Origin: Paramoeba atlantica
Lineage: Eukaryota > Protista > Discosea
DNA length: 64,000 bases
Assembly (NCBI GenBank): GCA_977017575.1
Contig: CDRNVI010000099.1
Coordinates: 186,001-250,000 of the forward strand
Direction of reading: 5' to 3'
Positions 1-64,000 of this stretch are shown one piece after another. Positions within the stretch are counted from its first letter, which is position 1; the number at the start of each line of letters is the position of its first letter. The notes below the pieces were generated by a model that worked only from the letters and a program-made list of their open reading frames with translations, made no database searches and was not told the origin of the DNA. The translations under genes and the position numbers were made by a program.

Positions 1-2
1 TT

Positions 3-870
3 TCCGCTCTCCGTGACGCAGGGGGACGAAGAGCTGGGTCAACTGCAAAGCTTGGAGGTGTCACGCGCTGGCGTGGAGACAAGTTAACGTGTTTGTCTTT
101 TTATACACTGGTCTGGATTGCGTGGCTTCGTTCATTTTCAGTGAAATTGCCAAGCGACGTCACGTTAGCGCATCTGTTCGTCGATGTTACCAACTTCTCC
201 TGGAGCATGGTGCGGAAGCCCTGAAGTGCCAAAGCCGATAATTTCTCGACAAATGCAACGTACTTCATCTTGCACTCCGCAAATTTTCTGATATGATGAA
301 TAAGCCCATGACGACGCAAGTTTCGCAAATGTTGGAGGAATTATATGAACACGCTTGTTCTGGTGAAGGTCCCGATGGACTTGACATTGTGATGCAACAC
401 CATATGCGCCGTCTCAATAAAAATCACATGAATTTCTGGAAGGACGTTGTGTAGTTTCGTCCTGCTTTCATTCTACAGCACGCACGGCCGTGTGGACTGC
501 AACCCATCTCTCTCGCTCATGCGAACAACTTAGGATTGGAGCGAGAGGAATGCCCAACACAACGGTATCTCAATTCGGTGCACTCTTCGACGGGGATGAA
601 GAAGCAATATCATCTCGTTAACAACAAATCATACGAAGTGCAATCTTCGGATGCTACGTGATCTGGAATTGGCGAGAGGAACTCGCATGGTCGGATGGAC
701 CACAAGAAGCTTGATGGGCTAGCTGCCGTAGTTCACGTTGCGTGTGAACCGCAAAAAAAATGCCCTTCCGGCTTGCCAGGTATGAACTGGAAATGAAACT
801 TGAAACGATGAAAATGCTGGTACACCTAAAGCGCTTCAACCTTTATTCAATATTTCAGAACAAGAGTGGG
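3..870 (+). pseudogene. possible highly decayed hAT-like transposase remnant
   Basis: Manual translation gives GGVTRW (positions ~54-71, cf. hAT TRW motif) and KLETMKMLVHLKRFNL (~795-845, resembling the hAT dimerisation tail). Many stops and frameshifts; weak support. Confidence 0.22.
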
Positions 871-1644
871 AGGAATGGGGATCTTGTCTTGAGTTTCGTT
901 GGAATCCAGAGATACACAATGATGAAAATGCTTAGTGGCTAGAAATAGGCAGCGAGATGTTTCCTACTATCATAGTACTATTATACAGTAGACAAGTATA
1001 AAACGGTGGTATACCAAATATCTACAAAGTCGGAGAAAATACAAGACCTGTAGGGGGGGGGTACATATCGTTGCCCACCACTGTACGTATTGCAAGTTCT
1101 ACATCTATTGTACGTGTATATAGAATAAAATTTACCAACCATCGGGGTTATAACTTTTCCCCAACTATAACCTTTTTCTTGCTATCCCTCCAATATACAG
1201 TAGTTCCCAAATCGCGCAGCCCCTACGGCACGAACTCTACATTACATGAGCCCCACGCGAGTTTCATTGTGTTGCCCTCTCTCACTCACTTTGGGGCCGG
1301 CGCGCATTCACTTTTCATCTTTCATTACTTCAATGACCAACATAAAAAGAGTCAAAGAGACATTTCATAATCGTCACAGGAGTGTTCATTGCCCGTGGAC
1401 CTACAAACTTCTCGATCTTCCCTGACACTGCCATCTCACAGATGGTGTTTGATTCCTCATATTTTATGTTACGGGTAACACCAAGTACCATGCGTACGGT
1501 ACGCGAGTATGGTACTCGGTTACTCAAGGCCCTAGGTACTTCATTTGGCTGAGTGCCGTACTCGCGTACGTATGATAATATGCCACTTTTGTTCCACGCA
1601 AAACGGTTTTTCTATATTTTGCTGTTTTCTATATACTGCACCCC

Positions 1645-1716
1645 CCTAGTTATCTATCGCTACATTTCGAGAAAAGGTGACACATGAGTAGGGTGGGGGT
1701 GCGATAGATAACTAGG
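1645..1716. repeat. 16-bp perfect inverted repeat with 40-nt spacer
   Basis: cctagttatctatcgc (1645-1660) / gcgatagataactagg (1701-1716). Confidence 0.8.
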
Positions 1717-2477
1717 AGGTCAAAGTGCGACATATATCTAGGGGGTCGGTCGCCAAAAAAAGCGAGGGAACGAAATGTTACATATTTAAGTATTTCTCGA
1801 TATTTCAGAGTACCTCCAGGTTTTATTTATTCGATCAACGGCCTATGAGTTGTAGCGATAGTGAAGAACTATCAAGCGGAGCGATTCTTTCGGAAAGGGA
1901 CGATACCGACTGTTTTCATAGAAAAAGATGATCCGGACTCCCAACGCGGTGGAATCTCCCCCTTTTCCCCCAAATTTTTTCTTAAAAAAAGTACTTCAAA
2001 GATTTTCCGAGTTCAACGATTTTACAATCCTTCTAGATTGGTATTCACGAAAGAGAAGACATTCGCTTATTTTCACCAAGCCATTCCGGGTCATTGATAG
2101 AAAATAAGAGTTCTAGAGCTCAAATTGTGCCACACCAGTTTGACAAATGTTTTGACACACATACATATTATAGAATTCGGTAGCGTATCGATACTGTATG
2201 GACAACATACAGTAATCATACAGTAAGTACGGACAGTAAGTATGACATACAGTAAGTATGGACATCATACAGTTGTATGAGCTAGCCAAATCGGAAATTG
2301 AAAGCACGAATGGCCTTTATTTCAGCCTCAGAAGATGAGCTGATGAAATACAAGTAACTAATTTTAGTATTTTGAGTGCCCTTCAGTTTCAAAAGTTTGG
2401 GGGGAAAAGGGAGATTTGACCTCCAACACTAGAAGTCTCATCTGCAGGCGCTCAAGGGTTGCAACGTAAAGGTCCCT

Positions 2478-2990
2478 GTGACTCGGGAACAAGTCACGGG
2501 AGTTGGAAAGTACACGGTGGTTCTTAAAAATGATGTACATTCGCGGGCTATATTGGATTTGCGTTGCACTCCCCTTCATACATGTATTGAAGGAATGCTC
2601 TATACTATTCTTAGTGCGAACCAGCTCATTCAATCCTTATTGTGCCTTGGGGATTGCGCTGAAAGGGGGTTTCTTTCACAGAGATATTAAGAACTGGTGC
2701 TACCGGATCCCTATTTTAACGGAACTAGGCAACGCCTGCTGCATTCGACAGCGATCGATATACCTCCGTCACACTGTTCTCCGAATGGGATATAAGTTAG
2801 CGTGCGGTATAGCGCAAAGCATCATATGGAATGTTTTGCTTTACCGAGATCGTGCTAGCACGGATTTAAAAGGCGCTGAATCTATGCTTGGAATGACTGA
2901 AGCTCCAGAGCTCGCACCTCTTCGTGAAGGGGGCTTCATCGCGGTGATGTATGACTCATTTCTGATTTTTGCTCCGGAGACTACGGTAAA
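2478..2990 (+). mobile_element. frameshifted reverse-transcriptase remnant of a DIRS/Ngaro/VIPER-type (tyrosine-recombinase) retroelement
   Basis: ORF 2478 gives VVLKNDVHSRAILDLR (RT motif K..R.ILDLR). ORF 2503 gives DIKNWCYRIPI...VLRMG...AQ...IAVMYDSFLIF, matching the DIRS/VIPER RT order D.K..YQIP, LPMG, YxD. Confidence 0.6.
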
Positions 2991-3510
2991 ACGGGGGGAG
3001 AACACCCGGTACACAATTTCCGGTAGTTCATCATCTTATTCATTTATAGTAGTTATCTGACGATAGAAAAAAGTAAGTGCGAATTTTCTTATTGTGATAT
3101 ACAGATTGTTGAAAATAGTGGCTGTGCTTCCTGGCAGCAGCTCAAAAGTGATCACAGCAAACAAATCACAGCTCAAAAGTGGTTGAAGACAGCGAGAAGA
3201 CGATCAAGTACCACCCTGCGTATGTTATTCCAATTCTGTAGCAACTTGCGCTATTTACAATACAATAACGCCAGGGTGAAGTGGGCGACTTCAGGGTGAA
3301 GCAAGTAAAGGGGTTGAAGCCTCACCACCACCCCAAGAATACAATCTTCCCTTGTATTCGGGGGCCACCCCATCGCTAAGCGTTCGTCATTTTAAGCGTC
3401 TAAAAATACATCATCGCCCGCCTAACTACCGTCACCCAGCCCGGCCACCCCGGCCAGCTCAGCCTCAGTCGATCATGACAATATTGTGAAGCTCATATTT
3501 GAGTTGTTTC

Positions 3511-4260
3511 CTACATTAAAAAACACGAAGACTCTTCAACCACACGCGTGTGTTGAAATTGGAACGTAATTCCAGGAAGTAAATTGGGTGGAAGCAGCGA
3601 TCTGCGAAATATACCACGAAGGGGTGGATTATCATGGATGTACAGGAGATCAAGTTTCTCAGGTAGAACATCGAGATTTGTTGCCTCTTCAAATCTATTC
3701 TGATCAAACTGAACCGATGTGAGAGTTCTCGGAAGACCTCGAAAATCTAAATGACCGGAAAACAAATTCGATGAAAGAGTCAAGGTCCCGAGTTCGGGGG
3801 GAAGTTCACTAAGGCAAATATTTCCGGAAAATTTGTTGCAAGACAAATTTATCCGTTTCAACCCGCGTGGGAGATAGTGAAACGACACGCTTCTGTGTAA
3901 GTAATTGTTGCCCAGGTTCATCACGCTCAATGTAGAAGGTAGGTATTCCCATTTTGGATTTCCGTACAAAGCGACGGACCTAAAAAATAAATGGGAAACA
4001 AAGGGCTCATCATCGCAGTTTAAATGGCGCCATCCACATGCAGGTGTTCGTATATCCCATGAAATGGCTTTTGAAGAAATATTCTGAAGAAAATATCCCA
4101 TAAGGTCTTCATGAGACATTCGCGTTGTGCTTATTCTGCCTAGGCGAACAGAACTATCACAGCCGTGTAGAAATACCGCAGAAAGGGCCATTTGCAGTTG
4201 GAATTGAAGTATTAAATAGAATGTTGAGTTCACTAGACTGACTCTACAAAATACTATCAA
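3511..4260 (-). CDS. leucine-rich repeat protein (expanded family); likely start at MALSAVF
   Basis: Repeated LP..L..L.L..N.FSG.L units; N-cap W...AC.W..L.C; close paralogue of 18270-18950. Confidence 0.9.
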   Translation of the reverse strand: MIVFCRVSLVNSTFYLILQFQLQMALSAVFLHGCDSSVRLGRISTTRMSHEDLMGYFLQNISSKAISWDIRTPACGWRHLNCDDEPFVSHLFFRSVALYGNPKWEYLPSTLSVMNLGNNYLHRSVSFHYLPRGLKRINLSCNKFSGNICLSELPPELGTLTLSSNLFSGHLDFRGLPRTLTSVQFDQNRFEEATNLDVLPEKLDLLYIHDNPPLRGIFRRSLLPPNLLPGITFQFQHTRVVEESSCFLM

Positions 4261-4868
4261 AAACGCAGAAAATTATAAAATCTTGAGGAAAAACCTTCAC
4301 CCTTCAAGACAACCTTGTTTCTAAAGAAGAAAACAAAGTGGGAAACATGAACTCCCGTGAAGTTGTGTGAGGGGGTTAGAGCAACATTGCGTCATTTTCG
4401 ATTACCCGGTGACATTCCTGAGATCAAAGTCACCCTTCGTTGTGCAAGTTACCCTACGTTGTATAAGTTATCACAACCTGTATAAACAAATTTTTGCATT
4501 TAGTCCTTTTATATGGCTTGGATGAAAAACATAATTTCGGGGTTAAGATATCAAAACAGGCAATGTGAACTATTCTATGCCTGCCTTTCCCCTTTACTAC
4601 GATACTATTAAACTCCCCACAGCTAATAAGTCACCCCCCTCTTTTTTTTGTGCAACGAGGCTTAGGGGGGTTGCGGCACCACTTTTTCGTTCAAAATTTT
4701 GAGATCTGCAAGTTCCCGCTGTTTTTAGACCTCTTCACAGATAACAAATTAAAACTCATTTTTTTAATGACGTTTTTACATAGTCATGCCAATATTACCC
4801 GAAAAATCTCATGTTCCTCGACCAGGGGGGGAGAAGGGGGTCAACATGAAAATGGTGTCACAGATCTT

Positions 4869-6084
4869 GGTGGGATTGAACGAATAATGGACACTTTTTT
4901 TTAAATAATTTAAAATTTTTATGAAATCCTTTTTTGTGTTTCCTAGGGTGATATGTATGAATTTTTTGGATTATTAGTCAATTTTTATCTTAAAATTACT
5001 GCTAGTATTGCTTCTCTAAGGTTTCAATGAACTGCACAGGTTGCCCTCGTTTTGATTGCGCTGCTCAAATTCGCTTGGCTTCAGTCGGCTCTGCCACAGA
5101 GGAAACGTGTATGTTGTGGATGCGAAACCACAAACTCACTGTACAAAGCGTTTCCTGCGAGCGTGGGCATGAGCGGGTATTGTGTAATCTGAAGGGAGGC
5201 AAGTTCCACTGCCCAGTACGCTCCTGCCGCAATTTGATGTCACAGGACGGTCCTCTCAAGCACTCAAAGACAAAGGTGTCCGCAAAGCAGATTCTAATTG
5301 GGATCGTTTCCTTTTCTTATAGCATGCTGGGAACAGAAGTTGCAAAGGAAGAAGAAGTCTCTCAAAGAACTGTAGTTTTGCAACGCCAAATTATCGAAAA
5401 ATCATTGTCCGAGGTTCATAAAATCCGTCAGCGGAACGCCGAGGGAACAGTATCCTTTATGCAAGTCGATGAGACGTGGTTCTCAAAGATCAAGCGAGGG
5501 GGAAACAACCGAAACCAGCGGGTACGCGCTGGTGGTAGCCAGATAGTTCAGACTCTGGCCGAATGTACTCGTGACAGCAAGCTGACAGAGATACATGTCA
5601 CGCCTGTGCCTCAAAAAAGCGCAGAACACTTAATTCCCCCCATCGAGGCTATGTGTGCCTCGTCGCGTACGCGGATCCATACCGACGGGGCCAGGCACAA
5701 CAATTTTCTTGAAGGAAAGTATCAATGGGATTCGGTTATCCACAGAAATGAGTGGATCAGTGATTCCGGTGTGCACACTAACACCGTAGAAGGAGCTAAC
5801 AGCATGTTGAAGAGAACTTTGACGCGTTGTGGCGGCCAACTTGGTAGAAGCAATGAAAACCGGCATGAGCGTGTGCGCGCCCTGGCAGAAAAATGTAACG
5901 GATCTCTGCGGGTGAATGGAGCAAGTGTTTTGAAGCGAGTTTTGGAGGATCTTCGCGTGTATTGTGCGCATTATGTTCTGCAGTAAGAAGCATTTGTTTT
6001 GTTAGATAATGATCGAAGGGAAAATATCGTCTTTTTAAAAATTCTGAAAACTGAAATTTTGTACATTATTCGTTCAATCCGACC
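4869..6084 (+). mobile_element. complete Merlin/IS1595-family DNA transposon
   Basis: TIRs ggtgggattgaacgaataatg / cattattcgttcaatccgacc; perfect 8-bp TSD cagatctt at 4861-4868 and 6085-6092; intact transposase ORF inside. Confidence 0.92.
5027..5986 (+). CDS. Merlin/ISXO2-like DDE transposase, 319 aa, intact
   Basis: Motifs QVDETW, IHTDG and GVHTNTVEG; Cys/His-rich N-terminus. Confidence 0.9.
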   Translation: MNCTGCPRFDCAAQIRLASVGSATEETCMLWMRNHKLTVQSVSCERGHERVLCNLKGGKFHCPVRSCRNLMSQDGPLKHSKTKVSAKQILIGIVSFSYSMLGTEVAKEEEVSQRTVVLQRQIIEKSLSEVHKIRQRNAEGTVSFMQVDETWFSKIKRGGNNRNQRVRAGGSQIVQTLAECTRDSKLTEIHVTPVPQKSAEHLIPPIEAMCASSRTRIHTDGARHNNFLEGKYQWDSVIHRNEWISDSGVHTNTVEGANSMLKRTLTRCGGQLGRSNENRHERVRALAEKCNGSLRVNGASVLKRVLEDLRVYCAHYVLQ

Positions 6085-6439
6085 CAGATCTTCGCTAGGG
6101 GAACGAGATCTCTCGATTGCAACAAAAATGATCAAAAACGGATAACAAACATTCAATTTGTCACGTGGTGGAATATTTGTCTTTGGTTGGTTCTTTCTTG
6201 AAACGGTGATAAATCAACTTTTTTAAGCTGTCCCCTTTACTTTTTGCTTGAAGGGGCCTAAGGGGGTCAAGATATCATTTTCTCGTTCAAAATTCTGAGA
6301 TCTACACGTTCCCACCATTTTATAAGCACGTTCGACAGGGTATTATTGCCAGTTCTTGTCGAAAACACTTCAGAAAAGGAGGGCCACATTCATGTTCCGC
6401 ACGTATAGTCGAAACCTGGCCCAATTACGCATAGCCAAT

Positions 6440-6790
6440 GTACGCATCAATATACACATTGATCCAAGCCATTCTCTATGGTCTTCCTCTGGACCCGGGC
6501 AGGTGGTTTGGTAGGGCATGGGCAAATTAACCAGAAGGATAGAATCGGTTGAAGGATAGAATCGGTGGTACAGCGCGTCCAGGACTTGTACGGCGGACTG
6601 CAACGCATGCAATTCACATACATTTTCACAAAAGGTATTCCTGTCATTGTTGCCGTTGTCTTTATTTTGGATGTATTGAATCACTTGGGCTCTTTCCGAA
6701 ACGTGCACCCCAGCCAAGGAAGGAAACAGGGGGAGACAAAGGGAATACTTCTTATCTCAGGGTGTGATGAATAAATGCATGGCAGGTTCA
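6440..6790 (-). pseudogene. internally deleted partial copy of the 732-aa hypothetical gene (19227-21425)
   Basis: AQVIQY...CELHALQSAV.VLDALY is joined directly to LPMP.Q..CPGPEE, which are ~1.3 kb apart in the full gene; nucleotide similarity is visible at both segments. Confidence 0.78.
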
Positions 6791-7052
6791 AATAGCAGTC
6801 GTTAAAGTCGTCTGACCCCGGGCCACTTGAGCGCAAAACTCAGACAAAAAACGGGCAATATTCTAGCGAACAATTGAACCACTGTCCTGGTTAACACTCC
6901 CGGAAGGAACATACCCGGAAGGAACATTCCTATACCGCATAGGAATATTACGAAGTATAGGAATAATAAAAGAAGGATCAGCAGAAATGATATAAAAATT
7001 AGCAGAAAAGGACCATTTTTTAGTCTTGGGGGTCCAAGGGGGCGTTCAGGGG

Positions 7053-7150
7053 GGGTCCAGGGGAGGGGTCCAGGGGGGGTCCAGTGGGTGGGCATACGTC
7101 GCGATTTTTTTTCACGGTTTTTTTTCCTTCTTCCAAAACCGATTACTGTA
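7053..7150 (+). repeat. ~100-bp direct repeat, copy 1 (copy 2 at 8121-8217)
   Basis: gggtccaggggaggggtccagggggggtccagtgggtgggcatacgtcgcgattttttt...ccaaaaccgattactgta occurs at both sites. Confidence 0.88.
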
Positions 7151-7290
7151 CTTTTTTTGCAAATAAGAGGGCTGAAACTAGAGATTTACGATCCCGGCCG
7201 ATCGAATAATTGGGGGGAATAGTATTGAGCCTAACTTTTTTATCTACTTTGCCAACTTTCCCACACTTTCTACACTTACGACCCTTCACC

Positions 7291-7841
7291 ATACAGTTTC
7301 TGTACCTTGTTGGTACTTTTTCCTTTAGATAATCTTTTCCTTCCCCGGCAACGGGCATAGTTTTACTATTTATATGCCCGTTGCCGGCCGGCACTAAGGC
7401 CGAAACTGTCCCTCTTTCTCGGCGAAGTAGGGGACGCGCTTCCACCCCATCACCCCTCCCCGGCTCACTCCTTGAGTGAGTTTTCTTCCCTCCCCGGCTT
7501 TCTTCCCTTCGCGTCTATTCCTTCCCGGGGAGCCGTGCGCCATGGTGGCCTCCCTTGAGGACCACTGGGCGTGGCTCTGCCTCGTCTTATCGCGAGGCAG
7601 CGGTCGGTTGCAGTGCGCCCCTCCGGCTGCGTAAAGAGGTGGTCAGTTGCCAGGACCACCTCCACCGACTGGGACCGAGTCGGCTGCGGAAAGAGAGGGC
7701 GAGTTGCCTGGATCCCCTCTACCGACAGAGTCTGTGCTAAATCCCCTTGATGCGACATCCGTCATTACGGATTGTGCCGATGATATCGGGTGTCGCATCA
7801 CGGGCTGTATCTCTGCGCCAACGAGCGCATGAACATCAAAA
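7291..7841 (+). ncRNA. spliced-leader-headed structured non-coding element, copy A
   Basis: atacagtttctgtaccttgttg|gta matches the kinetoplastid SL core and splice donor with the same spacing. It is followed by many hairpins and ends gaacatcaaaa; near-identical to 33125-33706. Confidence 0.7.
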
Positions 7842-8120
7842 TACTCCATACACCTTCCAAACCTACTCCCTTTACCCCTCTCGTGTATCCCCTCCCTTAC
7901 ACCCTACCCCACTTCCTCAACCCCAACTTCCCTCAAGCCGCACGCAATCACGTCCATATGGCCACAGACCTCCGCTCCCACCCCGTTAGCAGTATAAGAT
8001 ACTTTAGCTTGCTGTACGAGGGTGGGAGACTTGGAGGAGACGAAGCGCAAAGACGCCGTCACATCAAGAAAGAAAGACAGAGCGGGACGGACGCGGGGAC
8101 AAGGGGAAGCGACACACTTT

Positions 8121-8217
8121 GGGTCCAGGGGAGGGGTCCAGGGGGGGTCCAGTGGGTGGGCATACGTCGCGATTTTTTTTCCCGATTTTTTTGCTTTTTC
8201 CAAAACCGATTACTGTA
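8121..8217 (+). repeat. ~100-bp direct repeat, copy 2
   Basis: Matches 7053-7150. Confidence 0.88.
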
Positions 8218-8535
8218 TTCTTTTTTGTCATCCCCCTAACCCACTAGCGCCCCTACGGTACCGCGAAAGAGGTTCAGCTCCTAGAATGCAGTGGGATGGT
8301 ACTCAAAGAGGTGACCCCTAGTGATATACTGAAAACGACATAATTATGGTAAAGATCAGAAATGCTACTGTAGGAGGAGATGTGCTGTGGGGTCATTTCA
8401 CTTAGTTTAAAAATAATCACAATATCAAGTACGCGCTGCATCTTCACAGTGTGGCGTCCGACCTTTCCCCTCAACAGGAAGTATGCGTATCTCGCTCGCA
8501 GTGCCAGAGCACTATCGGCTCCATACGCGCTACTC

Positions 8536-8770
8536 CCCATTGGAGGTTATCGGTCTCCTTTAACCCTGCGAGGGACAAGGCCGGCAGGTCGGACGCACCC
8601 CCCCCTTCCCTTTATACATACTATCCATACAACTATACGCATGAAAAGTCTTTGTCGCGCAGCATAGAGGATCGCATCTTCTTCCATCACCTTTCTATGT
8701 GTATTTTCACATAGCCCCGGGCTTTGGACCGGTTTAGCAGGGTTAAAGGAGACCGATAACCTCCAATGGG
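8536..8770. mobile_element. MITE-like element with 34-bp perfect TIRs
   Basis: cccattggaggttatcggtctcctttaaccctgc (8536-8569) / gcagggttaaaggagaccgataacctccaatggg (8737-8770). Confidence 0.78.
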
Positions 8771-9790
8771 AAGAATGTCTTAGGCCAATGTTTCGAGACA
8801 CACTACCTCCCAGCATTAAAAAAAACTTCGTGCGAATTAAGCATTTCTGCAGTACGAGACCTTGGTCCCTGTATTCTTAATGTAAGTTCTAGCATGCAGG
8901 AAGCCGAATGCGAAGCAACCCGAGCATGTGATCTACAGCAAACATATAATGCAGAGGATAATATTGTAGAACAGTACGAATGCGAAAACTCGGGAACGAA
9001 AGTGAACTTCAGAAGAGAGAAACTACAAACGCGCTCACGAACAAGCGTGAACCGTATTCCACCGTCGCAGAAAGTTGCAAAACGAATGTTCTAATTGTCT
9101 ACTTCAGAATTTAACAATACATGTTTACTCTATGGAGGGCTGCGATACAACGTTTCATCATATGTGTGCAATTGAAGCACATGGAGAAGATTATGACAAT
9201 CGCTGTGTAAAGCATTAGTTTATTCGGGGCTACGAAAGTGGGGACAAGTCAGGGGTATTGACGATACAAGGATATTTACATCCACAGAACTGTTTTTCAA
9301 TATTTACATTCATTTCATTACTCAAATTTAGTTAACTCAATCTTTAGTATAGTAGGCCGAGAGTAACTGCAATAGAAAAAAGATTCACACTCTAAGTCAG
9401 TACTAGGTGACTTGTCCTCCTAGGTGACATATCCGTTTTTGGCCGTTTTTTTCCACTTTTTCGAGGATATGTGAGGGGGGGTGACGGTAGTTCAAAGCCA
9501 CGAACCGGAGGTGACGAGCGTGTCGAATGAGCAAGTAGATGCCGCAATGCTAAACTTTGAAGAAGAACGCTTTCGCGCACGCTTTCTATGAATAGGAACG
9601 GATCCAGGCAGCAGTATCCTATTGCGTTGAGAGCGCATAGAAATAAACTCTTCAAACAATTGAAATCAAGAAATACTGTAGCACAAAATTTATATTCTAG
9701 AAATCTTGATGCACAATCAGTTGAAAGTGTAATAAAACTTTTGCTATGAACGTTTGCTAAATAAACGAATCGCAAGAAATCGACCACCAG

Positions 9791-10989
9791 GTGGATTGTC
9801 AATGTCAGTGCAACAAAAGGTTAATTTCTACATAATACACTTCATGTACCAATTTCTACATAATTCAGTTCATTCATGCCAAAGTACAGAAGATTATCTG
9901 AAAACAATCGCAAAGATATTCAAATGATGTTCGAAAGTGGCGCCACGAAGAGGGAAATTGCCCGATCGATTGATAAGTCCCCAAGTACGGTATGTCGTGA
10001 GCTGACACGCAACAGGAAAAGAGGTGGGCAATACCGTTTAAGCCGTGCCCATCGTGTTGCCAAGAGGCGACTGGTTAATAAAGGGACCAGACCACGTCTA
10101 ATTCGAGCCAGTCTTGAACAAAGTGTAAAGACCCGTCTCCGAAAGCTTCACAGCCCGGAGCAGGTTGCTAATACACTTGTTGTCGGCTCACAAGGTTCAC
10201 CATCCACTTCCACGATCTATCGATTTGTTCGTCGAGATAAAGACAATGGGGGGAAGATTCATAAGTGCCTACGGATCCGCGGAAGACGGCCTTATGTTCG
10301 ACGCATTCATGGTCGAAGTACCATTTCAAACCGGGTTTCTATCGATCATCGTCACCAAATAGTAAACACACGACGTCGGTATGGTGATTGGGAGGCCGTT
10401 TTAATTGAGGGAGCAAAGAAAAGTGGGTATTTCATCCTGAACCTTTGTGAACGAAAGAGTAGGTTTGTGTCCTTCATGTATTTCAATCCAAGCAGCCAAA
10501 AGAAGTTGAAACACAGGTGCTGAAAGCCTTAAAGAAATACAAACTGCATACCATAACGTATGACAATGGAACTGAAAACACCAATCATGAAGCCATCAAC
10601 AAGAAGTAGGATGCAAATCTTACTTTAGGATGCAAATCTTACTTTTGTCATCCTTACCATTCATGGGAAAAGGGGGCCGTTGAAAACATGGATGGTCTGG
10701 TCAGGCAGTAGTATATTCCTTCTAATAAGAAACGCGTTATGTTTTTCCGTCAATATCGATTATCCAGGTACCCCTTTTTTCTTCTCCTTATATTATTTTT
10801 TCTTAATGCATTGTTTCTTTCTTAACAGGGCTCATACAATCCCGCGTCCGTTCGCGGTGCTGTCCGACCAAAAAAACAGTGTTGCACTGAGTATGCTAAA
10901 ATCCTGACATCCGGAACACACCCATATTTTTCTCATTTTTGTTGCATTGAGTATGACAAAAAGGTGTTGCACTGAGTATGACAATGCAC
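9791..10989 (+). mobile_element. IS30-family insertion sequence, full length (~1.2 kb), decayed
   Basis: Imperfect IRs gtggattgtcaatgtcagtgcaaca / tgttgcactgagtatgacaatgcac; two extra partial right-IR copies at ~10880 and ~10941; IS30 transposase inside. Confidence 0.85.
9876..10730 (+). pseudogene. IS30-family transposase, frameshifted
   Basis: N-terminal HTH (REIARSIDKSPSTVCRELTRN), PSTSTIYR and GDWEAV (first Asp changed to Val). After a frameshift near 10500: TYDNGTE and CHPYHSWEKGAVENMDGLVRQ, with stops and a ~19-bp tandem duplication at ~10608-10645. Confidence 0.88.
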
Positions 10990-11420
10990 ACCTGTCGTAA
11001 TGCAATGTATCGGTTGTAATGCAACAAATACGAGCAATTGTAGAAAAATCTTCCGAAAGGCCAATTTACGTTTTCCATACTTATTCCACCACACGAAAAT
11101 ATTTCCCATCTTTTACTTTAAATTTTGTTCTCTAACGGAGAATTTCGACGTCGAAAAAAAGAATTCGACTTCGAACTTAAACCATGAGAATGTGATACAA
11201 ACTAAATAGAGCGATGCACTAGAAATATTTGCACGCTGGTATTACATTTTGGTGTTATAAAGTTGTGTAAAACAGTTGCAAGAGAAATTTATGGTTGAGA
11301 TTTTGTTTTGATTTTTTACGCGCATTTCCTCTTAGCGAAGGAAAAAACGGACACTCTCAGTAACAAACGGACACTTCCATGAAAAAGTTCAATATTCATT
11401 ATGCACGCTCAAAGCTCTTG

Positions 11421-11700
11421 TCACGTTACGTGACGAATCCTACTCGTCGAAAACCTCAATTTTTGTATTTTCAATATTAACCTTTCCAGCGTAGCTGGAA
11501 TAATAGCTGTACTAATTTCGCCATTCAGTTCCTCATTATCAGCTAAACTCAATTCTTCCAATCTATTAGGGAGACTGTCGAAAAACACTGTTCCATAAAA
11601 CTTGTTATAGCTCAAGTAAAGTTTTTGTAAAGTGGAGGGCAAACGAGACAACTCAATATAACCGGTGAGTTTGTTATCATAATTGATGATATCCTATCTT
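11421..11700 (-). pseudogene. 3' fragment of an LRR-family gene next to the retrotransposon 3' end
   Basis: DNKLTGYIELSRLPSTLQKLYLSYNKFYGTV..DSLPNRLEELSLADNEELNG; N-terminal part absent. Confidence 0.75.
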
Positions 11701-11762
11701 TTGAGATAAAGTATTTTTAGGATGTAACTAACTTGCGCATATGACGCTGTTAGGTGCATCCC

Positions 11763-12413
11763 TTATGCAGACAGTGTCTCTGCATCGCTCCATTGCGGGG
11801 AATCACGCTTGTGCCATAATAAGAAGCTGGAACGGATAGCAGTTCGGGAGAGTGTCGCCCGACATTTAGCCTCCAAATCTTCGTCCCCTCCAAACAACCG
11901 ATTAATATCCGCTGAGGAGGCTACCAGACCACCTCGTGCTCCAATTTCGAATACGAGGAGGTACGTGTTCGGGTGCACTGTTCGTTGTTCGTGTAATAGA
12001 GCGTTGTACTTGAGGCGTTTATATTCATTTGCCTGCATACAGTTCTCTTCCCAGGGGACAGTGAGCTCAACGATGTATTCTGTACCATCAGTCAGTGCAA
12101 CGAATCCGTCTGTGCGTTGATGATTTGGATTGTTGTGCAGCCAGTGTGATGGATTTCGGTGACCTAGTAGGTCAAAATGCTGATATTTTGTATGCGGGGA
12201 TTCTTGGATGCGTTTGGCGAGTTCAGTTAGAACTGTGTCGTGTCTGAGGGTATAACGCCCCTGATCAAGAGATGTTTTGCAACCTGAAATAACGTGTCGT
12301 ACCGTCTGTGCTTCTTTTCCGCATACTACATGTCGCATTTGAGAAGTGAAGGCCCCATGTCCGAACGTTTGACTTTGAGGGTAAAGGAGTGGTAAGTAGA
12401 ACCGAGGTCGCAA
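11763..12413 (-). pseudogene. CCHC zinc knuckle plus RLE endonuclease segment of the retrotransposon
   Basis: RHVISGC, RHDTVL, PD-like TDG, ELTVPWE, KRLKY, FEIGARG. Confidence 0.85.
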
Positions 12414-13135
12414 AACGTGTTAGCTTCGTGCTGTTCAGGTTGTTCAGTACGGCGGAAAACTCCTTCGCAAGTTCAGTTTCGGAAGGTGTTGTCCACCATT
12501 GCGCTGCGACCGGTGCTCATTTCTGAAGGTTTTGTACAATATTCGCTTCGTAATATTCCCGCACGATTTGTTTGGCGCGTTTTGCGTCGTTTAGATGTTG
12601 GAGGATTTCGCATGCTGGTCGTAGTTGCCCTCTAGCTCGCCTGTTTTGCTCCTCTTCAATGCGGGAGCGTAGCGCTGCTTGGACATTGATGTCTCTGGAT
12701 TTATTCATTTGAGTCATCGCGGTGGCAGTGCATTCGAACCAAAGCTTAGAGAGTGATGTTAGGCCCCAACCGCGATCTGAGTACAGGACTTCTGTGCTAC
12801 CTTTAGAGACCATGTTGATCCATTTCCTAATGTAGGAGGTTGCCGTCTTCCGGAGTCGAAGTATAAAGTTGAACGTTATGCATGGATGGACCGTGAAAGC
12901 ATATCGTAGGCGAGCGAGCATGGCATTTTGATAGATCCATAGTTTTTCAGGTAGCGTATGTGTGCTTCGGTGCACATTTTGTAACCAAGTCTTAAGTTTC
13001 GCGTTCAACTTTTTATACAGCTCTCTGGCTTGTTGTGCTCCAGGGGCCAGTGTCATTCCCAGGAAGGTACTACCTCTGTCGCAAATGTGGGGAATCGGAT
13101 CTCCGTCACATTCAATCTTTGCCCGCCTCGTCACA

Positions 13136-13916
13136 CAGTCCAGGTATTGGTTTCCCCCCCCCAGGATCCTGAGCACACCTTAAGAGCTTTTGACCTAATT
13201 CCTTCGGCATTCAACGGATCTCGAAAAAGTAGAGCGTTTCCCGCCGTTTGTTTGCCCATCACCCCCCCTGGGTTCTGGGTGGGTGTGATCAAAGATGGCA
13301 AATTTCAAAAATAAAAATATTTTTGAAGGGGGGTAAAAAATGACAAAAAAGGTGTAAGAATTCCTATATTAATACCCACAATGGTCTCTTTGAACGCTCT
13401 GCACTATTCGCAAGCGTTTAGGTACTGAATTTATGCAATTTAAGACTTGGCGTCGATAAGGATGACGCTTAAGCATCATGAAGGCTTTCTTTATTGCCTT
13501 CCGGAGCTGTGTTTCAGTCTCTGGCTTCAGAATTTCTTTTCTATATTGGTGGACAATTTCAAGGCGCTCTGGGAGTGCACATCGCGACATTTTATGGGTA
13601 ATAGGGGGTCTTGTTTTTCGGCGAGTTGGAGTACTGACCTTTAGTAGATTTAACGGGGGTATCCCTCAAATTCATAGAATAAGAAACCATATTTGATAAA
13701 AAACTCCCAATTTTTTGAAATATTGGATTTTTTTTGTTAAAATTATGCTATTTTTTCGTGTGTTTTCAAAATATTTTTGACCCAGTGGGGGTGATGGGCA
13801 AAAAAACGACGGGAAACGCTCTACTTTTTCGAGATCTGTTGAATGCCGAAGGAATTAGGTCAAAAGCTCTTACGGTGTGCTCAGGAGCCTGGGGGGGGAA
13901 ACCAGTACCTGGACTA
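13136..13916 (-). mobile_element. internally deleted Tc1/mariner element inserted in the RT gene
   Basis: ~140-bp TIRs (cagtccaggtattggtttcccc.. / ..ggggaaaccagtacctggacta); TA target (left copy CA); Tc1-type C-terminus CINSVPKRLRIV...HCGY; removal restores the RT frame (PGYMTRR). Confidence 0.87.
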
Positions 13917-14071
13917 TATATCCTGGATGTTCCGTTCCCGCTCGCATGGCCATACATTGTACCCTACTTTTTTCGACGTTGATAGACAATCCAATGCGTC
14001 TAAGGACGATAGAGAGTGATTGTATAGCATTGTTCATGTCGAAATCACTTGACGTAATTATCGTAAGGTCA

Positions 14072-15061
14072 TCAACATAAGCCTTTAGGAAGTGCTTTGG
14101 TGTATCGGGGTAGGATATGCCATAGTACGGGCATGTAGCGGAGGACGATCTCCATCGCAATATTGAAGAGCACTGGGGATAGAGTATCACCTTGTAGTAC
14201 GCCACGTTGCACTGCGATTTCCTTGGTTAGTCCTTGGTCGCATTTGAATCTCGTCGTGGCTGAGAGATACATGCCTTTGATGTATTCAATGATTTCGGGT
14301 GACACGCGCGCCCAGGTGAGAGCTTCGAATATGATGTCATGGGAAAGCGAACCGAATGCTTTTCTGAGGTCGATCTGGGCCAGACAGTACTGATTCTTCT
14401 TGCGCTGATGATGTTGCAGCAGGTTACACAGTGTTTGGGTGTGTTCCAGAGTTCCATTCATCCGTGGTAGAAACCCCTTTTGGATAGTCGTGTCAATAAC
14501 TCCTGAGCTTACAGCATGGTCCAGGAGTTGGTGTCCTATGATGCTGTGAAGAAGTTTTCCCAGACAGCTTGTGAGTGCTATGGGCCGCCAGTTCCTTGGT
14601 ATTTTAGGGTCTCCACCTTTGTGGATAAGACGCGTGATCGCTAGAGACCACGACGTGGGGCATGTCCCGAATTTTATTAAGTCATTAAACATTTTGGCCA
14701 GGGAGCTGTATAGTGCTGGGCATCGTTTTAGCGCTGCGTTTGTGATTGTATCTTGCCCTGGTGAGCTAGAGCCCCGTTTGCCTGAGATGGCATTGGCGAT
14801 TGTTTCGGCTTTTACTGGTATCCACGTCATTTCGTTGGTGGCTCTAGGGCCTAGTATATCGAAGTTTGGGAGCCGGAGAGTGTCGCGCTCTTTCGTTACT
14901 TGACTGTAATGTTCCTCTATTTCGAGCATTGTACAGCTTGGGTATTGCGTGTTTGTGACTTCATCCTCACTGGGTCTGTCCATGGCTTCAGCAGCCGCAG
15001 TCCATGGGTTTCTTGAGAAACGTTCATGCGCCCATCTACCTTCTAACGCTCGGCGTTGCAC
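14072..15061 (-). pseudogene. reverse transcriptase (N-terminal and central domains) of the RLE retrotransposon
   Basis: SSPGQDTIT, LIHKGGDP..NWRPIAL, QKGF, QIDLRKAFGS, QGDTLSPVLFNI. Confidence 0.9.
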
Positions 15062-16963
15062 GTCGGCCTCGTCTGCGTAGATTCTTTCTAGCTTCTTATT
15101 TTCTTTGATTTGGCGGCGTAAGGTATATCGGGCTTCCGTGCCATGGGTGAATCTAAGGGATCGTTTCAGTCGTTGTATATGCTTGGATAGTTCTCAGTTC
15201 ACTTTTTCTATGGCTAAAGGTCTATATTTAAATTTTGCATTTCCTTGCTTTGTGCGGAGAACGAACCCTTTGGTGGGATTCACCTCTTGACTCACCTCAA
15301 AGGTTGATACAACGATAGACGCGGCGAGTATAGCACCGTTCTCCTTTGCTAGGAGCGCGTTTGTGGTGTCTTCGTGTAGGAGCTCCTTGCATCTCCCTAG
15401 GGCTCGCTTTTCTACTGAACGCCATTGATCATCGTTTAGTTTGACGCAGAGTTTCCCACCTTGAATGTCGCTGTGTTGTTGAAGTAGTTCATGCCTTTTC
15501 TTGTGTAAGGGATCGTCGCGGTTCGGTGCTGGGCAATGATTCGTTGCTTCTCCGGAGATATTCGTGGTATTTCTTGCATGCGTGGAAGATTGCAGTTGAG
15601 AGAGAGGCCCGTATATCTTGCAGCATCGGTGAGCGCATGAGAGCTTTTCTCGGCATGTGTGCTTGCAGGGCCCTTTTCCTCCCGCACCTGGGTACCCAAA
15701 TGTAACACAAGTCGTACTGGGTTACGCTGCGTGATTCGTGCTTTGATCTGGCTGTAAACTCGCACTTTTGGGGGCTTCTTTGACGTCATTCTTCCTAGAT
15801 ATGTGCTTTGCTTCGTTAGTGCTGCAATAATGCCAGTCACGCTCGGGGTCCTGTGTGGGGTCGTATACTGACTGCATCGATCTCTCACTTTTCTGTACTG
15901 CCTCGTTGGCAGAGGCCCCTGCTTTTCTACCAACTTTTTTACGAAAGCTTCACAGAGCTCAGAGACTCTACTAGTTGCCCATCCTGCCAGCACTCCGACC
16001 TTTTCCAGAAAGGTTGTATCGTCATCATTCATGTCATGCACTGGATTCGGGGTGGGTAGGTCGTTCGCTGGGCCTTTGCACTGTGATGTTGCCGTTTTCT
16101 CTGCTCTTGACTGCGGGTTTCGCCGACTTCTAGTGGGCATGTCTGTGGCCTTTGGGGAGTGACCGAGTTCGCGAGTCGAGCTTCTCAAGTCCCATTTTAG
16201 CGTTCTGCCGGTGGTCGAGTTCGAATTCGTTGTGTCAAGGGTAGAGGTGCTTGCAGTTTCTTGATTATGGGTAGGTCCAAATATTTTGCAACACTTGTGC
16301 AGTGAAGATAGTTAGTGAAGATAATATTGCCGCCGATTTTGATTCTGCATGACATCCTGAGGAAGCAAATAAGATCTTATCGCTCCGTACACTATCACTA
16401 CAGTGTTGAACCGTATCATATCAATTAGTATACTTCTTGTTAGAGGGCACCAAAGGTAAGATGTCTGTTCACAAGAGGCATGAACGCGTCGCATGGCAGC
16501 AAGCTTATCATAGACTACTGCGTCTGAATCATTCTATTCAAGTAAAGTACTAGTTACTTCACTTTCACGACTCTACTTTTCCTATGTCGTCATAGAAACA
16601 ACCTTCCCCCGAAAGACAACCCCTCCCCTGAGGCATCTTCCCTTTCGGAAGCTCCGTTACGTTCTTCCAGGAAATTGCCGACACTACCGCCGAAAGTTCG
16701 CCTTAAGCGTCCTTCCTCTCCGCCTCCTTCATTGCAAAGTATGAGGGTTATTTCTGCAATCTCTAATGATACATTACATTGATACTCTAGTAAACGGGAC
16801 TGCGCTTTCTCAAAGTCAGTCCGTTGAAGATGCATCCACTGTGTCAATGTACGTCCCTGTAGCGCAGAGGCAAAGGCTTAAATCAGATCTGCATCAGGCA
16901 TATGAAGTGGCTCCTTCCCAGGCAGGGGAAATTTTACGCACACAAAAGGAGTGTAACCCTATG

Positions 16964-17800
16964 GGTCAGACTGAACGAAGTTTGCACACTTTTCAAAAAC
17001 TTGCCTAAAAGTACAGTGCGGGATTTTATTACGGGACACGTTAATTACGGGACAACTCAATTACGGGACAACTCAATTACGGGACACTTAATTAAGGGAC
17101 ACTTGGGCCTTGGGAGTGAGTTTCGCTACGACTGCCTGGAACGACGCGTGGTGGATCGGGCTAGGCCGGCTTATTCTCAGCAAAACAGTTCTACACGCCC
17201 AAATAAGCGGTGTATTAAAACAACAAAAAATATAATAACAGAACCTGCAGTACCATCACTCACTACATTTCACAGATCATCTCAGAGGTCAAACCTAAGG
17301 GACACTTAATTACGGGACACTTTCGACCGAAAAGGGGGTGTCCCTTATTTAAGGTGTCCCGTAATAAAGTTCCGCATTGTATCTAAATATCAACGAATTC
17401 CAAAGAAAATCAAAACTACGCACACAAGACGATTTCCGCACAAAACAAGACGCAAAACAAGATGCAACATCCAACAAAACTTGTACCAGCGGGCTTTGCT
17501 GTTGAACTCGTAATGAGCCATTGCTTCTCAGTTATGGCGCGGAGTCGTGCCTTTCTTGAGGACTTTGACCTACCCAAACTCGCCCCCTCATACACTAACC
17601 TCTTCTTTAGCATCGAATTCGCCCCCTCAAGAGTAGGAGTATGTACTTCCTCTTCAGCTATCCATTCATTTGGGTGAATAACTTCACTCCAACGGTACTT
17701 ACCTTCGAATCCAGGAACGTTATGCGTCGCCCCGTCTGTCCATATCCTCGTTCGGGCCCGACATGTATGAGGCATTGATACTGACCATTCTGAGCAACAC
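16964..17800 (-). mobile_element. 5'-truncated Merlin remnant related to the 4869-6084 family
   Basis: TIR ggtcagactgaacgaagtttgcacac at 16964; IWTDGA...EGKYRWSEVIH.NEWI...VHT.TLEGANSMLK aligns with the intact transposase. Confidence 0.82.
17014..17379. mobile_element. TA-flanked Tc1/pogo-type MITE nested in the Merlin end
   Basis: TIR cagtgcgggattttattacgggacac / gtgtcccgtaataaagttccgcattg; TA on both sides; internal aattacgggacac repeats; the empty-site sequence is seen at 31170-31237. Confidence 0.87.
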
Positions 17801-18269
17801 ATGTCGTTAGTAAGTGGTCCCGCTCACACTTCACAAGTTGGGGGGGGGGGTACAGCATTAGTTTTACCTTCCTTTTTTCTTTTCTTAATCAGGAAATTAT
17901 CCATATTTTTACCGAAAGATCTTCACTCGCAAAAAAAGGAAAGAATATCACAAAAATATTTTTCATTCAAAGGTGTTACAGGTCGTCGTGTAGAAGCTGC
18001 TGAATAGGTAATGGTCCCCATGGTCAGTGTTATGGTACCTACCCCCTCATAACGCCCATATACGATTCGTGTTTCATGTAAAAGACAATCGCTCAACAAA
18101 ATATTTATTCATGGCATTGAGGCGTATTTGAACGTCACTGTATGTATTCCATGCGACCTCTACAGACTTTGTCTTGCATTAATTACAGCATTTCGTCGCA
18201 CTTCACGCTGAAAAAACCTTTCCGACACAGTTGATCATGGCAATAATGTGTAGTCCATATTTGAAGCTG

Positions 18270-18950
18270 TTACATCAAACAACACGAGGACTCTTCAACC
18301 ACACGCGTGTTATGAAATTGAAACGTAGTTCCAGGAAGTAAATTGGGGGGAAGTTGCGATCTGCGAAAGGTTCCACTAAGTCGGAAATTAATCTGGATGT
18401 ACAGGCGATCAAGTTTCTCAGGTAGAACATCAAGATTTGTTGCCTCTTCAAATCTATTCTGATCAAACTGAACCGATGTGAGAGTTCTCGGAAGATCTCG
18501 AAAATCTAAATGACCGGAAAACAAATTCGATGAAAGAGTCAAGGTCCCGAGTTCGGGGGGAAGCTCACTAAGGCAAACATTTCCGGAAAAGTTGTTGTAA
18601 GACAAATTTATCCGTTTTAATCCGCGTGGGAGATAATGAAACGACACGCTTCCGCGCAAATAATTACGGCCCAGGTTCAACACGCTCAATGTAGAAGGTA
18701 AGTATTCCCATTTTGGGTGTCCGCGCAAAGCGACCCATTCAAAATCTATATGGGAAACAAAGAGCTCATCCTCGCAGCGTAGTCGGTACCATTCACATGC
18801 AGGTGTTCGTATATCCCATGTAATCTTTCTTGAAGAAGTATTCTGAAGGAAATATCCCATAAGGTCTTCATGAGACATTCGCGTTGTGCTCACTTTACCC
18901 AGTCGAACAGAACTATCGGAGGCGTGTACGAATGCCGTGGAAAAGATCAT
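18270..18950 (-). CDS. leucine-rich repeat protein (paralogue of 3511-4260)
   Basis: Same LRR architecture; nucleotide similarity extends into both flanks. Confidence 0.9.
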   Translation of the reverse strand: MIFSTAFVHASDSSVRLGKVSTTRMSHEDLMGYFLQNTSSRKITWDIRTPACEWYRLRCEDELFVSHIDFEWVALRGHPKWEYLPSTLSVLNLGRNYLRGSVSFHYLPRGLKRINLSYNNFSGNVCLSELPPELGTLTLSSNLFSGHLDFRDLPRTLTSVQFDQNRFEEATNLDVLPEKLDRLYIQINFRLSGTFRRSQLPPNLLPGTTFQFHNTRVVEESSCCLM

Positions 18951-19226
18951 TTGAAGTTGCAGTTCAAGTATTAAATAAAAAAGTCAGTTAGACTGACTCT
19001 ACAAAATAATATCAAGAGCGAAGCAATTATACAATACACTGTATTGAGCAAAAGCCTTCGTCCACTGATTGTTTCAAGAAAATCTCGGTTCTAAAGAAGA
19101 AAAAGAAGTGGGAAAGGTGAACTCCCACCATAGAGTTTAATGGGGGGAAGAGCGGACACTACGTCATTTTCGACCCGCGAACTAATGATGTTCCTGCTCC
19201 CCACCTGCTGTACCCCATGTAGATAC

Positions 19227-21425
19227 TCACGTATCTACCTGTGATTCGGAGCGAACTAACCCTTTGCTGTGTTTCCCTGCATCCTCTATAGCCGACCTAT
19301 CGTTTTTGTTACTTCCACAATCAGCTTCGGAATATGATATCCCTTCTGCCTGCAATGGGGCCGTCCCAGCTTCCAAGCCCTCCTGAGGGCTACGGGCTTC
19401 CTCCGGACCCGGACAGGCAGCTTGGCAGGGCATGGGCAAATGCGTATTTGCCAGCAATGGGGGATCTCCCATGCTATGAGCCCCGGTGCCGCCTAAAGTG
19501 CCGTATAAACTCAGTCGACTGGAGTGTTTGCGTAGCGGAGGAATTTCGGGATTTGAAAATCGCATGCCGCTGCGTAAGTCTGAGGGGTCAAATGAAGCAT
19601 CCATGTCCGTATCTAAGACATGAGGTAAAAAAGGGTTCGGCAACAAAGATCCTGGGTTCTTCTCATGCGGGTACGGATTGCTCTCACCTTCGCCTCCACA
19701 TCTTCCGTTTCCCAAAGGTATGCCTCCGTTGTTGTATGAGGACAACCCCGTCATAGCCCCAGGAACCGAGCGGCTTTGTCCCTCAAGATTTTCCATAAAA
19801 TCATTTCTGAAATCTGAATTCGCTTGCTCCCCACCCTCTTCTCTTCTCCCTACTCGCTGTTTCGACACTCTACGCACGGGTTGCCTGTTTTCTCCACTCT
19901 TTTCCTCTGTTTTTTTGTCTCCTCTTGTCAGTTTGCTTCCTTTTTGTTCCTTTTCTTCTTCTTCTTGTTCCTTTTTTTGTTCCTCGCTTGCCCTCTTCTC
20001 GACCTCCCATTTCTCCGCCGCGAGTCCGGCAAAATCCAAATACTCCTCGGCGCGCTCAAAACCAACCTCCCCCATTTCTTTCCTCAGCAGCCCGCGAAGC
20101 TGGGCGTACCGAAGCACCTCCACTCTCGGGTGGTCCAGCAGAAATCGGAGGTACACGCTGGTGGCCATCCCCACGTGGTAACAAAGCACTTTCGTGAGAT
20201 TACAGGCCCAGTGGGCGCACAGAAGCTCAAGCGCTCGCGTCCACAGCGCAGGGAGAGAGGAAAGGGCGTTTAGGGAACACCCGTTCCGGATTTCTCTTTT
20301 AGAGTACCCCGTGGACGCTTGAGAAATTTCTCTTTTTGAGATTCCTTTGTCTTCTTCAGGAAATTCTGTTTTTGAGATTCCTTTATGTTCCTGAGAAATT
20401 TCTCTTTTTGAGATTCCTTTGTCTTCTTGAGGGATTTCTCTTTTTGACATTCCTTTGTCTTCTTGAGAAATTCCTCTTTTTGAAATTCCTATGTAATCTC
20501 GAGGAATTTCTGTTTTTCTGTTGGTAGAAGATATTTCATCTTGTCTTCTTCGTGGCTTGCTGCTTTGGTTTACATCCGAGTGGTGTTCCAAACCGTTCAC
20601 CTCCTGTGTCGAGAAAACACATGGTTGCGACTCACCCGAACAGGATGTAATGGTGTGGGTCGCTGTACTCACTTTTCCTTTGTGAGGCTTTGTTTGTTGC
20701 GCAGAAGAAGAAGGAGAAGATGAGGATGAAACTCCCCAAAGATGCCGCCATGTTACGTGACTCATATCGACCAGCAGGACGAAATCGGTTGCGGGGTACA
20801 GCGCATCCAGGACGTGTACGGCGGACTGCAAAGCATGCAATTCACATAGACTCTCACAAACGTTATGGCTGCCGTTGTCTTTGTTCGGGACGTATTGAAT
20901 CACTTGGGCTCCGTTCCGAAACGTACACCCCAGCCAAGGAAGGAAACAGGAAGAAACAAAGGGGGTACATCTGATCTCAGGGTGCGGTGAATAAGTGTGC
21001 GGCAGGTTAAAATTTTCCGGTTCATCGTTTTGTTTTTCACCGGTATTAAGCTTCTCAGCGTGCAACTTCACTTTGACGTGTGAAATGTTTTCTAAAGTTG
21101 AGACCTCAGCGGCAAAGAGTCGTGCCATCTCGGTAAGGCGTGCTAATGCCTGTCGCGGCTCCATACCGGAGACGAAACGAAATTTGGCGCGAACAAAGCG
21201 CTTCAGCTGGGTATCGGTGAGGGGGTGGGTGAGACCCATACTTCGGTGTGCGTACGTCGAATCGTCCGTAGGGAAGCGTTCCCGAAGTCCCGCAAACAAA
21301 CTATTCTCGTCCATGAAAAGAAAATTTCTAGATAAGCGATGATTTTCAGATAAACGAAGATTTTTAAGATAAGCAATGTAGTGGACGAGGGGTCTAGTAA
21401 AGTATCTGAATGTACAGAGTGTCAC
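19227..21425 (-). CDS. hypothetical protein, 732 aa (probable start MDENSL); globular N-terminal and central segments, low-complexity C-terminus
   Basis: Long ORF on the gene-cluster strand; a partial duplicate exists at 6440-6790; no family recognised. Confidence 0.72.
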   Translation of the reverse strand: MTLCTFRYFTRPLVHYIAYLKNLRLSENHRLSRNFLFMDENSLFAGLRERFPTDDSTYAHRSMGLTHPLTDTQLKRFVRAKFRFVSGMEPRQALARLTEMARLFAAEVSTLENISHVKVKLHAEKLNTGEKQNDEPENFNLPHTYSPHPEIRCTPFVSSCFLPWLGCTFRNGAQVIQYVPNKDNGSHNVCESLCELHALQSAVHVLDALYPATDFVLLVDMSHVTWRHLWGVSSSSSPSSSAQQTKPHKGKVSTATHTITSCSGESQPCVFSTQEVNGLEHHSDVNQSSKPRRRQDEISSTNRKTEIPRDYIGISKRGISQEDKGMSKREIPQEDKGISKREISQEHKGISKTEFPEEDKGISKREISQASTGYSKREIRNGCSLNALSSLPALWTRALELLCAHWACNLTKVLCYHVGMATSVYLRFLLDHPRVEVLRYAQLRGLLRKEMGEVGFERAEEYLDFAGLAAEKWEVEKRASEEQKKEQEEEEKEQKGSKLTRGDKKTEEKSGENRQPVRRVSKQRVGRREEGGEQANSDFRNDFMENLEGQSRSVPGAMTGLSSYNNGGIPLGNGRCGGEGESNPYPHEKNPGSLLPNPFLPHVLDTDMDASFDPSDLRSGMRFSNPEIPPLRKHSSRLSLYGTLGGTGAHSMGDPPLLANTHLPMPCQAACPGPEEARSPQEGLEAGTAPLQAEGISYSEADCGSNKNDRSAIEDAGKHSKGLVRSESQVDT
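20295..20510 (-). repeat. 36-bp coding tandem repeat (about 5 x KREISQEDKGIS)
   Basis: gagattcctttgtcttcttgagaaatttctcttttt-like units. Confidence 0.85.
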
Positions 21426-21672
21426 AGAATGTACGCAGAATGAATGTACATAGTGTCATAGAAAGTACAAGTGTCAAAAAATTTGGACCGAATGTTATTT
21501 TCAATATGATTTAATATAGATTTTAATATGATTCGTAACACGTTTGAAGTCTGCAGCTGCTACATTTCTTTTCCACGTTTGCCGGAAAAACTATGTAAAC
21601 ATAAACCCAAAGAAACCCAAAGAATTATAAACCCAAAGAAATCTTTTTTGGAAGGTAGATTTGAATTGAACA

Positions 21673-22362
21673 TTAATCTTCTGAATTACGATGCCCGATG
21701 TGAACTCCATTTACGTTCAAGCGGTTTTTGCCTCTTAATCTAATCACAGTTGCGGAGTCCGGGACCTCGCTGACATCTACAGTACCTTCAAAATCATTAT
21801 CCGACAAGTAGATCTCCTTTATGGTTTCCGGAAGGCCTCGCAACGAGACGGTACCAGAGAAATGGTTTTGATTTAGCCACAACCAAAGCAAACCTTGGGG
21901 CAAATGCTGCAGGTCGACAGGACCGTAGAACTCGTTCAAATTCAAACATAGCTTTGTGAGTGCAGATGGGAGCGTCGTGAGATCGACCTCCCCAGTGAAC
22001 TGGTTGCGATTAAGCCACAGATAGCTCACTGTGGAGGGGAGTTCTGCACTCTGCAGCGTACCTCCGAGTTTGTTACGATGTAGTTTAACGAAATGCACAT
22101 CCTCCGGAAGGAAGCTCCATGTGAGATTCCCCGATAATTGGAGATTCATCCATTCGAGGGCAATACCATCCTCACTCATTTGTCTAACACGAAACCACTT
22201 GGCGATCGGATTTCTATCGGTCCACGTTGCATGGGTATTCTGCACGTGCTGCAGAAAAAAGACGAGCTTTGTCTCGGCGTTCATACATGAGGCATGTACT
22301 TTCCCTAGTCGGGTCGCTGGTCGTCGTGGTTGCGCATCGTCTGCACTGGGTAGGGTAAGCAT
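21673..22362 (-). CDS. leucine-rich repeat protein (expanded family)
   Basis: LP..L..L.LN.N.F.G.VDL repeats; RLGKV leader. Confidence 0.87.
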   Translation of the reverse strand: MLTLPSADDAQPRRPATRLGKVHASCMNAETKLVFFLQHVQNTHATWTDRNPIAKWFRVRQMSEDGIALEWMNLQLSGNLTWSFLPEDVHFVKLHRNKLGGTLQSAELPSTVSYLWLNRNQFTGEVDLTTLPSALTKLCLNLNEFYGPVDLQHLPQGLLWLWLNQNHFSGTVSLRGLPETIKEIYLSDNDFEGTVDVSEVPDSATVIRLRGKNRLNVNGVHIGHRNSED

Positions 22363-23078
22363 TCTACAAACACAATTTCAGTATTGAATTGTACTAAATT
22401 AAAGTAAAGAAACCTAAATGGACTAAATTAAGTTGCTGATCGTTCTACAATGGCGTCCTATGGCGAGGGCCCTGAGCGTTAGTGGGAAGCAATTTGCGAA
22501 CCGGGAGGGGGGGTATACGAGGGCCCGCGTGAGGGGGCCTGAACCATACGCGTCGTCGTTAGTGGGAAGCAATTTGCGAAACCCCGTTTACCAACAGCCA
22601 CCGCTTTTTGACAACTGCTTCCTCCGTGCTTCCTCCGATCAGTATTATGTATGAACGTGCCAGGATTAAAATGACAGCATTAGTATTATCAAATATTCTA
22701 AGAAACACCGCCGTGTCGCAATAAGTGACCTGAAATTCCGAACTAAACCCGCGCAAAGGGGTAGCCGGGATCTTAGTGCGCATTTTCAGGCCCCCTACCC
22801 GGGGGTGACCCCTCTGGTATCTGCAGGACGAGTCCACCAAGTTCGGAATATTTCGGAAATTGGTTCTTTGAAAAAGAATTTAACGTGGCGGAAAAATAGG
22901 AAAGCAATTTCCGCACTGTCGTCTGTGCGCGTTTTCATGTTCCATTCCCCACTCTTTTTTCAACACAAACCCATAAAAAACGAAATCCATACAGTCTGAC
23001 AAGTGAAATTCATTTAAATTAAATGAATTTACAATTAAATTTACAATAAAAATTACAATTAAATTAATTGTAGTATTA

Positions 23079-23408
23079 CCGTATACCCCCCAGTAATAGA
23101 ATCGATTTTGGACCGAAATGGCCAAATCTCTGTTACTGGGGGGGTATGCTTTTTTGGTGAGAAAAGACCTTTCTTGTTCATGGGTGCACTGCGGGGGGGT
23201 ACGCTCTTTTGGTGGGAAAAGAACATTTTTGTTCATGGGTGCATTGATTCGCTCCCGCGCAACCACCCTCACCCAGCCCAGCGACCCCCACCCGCTCAAA
23301 CACCCCCCCTCCAACCACCCTCCCGAACCAAATCTCTGTTACTGGGGGTCAGCCCAAAAATGGCCAAATCTCTGTTACTGGGGGGGTCTATTACTGGGGG
23401 GTATACGG
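23079..23408. mobile_element. TA-flanked MITE (330 bp)
   Basis: TIR ccgtataccccccagtaatag / ctattactggggggtatacgg; TA both sides; a related end in reverse orientation at ~48985-49072. Confidence 0.86.
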
Positions 23409-24700
23409 TAGTCGATCATTCTACAAAAGTAAAGATTAATCGTTCAGTCGAAAGGTGGTGAATGCTTGTTACATCAAAAGTCTCAGATCATGATAACATA
23501 GTATCCATCATGAAGGAATTGTCTCACCAATGCCTCGCCATTGAGAGTTTTAGTACAATGTATTCTTCACGCTCTAAAAAATATTTTGGAACAGCATTAA
23601 AAATTATAAAATGATATAATTATATTGCTCCCATTTGACACGCACTCCCTTTATCATTCCTTGTTTGTCCGCCACAAGGGGTTTATAGCGGGAAAGCGTC
23701 CCAGAGGAACGCACCAATCAAATTAAGATTCTCTCAATCAATAGACACTTTGCTAGCGTAATTCGCCTTTCACTCCGTTCCATTCCTCGGGTGGGTTGGC
23801 CTCATTCCAGCTGGGGTGTTTGTCTGCGATGAAATTAACTAATTGCGCTAAAAGGAATTCATGTGGTATATGGGGGTCCCGGAAATGTAGAGGGATCAAG
23901 ATTCGCCAAACTTTGTTAGATAGGAGCACCGCATTCGAGAGCTCTCGCAGTGTTACGTGTCATATGCTATTGTGTACGACAAATGACCCGAAATGCTGGG
24001 TGTTTCCCAGATTAAATATCCCAGAAGATTCATTCCGGCCCAATCAAGTAAAGAGACTTAAATACAGCAAATGCACTTGACTCCTTGCCAAAGATCTGGC
24101 GGGTTGGATTCCTTCCAGGTGGGACGGAGCCGCTCAATGGTGACCCTTCTAACGAATCGATCTAAGTGAATTTCATGCGGCAGATTCGTACTACATACCT
24201 TCCGCGGAGAAGAGCGTGTCGCGTTCTTTTCATAAAAATATACACGTATGAATAGAGCACGTAGAAAAGAATGTGAAGTTGAACAAGAGTTTCAGTAAGT
24301 ACAGTAAGTAAAATCAAAAAGTACAGCAAGTACAGTAAGTAAAATAGGCGTTTCTAGAACTTAAAAGAGTAAATCTTTAAATTTTTTTTATCGTGCGACA
24401 ACACTAATGAATAGAGAATTGCATGTAGACAGGCGCGTGCATGAAACGACTTTTTCTCAAACCTTGGTGGAATCTTGCTTTTACACACACCCGTGTCATG
24501 CATGCATGCATGCATGTACGTATAATCTACACGTGCGACGCGTTACAAGGAAACCCTTGACCCATAAAGTAACTTTTCTGCACTCCAGTGCCTTCCTTCG
24601 GAGGCAGTTCAAAGAAGTTTCTTCAGTCTTCCTCATTCCTCCCCGCAGTCCCCCCTTTTTACCCCTTTCTCCCCCCTTCCCTCCCCCCCCCCCCTTCCCC

Positions 24701-27700
24701 TCACATCTCCCCCACCCTCACCCTCGGCCATATACTCATCGCCATCAACTCCTGAAACAGCAACTTACACGCGTACGGCATCATCACCCCCACCACCCGA
24801 TTCACCACCCCACAGGCCCGACAGCTGTACACCACCCCCCTCCCTCCTCCCCCCCCCGTCCCCCCCTCCACCCGCACACTCTCCGGCGACACCATCCCAC
24901 ACCCCTCACACACCAGCACCCGGTAGTGGTCACTCACGTGGAACAGCCGCTCCTTCAGCCACCCACTCGCCCCGTGCGCAATCATGCAGTCCCGTTCCAT
25001 CTCCCCGAACCGCAGCCCCCCGAGCGCGGCCCGCCCCTCCGGGGGCTGCCGGGTTAAGGCCATTAACCGTCCCCGGGCTCTTGCATGGATTTTATCCATC
25101 GCAATATGTTTTAACCGTTGGTAGTAGGTGGGACCGAAGAAGATTAACGCTTCTAACGGGAGCCCGGTGTGTCCGTTATAGAGCTTCTCCTGACCCCACT
25201 TCTGGTACCCGCACTCCTGGAGCGCCCGGGCCACGTCCTGGACTACGGTGGGGACGAAGGCGGTGGCCTCGATTTCGTGACCCGTGGCTGCGCCCACTTT
25301 CCCGAATAAGGTCTCGATTAAGTGCGCCACGGTCATCCGGGACGGGATGGCATGGGGGTTCATAATAATATCGGGGGTGAGACCCGAGGCGGTGAAGGGC
25401 ATGTCCTCGGGCCGGGTGGTGATCCCGATCGTGCCCTTCTGGCCGTGGCGGGAGCAGAACTTGTCCCCGACATTGGGGACACGGGGGGCACGGGTTTTGA
25501 TTTTGTAGAGACGGTGGGGGCCAGCCAGCGGGGAGGTGGTCTCGGTGAGGAGAACGGCATCGATGGTGCCGTGTTCGGTGATCTTGGGGGCGGTGCTGTT
25601 GTCTTTTTTGGGGAAGGCGGCGGAGGGGTTTTCCAGTGGGTTCTCGGGGTTGGGTTCGGTTTTACCAAAGATGGCGTCGTTGCCGGTGACGACACTCCCG
25701 GGGATGGCGAGACCGTCGGTGTCAAGCAGGTTGTAGTTGAGATTGCGACGGAGACGGGCGGAGGTTTTGTCGGGTTTTTCGTAGGTCTCGTGGGAGCCGG
25801 GTTCGTCCTCGTAGACTTGGTAGCGTACGCTGCGGAAGAAGCCGCGGTCGATGGCGGCTTGGTTCATCACGACGGAGTCCTCCTGGTTGTACCCGCTGTA
25901 GCACATGATGGCGACAATGGCGTTGTGGCCCGCGGGGAGGTCGTTGCTGTGCATGTAGCTCATGGCCTGGGTGCGGCAGAGTGGTTTTTGGGGGTAGTAG
26001 AGGACGTGGGCGGTGGTGTCGAAGCGGAGATTGTAGTTGGAGGCGTAAATGCCCATGGCTTGTTTCCCCATGGCGCTTTGGTAGGTGTTTCGTGTGCCGG
26101 GGTTGTGGTCGGCAAAGGGAATAATGGAGGCGCAGATCCCGAGGATTAAACTGGGGTGAATCTCGCAGTGGGTGTAGGCGTTCTTCGCGAGCTCTGTGCG
26201 GGACATGGCGATCAGCGCGGTGTCCTCCTCCTCGACGTCTAGAAAGTCAATATAGGGGCCCTGGAGGAGAAGTGACCACAGGGAGTTTCCGGGGCTCCGC
26301 GCGGCAACTTGTTTGCACCGCTCCAAGGCGTATCGCGTTAGGCTCACCTCATGGTTGTGGACGACAAAAACGGGGCGCACGGGACGGCCCGCATCGGTGC
26401 AAATACGCAGCTCCTTGTCTCGGATGTCGTGGACAATACTGAGGTAGTCCCCGCTGGCGTTCAGGGAGCTGGCGGCAGCGTGGGCCAGAGTGGTTTGATG
26501 AGGAGATCTTCCGGCTTGAAACCCACGCCCCGGTTCCCACGCGCTCTCTTGGATTCCCGACAACACGCGCGGAGCTGAGGTCAGGGCTCGGCTCTCTCTT
26601 CGCACCCGTTTCATCTTCTCTACAAGAGGAAACACGTCGTGGTGGGTACCAATCCAGCGCCCGTTAACAAACACACGAAACCCCTCCTCGGAGTGGCTCA
26701 TATTGAGCTCCTCGAGGGGCTCTACCCCCGCTTGCTCGAGCCAACGAATCACGCCTTGGGGGTCTGCCGCCCCTACGCTACATAGACTCAACAACGCGAG
26801 GTTTTTCACCAGCCCACATTGCCCCCCTTCCGGGGTCTCGGCTGGACACAGCATCCCCCAGTGGGTACAATGCAACATACGGGGTTTGGTTTGCTTACTA
26901 CTCGTGTCAATTGGCGTGTTAAGTCGTCGAAGATGAGATAGCGCAGAGGAGTAGGTCAAACGATTGAGCACTTGCGCGACTCCGGTTTTGCTCCCCTCGA
27001 GTTGTCCTTTGACACCCCAGTTTCCTGTGGCTAAGGCGTACGCCAAGTTCGCGGTAACGGCATTCGCTACGCAGCGCTCAAAAGCATCCCGTAGATTCAG
27101 CTGAGCTCGCTTTTTCAGTTCCCGGTCCAGAAACGGTTTCAAACTTTTTTGCATCGCATGGGAGAGCACTGCACTTAGCAATTGCCCCAGCAATGCGCCC
27201 GCAGTGTCGATACGTTTGTTGCCGTAAAAATCACGATCATCTTGTTCCCGTCTTCCAAGCGCGACGAGCAACAGTTTATGAGCAATATACCCGAGGTAGT
27301 ACGACTTCCCGCGCTCACATCCAGGCTCTACCCCCATGTGCGGTAGAAACGTGGATTGGAGGAATTGCCGCCCTACCGCTTCCTGTTCCGCAGCCGGTCT
27401 CGTGGCTAAATCCGGGCGATACCGAAGCGCAATAAAGCGAACCGCCTGGGACGCACTCGGCAAATCTTTCGCCTCCTCGACGCTGGGCTGCAGTTTCTCC
27501 AACATTTCAAAATCTTCCAGGTTGTACGCGCAAAGTGTCATCCCCTCCTTATCACTTCCACACCCGAGGGCACGCATCAGCACAAAAAGAGGAATATCTT
27601 CGGCCAGCGCTTTATGAAAAACCCGCAATGTGCCAATTTCCGCCATGAGCTTTAATTTCACCGTACTCGGGGCACGATACGACCCTTCCATTGCACTTCG

Positions 27701-28519
27701 TATCTCCGCAATATGCGAAACCGTGTCCAATTTCCCCCGTGCGAAAACCATCACATGGTTACTGGCCTGTCGTTCCTGGGCGACCATGACCTTCTCGGTC
27801 CCCTTCACGACAAAATACCCCCCCTGGTCATGGAGGCACTCCCGGGCCCATGGCATTTCACGCTCCGCTACTTTGGCTAAATTACACCACTGTGATTTCA
27901 ACATCACCGGGACGCGACCGATATCGATTTTCGCATGCAAATGATCCGACAGTAACACAAACTCACTGTCGGGGGATTGTTGTGAAAAGCGTCGGACCCG
28001 GACATCGGCCATGATGGCCCCTGCGTAGGTCAGCCGACGCAGCCGACAATCCTGCGGGTACAGCAGCCGGGCCTCCTCCCCGCCCAACGGTAACGCGGTC
28101 TCATCTTGCGGCACGGCTCGGGTTAAATCTTTTAACTCGATGGAAACAAATTCGCGACAAAAACTGGAGGGGTCTTCGCCGGGGTGATTCGCGTTGGTGA
28201 GTTCGATTTCAATCGGTCGGGTCTCGCGCAAAATCCGGGGGAGCCCGACGAGCATGAAATGGTTGAAGCTGTCGAGCTGGGAGGACACGAGGCCTTTCTC
28301 GGTGAAGAACGCGGTGACGACCTCCCAGAGCTGTTCCGGGGAGAGGTGGGAGGGGGTGGGGGGGAGGGTGGAAGGGGGAGCGGGGGAGAAGGGGGAGAAG
28401 GGGTCCTCCGGATGGGGGGTTGCGGCTTGGGAGGAGGAGGAGGTGGAGGAGAGCTCGGCGTCGTCGAGACTGAGCTCGTCGATGGCTTCAAGGGTGTCGA
28501 TTTCGTCAGGAGCGGACAT
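24701..28519 (-). CDS. RPB2: DNA-directed RNA polymerase II second-largest subunit
   Basis: DQGGYFVVKGTEKV, CPAETPEG, RNTYQSAMGKQAMG, GYNQEDS, GDKFCSRHGQKG, GGLRFGEMERDCMIAHG, PYACKLLFQELMAM. Confidence 0.97.
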   Translation of the reverse strand: MSAPDEIDTLEAIDELSLDDAELSSTSSSSQAATPHPEDPFSPFSPAPPSTLPPTPSHLSPEQLWEVVTAFFTEKGLVSSQLDSFNHFMLVGLPRILRETRPIEIELTNANHPGEDPSSFCREFVSIELKDLTRAVPQDETALPLGGEEARLLYPQDCRLRRLTYAGAIMADVRVRRFSQQSPDSEFVLLSDHLHAKIDIGRVPVMLKSQWCNLAKVAEREMPWARECLHDQGGYFVVKGTEKVMVAQERQASNHVMVFARGKLDTVSHIAEIRSAMEGSYRAPSTVKLKLMAEIGTLRVFHKALAEDIPLFVLMRALGCGSDKEGMTLCAYNLEDFEMLEKLQPSVEEAKDLPSASQAVRFIALRYRPDLATRPAAEQEAVGRQFLQSTFLPHMGVEPGCERGKSYYLGYIAHKLLLVALGRREQDDRDFYGNKRIDTAGALLGQLLSAVLSHAMQKSLKPFLDRELKKRAQLNLRDAFERCVANAVTANLAYALATGNWGVKGQLEGSKTGVAQVLNRLTYSSALSHLRRLNTPIDTSSKQTKPRMLHCTHWGMLCPAETPEGGQCGLVKNLALLSLCSVGAADPQGVIRWLEQAGVEPLEELNMSHSEEGFRVFVNGRWIGTHHDVFPLVEKMKRVRRESRALTSAPRVLSGIQESAWEPGRGFQAGRSPHQTTLAHAAASSLNASGDYLSIVHDIRDKELRICTDAGRPVRPVFVVHNHEVSLTRYALERCKQVAARSPGNSLWSLLLQGPYIDFLDVEEEDTALIAMSRTELAKNAYTHCEIHPSLILGICASIIPFADHNPGTRNTYQSAMGKQAMGIYASNYNLRFDTTAHVLYYPQKPLCRTQAMSYMHSNDLPAGHNAIVAIMCYSGYNQEDSVVMNQAAIDRGFFRSVRYQVYEDEPGSHETYEKPDKTSARLRRNLNYNLLDTDGLAIPGSVVTGNDAIFGKTEPNPENPLENPSAAFPKKDNSTAPKITEHGTIDAVLLTETTSPLAGPHRLYKIKTRAPRVPNVGDKFCSRHGQKGTIGITTRPEDMPFTASGLTPDIIMNPHAIPSRMTVAHLIETLFGKVGAATGHEIEATAFVPTVVQDVARALQECGYQKWGQEKLYNGHTGLPLEALIFFGPTYYQRLKHIAMDKIHARARGRLMALTRQPPEGRAALGGLRFGEMERDCMIAHGASGWLKERLFHVSDHYRVLVCEGCGMVSPESVRVEGGTGGGGGRGVVYSCRACGVVNRVVGVMMPYACKLLFQELMAMSIWPRVRVGEM

Positions 28520-28922
28520 GGGGGTGGATGGGGTGTTGGTAGGGAATAATAAAGTGTCTAGGGATGAGGAATGTGGTGGGTTTTCGACTTACAATTCATA
28601 CTTCATAGGTTTGGAGAAAAGTAATTAGGATTATCATAAGGGTGCAAATTTCCCCGTAGAAAACTTGACGTTTCCAGTGCCTTGGTTCTAAAAAACCCAA
28701 GAATTATGTATTGGAACGTGAAAAACGTTCGCCAATTTTATGAACAGAAAAGTAAGGAAAGGTTGCAAAGTAGCTGAGGATGACTTTTTAAATATCCAAA
28801 AACGTGAGAAAGCGCAAATATATAGAGCCTGAGTGATCATACGAAATTCAGAGCGATCTAGGTAACCTGGTTTCTAAGAATACAGTGTAGAAATGTATAC
28901 AGCGACTTTACCAGCGCACCGT

Positions 28923-30434
28923 CTACTCCTTGTGCTTCCGATGTTTCTTCTTATGCTTGTCTTTGTCCCTGTGCTTGTCTTTCCTGTGCTTCTTGTCCTT
29001 GTGTTTTCGCTTCTCCTTTTTATGATTCTTTCTGTCACTCTTCTCCTTTTTCGATATCTCCTTACGCTTCCTCTTCCGCTCTTTGCGCTCTGCCTCACTC
29101 TCCGAGTCTGAAGAACCCTCACTCCCCTCACTCTCCGACTCACTGGAGTTTGCAAAATCCCCGGAGCTTACATCACTGTCCTCGGTTTCCTCCTCCTCCT
29201 CACTGTCGGTTTCCTCCTCCCCTTCCTCATCGGTGATCAACCCCACGCCCCTTGCTTTCATCCACGCCATCACCCCAGAACCCTCAGCCTTATCGATGGC
29301 CCCAAACATCAATTTTTCACCCCGGTTCGTGACCAGCGTCACCGAAAAAGTTCGATTCAACGCCACCCCGCCCAACCCCTCCACCTTCCCCTCCTTGATT
29401 TCCTCATACCGCACATACACCGCGGGGCGATGCAAAAACAGTAGCGATTTGTCCAACAAGTAGACAAACCCGGTCTGGCCCTTATGTACGGCCCGGACCG
29501 CGGGACAGTGACTTGCACTCCCCCCCGCTGCCCTCGGGCGAAACAAACTTTGTCCCAAAATCTTTTTTTGGGTCAGCCCTTTGAGCAGTTTCGCCACCAC
29601 CTCATTCCGTGGCCCGCTCATCACGGGGGCCAACATCCCGGCGGAGGCGGGAAAGTGTTGTTGAATTTGTGAGGGGGTCAAATTCACTTTTTGTGCGGTT
29701 GTGGAGGTCTTGGGTTGTGAGCCCTGGGCCTCCCCCCCCTCCCCCTCCCCACACACCTCCTCCTCATCAAACACAAACACCAGCAGTTTGTGTGCGGAGG
29801 CCCCGATGCGAATCGGGGAGGAGAGCGCCAGTATAAAGTACTTGCGCCCCCCGAGGGGGTGGGGGAGGAGAAACATACACTGCAGGGTGTGGATCGGGAT
29901 CCCGTAGGTTTGGTTCTTTTTGGACTCCCGGAGCTGGAGAAGCGTAGGGGTTAGCGTCATGGAGAACACAGCGCTGGGGGCCGCGCAGGTGAGATCGGGG
30001 AGGGTCGCGAGAACGGGGGGGAGGGGGGAGGGGTCGTTGGGGGCGACATTGGAGCCTTCTACCGTGTCGGGAGGGGGAAGGGGAAGCGTGTGGGTAAGTA
30101 AATGTCCTTGAACGAGCTGGGTGAGGGTTTTGGCCCCATCCTTGTCGTCGGGATCGAGTCCTAAGGGTTTTGGGGGGATAGAGAGGCGAATTTCGTGGGG
30201 TTGGGCCTCGAAACGGGGTGCGTCGGAAGGGGTGGGGGATTCGGGGGAAGCGGCGGATTCGGAGGTCACGGATCCGAGTTGGAAGGTGACGTCGGTTTTG
30301 CTTTGCGTGCAGGAGAGAACCCGGGAGAGGGGGATTTGGAGTAAGGCGTGTTGGTCGTGCGCGTTCAACCGCACCGCGTGGTCGCCCAGTGAGATCTCAC
30401 CCCAGGATTGACAAGAGAGTGAAGGGGTTGACAT
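28923..30434 (-). CDS. SSRP1: FACT complex subunit SSRP1/Pob3
   Basis: FLLPH....YFILALSSPIRIG, KGQTGFVYLLDKSLLFLHRPAVYVRYEEI (PH/Rtt106-like domain); acidic then lysine-rich tail. Confidence 0.87.
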   Translation of the reverse strand: MSTPSLSCQSWGEISLGDHAVRLNAHDQHALLQIPLSRVLSCTQSKTDVTFQLGSVTSESAASPESPTPSDAPRFEAQPHEIRLSIPPKPLGLDPDDKDGAKTLTQLVQGHLLTHTLPLPPPDTVEGSNVAPNDPSPLPPVLATLPDLTCAAPSAVFSMTLTPTLLQLRESKKNQTYGIPIHTLQCMFLLPHPLGGRKYFILALSSPIRIGASAHKLLVFVFDEEEVCGEGEGGEAQGSQPKTSTTAQKVNLTPSQIQQHFPASAGMLAPVMSGPRNEVVAKLLKGLTQKKILGQSLFRPRAAGGSASHCPAVRAVHKGQTGFVYLLDKSLLFLHRPAVYVRYEEIKEGKVEGLGGVALNRTFSVTLVTNRGEKLMFGAIDKAEGSGVMAWMKARGVGLITDEEGEEETDSEEEEETEDSDVSSGDFANSSESESEGSEGSSDSESEAERKERKRKRKEISKKEKSDRKNHKKEKRKHKDKKHRKDKHRDKDKHKKKHRKHKE

Positions 30435-30841
30435 AGAGGGAAAGAGTAAGGGAATGCTATTTTGGTATTAGGGGAGGTATTGGACTGAAATAGAATTATA
30501 TGAAATTATAACTTGGAGATCAGAACCCAGAAATCCGTGGAGGCCGAACCGGGTGCGGTTAGCGTGATTAGTAAACTTTCATTTCATACTGTGATTCGAA
30601 ATTCAAGAAATTTCAAATCGTTCTGTGTAAATTTATTAGATTTTTAGAATATGTGAGCGAACCTAATTTTCGTCCCACCCCAAAATTCGTTATTAGAACG
30701 AATCGCATTTCGTAGAACTTCTACTATAAAGAGTTTTAAAAATGCGCCAGTGCGTTGTTTTGTAAATATGAACCCCATTTTGTGAACACCAAAGGACCTT
30801 TCTACCTCGCTTTCTCCGTCCATTGTTCCACAACGTTATTC

Positions 30842-31237
30842 GGTGGAATTGAACGAAGTTTGCACACTTTTTCAAAAAAAATAAAAACGATCTTTATTAT
30901 TATTATTTTTTGCTTCTGTTGCTTGCAAAACATATAGTTTAGAAATTTTGCTAGTATCTTTGACCTTTTTACGTTCTTCAGGTACGGATAAAATCATGGT
31001 CAATCACTTTGATGGTGGGTTTTGTTGTGAGTGTATTGAAATGAACTGTGTCACACGTCTTCCGTTTATTGAGGTTAAGTGAGGTTAAGCCCGCTGGTAC
31101 GAGTTTTGTTGGATGTTGCATTGTTTTGTGCGGAAATCGTCTTGTCTGCATCATTTTGATTTTCTTTGGAATTTGTTGATATTTGGTCACTTTTAGAATT
31201 TTTATTACAAAGTGTGCAAACTTCGTTCAATCTGACC
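30842..31237. mobile_element. Merlin-derived MITE (396 bp)
   Basis: TIR ggtggaattgaacgaagtttgcacac / gtgtgcaaacttcgttcaatctgacc; perfect 8-bp TSD cgttattc; interior matches 17390-17500. Confidence 0.92.
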
Positions 31238-31603
31238 CGTTATTCATTGTTGTAGGACAAGCCTACAATTATTAGGCACCGCGACAACTGTGTTAGATCA
31301 TGAACCGATGGTGCAAACCAAAGTTTCCAGAGTCCCTTTCTCCGAATCTCGTTCGACAACGTAATTCCTAGTATTCGGACAATCTTTGATCGTGCACTTA
31401 TGGAAGATTTGCTTCACTATGACCTTCCCCGCATACCACGGGTGGATCATGTGAGGTTTCGTCCTCATCGGAGGTATGTGGATGCAGAGAGCTCGGGTCC
31501 CAGGTGCAGAGAGCTCGATTGTCATGTGCAAGTGCACAGAGCGGGATGCGTAATCCCCATATCAGTTTCCAATAATAAAGGTAGAGGGGTGATTAAATGA
31601 GTA

Positions 31604-32551
31604 CAAAAAATAAACCCCCGCTCACAAAAAGTGACCCCCCTCTTTTTTTCGTACAAATGTCCGTTTGAGCTGATTTTTGTTGCATTTTGCAGATCTCAAC
31701 ACAATGACTTTGCGCGTGAAGAAATGAGACAAAAAGAAACGAATACGCACAATTTAGAGAAGAATTAACATTTTTTCACATTTTCGCCCTTCAATCTTAT
31801 ACACTCCTTAAGTCGAGAATCAAAACTCAATACTGTTTTGTCGATCACTTTTTGAGTTAAAGAAGACCATACTTTACGTACACATCGGATAAGTGAAGGC
31901 TTGTCCGATGGCGTTTGTTCGTCTACCGCCTCTTGGACCATAGACCAGACGTTTTTTATGGGGGAAAGGTCGGGCGAGTTGGGGGGGCAGTTTCTTAGAA
32001 CATCACTCATTCGATTCTCAATGTACTCTTTGGAGGCACGGGCAGTATGTGCCGTTGCCCCATCCTGTTGAAATACACTATTAGGTGGGAAATCTACCTG
32101 TTTTGATGTTTCTATGTACGTCTTGCTTGTAATAGATGTGTCATTTGGTAGAATAACCAAATACCTCCACCCACAGGACTCAAAGTGTATTCCCCGCTAG
32201 ATTTTTTTTCGTTCAGATATTTTTTGATTATCCCTCTAGAGACGTTAAGATCACGGGATAATTGTTTTATCGGAACACCTTCTCCATGTCTCATCTTCAA
32301 AAGAACCTTACCACTATCCGTAAGCGCCCCTTTTGGAAGCCGATATGGTGATTTGGTCACTTTTTGGAAAAAAAAGTTGAAAAGCCAATTATTTTTTTTG
32401 ACTAAATTTTAGAATTTTAAAATGAGCTAAAAACAGCGGGAACGTGCAGATCTCGAAATTTTGAACGAAACAGTGGTATGATAACCCACCCACGCCCCCA
32501 TGTGCTAAAAATAAGGGGGGGTCACTTATTCGTGAGCGGGGGTTTATATTG
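31604..32551 (-). mobile_element. internally deleted Tc1/mariner element
   Basis: TIR ..taaacccccgctcac..aagtgacccccc; HTH ORF 32112-32360; FQQDGATAH...PPNSPDLSPIKNVW...SFDSRLKECI in ORF 31765-32160; first catalytic Asp region deleted. Confidence 0.87.
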
Positions 32552-33124
32552 TTGTCGCTAAACTTGTAAATTTCAATCCCAAGAAAAAAGTGATGCGGGC
32601 AAGAATCAAAAGGCATACAACTCGAAAACTGGAGGGAAAGAACAAAATTTGTAAAATTGAATCGCAAGAACATGTGATGCGGGCAAGAACCAAAGAGCAT
32701 ACAACTCGAAAACTTGAACTAAAGAGCAAAATTAGAAACTTTGAATCCCCCCCCAAAAAAATAAAGAGTATTATTACGACCATACTCTGCAGACGGAGCA
32801 AAATGTTTTATCATAGAGATCTACATGTAGGTCAATCTATTTAGCAAAACGAAGTTAGTACTGAGAAAAAGACGTAGTAGGTAATTTAGGTGATGAGAAA
32901 AAAAGCAAAAAAAATAGTTTCCGAAAATTATTGAGACCAATTTATCGTATTCTCCTCCGAAACAGCATTCCAGCGTTCAGGCTTGCATATTTCGCCAGCC
33001 GGTCTACCTGGAGTGCTGGTGGGCATGCGACAAAGTAAATCCTGGTTATGACCTAAATAAAGTTGCTCTATACAGCGGGGCATGTGGGTCAAGTCAACAA
33101 TCCCAGAAAATTTGTTGATTCCAA

Positions 33125-33706
33125 TTTTTTTTGATGTTCATGCGCTCGTTGGCGCAGAGATACAGCCCTTGATGCGACAGCCGATATCATCGGCACAATC
33201 CGTATTGACGGATGTCGCACCAAGGGGGTTTAGCTCGGACTCTGTCGGTAGAGGGGGTCCAGGCAACTCGCCCTCTCTTTACGCAGCCGGAGGGGCGCAC
33301 TGCAACCGACTCGGTCCCAGTCGGTAGAGGTGGTCCAGGCAACTCACCACCTCTTTACGCAGCCGGAGGGGCGCACTGCAACCGACCGCTGCCTCGCGAT
33401 AAGACGAGGCAGAGCCACGCCCAGTGGTCCTCAAGGGAGGCCACCATGGCGCATGGCTCCCCGGGAAGAAAAGGGCGCGAAGGGAAGAAAGCCGGGGAGG
33501 GAAGAAAACCCACTCAAGGAGTGAGCCGGGGAGGGGTGATGGGGTGGAAGCGCGTCCCCTACTTCTCCGAGAAAGAGGGACAGTTTCGGCCTTAGTGCCG
33601 GCCGGCAACGGGCATATAAAACAGTAAGATTATGCCCGTTGCCGGGGAAAGAAAAGATGAACTAAAGGGAAAATGTACCAACAAGGTACAGAAACTGTAT
33701 CTTTAT
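33125..33706 (-). ncRNA. spliced-leader-headed structured non-coding element, copy B
   Basis: Reverse complement begins ataaagatacagtttctgtaccttgttg|gtac and ends gaacatcaaaaaaaa; colinear with 7291-7841, with two complete 67-nt modules. Confidence 0.72.
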
Positions 33707-34446
33707 GCTTGCAGGATCTGCAAGCTCGCTGGCAGAGCAGTTAAGTCGGGACATCCAGATAAATCGTTGCATCGAAGATCAAGCTTCTCCAGATGTGGCG
33801 GAAGATTTGTGAGGCAAATTTCACCCCTGAACGCGTTTTGGCCTAATATCAGTGCTTTCATGCTTTGAGGAAGGGAACTCAAATCTAATTCACCCTGAAA
33901 ATTGTTTATGGTCAGGTCAAACACTTCTAAATTCAGTGGGAGTTCACGTAATGAAACAAGACCTCTCATGGCGTGCCTTTCTCCGCTGAATCTGAGCAAT
34001 GTCTGCGGAAGATGTTGAAAATATATGATACCGCGTAAAATCTGGTTTTCATCACCATCCCAACATATTTCTACTATCTGACTGTTGTCGTTGCACTTTA
34101 CACCAAACCATTCGCACGCTGGGGTGCTGGTACTCCAAGACTCGGGCAATCCAGATTCAACGTAACTCTGCTTCAACAGTACAGGGTGGTACGTGGTCTG
34201 TGGGACCCAGACGAAGTCTCTGCGAATCATCTCCAAATCTCGCACCAGTTGGGCCAATTTGTATTCTTCCGGTAGGGTAGCCTGGCTCACCTTTCCCGAA
34301 CGTACCAAAGAGTGTCTGTGTGTCTGACTCGACGCGGATGGGTTTGGATTCGCCGCACTCCTAGACTCACATCTGTTTCCCGGAACGTCGGAGGGGTCGT
34401 GCGAGAGTGACAAAAAAATTATCGAAGGGAATCGACGGATATCCAT
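33703..34446 (-). CDS. leucine-rich repeat protein, apparently 3'-truncated
   Basis: GKV..TLPEE leader, ACEWFGVKC cap and LRRs; the stop codon falls in the first bases of the SL-headed element. Confidence 0.85.
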   Translation of the reverse strand: MDIRRFPSIIFLSLSHDPSDVPGNRCESRSAANPNPSASSQTHRHSLVRSGKVSQATLPEEYKLAQLVRDLEMIRRDFVWVPQTTYHPVLLKQSYVESGLPESWSTSTPACEWFGVKCNDNSQIVEICWDGDENQILRGIIYFQHLPQTLLRFSGERHAMRGLVSLRELPLNLEVFDLTINNFQGELDLSSLPQSMKALILGQNAFRGEICLTNLPPHLEKLDLRCNDLSGCPDLTALPASLQILQA

Positions 34447-35012
34447 TAATGTTTAGAAAAACATGTAATAGTGAATCTATGGATGGAGGCAATAAAATAC
34501 ATGTAGACTATTTGTAACGCGAATACGCATTTCAAGTCGTCATGATGCATTCAATCTCCTCACTCTGATGGAGAGCTTACAAAGATAATTAGAAAGGTAA
34601 ATAGGAAAAAAGACGTTGTCAAAAACCATGAACAGTGTTTTTCAGCAGATCGCAGATGCGTTGAAACCATTTGAGTGGATATCCATCTGCAAACTGAACC
34701 GTAGTAATGAGTTCAATTCATTTTGTGCTGTTGTCAAGAATACCATTCCATTACAACAATTCATTGAACTGTTTCTCGAACCGACTAAGGGGACTCAAGG
34801 AAACCATCAGGCTTCGAGATGACACAGATCGCTCGAAAATATTCTCACACTTAGCTCATCCTTGGAGAACATATTTTTAACTTTCAAATATCCTATGAGT
34901 TCACTCATAGCAGATTTATGAATCATTTCCTTCAAGAAAGAATTGATAGGAAACTGAACAGGAAGGTGTGCTACATTGTGGACACAGCATTCTCCACGAA
35001 TGACAACTGAAC

Positions 35013-38000
35013 TCACAAATTTAGTATTCTTCTCATATACTCGAGAGTGGAAGGAAGAGTTTGACGAATCGAGTTTTGAACGAACCTTGTCGTACTAAGT
35101 TCCGTGTCAGGCGGTTTTTCGCCCGTCCGGACTCTGCACTCCATATAGGCGTTGTAGAATCGGAAACATCGAGACGCGCTTGCAGCGTAGTGTGCTAATT
35201 CCTTTTTTCCATATGGACCAGACGCTATTGTTCCTCCAGTACTTATACGCCTTCTGGGATCAGTGAAATGATTAAAACGCTCGATGGGGGTGACACAAAC
35301 CGGTGTACTTCCCTGTTCTCGTAGTTCCGTGGATGATGAGTTATCTACGTTCGGTTCGTCCAGGCTAGTAGTAGACTTTCTTTTAAATCGATCGGGAAGA
35401 GAAGATACAGGCTTGATAGTCGTCCTTCCCTGCGCCGAATACAACGTGGAACCAGATATTTCGGGATCTAACGATCCAGAAAGAGAAGATTCTACGGATG
35501 CAATATCCGGTACTTCCGACGAAGTATCACTGAAACAATGATCCTTACAATCTTCCTCACAGGCGTGAGAATCCACCGAACGCGTTTTCAACACCTCATC
35601 CTTTGTGCACGAACCCATTTCCTCCTTGTGGATATCCGTTCCACAACACGTCTTATGGTTTTCTGCCCTTCCCACCTCAGTAGATGCCTTCCGCGGCATT
35701 TGCCTCCAATACGGCTTCTTTCCGCGACAGCGTCTCATCTCCTCGACCCCGAGCGTGGGCGCTGCACCTTTCCGAGAAGGCCCCCCTTCCCCACCGAGCT
35801 GTGAGCGTTTCGCAAGATCACAGAACCCCTCCAACACCTCCCGAAAGGAGGGCTGATGTGAGCCCCACAACATGGGACGCTGTACCTCAAGTTTTCGTGT
35901 CAGCACCATCGTAAGCTCCACCTTTCCCTCTTCCCCGCCTTTTTCAGCCCTCCCCGTCTCGGAATCCGCCTCCCCCGGCTCTCCCCATGCCTCCAACCCC
36001 GTGGTCCCCTTTTTTCCATTCTCGCCCTCCCCGGGGTAGTTTCTGGTCGTGCTTTCCCCCTTTTCTTTCCTCTCCTTTTCTTCCTTCTCTTTTTCTACCT
36101 TCTCTTCCTTCTCTTTATCGCCTCCCCCCCCCACCCCCCTGCGTGTCTCCCACATGTAGATCCCCCGCAGGACCACCCCGGTCCCCAGCACCCCCGTCTC
36201 CACCTGCTCCACCGTGTCCGGCCCCCCCGCGGGGAACCGGAACAGCGGGGAGAGCGCGAGACCGGCGGGGGCGTGGGGGAGGAGAACGGAGAGGCCGCGG
36301 GCGGGGGCCGGGAAGGTGGGGTCGAGGTCGGTGGGGGAGAGCGCGGGGGGGGAGGGGTCAGGGGGGGGGCCTGCACCCCGTAGAGCTACAGAGGGAAGCT
36401 CTGCACCCCGTAGAGCTACAGAGGGAAGCTCTGGACCCTGTGGGGCGTGAGAGGGAAGCTCTGCACCCTGTGGGGCGTGAGAGGGAAGCTCCCCACGGTG
36501 TGGAGCGTGAGAGGGAAGCGCTACACGTTGTGGAGCTATAGAGGGAGAAGAGGAAGAACAACACGTTGTCGTTGTCCCACTTGGATGTGTCTCATTTGGA
36601 CGTACTGCGCTAGGAGGGGGAAGCTCCCCACGTTGTGGAGCGTGAGAGGGGGAAGCGGAAGAAGAAGAACGTGTTGTCGTTGTCCCCCTTGAACGTGTTC
36701 CACTTGGACGTGTCCCATTTGGACGTACGGCTTGAGAGGGGGAAGAGGAAGAGGAACAACGTGTTGTCGTTGTCCCACTTGGATTTATTCCACTTGGATT
36801 TGTCCCATTTGGACGTACTGCACTATGAGGGGGAAGCTCCCCACGTTGTGGAGTTTGAGAGGGAGACCTAATTTGGGGAGTTGAAGGGTGAAGCTCTCCA
36901 TCTTGTGGAGCTATAGAGGGAGAAGAGGAAGAAGAACGTGTTGTCGTTGTCCCACTTGGATGTGTTCCACTCGGACTTGTTCCACTTGAGCTTATTCCAC
37001 TCGGACTCGTTCCACCTGAACGTGTCGCACTTGGACGTGTCTCACTTGGGGAGAGGGAGAGATTCGTTGGGGGATGGAGTGGAGCGTTGGGTGTTTGGGC
37101 TGAGCCACGTGTTGTTGGTCCGCTTCTTGTGGGGGGAGAGGGGGAGAAGGGGTTGGTGGGGTCGGTTGTTAGACCCACATTGTGTGGTGGGGTTGTGGAA
37201 CAACTTGTTGCTGAAGGAGAGGGTGGGAAGGGGGTGGGGTGATCTGCAATCCCCCTGTACACTCCACGAAAGGTGGGTTCAATGATGTGGGGTTGTTGGA
37301 GGGTAGAACAACCTGTGGGCTGTTGGGTCAAAGAAGCACCTGTTGGGGAGTAGGACCCGTTGGAGGGTGTGGGGTACTTTTTTCTGTGTCGTTGTCTCCG
37401 GTGGGGTGAAACTTTGGTAGTAAAAGAGGGCCCTGATTTGGGACGATGGGGGGTTATACCCGGTAAAGTCCAAGCAGGGGAGAGACCCGGTTTGCGGGCG
37501 GAGAAATGGGTTCTTGCGTTCTCTTCCTGTTGTTTTATTTTGTTTAATACATGCTCGGGGTTCAAAATTTCGATTGCAAACCCGCCATAAAAATCGAGTC
37601 GCAGTTTGGTTCGGGTGCGAGGCTCTCCAAGGAAGAAAGCAGACGCCACCGACAGTGTGGGATGGGACATATTAGGCAAGAACTTATAGGAAGCGCATAA
37701 AAGGTTGCTCGATTGAGAGCTTGATTTTTCCCAACCGGGGACGTATGAACGGAGCTGTTCTTCAAAGTGGGCAAACAATTTCGGAGAAATCGCTTTGCGT
37801 CCAGATCCCTTGGTTAGGGCTGCCATCTGTAGAAAGGGAGAAAATTGCGCCCCGGGTCGTAAATACGAAAGATAAATACGATACCCGCGGAGCACAGGAG
37901 AACTTGATGAAAACAAGTATCGCTGCCTTATTATAGAGCGCCGCACTAAACAGTCGTAACACTTTGAATATATGGTGTAGGTGAACGGTGAACCATCACT

Positions 38001-38129
38001 ACTGGGTAGACCTCCAGATCTTCGTTGGGTACGGAGAGTGTGTCGCTTCGTTGTATGAAGAACTAGGGAAGATTTCTTTGAAGAAACAAGCTGCGGCGGC
38101 ACACTTCTTACTCCACGAAGGTATACCAT
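35013..38129 (-). CDS. hypothetical protein, up to 1038 aa (probable start MAALTK) with central Pro/Ser/Thr-rich repeats
   Basis: Long ORF; GTTTTRSSSSSPS/APQRGELP repeats; no family recognised. Confidence 0.7.
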   Translation of the reverse strand: MVYLRGVRSVPPQLVSSKKSSLVLHTTKRHTLRTQRRSGGLPSSDGSPFTYTIYSKCYDCLVRRSIIRQRYLFSSSSPVLRGYRIYLSYLRPGAQFSPFLQMAALTKGSGRKAISPKLFAHFEEQLRSYVPGWEKSSSQSSNLLCASYKFLPNMSHPTLSVASAFFLGEPRTRTKLRLDFYGGFAIEILNPEHVLNKIKQQEENARTHFSARKPGLSPAWTLPGITPHRPKSGPSFTTKVSPHRRQRHRKKYPTPSNGSYSPTGASLTQQPTGCSTLQQPHIIEPTFRGVYRGIADHPTPFPPSPSATSCSTTPPHNVGLTTDPTNPFSPSPPTRSGPTTRGSAQTPNAPLHPPTNLSLSPSETRPSATRSGGTSPSGISSSGTSPSGTHPSGTTTTRSSSSSPSIAPQDGELHPSTPQIRSPSQTPQRGELPPHSAVRPNGTNPSGINPSGTTTTRCSSSSSPSQAVRPNGTRPSGTRSRGTTTTRSSSSASPSHAPQRGELPPPSAVRPNETHPSGTTTTCCSSSSPSIAPQRVALPSHAPHRGELPSHAPQGAELPSHAPQGPELPSVALRGAELPSVALRGAGPPPDPSPPALSPTDLDPTFPAPARGLSVLLPHAPAGLALSPLFRFPAGGPDTVEQVETGVLGTGVVLRGIYMWETRRGVGGGGDKEKEEKVEKEKEEKERKEKGESTTRNYPGEGENGKKGTTGLEAWGEPGEADSETGRAEKGGEEGKVELTMVLTRKLEVQRPMLWGSHQPSFREVLEGFCDLAKRSQLGGEGGPSRKGAAPTLGVEEMRRCRGKKPYWRQMPRKASTEVGRAENHKTCCGTDIHKEEMGSCTKDEVLKTRSVDSHACEEDCKDHCFSDTSSEVPDIASVESSLSGSLDPEISGSTLYSAQGRTTIKPVSSLPDRFKRKSTTSLDEPNVDNSSSTELREQGSTPVCVTPIERFNHFTDPRRRISTGGTIASGPYGKKELAHYAASASRCFRFYNAYMECRVRTGEKPPDTELSTTRFVQNSIRQTLPSTLEYMRRILNL
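36370..37060 (-). repeat. coding tandem repeats (mucin-like units of ~30 bp and longer)
   Basis: gagggaagctctgcacccc.., gttgtcgttgtcccacttgga and ccacttggac units on the + strand. Confidence 0.85.
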
Positions 38130-38599
38130 CGATTTTTCTAAGAATGAGATAAATTTCCTGGAGTGGTACTGAAAAGTGATCCAATAAGAGTCTTCTATGC
38201 AACTAGGAATAGGTACAGGTTTAGACTACAGCCAAAAAAAGAAGAAGAAACCACCGCGTTGGACAATCTACCTCCCGGTACAAAAACTAGCTACACGTGC
38301 AATACATACAGTGGTTTCAATTGAAATTCCCCCCGCGGAAATTTGAGTTTTTTATCCGTTTTTTTCACCTTTTTTTCACATGCACCCCCTGGTGCTCATA
38401 TGGTGACTCGAAAATCAGCCAAAACAAGATTTTTGGAAAATACGAACCTTGGAAAAAAGCAGTAAAATGGAGCAAAAATTAAAATTTAGAAGTTGTATAC
38501 TAGAACCCAAAGTGTCCTCTACTATTTATAGTGCTTTTCCGTCACACACACCCTACCGGTAGGGGGGGCGCCCTAGGGGGACGCGCTAGGGGGGGGGCG

Positions 38600-38706
38600 C
38601 ACTTCTGGAGGCAAAAGCCCCTGTCTGCGAGCAAGGCCCAACTGTGAGCGAAGCCCACTTCTGGAGGCAAAAGCCCCCGTCTGCGAGCAAGGCCCAACTG
38701 TGAGCG
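38600..38706. repeat. two tandem ~56-bp units
   Basis: cacttctggaggcaaaagccc..gtctgcgagcaaggcccaactgtgagcg x2. Confidence 0.85.
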
Positions 38707-38895
38707 TAGCCCTGGGATATAATTGTATTTTTTGGCGATCCGCGCGCTCCAGCGCGCGGGTCGCGCACTGAGAACCTATGTCTGCCACTTCCGCAGGATT
38801 CTGGTTGGTTGGTCGGTTTCCTCAGGATTCTGGACTATTCTTTAATATTGATGTGTAGAAAACACGACATTTTTCTTTTGCGGATCCTACTTTGA

Positions 38896-40073
38896 GTGAA
38901 CAACAACTGTGATACTGGCAATACTTCGGAAGCATTTTTGCGCCGCTTCATGGCTTTCTTGGAAACACAAGTTTCTCACAGCAATAGTAGCGTTGAAAAT
39001 CGTGAAGGTGACCCTTCTTGGACTGAGGGTACAATTCCTCCCTTCGAAGCACACAGAGTGTGTCGGGGGTGCGAGGGCTTCGCGTGCGTTCGGGTATGGC
39101 GCAACATGCGATACATTCCTCAGGGGGAAGCGGCCGAGGTGTGGATAAAGAATCATGGACTCTTGTCGGAACCGCAATGTAAACGTCACGGAGGGAGTTC
39201 ATGGTGGGGATCAAGGGGAGCCTTCAGTTTTTTGAGTGCTCATCGGGGGGAGGGGGACATCAATGCGTGTAGGTCAAGGGTTTTTCAGTACGCACCTTAC
39301 TTGAGCAGCCGAACTAGCGTCACTGTTACTACTCTTCTTCTAATCTGGGCGGACATGGCAAATAATTTGACGACTGGACAAATCGCCCGTAACCGTGGAG
39401 TGCGTCAGAGGGCAGTAACTAATCTCTTGCACATGGTTTCGAGCGCCGCTTATTGACTAAGAGAATGTAGACTTTTATTTTTGGAAGTTGCAAGTCGATG
39501 AAACTTTCATTGGGAAAAGAAAGTATCACCGCGGAATATAGAAACGTTGGGTGGTCGTTTGTCACCGTCACGGAGATTTATGACCGGAAAATGGGGAGAA
39601 CGCACTGGAAGCTGGTCAAGCGAAGGGACCAGAACACGCTTCTCAGTTTTAACACTCCCCATTTCACGAGTGCATGTTCGTGGTGACTGACGAGTGGCGG
39701 GGGTAGTTAACTTGGGGGAGTACTGCCGCCATTTTACTGTAAATCACAGTAAAGAATTCGTGACTCTAAAAGGGCACCATACAAACCATGCGGGGCTGCG
39801 CACCGGATAATCAAACATTGGATAAAGCAACAACACTACAATTATGGTATGTCTTCAATGGATCTGCGCCGCAATGCGGACTTGCAATGCGTAAAGTACG
39901 GGTATGGGAAAACAGAGCGCAAAGAAGCATGGAAGGTGCGTTTTATTAATATACTTGAGTGCATCCTCGATTTCTACGGATGCGAGGATATTGAAATCAT
40001 GAATGATCTCAGCGATAGTTTCTGCAGCTTTTCTGAAGCTAGCCAAGAAACTCTTTCCAGTGAGGAAGAGTAA
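38896..40073 (+). pseudogene. Merlin/IS1595-family transposase pseudogene (a second, distinct family)
   Basis: Manual translation gives QVDETFIGKRKYHRG, VTDEWRG*, HFTVNHSKEFV..KGHHTNH; several stops and frameshifts. Confidence 0.82.
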
Positions 40074-40444
40074 AAAAAATTGCGTGTTATACCTGGTCTA
40101 TTCTTTTTCCTCTTTAACTACTTTTATACATGTTTATATAGATCCGTTTGTGCATAGTGTTTTGTACATTATAGGTCAGGGACATTGCTAGATATATACT
40201 TTCGTGATCTCACAATGTTGGGGCTTAGCGACCCCCACAGTTCCGAGCTACGTCCACAGCAACGTTTTTTTATACTTTCGTCGAACTGAGTTTTTCTGTG
40301 GTTCTACTCGGTATCGTGTAAAGCCTTGGGGTACATCTTCTCCAGGTATAGACCAGGTATGTATTATTCTACGCGCGCTATATTATATATAAACGCGCGC
40401 TATATTATATATAATATTATATATAAAATTTATATATTTTTATA

Positions 40445-40831
40445 TTTACGTCAAATAAAGTTGGTTTCGACAACGTTGTATCAAAGACTTATCCCGTTAC
40501 TGTACATTACCGTACACCAACTTGAATACAGAACTACTTGCATGATGCTGCTCACCCTCGCGGATCACGTAGCTCATCGTCGCGAGAGCAGCCTCCTTTT
40601 ACTACATACGTTGTCATCCGATCCCACTGCACGAGCTCCTCACAGAATTCGGGGTGCCGTAATCCCGCAGGAATACGACTTAGCGCGTTTGGTAGAAAAT
40701 ATGGAAGGCCTGCACCCTACGTGGCGTACCAATGTCACAGCGTGTGCATGGAAAGGTGTGTCATGCAATCTTGCGGGTGACGTGACGAAAATACACTGGG
40801 GAAGCGCCATGGAAATTTACGGCGGCATTCA
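40445..40831 (+). pseudogene. LRR-family 5' fragment; recent inverted duplicate of 50965-51360
   Basis: IPQEYDLARL...ACAWKGVSC; nearly identical to the reverse complement of 50965-51360. Confidence 0.8.
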
Positions 40832-42384
40832 AATATTTACACCCCTGTATATATTCAAATAATTTTATGAATGCAAGTTACCAAAACAAGTGTTATCCCT
40901 TAAATAATAAAACTTCGTTTTTCCCAAAAAATCTTGCACCTATATTTTCTAATAATACATGTATACGACATATCTAATACCATGTTTCATCCATGCGTTT
41001 CACATTCATTCACAGGAATCTCCAAACGGGTTAAACAACAACAACTGAAATCTACATGAGATCGACTTGCCGAAAAAGAGTTTCTAGTACCACGCGCTAC
41101 CTTTGTTGCTCCGTTGAGACAATTTAAAATGTTGAAAATATCGAACGCTCGCCCGAAAAAAAATTAAAATCCCGTTCGTTGAATATTCAACGAAGTAGAG
41201 ACGTACCCCAAAACAGTGCCCACAGTATTTCTTGATTCCTATGTTTCTCTATGCGTTCTCAACGTAGTAGTATGCTACTGCTCCTAGATCCACCCCTCCG
41301 AATATTCCTAGAAAATGTTAGCCACGAGCTCCACTTATTCTTCCCGGAAACGTCACTGTATCACCTGATCAACGAGGTAATACCTATGCAGGGTAAGATT
41401 CTTTACACACTATCGCAAGATCATACAATTTTACAGAATCCCATGCACGATCCCAAATGCAAAGCATTTAATGAGATAAAACGGCAGAAATTCTTATTCT
41501 AACATTGAGTTCCATAATGTGTCCTCACTTTACGTCCCTTGAAGAGTTCTCGGTGGTGAGATTATGGTGCCCGCACTTTTCTGAGGTTGCTCAGCCCCAC
41601 TTAAAAAGAAACTCAGACCGACGTAGAGTTTTCTCTGTACAGGATATACCTGGATATACCTGCTACCATCCCACAGCCCTAGTCGATGAAACCGGATATC
41701 TTATCTTATCCTGAATAAGTGACCAACTGGCTACGCCTGAAAAAGTGGCTGGAAACTCCCTTGAAAAAGGGCCAGCTGACCAACCTGAATTCATAAACAA
41801 TAACTCTTTGGAAGTTTGGGGAATACGTTTCAGATCGCTGACCTCGAGAAGCTATTGGAGACTGTGCAGCTAACCGGTGCCATCTCGTGCCGTCTTGTGC
41901 CAATTCATGCCCACTCATGCCAACCAGAACTTGGAATAATGAGAGATTGTTTAGGGATACAGAAATCACATGCATTTTTTCATACCCTGGACCTCCCTCC
42001 ATTTCCCTCCACGGAATATCCATAACAATATAGTAATAACTTAATAATATGAGGGATGAAACTAGAGATTTTTCCTTCATGCAGTATTGCTCGAGCGCCC
42101 CCTCGTCGGTGCTATCATCTTCTCTTCGGCTAAAAACATGTTTAATGCGTGAATGTAGGGCATCAAGTCGAACACCACAAACGTCAAGTTCAGAAACGGC
42201 TTTTGACAAAGTTCGAGAATGTTAGTTAGTTTTAAGGCTCTCCATATTTTTAAGTACTTTTTGATTGTATTATTTATGAAATTACACATATTATTGTAAT
42301 AGCGTATTATAAATAACGTCTGTTTTTTGGTTAAAGACTTCCCAAATAGCTTCACAACTTCGAACTTAACATCACTTACGGAAA

Positions 42385-43224
42385 TTAAACTAAAGTAATA
42401 CTTTCCACATGAACTTTCGCCTTTTTATCCTCTTCATTCTTCTTAGCCTTCACACTATTCTCCACAGTGACGTGAAGAACCGGTGGGCCTCTTTTCCGTT
42501 TATCATGAAGAATGACGGCTCCGAGCTGAAGAAGCTTTGTCGCCGCAACTTCTGGAACATCTTCTTCCCACCAGGTTGATTCGACGTACTCCTTGGCCTT
42601 TTCCACATAGGTCAAGCGTACCCGGAACTTCTCTTCATGCACGGACAGCTTCTCGATGATTCTAGACTTTAGATCGGACCGAATCGTCACACGCCTTCGA
42701 TTCAAATCTCCGACAAAGCTATTCCAAATGTTTTTTAATACTGTCGCCATGTCACGTTCGTCTTTAGAACTCACAGACAATCGGAACTTTTTGGCGTAGT
42801 TAATGCCTGCCCGCAAAAACTTAGTTCCGTCATCAGCCCAGTCAGTGCTGGCTTTGCTCGCAATCAGGGCATACGCCACATGCGAAAAAGTAAATCGCAA
42901 CCCCAAAACAGTCTTCCGAAAGAATTGGCTGGCTGTGCGCTTTACTGATTCAAGGTCCAGATCGGATGAAGATAATTCCTGAAGGAGGGGAGGAGAAAAA
43001 GATTCAACGACTTGTGATTGTCCACAAGTCGCACAAACATCAGAACCGTTGAATACCCCATACTGCAAGCATTGCACACATACATCTCTGTGCTGCTCGG
43101 AATCGACACACCATTTGCAATAAACACAAAATGATGATCGACCTTCGGTGGGAAGAGTGAACGGTGTCATTTTCTGACATTTTCCTTCGCACATCTGGCG
43201 ATAGATTGATGCTTGGAATGACAT
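42385..43224 (-). CDS. hypothetical 279-aa protein with N-terminal Cys-rich (zinc-ribbon-like) region
   Basis: CVYCKWC, CVQC, CATC clusters; open 840-bp frame; no family recognised. Confidence 0.5.
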   Translation of the reverse strand: MSFQASIYRQMCEGKCQKMTPFTLPTEGRSSFCVYCKWCVDSEQHRDVCVQCLQYGVFNGSDVCATCGQSQVVESFSPPLLQELSSSDLDLESVKRTASQFFRKTVLGLRFTFSHVAYALIASKASTDWADDGTKFLRAGINYAKKFRLSVSSKDERDMATVLKNIWNSFVGDLNRRRVTIRSDLKSRIIEKLSVHEEKFRVRLTYVEKAKEYVESTWWEEDVPEVAATKLLQLGAVILHDKRKRGPPVLHVTVENSVKAKKNEEDKKAKVHVESITLV

Positions 43225-43363
43225 AAGTGATGTGGTGCAAAGAATAAAAAAACTTGAATACCGAACTCTTTAGATGACTTTTAACGAATATACATTTGTA
43301 ACTAAACTTTGTAGAACGCACCGAAAAAAGATTTAAATTGGCTGATAAAACAAAAATATGGCT

Positions 43364-43434
43364 ACTCATGCCAACTCATGCCAATTCATGCCAACTTGTG
43401 CCAATTCATGCCAACTCATGCCAACCAAGACTTG
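43364..43434. repeat. 10-bp tandem array (catgccaact) with shared terminus; partial copy at 41895-41933
   Basis: ttgtgccaattcatgcc(a/c)actcatgccaacca(ag/ga)acttg at both sites. Confidence 0.82.
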
Positions 43435-44750
43435 CACAGTCTCCATTGAAAGCGTTCTCGAGGTCAGCCGCCACAATGACCTCCTGCGGCCTATCCCGGA
43501 AGTGTTGGTGAACACCGTCAATGATGTGTTCGCATCCTTGGGCGCATTGGGCGCTGAATTGGAGCCCTTGGAAGAAAGTGGACAGATGTTTCCCCACCTT
43601 TTCGAGCGCGAGGAGTCCTGCCATCTGCAGAATACATTCTCCCATGGCGATTGGCCGACAGGATGAGTAGTGTCCAGCCGGGGAGCCGGTTTACTAAAGA
43701 GCGTGAGGGACGCCTCCGTTAGTAGGTCTCTCTTTGAGGGAGGGAGGGAGTTTGTTGTGATCCCGTGAATGATCCACGTGACACAGTCACGGGGACCATC
43801 CTCCATGAGAGCTGGGAGCAAAAGTTCCTTGGTCCTGGGGCTCGAAGTGGTGCCAGGCACTGGGCCTTCCTGGCGACGTCTGCCGGGGAGGGTAAGGGAC
43901 CGTGCCAGTCCTTGTCGAAGTGATACTTGCCCGTAGTTTAAGGGCCTCCGGAAGGGTGTAGTCTCTTTGCCAGTTCCAGGGCTGCCGTTGGGTTTGTCGG
44001 GGGCTGGAGCGGGGACTCGAGGATTGTAGCGGGCCTCAAGAAGGCTTTCGCCTTTATCAACTCCGTCGCTCTCTTTAGAGCCGACATGGGGGAATTATTG
44101 GCTTGGCTGGAAGTCGGTGCCGTGGATTGTAGCGGCCCTCGAGAAGGCTTTCGCCTTTATCCACTCCGTCGCTCTCTTTAGAGCCGACATGGGAGAATTA
44201 TTGGCTTGGCTGAGAGTCGGTGCCGTGGTATCCGAGCCCTCAAGGTAGGCTCGCATGCGTAGTTCATGAACCAACTGCCTTTGAGATAGTTTTTCCTCCG
44301 GGAAGAAGAGAAAACGTTTTACTGCTAGGAGAAGATTCCAGGTTGTCTCTATTTAACTTTCGGTTGACATGAGGAAGTCCTGACAAATGCTTACCACGTG
44401 CTCCCTCCAAGCGGGGCATTGTACGGCGTATAATTTGCGCAGTGACCCCCTCCCCAGGAGCTCCGCGAGGTGTTCGGGCGAGGGGGCTAATCCCCGCTCC
44501 GCGGTTTGTGCGCTCTGTGTGTGCGGGGTCAAACTCTGAAGGTGTCCTGTGTGAAGGGCCGTCTCTCCGTCCTTGGTCGATGTAGTTGCAGTGGACCAGT
44601 TCCGCCCAGCCCGAGTCGGCAATCAGTTCTTCAGTTGGGAGGAAAGACCAGTACACCGTGTGGTCCTCAGCAACGAAGGGCGCCCACAGGAGGCAAGTTC
44701 TTGTGATATTCTCAGCGAATAACACAGGAAGAAGGGAATGCTGTTTTCTT
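43435..44750 (-). mobile_element. CRE/SLACS-clade retrotransposon fragment (N-terminal half of RT)
   Basis: RDLLTEASLTLFSKP, then (frameshift) CRPIAMGECILQMAG...GLQF...GCEHII...VAADLENAFN; ~103-bp tandem duplication at 44021-44226; upstream boundary approximate. Confidence 0.75.
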
Positions 44751-45672
44751 CCATCGTGCCCTGTTTTTTTATGCAGGCCCCGTTGCGACTGCCGTCATAT
44801 ACCATAACGTGTGCTCCTTAAGATGAGCCTACGTGGGGAACCGACAAAGAGGCCCAATAGCAATCCGCCGCTTCGAGATCAGAGTCGGATTCCAGAAATC
44901 TACCCCCCGACCCGCTGGATATGCTTACGCAGTTACTCGGGATACCTAAGGCTGCGCCAATATCCTGCACCAACCCCTGAAAGGTTTCTTGTATGGGCAA
45001 GCAAATTCGTCCCTCCGCATTGGGGCCCAGGTGAACAACTTCAACTTGGTGGTGCAGAAGGGAGGAACACTCCATCATGTAGCCAAAGGAACGTTACAGA
45101 CTTGGTTGAATGTTATGATTTCCTTCCAAACAGTGGGAAAGTTATTTGAAAGAGACGATTGCTCTCTCGTTATTTCCCTTCGACTATGGCTCGCGTTGCA
45201 AAATCAATGTAAAGTCAAAAAATCAAAGAAAAGTCAAAACTGCGCATGCCTTAGCCAATAAAGAAAGAAACAAGTCACTAGGGGAGCTGGACTATACAAG
45301 GACACACTAACAGAAGGAGCAACTAAAGGGAGGCACGTGTATCATTCGCAACTTTACACATCAAGAAAGACAAATAATATGATACCCCCCAATGTTTCCG
45401 AAAACCATCCCCTAAAACAATATGGTATGTTGTATTAAACCGGGAGGCAGATCAGTATCTTAATTGGATAACTATCCTAGTTAGCTTAACACCCTGTTTG
45501 GTTGATTATCTTAGTCCCTTTTTCTTTGCGCATAATGTCTTGAAAATGTTTGTACAAGTCAAAGAGCTGCCCCAAGAAATCGAAATACTTAAGCTTCATA
45601 AACGATTTTTCTGAAGTGGTGAGTTGTAGTAGCATTCAATGAAAAAACAACCACGTCAGAAACATGATTTTT

Positions 45673-46464
45673 CTATAAATCAAGATTAATTTTCGTATTC
45701 ATCCAGATTTCCTCTATGTGATCAACTGTTCCTATGGGGAGCTTCGAAGCCCTTACCGTTCCATGTAGATTACTATTATTTCTTAGTGACACGCGCTTCA
45801 TCCCAGAGGGCAAACTATGCATGCTCACCTTCCCTTCAAAAAGATTGTGATTTAGATAGAGCTCTTGTAGATTCGCAGGGAGACCGCCCAAACCAAGAGA
45901 CCCCGAAAACCGATTGTGCTCGAGACGCAGTACCTCTAGATTCGTAGGTAACTCTGATAGGCAAATGCAACCGTGGAAACGATTTCTACTTAGGTCTACG
46001 AGCTTTACACTCGGAGGAAGTGATAGGAGATCGACTTTACCGGTAAACACGTTACTCATAACGCGCCAAATTTCTATTCTAGGCAACGAAGGAAAACTCG
46101 AGAGTGGCATTTTACCGTAAATTTCGTTTCTTTCTATGTTAAACGTCTCCAAAGAAGTCGGAAGATATTCAAAATTTAGCTCGCCACGAAGTTGACGGAG
46201 CGACCAATCGATCTCAGTGACGGTCCCGGACTCATCGCAGTGCACAGCGTCCCAGTCGCATGCCCGTGTTTCAGTGGACCATGTGGCATGTGGGTTTGTT
46301 AAATTCTGTATTAGGCGATCAAGATTAACCTCTTCAGGAAGCATCAACCGACTCACCTTGCCTTTCCGAATGTGTGGTATGCCTGACGGTTCACTGCACA
46401 AGGATCCGTGCTGGGTTATGACTGGGTCGGTGTCCGCTGAGGTGATACGCACCAGGATTTGCAT
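45673..46464 (-). CDS. leucine-rich repeat protein (expanded family)
   Basis: GKV...LPEE leader, ACDWDAVHC cap, about 7 LRRs. Confidence 0.9.
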   Translation of the reverse strand: MQILVRITSADTDPVITQHGSLCSEPSGIPHIRKGKVSRLMLPEEVNLDRLIQNLTNPHATWSTETRACDWDAVHCDESGTVTEIDWSLRQLRGELNFEYLPTSLETFNIERNEIYGKMPLSSFPSLPRIEIWRVMSNVFTGKVDLLSLPPSVKLVDLSRNRFHGCICLSELPTNLEVLRLEHNRFSGSLGLGGLPANLQELYLNHNLFEGKVSMHSLPSGMKRVSLRNNSNLHGTVRASKLPIGTVDHIEEIWMNTKINLDL

Positions 46465-46966
46465 TAATGTAATTCAATATTATCATAATGCGTGGTAACG
46501 ATAATCAAGTTATGAACCCCATAAGGGGTAGTTGTCCCCCCGTTCCAGGTAAAATACATGAACTATGAAATACCATACACACATGTATGCCACATGCGTC
46601 AATACGATTTCTTCCCGTTTCAGTGTAGCCGATGCTTCGGTCCTTATCCCTTCATTCCTCGGCAACACAAACTTCACGTTCCGAACTTCACGTCTCCAAA
46701 GAAGACACAAGCAATCGTCCGGGAGTGCCTTGCGGCACATCCTTTTAATAGGGGCCAAGTACCGCTACGCGTAGTCTCGAAGGTTTTGCAATCACAAAAA
46801 TGGCCTGTGTTTGCGTTTAGAGTGGCAGAGTGACGCCATCAGATTTTTGCGTAAGTTTACGGAAAGGTTTCCCAGGCACCCGCATGCCGCGCTAGCGAAC
46901 AATATTTTTTTTATCATGCGCGTACACAGGTTTAAGCGCTGATACAACAAAAACATCTTACGCTTT

Positions 46967-48481
46967 CTATACCACCTTGATTCCCTCTTTCGTATTCGGC
47001 TCATTAGCACGCTTTACCAAAAAGTCGTACCACTCCTTGGGCGCCTCCTCCATAGGGTGAAACAGCGGCAGGAACACCTTCTCGTGCTTCCCGCAGTTTT
47101 TACAGTCATACACAAACTGTTTCACCCCATCCTCCGTTTTACTCGCAAGTCGCAGCACATCAGAAGTTACCGTTGTGGTGTGATACCGACACGACGGACA
47201 CAACAGACAGTTGGCGTAGTTGTGGTAGTCCCGAGACACCAACACACCCTTATGTGTACCACAGTTTGGACACTCCCACACACGATACCTCGCACACTCC
47301 GAGGCCATCTCCACACGCTGGCCGGAGGTTAACCCCTTCGCCGGATCCGACCCCACCCGCATAAACGTCCCACACTTCTCACACCGTAAATCGGCAATCT
47401 GAAACCCAAACCACACCGTTAGGGCGGAAAAAAACAACGTCGCCCAGAACGTGTGGGTACGCAGCGCCCCAAAATACACCATCTGCTGCGCCACCCGCAG
47501 CCTCTCCTTCTGCCGCAGCGTCACCCACCGTGGCTGCCACAGCCCGCGACACTCCGCGGCGTGTCGCCCCACCGCCTGCACCAGGTGCACCATCCCCAGA
47601 CTCGGGTCCCCCTCCCGCAGCCGCGGCTGCAACACCTCTCTCACCAACAGGGTCGCGAACGGGCCCCCGAAATACTCATCGAGAGCATAGGACGCCACGA
47701 GCTGCAGGCTCGCCTCATGGTGGGCCACGAGGCACAGCAGCCGCGGGGGGGCCTCCCCCCCCCTGCCCCACTCGTGGAACAGGCTCTGGGCGAACACCCG
47801 CGGGGGGACGTACCCCACCGTGGGGACGAGCACGAGGGTGAACTCGAGCCCGCAGAGGGAGCGGATCTGGTCCGCGAGGTGTTCCATCTCGACCCGGTGG
47901 GTAGGGTCGAGGAGGCCGACGGTGTCGAGGACACGGTGCCGGCGCGGGGGGGTGAGGAGGCGCCAGGGGGTGGGGGAGGCGCGGGAGGCGGCGGTCGCGG
48001 TGGCCTGGGCCCGGGAGAGCGCGTGGAGGATGTCGTGGTGGGGGGAGGCCGGGGGGGTGGGGGGGAGGTGGGGGTTTGGGGGGTGAACCGTGTTGTGGTG
48101 GGTGTTGGTGTTGTGGGGTAGAACGTTTTGTTGTCCCGTGTTTAGAAATTGGGGATTGGTATTCTTATTCTTGTTATTATTGTCGTTGGTGATGTTGTTG
48201 TTGGATGTAATTTTTAAATGTTCTGTATTTTTGTTACTCGCGTTGTTATCTCCCCCGTGGGAAGGGTTTTGGGGGCTGGGGTGGAGCCTTGACTCGAACT
48301 TGGAGTCGAGTAGGGAGGCTCCGGGAAGGAGGGGCTGGGTGGTGTGGAGAGCTCTGCGAGGCGTGTGCAAGAGGGAAGGGGGGGAGAGGGCGTGATGGGG
48401 CGACCAACACCGCGATGGTCGCGGGGGGTAGGGGCGTAGGGGGGAGCGCTTGGTCACAACAGGGAGAGTGATGTGGGACAT
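46967..48481 (-). CDS. TPM (TLP18.3/Psb32/MOLO-1)-domain protein with C-terminal CxxC zinc-ribbon clusters; possible mitochondrial presequence
   Basis: RVLDTVGLLD....E....QI...G.E..LVLVPTV....FAQSLF.EWG; a TM-like segment; CEKC, CPNC, CPSC, CKNC. Confidence 0.75.
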   Translation of the reverse strand: MSHITLPVVTKRSPLRPYPPRPSRCWSPHHALSPPSLLHTPRRALHTTQPLLPGASLLDSKFESRLHPSPQNPSHGGDNNASNKNTEHLKITSNNNITNDNNNKNKNTNPQFLNTGQQNVLPHNTNTHHNTVHPPNPHLPPTPPASPHHDILHALSRAQATATAASRASPTPWRLLTPPRRHRVLDTVGLLDPTHRVEMEHLADQIRSLCGLEFTLVLVPTVGYVPPRVFAQSLFHEWGRGGEAPPRLLCLVAHHEASLQLVASYALDEYFGGPFATLLVREVLQPRLREGDPSLGMVHLVQAVGRHAAECRGLWQPRWVTLRQKERLRVAQQMVYFGALRTHTFWATLFFSALTVWFGFQIADLRCEKCGTFMRVGSDPAKGLTSGQRVEMASECARYRVWECPNCGTHKGVLVSRDYHNYANCLLCPSCRYHTTTVTSDVLRLASKTEDGVKQFVYDCKNCGKHEKVFLPLFHPMEEAPKEWYDFLVKRANEPNTKEGIKVV

Positions 48482-48591
48482 GGAAGTAGGTGATGGTCAC
48501 AAGCAAAAATGAGGAGGAAGATAATTGGGGAGATGAGTAATATTTTAGGGTGTAATTGAACCCGTCTAAAGACTAAAAAAATAACAAAGTA

Positions 48592-48915
48592 CTGTACCCC
48601 CCCGTTTATAATAGCCTCGCTTTTGCCCAAATGAACCTATAAAGGGGGGAGGGCGATTAAAAGTTGGCACAGGAATCGCCCTACATTTGGGAGCGAGGAA
48701 CCATGAATTATTCAATGGCTAAGTGGGCCCCGGCGCTCTGCCAAAGTAAAATCTCCACCACGACCCCGCGCCATACCTCGAAGAATCATGTCAAAAAAAC
48801 TATCAAAATATTTAAGACGGTGCAAGAAAAATAAAAAAAATCTTCCTCGTTTTGCCAAAAAAAGAACCTATAAAGACGGGAGGGGTCGAGGCTATTGTAA
48901 ACAAGGGGGGTACAG
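48592..48915. mobile_element. TA-flanked MITE, followed by further MITE ends to ~49150
   Basis: TIR ctgtaccccccgtttataatagcctcg / cgaggctattgtaaacaaggggggtacag; TA both sides. Confidence 0.8.
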
Positions 48916-50000
48916 TAATTACTGTCCCACCCCCTACTTACTACAGAGTGCTCTGCCCCCTTATTTAATGTTGAATTTTAGACTTGGTTTTCTCACCCCA
49001 AAAGCATACCCCCCAGTAACAAAGATTTGGTCATTTTGGTTCAAAATCGATTCTATTACTGGGGAGTGTACGTTAGTATTTATTATACGTATTATTTGTA
49101 TTACTGTGCCCCCCCACTTATAGTGCCGCGGGGCACCCCCCCAATTATAGTGCCGTTTGAAAAAAAATGTCCTGAAAAAAATGACTAATTTTTTTTGACC
49201 AAAAAGTGCAGTAAGCATGGTGGAAATTTCTAATATTGAGTGGCTTCGTTAAACGCGGTGGTTGTTTTCAACTTAAAAGTCACTCGTGCTGCGCGCTTAG
49301 CGTTGAAAACTACCTCCGCGTTTAGCGAAGCCACTGAAATACGTTTTAGTAGTCGATTTATCAATCACGCATCAATCGCGGTCTCAAAGGAAGAAAGCGC
49401 CAGAGAAGCTTTAACAAAGAGCAAAAAGCAATTTTAAGGAAAGTGCACCTTAAATAGCTCCAAGAAATTATTGGTAAGCATGCAGTGACGAAGGTATTAG
49501 TCTTTTCCGTTATGGAAACATACGGAATACAGCTCGTCGTTTCGAAATTTGTTTACGAATTAATATTTCACAATTATTTATTTTACACCCCCGCCCAAAA
49601 GTATTGTTCACAAAAATGGCCGACACACAAAGTATTGTGTTTATTAGTATCGACCATTTTTTTCAGTTTTGGCCTGACTTTTAGTTGTTTTTTTCTAATT
49701 TTCAGGAAATCAGCATAATGAGTTCTGATATACGCGGCCACTTGATCATCATCTCGAGGGAAGCTGAGTGATTTCTCTCCTATTTTTATGTTTCACTATA
49801 CGTCTGCACAGATCCGATATGATAATGTCCAACTTTTTGGAGGCCAGTGGCAACTCGTGTAAATCGACAAAAAATTTTGTATTTATTAGTATCGACAAAA
49901 AAATTTTCTATCTTTTCTTCTAGCTTTTTGCCGCGGGGACAACGACTTCCTCGCGTGGGAAGCTGTAAAGCGCCATAGGGAGCATGTTCGGATGGTTATG

Positions 50001-50195
50001 TAATCCAGGCTAAAGTGGACGAGGGAGATACTAAAGGCACCTTTGGAAAACCACCTCGAAACTGCAACGGTATCTCCCGGTTTGTAGAGCATTCTGATGT
50101 GACAAAAGGGTCTTTAACGGTGATACCGTTCCAGTTTCGAGGTGGTTTTCCAAAGGTGCCTTTAGTATCTCCCTCGTCCACTTTAGCCTGGATTA
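50001..50195. repeat. long palindrome (74-bp arms, 1 mismatch, 47-bp spacer); probable TA-flanked foldback MITE
   Basis: 50001-50074 is the reverse complement of 50122-50195. Confidence 0.92.
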
Positions 50196-50897
50196 AAAAA
50201 AAATATTAACAATTTTGCTACTATGGAGAGAGAGCAGATAAAATCGCTTTCTAAAAAGCACAACGTTTCGGAGCAATGTGTTTATCAAGTAAAAGAAGGG
50301 CCTGAGGAAAGAAGAGCCTCTACGTTCAAGGCACTACTCCTCCCCCCCCCTAGTAAATACCTGTAAAGATGCCCATTACGCCCGAGCTTGGGTCTTCTTT
50401 ACTTCGAGCTTGTTTATTAAAAAGTCTCACTCAAAAAATATTGTACCCGCGCTTCAGCGACGTCTCTTATTTGGTGCGTTTGGAAACGTATGCAAGATGG
50501 AACTACCCACCTCTCCCTCCTTTCCCAAGAGAGTGTTTACATGCTTGCATTACACTTACTGTGACCCCCCCCCCCTTTAATATGGCACACGTTTTTGGGG
50601 TTTGTGCATATTAAGAGGGTTGAAACCTATGAGAGGCAAAACCTGGAAAAACCCATATATTGCTCATTGACATGGCGAAAAAAAATACTTTGTTAAAAAT
50701 AGTGAACAACATACTTGGTATCCATCGTGCGCTGCAAAACATTTTTTGCGCCACAAAAAATGAACATTTTGAACAAAGTATTTTTGGAAATAAACCCTCA
50801 GAAAGGGTAGCCAAGGTCATGGCGCACATTTTCCACCCCCGTACTCGGGGACGGGTCCCCCTGGTATCAACAGCCTATCAATGTCAATGGTCGCCTA

Positions 50898-51360
50898 TCA
50901 ATGCATGGTCATCCAGAGATAATTCGTCAGGGTGAGTGGAAGGTATCTCCAACCAAAGGAGCCGCGAATGCCGCCGTAAATTTCCATGGCGCTTCCCCAG
51001 TGTATTTTCGTCACGTCACCCGCTAGATTGCATGACACACCTTTCCAAGCACACGCTGTGACATTGGTACGCCACGTAGGGTGCAGGCCTTCCATATTTT
51101 CTACCAAACGCGCTAAGTCGTATTCCTGCGGGATTACGGCACCCCGAATTCTGTGAGGAGCTCGTGCAGTGGGATCGGATGACAACGTATGTAGTAAAAG
51201 GAGGCTGCTCTCGCGACGATGAGCTACGTGATCCGCGAGGGTGAGCAGCATCATGCAAGTAGTTCTGTATTCAAGTTGGTGTACGGTAATGTACAGTAAC
51301 GGGATAAGTCTTTGATACAACGTTGTCGAAACCAACTTTATTTGACGTAAATATAAAAAT
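50898..51360 (-). pseudogene. LRR-family gene fragment with degenerate 3' part
   Basis: Leader and cap intact (ACAWKGVSC, GSFGWRYLP), then frame lost. Confidence 0.78.
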
Positions 51361-51682
51361 ATATATAAAAAAAATGACGTACCGTTTGCCAGTGGTTTCC
51401 CGGTGGTGGTATATGGGTAGATAGAAAAAAAGTAGAATAGGTGATTGAAGCAATGTACAGTTAGCGAATGAATTTGTCGTGAAGTGCTTATAAAAAGCGA
51501 AAGAAAAGTAGTCTTCTGTCATTCTACAGCGTTAGTAGTCGTTCTACAGCGTGGACTCATAACTTAGTTTTCTATGTACAATATATCGCAATAAATTCTT
51601 ACAGGCGTATTTCGAATGATAAACAGGGGTGTAGAAATGGCAGTTCTCTGACTGAAGAATCGTGAATCGTATAAATTGTTTG

Positions 51683-52405
51683 TTATACCGTATATCGTAT
51701 TTTTGTTTTCGAAATGAAGACTCCATCCCGGACACGGGGTGGAAGATCAGCTTTGCTGAATTCTCCGAACAGTTCTTCGTTGTCTGACAAATAGAGAATC
51801 CTTAGCATTGGGGGCAAATGACTGAGGTCAACGAACCCTGTAAATTTATTGTTATCTAGCCACACATATTCGATTTCCAACGGGAGTTGACGCAAATCAA
51901 GCTCACCAGAAAAATGGTTGTCGCTAATATAAAGTTTCTGAAGTTTTTTTGGCAAATTCGTGAGACAAACCTTACCGGTAAACATGTTTTCATCTAAAGA
52001 TAACCGTATTAAAGGCTCTGGAAGTGCAGAGAAGTTTACACAACCTTCGAAATTATTATTGTCCATTCTTAAAAAGACAAGTCTCGGTGGTAAATCACTT
52101 ACTGATACCTGGCCACAAAGCTTGTTCCCAGAGACGATAAATTTCTCAAGGGATTCCGGGAGATATCTTAACTGCAATGGTCCAGTCAAGGAAGCGTCAG
52201 ACCAATCAATTTGTTGAATTTCACTGTGCGCGTTGCAGTGCACGCCATACCACGTACAGGCCGGTTTTTCAGTGCTCCAATCTGCACGGGATCCTTCTAC
52301 GCGTTCAATCAATCTAGCAAGATGAAACTCTTGTGGAAGATTCGCAAAGCTTACTTTCGAAGTGTGCGATATTGCTCGGGTATCAGAAGCATGAAAGCAA
52401 TGCAT
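51683..52405 (-). CDS. leucine-rich repeat protein (expanded family)
   Basis: SKV..ANLPQE leader, ACTWYGVHC cap, about 6 LRRs. Confidence 0.9.
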   Translation of the reverse strand: MHCFHASDTRAISHTSKVSFANLPQEFHLARLIERVEGSRADWSTEKPACTWYGVHCNAHSEIQQIDWSDASLTGPLQLRYLPESLEKFIVSGNKLCGQVSVSDLPPRLVFLRMDNNNFEGCVNFSALPEPLIRLSLDENMFTGKVCLTNLPKKLQKLYISDNHFSGELDLRQLPLEIEYVWLDNNKFTGFVDLSHLPPMLRILYLSDNEELFGEFSKADLPPRVRDGVFISKTKIRYTV

Positions 52406-52818
52406 GCCTATAACCAGTATGGCAAAAGAAAGGAATAACTAAATTTAGACTACTCCCCGGGTCAAAAATAAAGGAAAATGAAAATCCAGAAAAGGAAAAT
52501 TCATTTTTCAGTTTAATTTTCATTTTTCATTTTCCTTTATTTTGATCAGGGTGGAGAAAATATGAAGTATGGCGCTGAAGTTGTGGAGTGGAGTCATAAA
52601 AACGTAATATATTGGGAAATTTCAAGATGATGTCGGTGTAAAGGGGAGAAAATCTGACAATGTACTACGTAGGAGTGAGCAGATAAAATAAGATAAAAGC
52701 TTTTGGTATAAATGTTTTTTCGCCCAAGTCATTGGAATCACTCCTTATCGTTTTATAAATGTTGGTAGTTTATGTGTTTCATAGTTTTTGCTCGACTCAT
52801 TCGATTTTATGCCGTAGG

Positions 52819-52945
52819 TATGTCGTCCACTGATTGACATACACTGACAAAGTATGTAGCATAGAATGATTGTATGCCGTATCTATGTCGTCCACTGATT
52901 GACATACATTGACAATGTGTGTAGCATACAATGATTGTATGCTGA
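52819..52945. repeat. two tandem ~65-bp units
   Basis: tatgtcgtccactgattgacataca.tgacaa...gtagcata.aatgattgtatgc x2. Confidence 0.8.
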
Positions 52946-53179
52946 AACGTACTTTTCCAACTGGACTGGATTCCAACGTTCTTTGCGTCTCTCTGCTTCA
53001 GGGGCCGATATTTCTTTATCCCCAGCGATGGTATAGTGTTATTGCTTGGCGTCCACTTTCACATCGGTGCCCTTTTCGGAGGCGCCATAATGCGAGTTAA
53101 AGTAAGAAATTTTGCAGAATGTGTACTTAAGTGACCGATAAACAAGGTGAAAGGACAAAAAAAGGAAAAAGAAAAATTT

Positions 53180-54260
53180 CTTTTTTTTTTCTTTCCCTCA
53201 CTTCCCCCCATTTTGAAAACGAGCAAAATATATAACTAGTAAATACATGCTTTCCCATCTTACCCACTTCCCCATACCAATCTTTCCAGCTTTCCAGGGA
53301 GGGTAAGGTCTCCCTCTGCTAGGAGGGGCAGACTTTCCCCTAACCGTTCGCGCGCTCCGGACCGGGTCTTTCGACCTCTCCCGAGCCTGCATTGGGAACC
53401 CTTCCCTTGTTATACGGGAGGGCGCAGGTTTTTTTTAACCGTTTGATATGTTAACCCCCCTAGGCCCACCGGAAGCCTACCCCCCCCCTGGTCCTACCCC
53501 CTAACCCCGCGGCGGTACCAGTCCTGTACCGCCGCCTGCACAATCTGGGCATTCCCTCTCTGGATGGCCACCCCGATGGCCATTAAGAGATGGGCGAGAC
53601 ACCCATTCTTGTCCGATGAGTGGGCCCGGGCCACCTTGTTGAGGAAGGTGAAGGTTTCTGGGCCCGGGATCCCGTACGTGGAGAAGGCCAGAGGGTGGAA
53701 TTCCATGCCCCTCACCAGCGCCATCTCCTCATGAGAGCGCCTTTTGTTGGCCTCAGCCATCCTCAACGTGTGGGATGGCTCCGCGGCCTCCTTCTCCACG
53801 ACGGGGCCAGTGGGTTCACAACTGTGACGTCAACCAGGACGATCTTCCGTCCCAGCCGGAAACAGATGTCTGGCCCCCGTCCATTGTCGAACCTCGGCTC
53901 GTGGAGGTCCGGGTTGAACCCATAATGGACCAAGAGGCTCCGAAACGTCTCTTTGACTTCCTTATGGCGGGAGGCCTGAGTTTTCCCCTTCACCTTCTTG
54001 CAGTCCAGAGCGTGTACGTAAAACTCATCATTGCTGAGGGTTGCACCGCACACGCACTGGAGCTCAGGCTCCGAGGTCGGGGCGACCAGGTACCGGAGGC
54101 GGGCCGCAGTCTCCCACTCGCGCGACCCCCGCTAAATAGGGGGGGGAAGGTGGTAGTTGTGGGGTACGGAGGCCTCTCACAACTCCGGGGCTCACCGGGA
54201 GCAAAGGTGAGCTTCCATAGCACCTCGCACCAACTTTTCGAAAAAGTTGAAATCCGTGCC
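53180..54260 (-). mobile_element. 5'-truncated CRE/SLACS-clade retrotransposon (CCHC plus RLE, 3' UTR, A-tail)
   Basis: AARLRYLV..CVCG...HALDC...RHKEV...GPDI...VDVTVVNP, then FHPLAFSTYG..G...FL...IGVAIQRGNA; minus-strand A-tract at ~53180-53193. Confidence 0.85.
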
Positions 54261-54726
54261 TAAAATTTTATGCATGTGGATGTGCTGTTATGCATGTGAA
54301 TGTGCTATATGCATTTGAATGCGCCGCTTAGTATGCATTATAAACGTGCCGTTAATATGCATTATAAATGTGCTAACGCCATTGCCCTCCATCACATCAG
54401 GGGAAACAGACAACTTCTTCATGACGCGACCCACCGCAAGAAAAGGCTCACAAATATGGGGGGTCATGATTGATATTCATGTATCAACCATGCTCCTAGA
54501 CTTAATACCCAAGGGGTTTCGTCCATTTGGGACAGAATCGCTCCACTACGTGAGGATCTGCACATATTGACATAACATAACGTTGTACGAGAATGAGGGC
54601 TCACGAAGGGCTTCTTTTTCTTTCAGTTATTCGTGGTTCAAAACTTCAACATGTAAATGGTTTTGCAGTACATGCAGCAACTTTAAACTGGTGTGTTTTC
54701 ATTACAGAAGGTAAATAAGTAGGCAA

Positions 54727-54800
54727 ATAAAGATACAGTTTCTGTACCTTGCTGGTACATTTTCGCTAGTTCATCTTTTCTTTTCCCGGAAACGGGCATA
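54727..54800 (+). ncRNA. truncated spliced-leader-headed element, copy C
   Basis: ataaagatacagtttctgtaccttgctg|gtacattttcgctagttcatcttttcttttcccggaaacgggcata; homology stops in the first hairpin arm. Confidence 0.7.
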
Positions 54801-55097
54801 CTCTTTTTGTGAGTATCGGTCAACGTCTCGTCATGGCACACTCCCATAGCTGCTGTAATAGTTTTTATGATAATAATTATTAATAAAAATAATAATTATG
54901 CGATATAAAATTATTAAGAATTATTATAGCTTCTTCTCAGGGTGAAAGTGGCGCCGCGAAGCGGCGCTGAATTTTTTATAACGCACGTGATGGTGAGTAT
55001 CTTTATCGTTTACTACCCATGCAACAAGTAGTAGATCTATAATAATTATTAATAATTCTTAATAATAGCCTAGTATTACAGACTTCAAATATTAATA

Positions 55098-56241
55098 CTG
55101 TCCCCCCTATTTACTATTGAGTGCTCAACCCCCCCTATTTAGTGTTGAATTTTGGGTTCGGTGCGTATAGGCGCCGCGAAGCGGCGCTTAATTTTTTTTT
55201 CTTATCTCTGCTTGTTATTTGTGATTGGTTACTCTCCATCTCATTGATTTTAATAAATATAATTTATAACAAAAATGAAAATTTATATTCATATTTATGT
55301 TTATAAAAATCAATTAGAAAGCTTCCCAAGGATACTGATTTTTGCATCGACTTTACATCGGTTAAGAAGTTTCAGTTCAGTTCCGGTAAGTAAACATAGA
55401 GTAAGTAATGAAAATGTGTCGAGAGAAGCGCTCTTCCTAACAACAAATTTATCTAAAAAATTAACTACTGGTGGTAAATAAATTTACGAAGGCTTTTACA
55501 AAACAAAGGGGTGATCAGCACTTTCAGGGGAAATTATGTCCTCTTCATTTTCATCAAGAACCGGTATTACTGTAAACAGTTCGCTCGCACGGCGAATCGA
55601 AATTCGCTTCAAGGATACTTTCTGGCTTATTTAGACTTTCCGGTGAAATTCCGACCTTACCCCACGCTTGAACATTGGCATGCCTCTGCCGATTATCGTT
55701 GAGGTGGGCGTACGTTTTGATAATACTGTCAATAAGCTGTGCTTTGCTTATTTTTACTCCGATGGACCGAGTGTCACCGATTCGCTTTCCCTCATTGTAT
55801 TGAGTCTGGCAGTATTTCAGTAAGGCCAAGGTTCGATAGTATATATAATAGTTTTAGCTTCAAACGGTTAAATAAACCCACATCGCAAGGCTGAAGTCTT
55901 CATGTGCACTTTGCTGGAATGTACACAATTCGCAACCATGAAAAGGTGTCTTCGTTGCGCGTGATAAGTGCAGAGCGTGTGGTATGTACAGAGCAGCAAT
56001 CCAAGATAAGCAATCCAAAATAAAATACGTCTCCCCACAGGACTTTTATACAAATGCCCCACAGCGTTCATAAAGACGTATCCCCAACCGAGTGAAAAAA
56101 TACTACAATCATGGTTTTAAAAACAATAGGCCGCGAAGCCTATTCTCTCCTCCCCTTTTTTGAGGGGAGGAGATTGCTTACCCCCCCTATTTAGTGTTGA
56201 ATTTTTCCGAATTTCACTCAACACTAAATAGAGGGCGACAG
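55098..56241 (-). mobile_element. internally deleted pogo/Tigger-family DNA transposon
   Basis: TIR ctgtcccccctatttactattgagtg / cactcaacactaaatagagggcgacag; TA both sides; manual translation YIPAKCT*RLQPCDVGLFNRLK (DDE_1 motif). Confidence 0.82.
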
Positions 56242-56350
56242 TAATTCTGCAGCTATGCACACTCCGTGGCTCGGGGGACAAACATTGGCCTGGGGGGCAA
56301 ACAGTACATGAAAATTAAACTCATTACATCTGTGCTCCGATATATTGCCA

Positions 56351-57286
56351 TCAACTGAGAAGGGTAATTCGAGTATTATCTACCCATGAAATCAATCCAG
56401 CGGGAAGATTAGCCTTGTTTAATGTGCCAGATAGATCAGCATTATTTGATAAAAATAGAAACCGCATCGTGAGTGGAAAATTTCCGAAACGAAGTTCTCC
56501 TGAAAAATCGTTGTCATTCAATGCAAGGCAATGTAATGACCTTGGGAATTCATGAATATGCACGGCACCAGTAAACCTGTTACCATGCAAATCAAGCACA
56601 AGAAGACTAGAAGGTAGGTTGCAAAAACTAACATTGCCAAAAAAATGATTACGATCAAGCTGTAGCTGTTTCAGACTTGCGGGAAGTGACGTTAAGTCCA
56701 CGGTGCTCGAAAAATGGTTACACCCTAGAGTAAGTCTTGAAATAGTAACCGGAAGTGTACTCAAACATATTTCCCCCGCTAGTGCATTTTGGAACACGCT
56801 CAGCTCTCTCATACCAAATCGTAGGGAGGATAAGTCTATGTTGCCCACAAAGGTATTCTTGTCGAGAATAAATTTTTCCAGCCCTTCAGGCAGGTTAGCT
56901 AGAGATACCTCACCCTTGAAGCCATTAATCCGGAGATTGCAATTTACAAGCGTATGAGGTAAATGAATCAAATGGAGCACTCCGCGGTAGTAATTCGTTG
57001 GCCCGAACGAGAAAGCATTATCCCAGCCTATTCCAGTCACTACACGGTGTTCGCTGCAGATGACACCATCCCACTCGCAGGCTGCGATTTCGACATTCCA
57101 CGTCGCATGCGGATTCTCAATGTCTCGTATGCATTGCATGAGCTTAATTTCTTGAGGAAGATTGGCAGAATGAACCTTGGAAGGTTTCCGTAACACAGGG
57201 TCCTTCGTGTGACTAATCTTTTCATCCGAAATATTGCAGTCGAGAAAAAGTTTGCGCCGTTTAGGAGAAGGTTCTCGCAGATCCAT
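56351..57286 (-). CDS. leucine-rich repeat protein (expanded family)
   Basis: SKVHSANLPQE leader, ACEWDGVIC cap, about 9 LRRs. Confidence 0.9.
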   Translation of the reverse strand: MDLREPSPKRRKLFLDCNISDEKISHTKDPVLRKPSKVHSANLPQEIKLMQCIRDIENPHATWNVEIAACEWDGVICSEHRVVTGIGWDNAFSFGPTNYYRGVLHLIHLPHTLVNCNLRINGFKGEVSLANLPEGLEKFILDKNTFVGNIDLSSLRFGMRELSVFQNALAGEICLSTLPVTISRLTLGCNHFSSTVDLTSLPASLKQLQLDRNHFFGNVSFCNLPSSLLVLDLHGNRFTGAVHIHEFPRSLHCLALNDNDFSGELRFGNFPLTMRFLFLSNNADLSGTLNKANLPAGLISWVDNTRITLLS

Positions 57287-58208
57287 GATACGTGAAAATG
57301 TATTTCCAAACTTCTACTGACGATATTCATGATTCCTGGCACCTGCCCAACACTGATTCTTAAGCAAGTGTTTAAAAAGAAATTAATGTAATGATGTGTC
57401 CTTTTAAATCTAATGACGTTTGACATTAGCGTAAAGCAAAAAAAGTATAGGCAATGGAAGCGTTCGATGAAAAATTATGGAGCGGACAGCCTATTCGACA
57501 TCAGTGTAGGTGTCACTGATGTTACCTATTCGCAGCTGGCTAATTAATATCGGCGGCAAAGTAGTTGGTCGGCACGACGACGAATGAGAGTTATCGTGGT
57601 TGTTGTCCCCTTTCAGGTTCCAAGCACACAATTCTTTGTTCGCTCTCTAATTGGGATGGGGGGTTGCGCAACCAATGGTTTCCCTTTTGTACATTAGGAT
57701 GTCCAAAACTATTACTACCAGACAGGTGTCTGGTACCTACATCATATGGTACGTATATCATATGGACTCGGACACGCCTGCTGCATAAGGCATGTACCTA
57801 TGATAGTTCGACCCACAGTTCTCATATAGGGTACGAGCATACGGGCGGCATTGCACAAAGCACTATGTGGACCATAGTGTCAAGCGAACTTTTGATACTA
57901 GCTGAATATTTTCAGGAATAAACGCGAAAAAACAAGGTTGTTTCCTGAAAAGTACAACTGTGATAGATTTTGTGGAAGGTTCGCGACGTCCAGTTTTCTG
58001 CAGAATTAGTTCTAAGAACACTTCACTTTTCGCTATAAGAAAGGAAGAAATTCCAAAGTATTTCTAGAAAAAGTATTGTGTTCGACCAGGAAAAGTAGAT
58101 ACAGGGCCGTTCGAGATTCACAGAGGAAAGACTTTATGAGCTACGTGACCACTTTTTGATTGATCTTTTTTGCAAAGTATTCGGATATACATAGAGAAGC
58201 TGAATCAA

Positions 58209-59567
58209 CTATTAAAACCTCTTATTCGTAGTCTTCCGACCCCTGCATTTTTTTTCCATCACTTTTTCCTCGTTTTCTTAGGACGACAAAAAAAAATATT
58301 TTTTGACGACTTAAAAATTTCTTTTCTACTTTAACTATGGAAAACCTTTACGACTCAGAATCCGATCCCGAAGTGGTTTCTCCTCCTGAATCTCAACAAA
58401 GCAATGAAGACTGTACATCTAGCGACAGTTACACGTGCACAACATTTGCCGAGGGCAATGATCCTGATTGGAATTCTGAGGACCTGTCCAGTGATGATTC
58501 AACCACGAGTGACACGGAATCTAAGGATTTTATGGATTATATTACGAATCTGCGCTCCTGCGCGGAAATGCCTAATGCAGATACAAATTCTACCCATGCA
58601 GACTCTCCCAAAGAAACACTTATCCAGGAAGATTTGCCTTTTGAACATGAATTGGTCAAAACGGTTTCAGAACTCAAGGAGTCATGCACTGCTTTCTCTC
58701 TGGTTGCTCCTCCGGACGATACAATACCCCCCTCGGCAAATCATATTTTTGAAGCGCCCTCCGTTCAGGAAACTCCTTTGATTTTCTGTTATGTGTCAAT
58801 TGCGGAGCTCAATACATTGCGGCTTTGCGATCTCTAAAACAGCAGCTTCCCCGCATCTTAGAGCAAAGAAGCCAGGAAGCCAGGAAAGCGGAGAACACAA
58901 AAGGCGGAAGACCGTGGAAGAAAAGAAATTTTAATCGGTTGGGATTACCCGTCATATGGAAGGGAAAGGATAGACTCACAAAGACTGACGTTTTTACACT
59001 AAAAGTTTTACATTCCGCGGGTTTTTTCTCTCAAGCCGATTTGTGTCACATGTTGTCGTTAAATAGTGGCACGTGCAGTGTTCTCTTACGCAAAACAAAT
59101 ACTTTTGTTGATCAGGAAATAAAAAGTGTAGTGTACGCGCAAAATTCTTTGAAGAATTGGGAACATTTCAATAAAGCTCAAGATCTTTTCGCGACCGTCA
59201 TGGCGAAGCACAAAACTGTTATGGTGTGCTTTTGATGTAGATGGAATAGTATTGTGGCACTGGTGCGATGATCTTGAAGAGTTTTACTGTAAAGAACCTG
59301 CCAAAAGACCCTTGAATAGTGGAATTGGGGGAAATATTACAAAGCAGTGATTCTTGAAAAGATGTGGAAACCGTAATCTTAAAAGAGCGTTTCTGAAGAA
59401 TTTCTAAGATCGCACAACGCCAAAGTTGAATGTAAAAAACTGCACTTGTCATTTCGAGATCGCCTTGAGGAATGCAAGAGACTTGAAGGTAAAAAAACCA
59501 AGTACTGAGTAGTGATTCCCCTTCCTTATGCAGGGGTGGGTACGAAAATATGGGGGAGGGTCAATAC
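58209..59567 (+). mobile_element. decayed Tc1/mariner-like element with acidic N-terminal ORF
   Basis: HTH-like ORF 58825-59235; frameshifted LWCAFDVDGIV (Tc1 VMVWG.F..G); C-terminus SFRDRLEECKRLEGKKTKY*; imperfect IRs around gacccctgcat / atgcaggggtgg. Confidence 0.55.
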
Positions 59568-59896
59568 CGTTCATCCATTTTACACGTTACACTCCTCAAA
59601 GTCCTCCCAAGCATTTGTTTGATCAACTCTAAGCCCTCTATAAGTATGTAAGATGTTAAATCGCCAGAAAAGTAAGTGTCGAGAGGTCGATGGTTCATTT
59701 ATCCTACCGAAATTTTCACAAATTTTATGTTTTTCCCTACGCCACACGTCGGGCACCTGGCAGCTTTTGTGTATATCTATAGTTGATTCAGTAAGCCTTC
59801 ATCCTAAACTTCTCTTTTGCACCCTTTAAACGCAAAAACATTCTTCCGCGCCCAAAATAAACGTCCTTGGAAATGACCCTAACGGCCCTGTATTCG

Positions 59897-62800
59897 TTAT
59901 TCTGCCAGCGAAAAAATCATGTCCCAGTCTTCACCAATCAAGACATGTACTTTTTCAGCAGTGAGCACATGTGAGACGTTTCGATCGTAGCGAAATTGAA
60001 TATTCCGTGTCCCATGTTCTTGGATTGCATCAATGACAGGAACCTCTGATTGAATTTCTTCCATGACGAGCTTTTCAGCGGGTATCGTAGCCTTCACAAC
60101 TTCCACTCGACTTACATTGACCGGAGCGCCCAATATTATGATTTTCTCGAATACAAGTTTGCGGAACTCCGCTCCGTGCAGAGGATGCTGCAGTAGAGTG
60201 CGATTCGTATGTGTATGGTGTGAAGTCGTGAAATTTTCTCGACTTTTTAGCTTTACAGCCGTCGCTCGGTTGGATAAACGCAATACAGTCGTATCCGAAG
60301 AACCGTCTGCGTGTCTCCTGATCTCGCGCGTTAACTTGAAGCTTCGATGCACGAAATTCCCATCTCGATAAAGAAATGTTTCTCCATCGTCCTCATAAAG
60401 TTCTCCTTTCGCCAGCAATGTTATCTGCGAATCACGTGTGTCCCACTGCAAACATTTGTTTCCATGCCCTGCACTTTTCTCATCCTTTAGTACATGTTCT
60501 CCATCCGGGTCAATGGTGAGAAGCAGCGTAAGAGGGTCTCGTCGCGAGGCAGCCGTACTCCGCCGTACCCCATAGCGTACCGGGAGAACGCTTCCCGCAC
60601 GAAGAAACAACGGAATATCTTGGATCCCAACCGCACATTCCACATTTCCACCTCCTGCATATTGCACACCACTGGGGTAGGCATACCAAACCAACGGCCT
60701 CCTCACCTGCGAAAATCCAACCGTTTCGTTTTCTCTCCTATCAATTTCATCTTCAACAGCCCGATTTCTCGTGTTATTCCCTTTATCCGACGCTTCGTAC
60801 CGTTCCACGCCCCTTGGTAACGCGCAGGACACGGATCCCGCATTCGCACGTAACACAGGACACACCAACAACGCGCTCCCCATCATAAACAACGACTGCA
60901 GGTCCGCAAGGTCCTTTTCCTGGGGAAATTCCACAAAAAGCGGTCGCATCAACGGCATCCCTTTTCCGTGACATTCCACATATAAGGTGGTATAAAAGTA
61001 AGGAAGAAAAAAATAGCGCCACTTGAGCGCTTGTCGAATCGCTGCCAGTGTGCGGGTGGGCTGATTTTTATCCGTTTTTGCTTTGGTATCCCAACTCCAC
61101 GGCTCGCGTCGTTTCGTCTCGATATGCCCATGGGCGCGGCAAAACGGATAGAACGCCCCAAGCTGGTACCACCGGGTCGCGAGCTCGGGCCCGGGGTTGC
61201 CGAAGAACCCCGGGATGTCGGCCCCCACAAAGGGGAGATTAGAAACGGAGAGGGAGAGGAGCATGGGGAGGGATTGGGCTAAGTGGGACCAACTCGCGTG
61301 GTTGTCTCCGGTCCACACCGCCGCAAAGCGTTGGGTCCCCGCGAAGAAGCTCCGGGTGAGAAGAAAAGGACGGGGGAGGTAGGAGGGGGGGTGCGCGTTG
61401 CTGTTCCTTCTCCCGCTCTCCCAGGCGAGAGGACCCTCACCAGGATTCCCATCCCAATGGTTGCTCGAAGAAGAACAGGGGAGGGTCTTTTGATTCATAA
61501 AAAAGGAAAAGATGGAAGAATCGGATTGTTGCGCTCTTTGGTTTTGTAATGTGTTTTGCGACACAGAAGTTTGGATGGGGGTAGAAAAGGAAGGAGAGGG
61601 AGGTGCTCGAAGAAGATTACGCTGGAGTAATCCCTGGTACGTTGCCATGGTGTGGTAGAATCCGTACAAGTTGTGAACCTCGCGATGAGGCACAAGGTGT
61701 AGTGGCGCAGGCTCGGAGGATGCATTCCCAGCATAACGTTTGGTCATGTTTGGCACGTCTGCGTTTGCAAACCCATTTTCTACGGGAGTATCATTCCGAT
61801 GGAGGGAGTCCAGCAAGCTTCCGTGAGGGATAAGATGCAACGCAGATCCGTCCAACGTGCCATCCGGGCCGTCAAACACGCTGGGTTCATTCATATCTAT
61901 CCAGGTATGCAGCGTAGGCGTCGAGCCGTGATATTTTTCATACGAGAACAGACTTGCATACCACGACCGAGCCTTTGGGTTGAGATAATCTATCCAACTA
62001 CTCGAGCCTGGCCAACACTTGCCCTCGTAGTCGACAAGGTCCGCGTGGAGCCGAGATTCGTCAACGCTTCTCTGCGTGCTGTCTTCTTCACTAGGAGGAA
62101 CCGTGAGGGCTCCTTCCTTGTGCGTGGAAGACCTCCTGGCCGCGGTTTTCACGTAAAAGTTATTCCGCGTGGCTTCCTCATGAACAAAGAAATCCATGTC
62201 TCGTTTAATATGCGGATCTGTGATGGCAACCATGTAGCGTCCTTTTGCCGCCAGCGCGTGTTGCATTTTCTCGGGCTCCGGGAAGTTGTGCGTGTCCCAG
62301 GTGAAGTACTTTTTACGATCGGTGTGTTCAATGTCAAGCCAAAGCACGTCGTAGGGTAGATTATGTTCGTCAAATGTGGCATCGACTTGTAGAACGTCCT
62401 CCACGTCGTTGTAATTCCATCGGCTCTGATGATACCCAAGAGCAAAATACGGAGGAAGGAATGGCGCACCCGTAATTGACGCATGTTGAGAAAAAACCTC
62501 TTTCGGTGTCTGTCCGGGAAACATGAAGAAGTCCAGTATGCCTCCTTGACTTTTCCATAGAGTATGTTTCCCAAATCCACGACGCTGTGAACACGCATCG
62601 GTTTCCTGAGCCTCACAGTCAGCCACTTTCCCACTCTCTTCGTTCGCGAGCGATTCAACGGTGACATTCGTATCCCCACCATGTAACCAGAGAAATCCGG
62701 AGTACGACGTGTGAACTGTTGAATCCTGTGACGTGTTCCCTTGCTGGCGAGCCATCACAAAGGGAATACTACCATACAGAGGGCCTGGGTCGTGTAGCTT

Positions 62801-63478
62801 ATACTTGAACACATCTTTGTTGTAGAGACCGTAAGTTTGGTCCGGAAGAGCAAAATCGGTGGAGTGTTCGGGCAAGCCATAAAGGTGAGTGGCAGAGGGA
62901 AAGAAAACGGATCCGGTAATAAAATTCGTTTCGTAGTTTTCGCTCGCGCTCTCCTGATTTGCCCTGGGGGAGCTATAAATACCTGTAACGTTTGAGAGTG
63001 GGAAGGCCGCGCGCAGAACTAGGTGTGGGGAATTGTCTGTATGCGAATAAAAATAAATAGAAATGTTCTCTGCTAAACAACTAGTTCGATTCGCATTGTT
63101 TGCTTCAGTTGCTTTAAAAAACTCCAGGTAGAGTTTAACAGAGCTCTTGCCTGACACGCTATGTATCGTGTATTCATGAGGTCCGCATTGATTGACGCGT
63201 TCCTGTGCTATTGGCTCATGCCCAGATAGCCTATGACTCGTTACCACGTCGTGGTTGAAAAACTCAAAGGATCTCTTATCCCCTGACTTATGCCCAGGGT
63301 GATACCGAATCCGAAAGATATTGATAGGATATTCTTCGATACGGAGTATTCCACCCGCTGGAGCTGGAAGCACCACATCTAACGGCAACGCGTACTGCGG
63401 CACCCTATTAACGTGTGCATAGCACAGTAAAACTGAGAGAGCATAAAGTAACGACGTGTTAAAAAACATGAATGACAC
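59897..63478 (-). CDS. GANAB: glucosidase II alpha subunit (glycoside hydrolase family 31)
   Basis: Signal-peptide-like N-terminus; YGLPEH, LGYHQSRWNY, WLDIEHT, WIDMNEPSVF (nucleophile), WTGDN, GADIPGFFGNP, RAHGH, G.P.MRPL. Confidence 0.93.
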   Translation of the reverse strand: MSFMFFNTSLLYALSVLLCYAHVNRVPQYALPLDVVLPAPAGGILRIEEYPINIFRIRYHPGHKSGDKRSFEFFNHDVVTSHRLSGHEPIAQERVNQCGPHEYTIHSVSGKSSVKLYLEFFKATEANNANRTSCLAENISIYFYSHTDNSPHLVLRAAFPLSNVTGIYSSPRANQESASENYETNFITGSVFFPSATHLYGLPEHSTDFALPDQTYGLYNKDVFKYKLHDPGPLYGSIPFVMARQQGNTSQDSTVHTSYSGFLWLHGGDTNVTVESLANEESGKVADCEAQETDACSQRRGFGKHTLWKSQGGILDFFMFPGQTPKEVFSQHASITGAPFLPPYFALGYHQSRWNYNDVEDVLQVDATFDEHNLPYDVLWLDIEHTDRKKYFTWDTHNFPEPEKMQHALAAKGRYMVAITDPHIKRDMDFFVHEEATRNNFYVKTAARRSSTHKEGALTVPPSEEDSTQRSVDESRLHADLVDYEGKCWPGSSSWIDYLNPKARSWYASLFSYEKYHGSTPTLHTWIDMNEPSVFDGPDGTLDGSALHLIPHGSLLDSLHRNDTPVENGFANADVPNMTKRYAGNASSEPAPLHLVPHREVHNLYGFYHTMATYQGLLQRNLLRAPPSPSFSTPIQTSVSQNTLQNQRAQQSDSSIFSFFMNQKTLPCSSSSNHWDGNPGEGPLAWESGRRNSNAHPPSYLPRPFLLTRSFFAGTQRFAAVWTGDNHASWSHLAQSLPMLLSLSVSNLPFVGADIPGFFGNPGPELATRWYQLGAFYPFCRAHGHIETKRREPWSWDTKAKTDKNQPTRTLAAIRQALKWRYFFLPYFYTTLYVECHGKGMPLMRPLFVEFPQEKDLADLQSLFMMGSALLVCPVLRANAGSVSCALPRGVERYEASDKGNNTRNRAVEDEIDRRENETVGFSQVRRPLVWYAYPSGVQYAGGGNVECAVGIQDIPLFLRAGSVLPVRYGVRRSTAASRRDPLTLLLTIDPDGEHVLKDEKSAGHGNKCLQWDTRDSQITLLAKGELYEDDGETFLYRDGNFVHRSFKLTREIRRHADGSSDTTVLRLSNRATAVKLKSRENFTTSHHTHTNRTLLQHPLHGAEFRKLVFEKIIILGAPVNVSRVEVVKATIPAEKLVMEEIQSEVPVIDAIQEHGTRNIQFRYDRNVSHVLTAEKVHVLIGEDWDMIFSLAE

Positions 63479-64000
63479 AAATAAAATATCACCGAGGTAA
63501 TATTTGATACATACGCATCACTTTGAATTACTATACTTATACATATGGTGTAGTATTTCTGTGCAGTATATGAGAAGGGTGTATATGAGAAGTGAGATAA
63601 TTTCTCACTGTAAGCATTTATGTGCAAGCTGCTATTAGAGATATGGCAGACCCCAACTTCTCGTGCAAAGCACTTCAGAATTTCAGGAGAACTAAATGCA
63701 GAGGCCATGATATGCTTGAGCTCCATACTCTCTACCCAAGACTTGCACTGCGAAACAGACGAAAAGGTTTCCCTATGAACGCGAAGAATGGGCACAGTGC
63801 GACTGTGCCGTGTCACTACCGCACTACTTACGATATTAAAGTTTAAAAAAATTGAGCAGACAATAATCATGCTCAAACAATGCGATTCTAAATTTTTTTG
63901 ATGTACATTTCACGATAAAAAAATGTATTTCTCTCGATCATAAGTGTATTTCATCTAATAATAATAATAATAGAGGGGCTGCGGATGACGTAAAGCGCTG

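What the first reader, a model, noticed from the sequence alone, without database searches (positions are those of the whole stretch)
7291..7841. Dispersed spliced-leader-headed structured RNA element (candidate SL-derived SINE or novel SL-RNA class)
Seen: three loci (7291 +, 33706 -, 54727 +) carry (G)ATACAGTTTCTGTAC-N5-TG|GTA. Known: GATACAGTTTCTGTAC is the core of the Trypanosoma cruzi spliced leader, and the 7-nt spacing to the GT donor is the same. Unlike normal SL genes, the copies are dispersed, lack a shared 5' half of the mini-exon and continue for ~550-580 nt of stems. These include a 15-bp ccggcaacgggcata hairpin, gagcc..ggctc, tgcctcg/cgaggca, tandem junction modules and a cccttg.tgcgaca/tgtcgcatca.ggg multibranch, followed by an A-tract. 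Copies A and B are colinear; several differences in the 3' multibranch fall in a loop or preserve pairing as G-U. Inference: a mobile non-coding element that captured SL sequence, or an unusual long SL-like RNA able to donate a leader.
Basis: partly seen in the sequence, partly recalled or inferred. Interest (0 to 1): 0.85.

Follow-up and report, generated by a model that had tools for sequence, protein, structure and literature searches.

The report
Spliced-leader-headed SINE retroposon family
The three loci are copies of a young, non-coding jumping element that carries a DNA copy of part of the cell's own spliced leader at its front; it is not a spliced-leader RNA gene, and it often lands inside leucine-rich-repeat genes.

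Summary
The motif is at 7291(+), 33700(-) and 54733(+), and copies A and B are colinear and about 570 nt long.

The genome's real spliced-leader (SL) genes lie in tandem arrays with 5S rRNA. Their exon is followed by GTATGAGAAGC..., which is unrelated to the element's GTACATTTT.... The "GT donor" is therefore the first letters of the element body, joined exactly at the exon's end.

The element is a SINE-like retroposon:
- 180 heads in the genome, 151 joined to the SL end and 0 preceded by AG.
- Young copies differ from their majority sequence at 1-8 of 570 columns.
- 5'-truncated copies exist.
- Sequencing contigs hold an empty site for copy B, which shows a 5-bp target deletion and no duplication.
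- Its 3' stem-loop module is shared, with covariation, with R2-like LINEs.
- 9 of 30 copies sit at one fixed point of LRR coding repeats.

Most SL relics start at SL nt 10-13. How the leader is renewed each round is unresolved, and no RNA data were usable.

Earlier reports of this scan describe the same family on other DNA of this genome.

The parts
7291..7312 (+). Copy A: spliced-leader relic, SL nt 17-38 of the 38-nt exon
   Evidence: The exon was defined from the array genes.
7313..7841 (+). Copy A: element body. An older, diverged copy that differs from the majority of the young copies at 47 of 570 alignment columns, including a 19-nt gap. It lies in pyrimidine-rich non-coding DNA.
7743..7838 (+). 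Copy A: 3' module, made of a three-way junction plus ATCTCT, a hairpin, ATGA and a short tail
33707..33712 (-). Copy B: 6 filler letters between the LRR target and the relic. They are absent from the empty allele.
33679..33706 (-). Copy B: spliced-leader relic, SL nt 11-38
33133..33678 (-). Copy B: element body. It differs at 1 of 570 columns from the majority of the young copies.
33598..33647 (-). Copy B: 5' hairpin of 14-16 bp. Two of its pairs show compensatory changes in a sister subfamily.
33244..33386 (-). Copy B: two tandem 76-nt stem-loop modules
33132..33227 (-). Copy B: 3' module. A three-way junction (13-bp closing helix and two 6-bp hairpins), then ATCTCT, a GCGC/GCGC hairpin, ATGA and the tail.
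33125..33132 (-). Copy B: tail of 8 A. The 3' junction with the LRR gene lies at 33124/33125.
33713..34000 (-). LRR gene, part upstream of copy B. In the empty allele, 33713 is joined to 33124 through 5 other letters and the LRR reading frame runs on.
32900..33124 (-). LRR gene, part downstream of copy B. The Asn codon of its NxFSG motif starts 8 nt after the insert.
54727..54754 (+). Copy C: spliced-leader relic, SL nt 11-38, with one T-to-C change
54755..54808 (+). Copy C: first 55 nt or so of the body, of a sister-type head. The rest of the element is missing.
11660..16188 (-). Context: a decayed R2-like LINE (RVT_1 and a C-terminal ELTVPWEE-type motif). Its 3' end abuts LRR coding sequence. 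It belongs to the class of elements proposed to move the SINE.

Best explanation
The loci are copies of a non-autonomous, ORF-less retroposon of about 570 bp, a SINE in the wide sense.

Shown: its DNA begins with the 3' part of the host's spliced-leader exon, joined exactly at the exon's last base to a structured body, and ends in a short A-rich tail.

Inferred from here on:
- The leader piece entered the lineage on RNA. An element transcript that carried the SL exon, most simply by ordinary trans-splicing, was reverse-transcribed from its 3' end.
- The reverse transcriptase came from R2-like LINEs with a restriction-like endonuclease. These LINEs recognise a 3' module (ATCTCT, hairpin, ATGA) that the SINE shares with them.
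- Integration is by target-primed reverse transcription at a staggered cut. It leaves a small target deletion and filler letters, not a target-site duplication.
- The preferred target is one fixed point of leucine-rich-repeat coding units, 8-9 nt before the Asn codon, so insertions break LRR genes.
- The cDNA usually fails to reach the leader's 5' end, so most copies keep only SL nt 10-13 to 38.
- The GT after the leader is the start of the body, not a splice donor.

How source copies regain a full leader in each round is open.
For: 1. Genuine SL genes.
- 36 exact full-length exon+GTA matches, mostly in arrays with a period of about 2.56 kb that also hold 5S rRNA.
- Their intron, GTATGAGAAGC..., is unrelated to the body.
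- An SL-gene contig diverges from copy B at 33676.

2. The same exon end is followed by about 20 different sequences in 25 other contexts. Many of these open long ORFs.

3. Family size and age.
- 38 near-full places among the 40 candidates scored, out of 432 candidates.
- 180 heads, of which 151 are preceded by TTGTTG.
- 82 tails.
- Unique flanks.
- Median pairwise identity of 98.6% among 29 aligned copies.

4. Retroposition marks.
- The relic start varies from SL nt 6 to 17 among near-identical copies.
- 5'-truncated copies keep the 3' end: 3 of the 5 headless tails examined, 2 of them independent.

5. Empty site of copy B.
- Contigs of runs X1 and X2 join 33124 to 33713 through 5 other letters.
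- Read, this restores an open LRR frame.
- The filled allele has lost 5 bp, gained 6 filler letters and has no duplication.

6. Shared 3' module.
- 8 rows: 5 SINE-type and 3 LINE tails.
- Hairpin paired in 32 of 32 cells, 4 of 4 pairs changed on both sides, 0 of 500 shuffles as high.
- The LINE RT's best solved relatives are R2 proteins (8gh6, E = 1e-25), ahead of L1 ORF2 (4.5e-20).
- A CCHC motif and an RPDG...ELTCPWEE...K motif lie at the C-terminus.

7. LRR target.
- 9 of 30 copies (28 independent loci) have an N-x-[FLIM]-x-G motif downstream: at 8-9 nt in 8 copies and at 15 nt in 1.
- A sister copy and the window's LINE remnant also abut LRR coding sequence.
Against: - No RNA evidence. The one run guessed to be RNA laid 0 contigs, so neither expression nor a full leader on the SINE RNA is shown.
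- No source locus with an AG acceptor in front of the body: 0 of 180 heads, and one chance hit of a shorter pattern. Fresh trans-splicing in every round is therefore not supported by this assembly.
- No LINE with the SINE's exact tail was found. The similarity to LINE tails is at motif and structure level only.
- The restriction-like endonuclease is read from motifs alone.
- Only one empty site was seen. The kind of runs X1 and X2 is not on record.
- The sharp difference in relic start is unexplained: nt 9 or later in 28 of 30 SINE copies, against nt 1-5 in 21 of 25 other SL-headed contexts.
- The hairpin was read off the same 8 sequences on which it was then counted.
Confidence: 0.8

Rival explanations
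1. The element derives from an SL RNA gene or is a long SL-like RNA, and TTG|GTAC is a working 5' splice site that can donate a (partial) leader.
For: - The relic is followed by GT.
- The first three letters after the exon (GTA) are the same as in the true SL gene.
- The RNA is strongly structured.
- SL RNA itself is sometimes retroposed: L063 holds exon plus intron plus an A tail.
Against: - Beyond GTA there is no similarity to the SL intron.
- 28 of 30 copies lack SL nt 1-8 or more.
- There is no SL promoter flank, and the upstream flanks are all different.
- The copies are dispersed, not in arrays.
- No Rfam family matches.
- Other element families begin with other letters after the same exon end.
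Confidence: 0.03
2. The leader was not put on the SINE RNA by trans-splicing. It was added during reverse transcription, when the R2-like RT jumped from the 5' end of a leaderless element RNA to another RNA that ends with the SL exon.
For: Stuttered or partly doubled leader pieces occur at some 5' junctions (L037, L038, L040, L054, L020, L025). Head-to-tail trains also occur (L017, L023, L002). Both look like template jumps. That R2 RT jumps templates is recalled knowledge, not tested here.
Against: - The junction is exact and identical in 151 of 180 heads across at least 7 head variants. It is therefore inherited, not made anew by an imprecise jump.
- A free SL exon is a rare intermediate.
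Confidence: 0.07
3. A SLACS/CZAR/CRE-like situation. The SL sequence is target DNA, and the elements are site-specific insertions into SL sequences at nt 11/12.
For: - 16 of 30 relics start at SL nt 11 or 12. That is the insertion point of CZAR and SLACS in the mini-exon (passage read in PMC5814959).
- In L023, and in L002 after a (TG)n run, an R2-like LINE tail lies directly upstream of a relic.
Against: - The upstream flank is never SL nt 1-11. It is LRR coding sequence, microsatellite or other unique DNA.
- The empty allele of copy B has no SL sequence at all.
- Only 2 of 30 copies have a true LINE tail just upstream.
Confidence: 0.02
4. The leader relic is a heritable working part of the element. 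Rare copies with a full relic are transcribed from the relic's own first bases, so no trans-splicing is needed after the founding event.
For: - 0 of 180 heads have an AG acceptor, while the junction is kept through at least 7 diverged head variants.
- A few copies carry a (near) full relic: L069/L070, L013, L015.
- Other SL-headed elements keep relics from nt 1-5.
Against: - There is no evidence for promoter activity of the exon.
- No RNA data are available.
- A source locus may simply be missing from the assembly or may differ in its first letters.
Confidence: 0.2

Closest known systems
SINE/LINE pairs in which the SINE borrows the LINE's 3' stem-loop (recalled general knowledge)
   Same: Short, ORF-less, high-copy and dispersed, with 5'-truncated copies. 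Its 3' module (ATCTCT, hairpin, ATGA) is shared with LINE tails, with covariation.
   Different: The head is not a Pol III gene (tRNA, 7SL, 5S or snRNA) but a relic of the SL exon. The partner class is R2-like, not APE-type. No LINE with an identical tail was found.
R2 and other LINEs with a restriction-like endonuclease
   Same: The RT is closest to solved R2 proteins. A CCHC motif and a PD..E..K-like motif follow the RT. The 3' UTR is structured. The target position is fixed, with a small target deletion and no duplication.
   Different: The target is a protein-coding LRR repeat, not rDNA. The elements carry the host's SL at the 5' end. No HDV-like ribozyme was detected.
SLACS / CZAR / CRE, retroposons that sit in SL genes
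   Same: They are euglenozoan retroposons tied to the spliced leader. The commonest relic start (nt 11-12) matches their insertion point (PMC5814959, passage).
   Different: Those elements interrupt SL genes and are flanked by both halves of the exon. Here the SL piece is part of the element, and the flanks and the empty site hold no SL sequence.
Dinoflagellate retrogenes with relict spliced leaders (PMC5585692 and PMC12014239; abstracts seen in the listing)
   Same: They are DNA copies of SL-bearing RNAs, recognisable by an SL remnant at the 5' end.
   Different: Here the copied RNAs are transposable elements (LINEs and a SINE) with their own 3' recognition module and a target preference, in an organism with a kinetoplastid/diplonemid-type leader.
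RIME/ingi and NARTc/L1Tc of trypanosomatids
   Same: A non-autonomous partner of a LINE in a trans-splicing organism.
   Different: Those share the Pr77 head, and their transcripts lack an SL (PMC5814959, passage; abstracts). Pr77 was not searched for here.
The genuine SL RNA gene of this genome
   Same: It shares SL exon nt 11-38 and the three letters GTA after it.
   Different: It has the full exon, the GTATGAGAAGC intron, a unit of about 100 nt, and sits in tandem arrays with 5S rRNA. The intron shows no similarity to the element body.

Membership tests
Spliced-leader RNA gene | Full-length SL exon at the 5' end behind the conserved SL gene upstream region | tested here: not met
   The relic starts at SL nt 9-17 in 28 of 30 copies, and the upstream flanks are all different. 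Array genes share 120 nt of upstream sequence.
Spliced-leader RNA gene | The exon is followed by the SL intron of this genome (GTATGAGAAGC... with its stem-loops) | tested here: not met
   The body shows no similarity to the intron: score 12, shuffle mean 14, 1880 of 2000 shuffles at least as high.
Spliced-leader RNA gene | Tandem array organisation, here together with 5S rRNA | tested here: not met
   The element copies are dispersed over many contigs. The arrays on C97, C107, C11 and C74 hold the true genes and 5S.
SINE (non-autonomous non-LTR retroposon) | Short, no ORF, many dispersed copies with unrelated flanks | tested here: met
   About 570 bp. 180 heads and 82 tails, unique flanks, and no protein-family signal sought or seen in the body. 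The longest ATG ORF read by eye is 30 codons.
SINE (non-autonomous non-LTR retroposon) | 3' end shared with a partner LINE | tested here: inconclusive
   The motif-and-hairpin module is shared with 3 R2-like LINE tails, with covariation. No LINE with the same tail sequence was found.
SINE (non-autonomous non-LTR retroposon) | Marks of target-primed reverse transcription: 5' truncations and a polymorphic insertion with a clean empty site | tested here: met
   5'-truncated copies, variable relic starts, and the empty site of copy B.
SINE (non-autonomous non-LTR retroposon) | Head derived from a Pol III-transcribed small RNA with an internal promoter (strict definition) | tested here: not met
   No tRNA, 5S, 7SL or snRNA family matches the element. 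The head is an SL exon relic.
R2-like (restriction-like endonuclease) LINE as the mover | RT of the R2 type | tested here: met
   For the L021 RT piece, R2 proteins are the best solved relatives (E = 1e-25 to 6e-22), ahead of L1 ORF2 (4.5e-20). RVT_1 by Pfam.
R2-like (restriction-like endonuclease) LINE as the mover | C-terminal CCHC motif and PD-(D/E)xK endonuclease after the RT | tested here: inconclusive
   The motifs are seen by eye and conserved in 3 aligned copies. A weak zf-RVT hit falls below Pfam's cut-off. The end piece has no PDB or Pfam match.
R2-like (restriction-like endonuclease) LINE as the mover | The LINE protein actually copies the SINE RNA | not testable with these tools
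   This needs binding or retrotransposition assays.
SLACS/CZAR/CRE-type insertion in SL sequence | The element is flanked by SL nt 1-11 upstream and nt 12 onwards downstream | tested here: not met
   The upstream flanks are not SL. The empty allele of copy B is plain LRR sequence.
Retrocopy of a trans-spliced RNA (as in dinoflagellate retrogenes) | The SL remnant is joined to the copied sequence exactly at the exon's 3' end | tested here: met
   151 of 180 heads are preceded by TTGTTG. The same junction point is used by about 20 unrelated continuations.
Retrocopy of a trans-spliced RNA (as in dinoflagellate retrogenes) | A source locus with a splice acceptor, or RNA that shows the leader on the transcript | tested here: not met
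   0 of 180 heads are preceded by AG, and no RNA run was usable. The absence may reflect the assembly.

The most novel reading that the evidence does not exclude
The leader relic may be a working 5' module of these retroelements rather than a scar.
- Only the rare copies with a full relic would be sources, transcribed or capped by virtue of the SL exon sequence itself. The lineage would then no longer need a splice acceptor, which fits 0 of 180 heads having one.
- In the SINE, SL nt 15-22 pair with an 8-nt complement just before the 3' hairpin. This panhandle would set the usual 5' end at nt 10-13.
- The movers would be descendants of SL-gene-targeting CRE/SLACS-like LINEs that were retargeted to LRR coding repeats. 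That would make them a driver of LRR gene turnover.
Probability: 0.15. Interest if true: 0.85.

Novelty: new variant of a known kind. Interest (0 to 1): 0.6.

Why it matters
In trans-splicing organisms it is unclear how retrotransposons obtain a capped, translatable and well-defined 5' end. The known trypanosomatid LINEs use an internal promoter and make transcripts without a leader (PMC5814959), or they sit in SL genes.

Here whole families, LINEs and at least one SINE superfamily, carry the host leader in their DNA. This points to a third solution. It also gives a built-in tag for dating and tracing retroposition, as the relict leader does for dinoflagellate retrogenes.

The fixed landing point in LRR coding repeats means that these elements break, and perhaps reshuffle, a large gene family. 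One such event (copy B) is caught with its empty allele.

My five paper searches and the passages read in two papers turned up no description of this.

Tried and rejected
- Rfam. The whole window at gathering score gave 0 matches. Copy B at E up to 10 gave only three weak chance-level matches and no ribozyme or SL family. Rfam also did not name the true SL gene; it named only the 5S rRNA beside it.
- SL intron against the element body: no similarity.
- Source locus with an AG acceptor. A 13-letter pattern gave 1 hit, which is unrelated sequence. A longer gapped pattern gave 0 hits.
- LINE with the SINE's own tail.
  - 82 tails were found.
  - By comparing the places listed, I judged about 11 tails to lack a listed head. 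I fetched 5 of them: 2 were full copies with mutated heads, and 3 (2 independent) were 5'-truncated SINEs.
  - A tandem unit of about 5.2 kb on C65 ends in the last 117 nt of the SINE but holds no LINE ORF.
- LINE tail directly upstream of relics: 3 of 30 motif hits, of which 2 are true LINE tails and 1 is a chance match in LRR sequence.
- RNA evidence. No holder is on record as RNA, and the one guessed RNA run laid nothing.
- Endonuclease fold.
- Organism. The window's RPB2 is 45% identical to the Bodo and Trypanosoma proteins and 56-66% to unnamed proteins. I can only say it is a euglenozoan with a kinetoplastid/diplonemid-type leader.
- Papers.
  - Listings only for (0 papers).
  - Passages read in PMC10161547: R2- and SLACS-like RTs are mentioned, but no leader-headed elements in the passages shown.
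  - Passages read in PMC5814959.
The repeat tables of PMC10161547 might bear on whether diplonemid repeats carry leader relics.

Rows left out of counts:
- The window's LINE tail was left out of alignment A1 because it lacks the exact ATCTCT form.
- L003/L006 and L007/L012 share flanks, so the 30 loci are 28 independent ones.
- The LRR motif was sought only downstream and only in the element's orientation.
Full report
OBSERVATION

The 15-mer ATACAGTTTCTGTAC stands at 7291-7305 (+), 33686-33700 (-) and 54733-54747 (+). No other place in the window matches with up to 2 mismatches. Shuffles give 0.12 on average, and 0 of 100 reach 3.

All three copies read on as ...CCTTG(T/C)TG GTAC.

Copy A (7291-7841) and copy B (33125-33706, minus strand) are colinear over about 570 nt. 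Copy C shares only the leader piece and about 55 nt after it.

The RNA of copy B folds at -256.5 kcal/mol against -198.9 for shuffles, z = -8.06. Tandem Repeats Finder reports the two 76-nt modules at 33244-33386.

THE REAL SPLICED LEADER

The window's assembly (45.7 Mb, 248 contigs) holds the 13-mer core 811 times, against 2 for a reversed control.

A pattern of the leader plus GTA has 36 exact matches. Most lie in arrays on contigs C97 and C107 (period about 2.56 kb), C11, C74, C3 and C24.

In these arrays a conserved 120-nt upstream region is followed by a 38-nt exon ending ...CCTTGTTG, and then by GTATGAGAAGCTTCG.... The same repeat unit holds a 5S rRNA gene (99 bits). These are the ordinary SL genes.

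But the sequence after the exon in the element (GTACATTTTCC...) is not the SL intron. A local alignment of 110 nt of each scores 12, against a shuffle mean of 14, and 1880 of 2000 shuffles do as well or better. In the read-laying, an SL-gene contig matches copy B only up to 33676 and then runs on as the true intron (table 7).

WHAT FOLLOWS THE LEADER ELSEWHERE

In 25 distinct further contexts sampled from contigs C1 and C2, the same exon end is followed by about 20 different sequences. Many of them reach an ATG within 25-50 nt and open ORFs of hundreds of codons.

The genome has at least 1851 candidate reverse-transcriptase places, of which 150 were scored and all lie over Pfam's cut-off.

The leader is thus found at the 5' tip of many unrelated mobile elements, always cut at the exon's last base. 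That is what DNA copies of leader-bearing RNAs should look like.

THE FAMILY

A search with copy A scored 40 of 432 candidates. Of these, 38 places cover nearly the whole query at 88-100% identity.

Counts by pattern:
- 116 exact copies of the last seven leader letters plus GTACATTTT.
- 180 heads of the form GTAC[A/T]TTTT...CCGG[A/C]AAC, in at least seven variants.
- 151 of those 180 are preceded by TTGTTG, and none by AG.
- 82 tails with up to 2 mismatches.

Thirty copies with flanks were aligned. L003/L006 and L007/L012 share flanks, so 28 loci are independent.
- Homology begins inside the leader and ends at ...GCGCATGAACATCAAAA. All flanks differ.
- The 29 copies other than A have a median pairwise identity of 98.6%. 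Most differ from their majority sequence at 1-8 of 570 columns, and copy B at 1.
- A middle group differs at 18-21 columns, and copy A at 47.

A sister subfamily of about 610 bp shares the first 290 nt at 80-84% and the last 90 nt at 76%. An old, shorter relative lies antisense in the SL/5S array unit, behind a long (CT)n run.

MARKS OF RETROPOSITION

The leader relic starts at SL nt 17, 16, 15 or 14 in one copy each, at 13 in three, 12 in six, 11 in ten, 10 in four, 9 in one and 6 in two. This spread occurs among copies that are otherwise nearly identical, so the 5' ends were made anew at each insertion.

I fetched five tails for which I saw no head in the listed part. Two were full copies with mutated heads. 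Three (two independent) keep only the last 200-209 nt.

Laying contigs of four runs on 32600-34300 gave the decisive piece. In runs X1 and X2 (one study, kind not on record, flat depth of 20-26 on the flanks), a contig joins 33124 to 33713, skips 588 letters and has 5 other letters in between (tables 5, 5c and 8).

Read on the minus strand together, this empty form continues the LRR frame without a break as ...A S L Q I L N L G I N K F S G. I read this by hand; no tool was given the joined form.

Compared with the empty form, the filled allele has lost those 5 letters. It has gained 6 filler letters, the leader from nt 11, the body and 8 A. There is no target-site duplication.

Whether the two forms are alleles of one cell line or differ between isolates cannot be told. 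The runs may come from the sample that was assembled.

WHO MOVES IT

Four LINE 3' ends were at hand: three in fetched loci and one in the window.
- Their ORFs end in a conserved RPDG...E-L-T-C/V-P-W-E-E...K block (44-50% identity among three), preceded in L023 by a CCHC motif.
- The RT piece of a related copy has R2 proteins as its best solved relatives (8gh6, E = 9.9e-26; 8ibw; 9nl3; 9dou), ahead of L1 ORF2 (4.5e-20).
'Restriction-like endonuclease LINE' therefore rests on the RT match, the motifs and the integration scar.

Three of these LINE tails and all SINE-type tails share ATCTCT, then a 4-6 bp hairpin of different sequence, then ATGA and a short tail.

On an 8-row alignment the four hairpin pairs are standard pairs in 32 of 32 cells. 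All 4 pairs show changes on both sides, and 0 of 500 shuffles reach the covariation score. Sliding the partner by one column drops pairing to 4-9%. One caveat applies: I read the structure off these same rows.

RNAalifold, which chooses its own structure, finds the terminal hairpin as well. Compensatory changes occur in 5 of 32 pairs, all between the main and the sister subfamily. It finds the 5' hairpin too, with 2 of 16 pairs compensatory.

No LINE with the SINE's exact tail turned up.

TARGET

In 9 of the 30 copies, the downstream flank read in the element's orientation encodes N-x-[FLIM]-x-G. The motif starts 8-9 nt after the insert in 8 copies and at 15 nt in 1. Upstream, the same frame reads L-x-x-L.

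A full-relic copy of the sister subfamily, the LINE-plus-SINE train in L023 and the window's own LINE remnant also abut LRR coding sequence.

I did not look for antisense insertions, so I make no claim about orientation bias.

WHAT STAYS OPEN

1. Renewal of the leader. No head has an acceptor in front of it (0 of 180), yet the junction has been kept through at least seven diverged head variants. There are three possibilities: the source loci are missing from the assembly; they differ in the letters I required; or copies with a full relic serve as sources without fresh trans-splicing. Full relics are rare. The exact full-leader pattern (36 matches) falls mostly on array genes. It hits the SINE sister subfamily at two places with identical flanks, and three places went unexamined.

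2. Relic starts. SINE relics start at nt 9 or later in 28 of 30 copies. Other leader-headed elements start at nt 1-5 in 21 of 25 contexts, and the five 'nt 1' cases are ambiguous because A runs lie upstream. The commonest SINE start, nt 11-12, is the insertion point of CZAR and SLACS in the mini-exon (PMC5814959, passage). I cannot say whether that is chance.

3. A possible panhandle. The predicted fold pairs SL nt 15-22 with an exact 8-nt complement just before the 3' hairpin. The pairing is shorter in the sister subfamily (6) and in the LINE tails (4). Trimming of the RNA to this panhandle is a hypothesis, not a result.

4. No RNA data. The only run guessed to be RNA laid no contig.

COMPARISON AND NOVELTY

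The element works like a SINE that borrows a LINE's 3' recognition structure, and it integrates like an R2-type element. It fails the strict SINE definition, because it has no Pol III gene head. It also fails every defining feature of an SL gene that I could test.

The principle of a leader relic marking a retrocopy is known from dinoflagellate retrogenes (abstracts in the listing). Known trypanosomatid retroposons either lack the leader on their RNA or sit inside SL genes.

I found no description of leader-headed LINE/SINE families or of LRR-repeat targeting in five searches or in the passages of two papers. Supplements were closed.

Earlier reports of this scan describe the same family on other DNA of this genome and reach the same main reading. 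I wrote down my reading of the leader-body junction, before the first look-up. The leads to R2-like movers and to the fixed LRR position came partly from those notes, and I tested them here.

VERDICT

It is a new variant of known kinds. Interest 0.6.

Noticed in passing
window 7053-7137 and 8121-8205: Two 85-nt direct repeats, 92% alike, G-rich (GGGTCCAGGGG...) and ending in T runs, lie 1068 nt apart and bracket copy A with about 150 nt and 280 nt of pyrimidine-rich DNA. Whether copy A sits inside a larger repeat unit was not followed.
   Followed up: no
window 11660-16188 (minus strand): A decayed R2-like LINE whose ORF is broken into at least 4 pieces. It has RVT_1 in 14072-15061 and a conserved C-terminal block in 11763-12413. 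It has no leader relic, and its 3' end runs straight into LRR coding sequence.
   Followed up: partly
L063 (G000:C6, around 27087, minus strand): A retrocopy of the whole SL RNA. The exon from nt 3 plus the intron up to ...GGGGCTT is followed by six A and then a tandem repeat, with a non-SL upstream flank. Unspliced SL RNA is therefore also copied back now and then.
   Followed up: no
L064 1245-1560 (minus strand), also L065-L068 and L071: The SL/5S array unit carries an old, short relative of the SINE, antisense to the SL gene. It shares about 155 nt of the 5' part and 93 nt of the 3' module at 83-85% identity and sits directly behind a (CT)n run of more than 150 nt.
   Followed up: partly
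L037, L038, L040, L054, L055, L020, L025 (5' junctions): Stuttered or partly doubled leader pieces lie in front of the relic: for example, a second partial leader a few letters upstream, or the last 7-10 leader letters twice. They look like slips or template jumps of the RT.
   Followed up: no
window 33679-33706 with 33155-33162 (copy B); the same in copy A: SL nt 15-22 (AGATACAG) have an exact 8-nt complement (CTGTATCT) just before the terminal hairpin. Both the MFE and the centroid fold pair them. The complement is 6 nt in the sister subfamily and 4 nt in the LINE tails.
   Followed up: partly
L078 (G000:C65:6400-11700): A tandem unit of about 5.2 kb, with three tails spaced 5.2 kb apart. 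It starts with a short leader fragment and ends in the last 117 nt of the SINE. It has no long sense ORF and carries an antisense RNase H-like ORF.
   Followed up: partly
L021 1-1500 and 2072-3332: One SINE copy is inserted inside the ORF of an R2-like LINE, just after the RT domain. A second LINE end in the opposite orientation and an ORF with a helix-turn-helix-like start lie downstream.
   Followed up: no
window 24701-28519 (minus strand): The window's RPB2 is only 45% identical to the Bodo and Trypanosoma proteins, and equally far from plant and algal ones. Its best relatives (56-66%) are unnamed proteins from ENA and JGI. The organism looks like a deep euglenozoan lineage rather than a trypanosomatid.
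   Followed up: partly
window 54809-55200: Directly after the copy C fragment comes very AT-rich DNA with two copies of a GC-rich palindrome-like piece (GGCGCCGCGAAGCGGCGCT), each followed by a T run. This is possibly another small element that cut copy C short.
   Followed up: no
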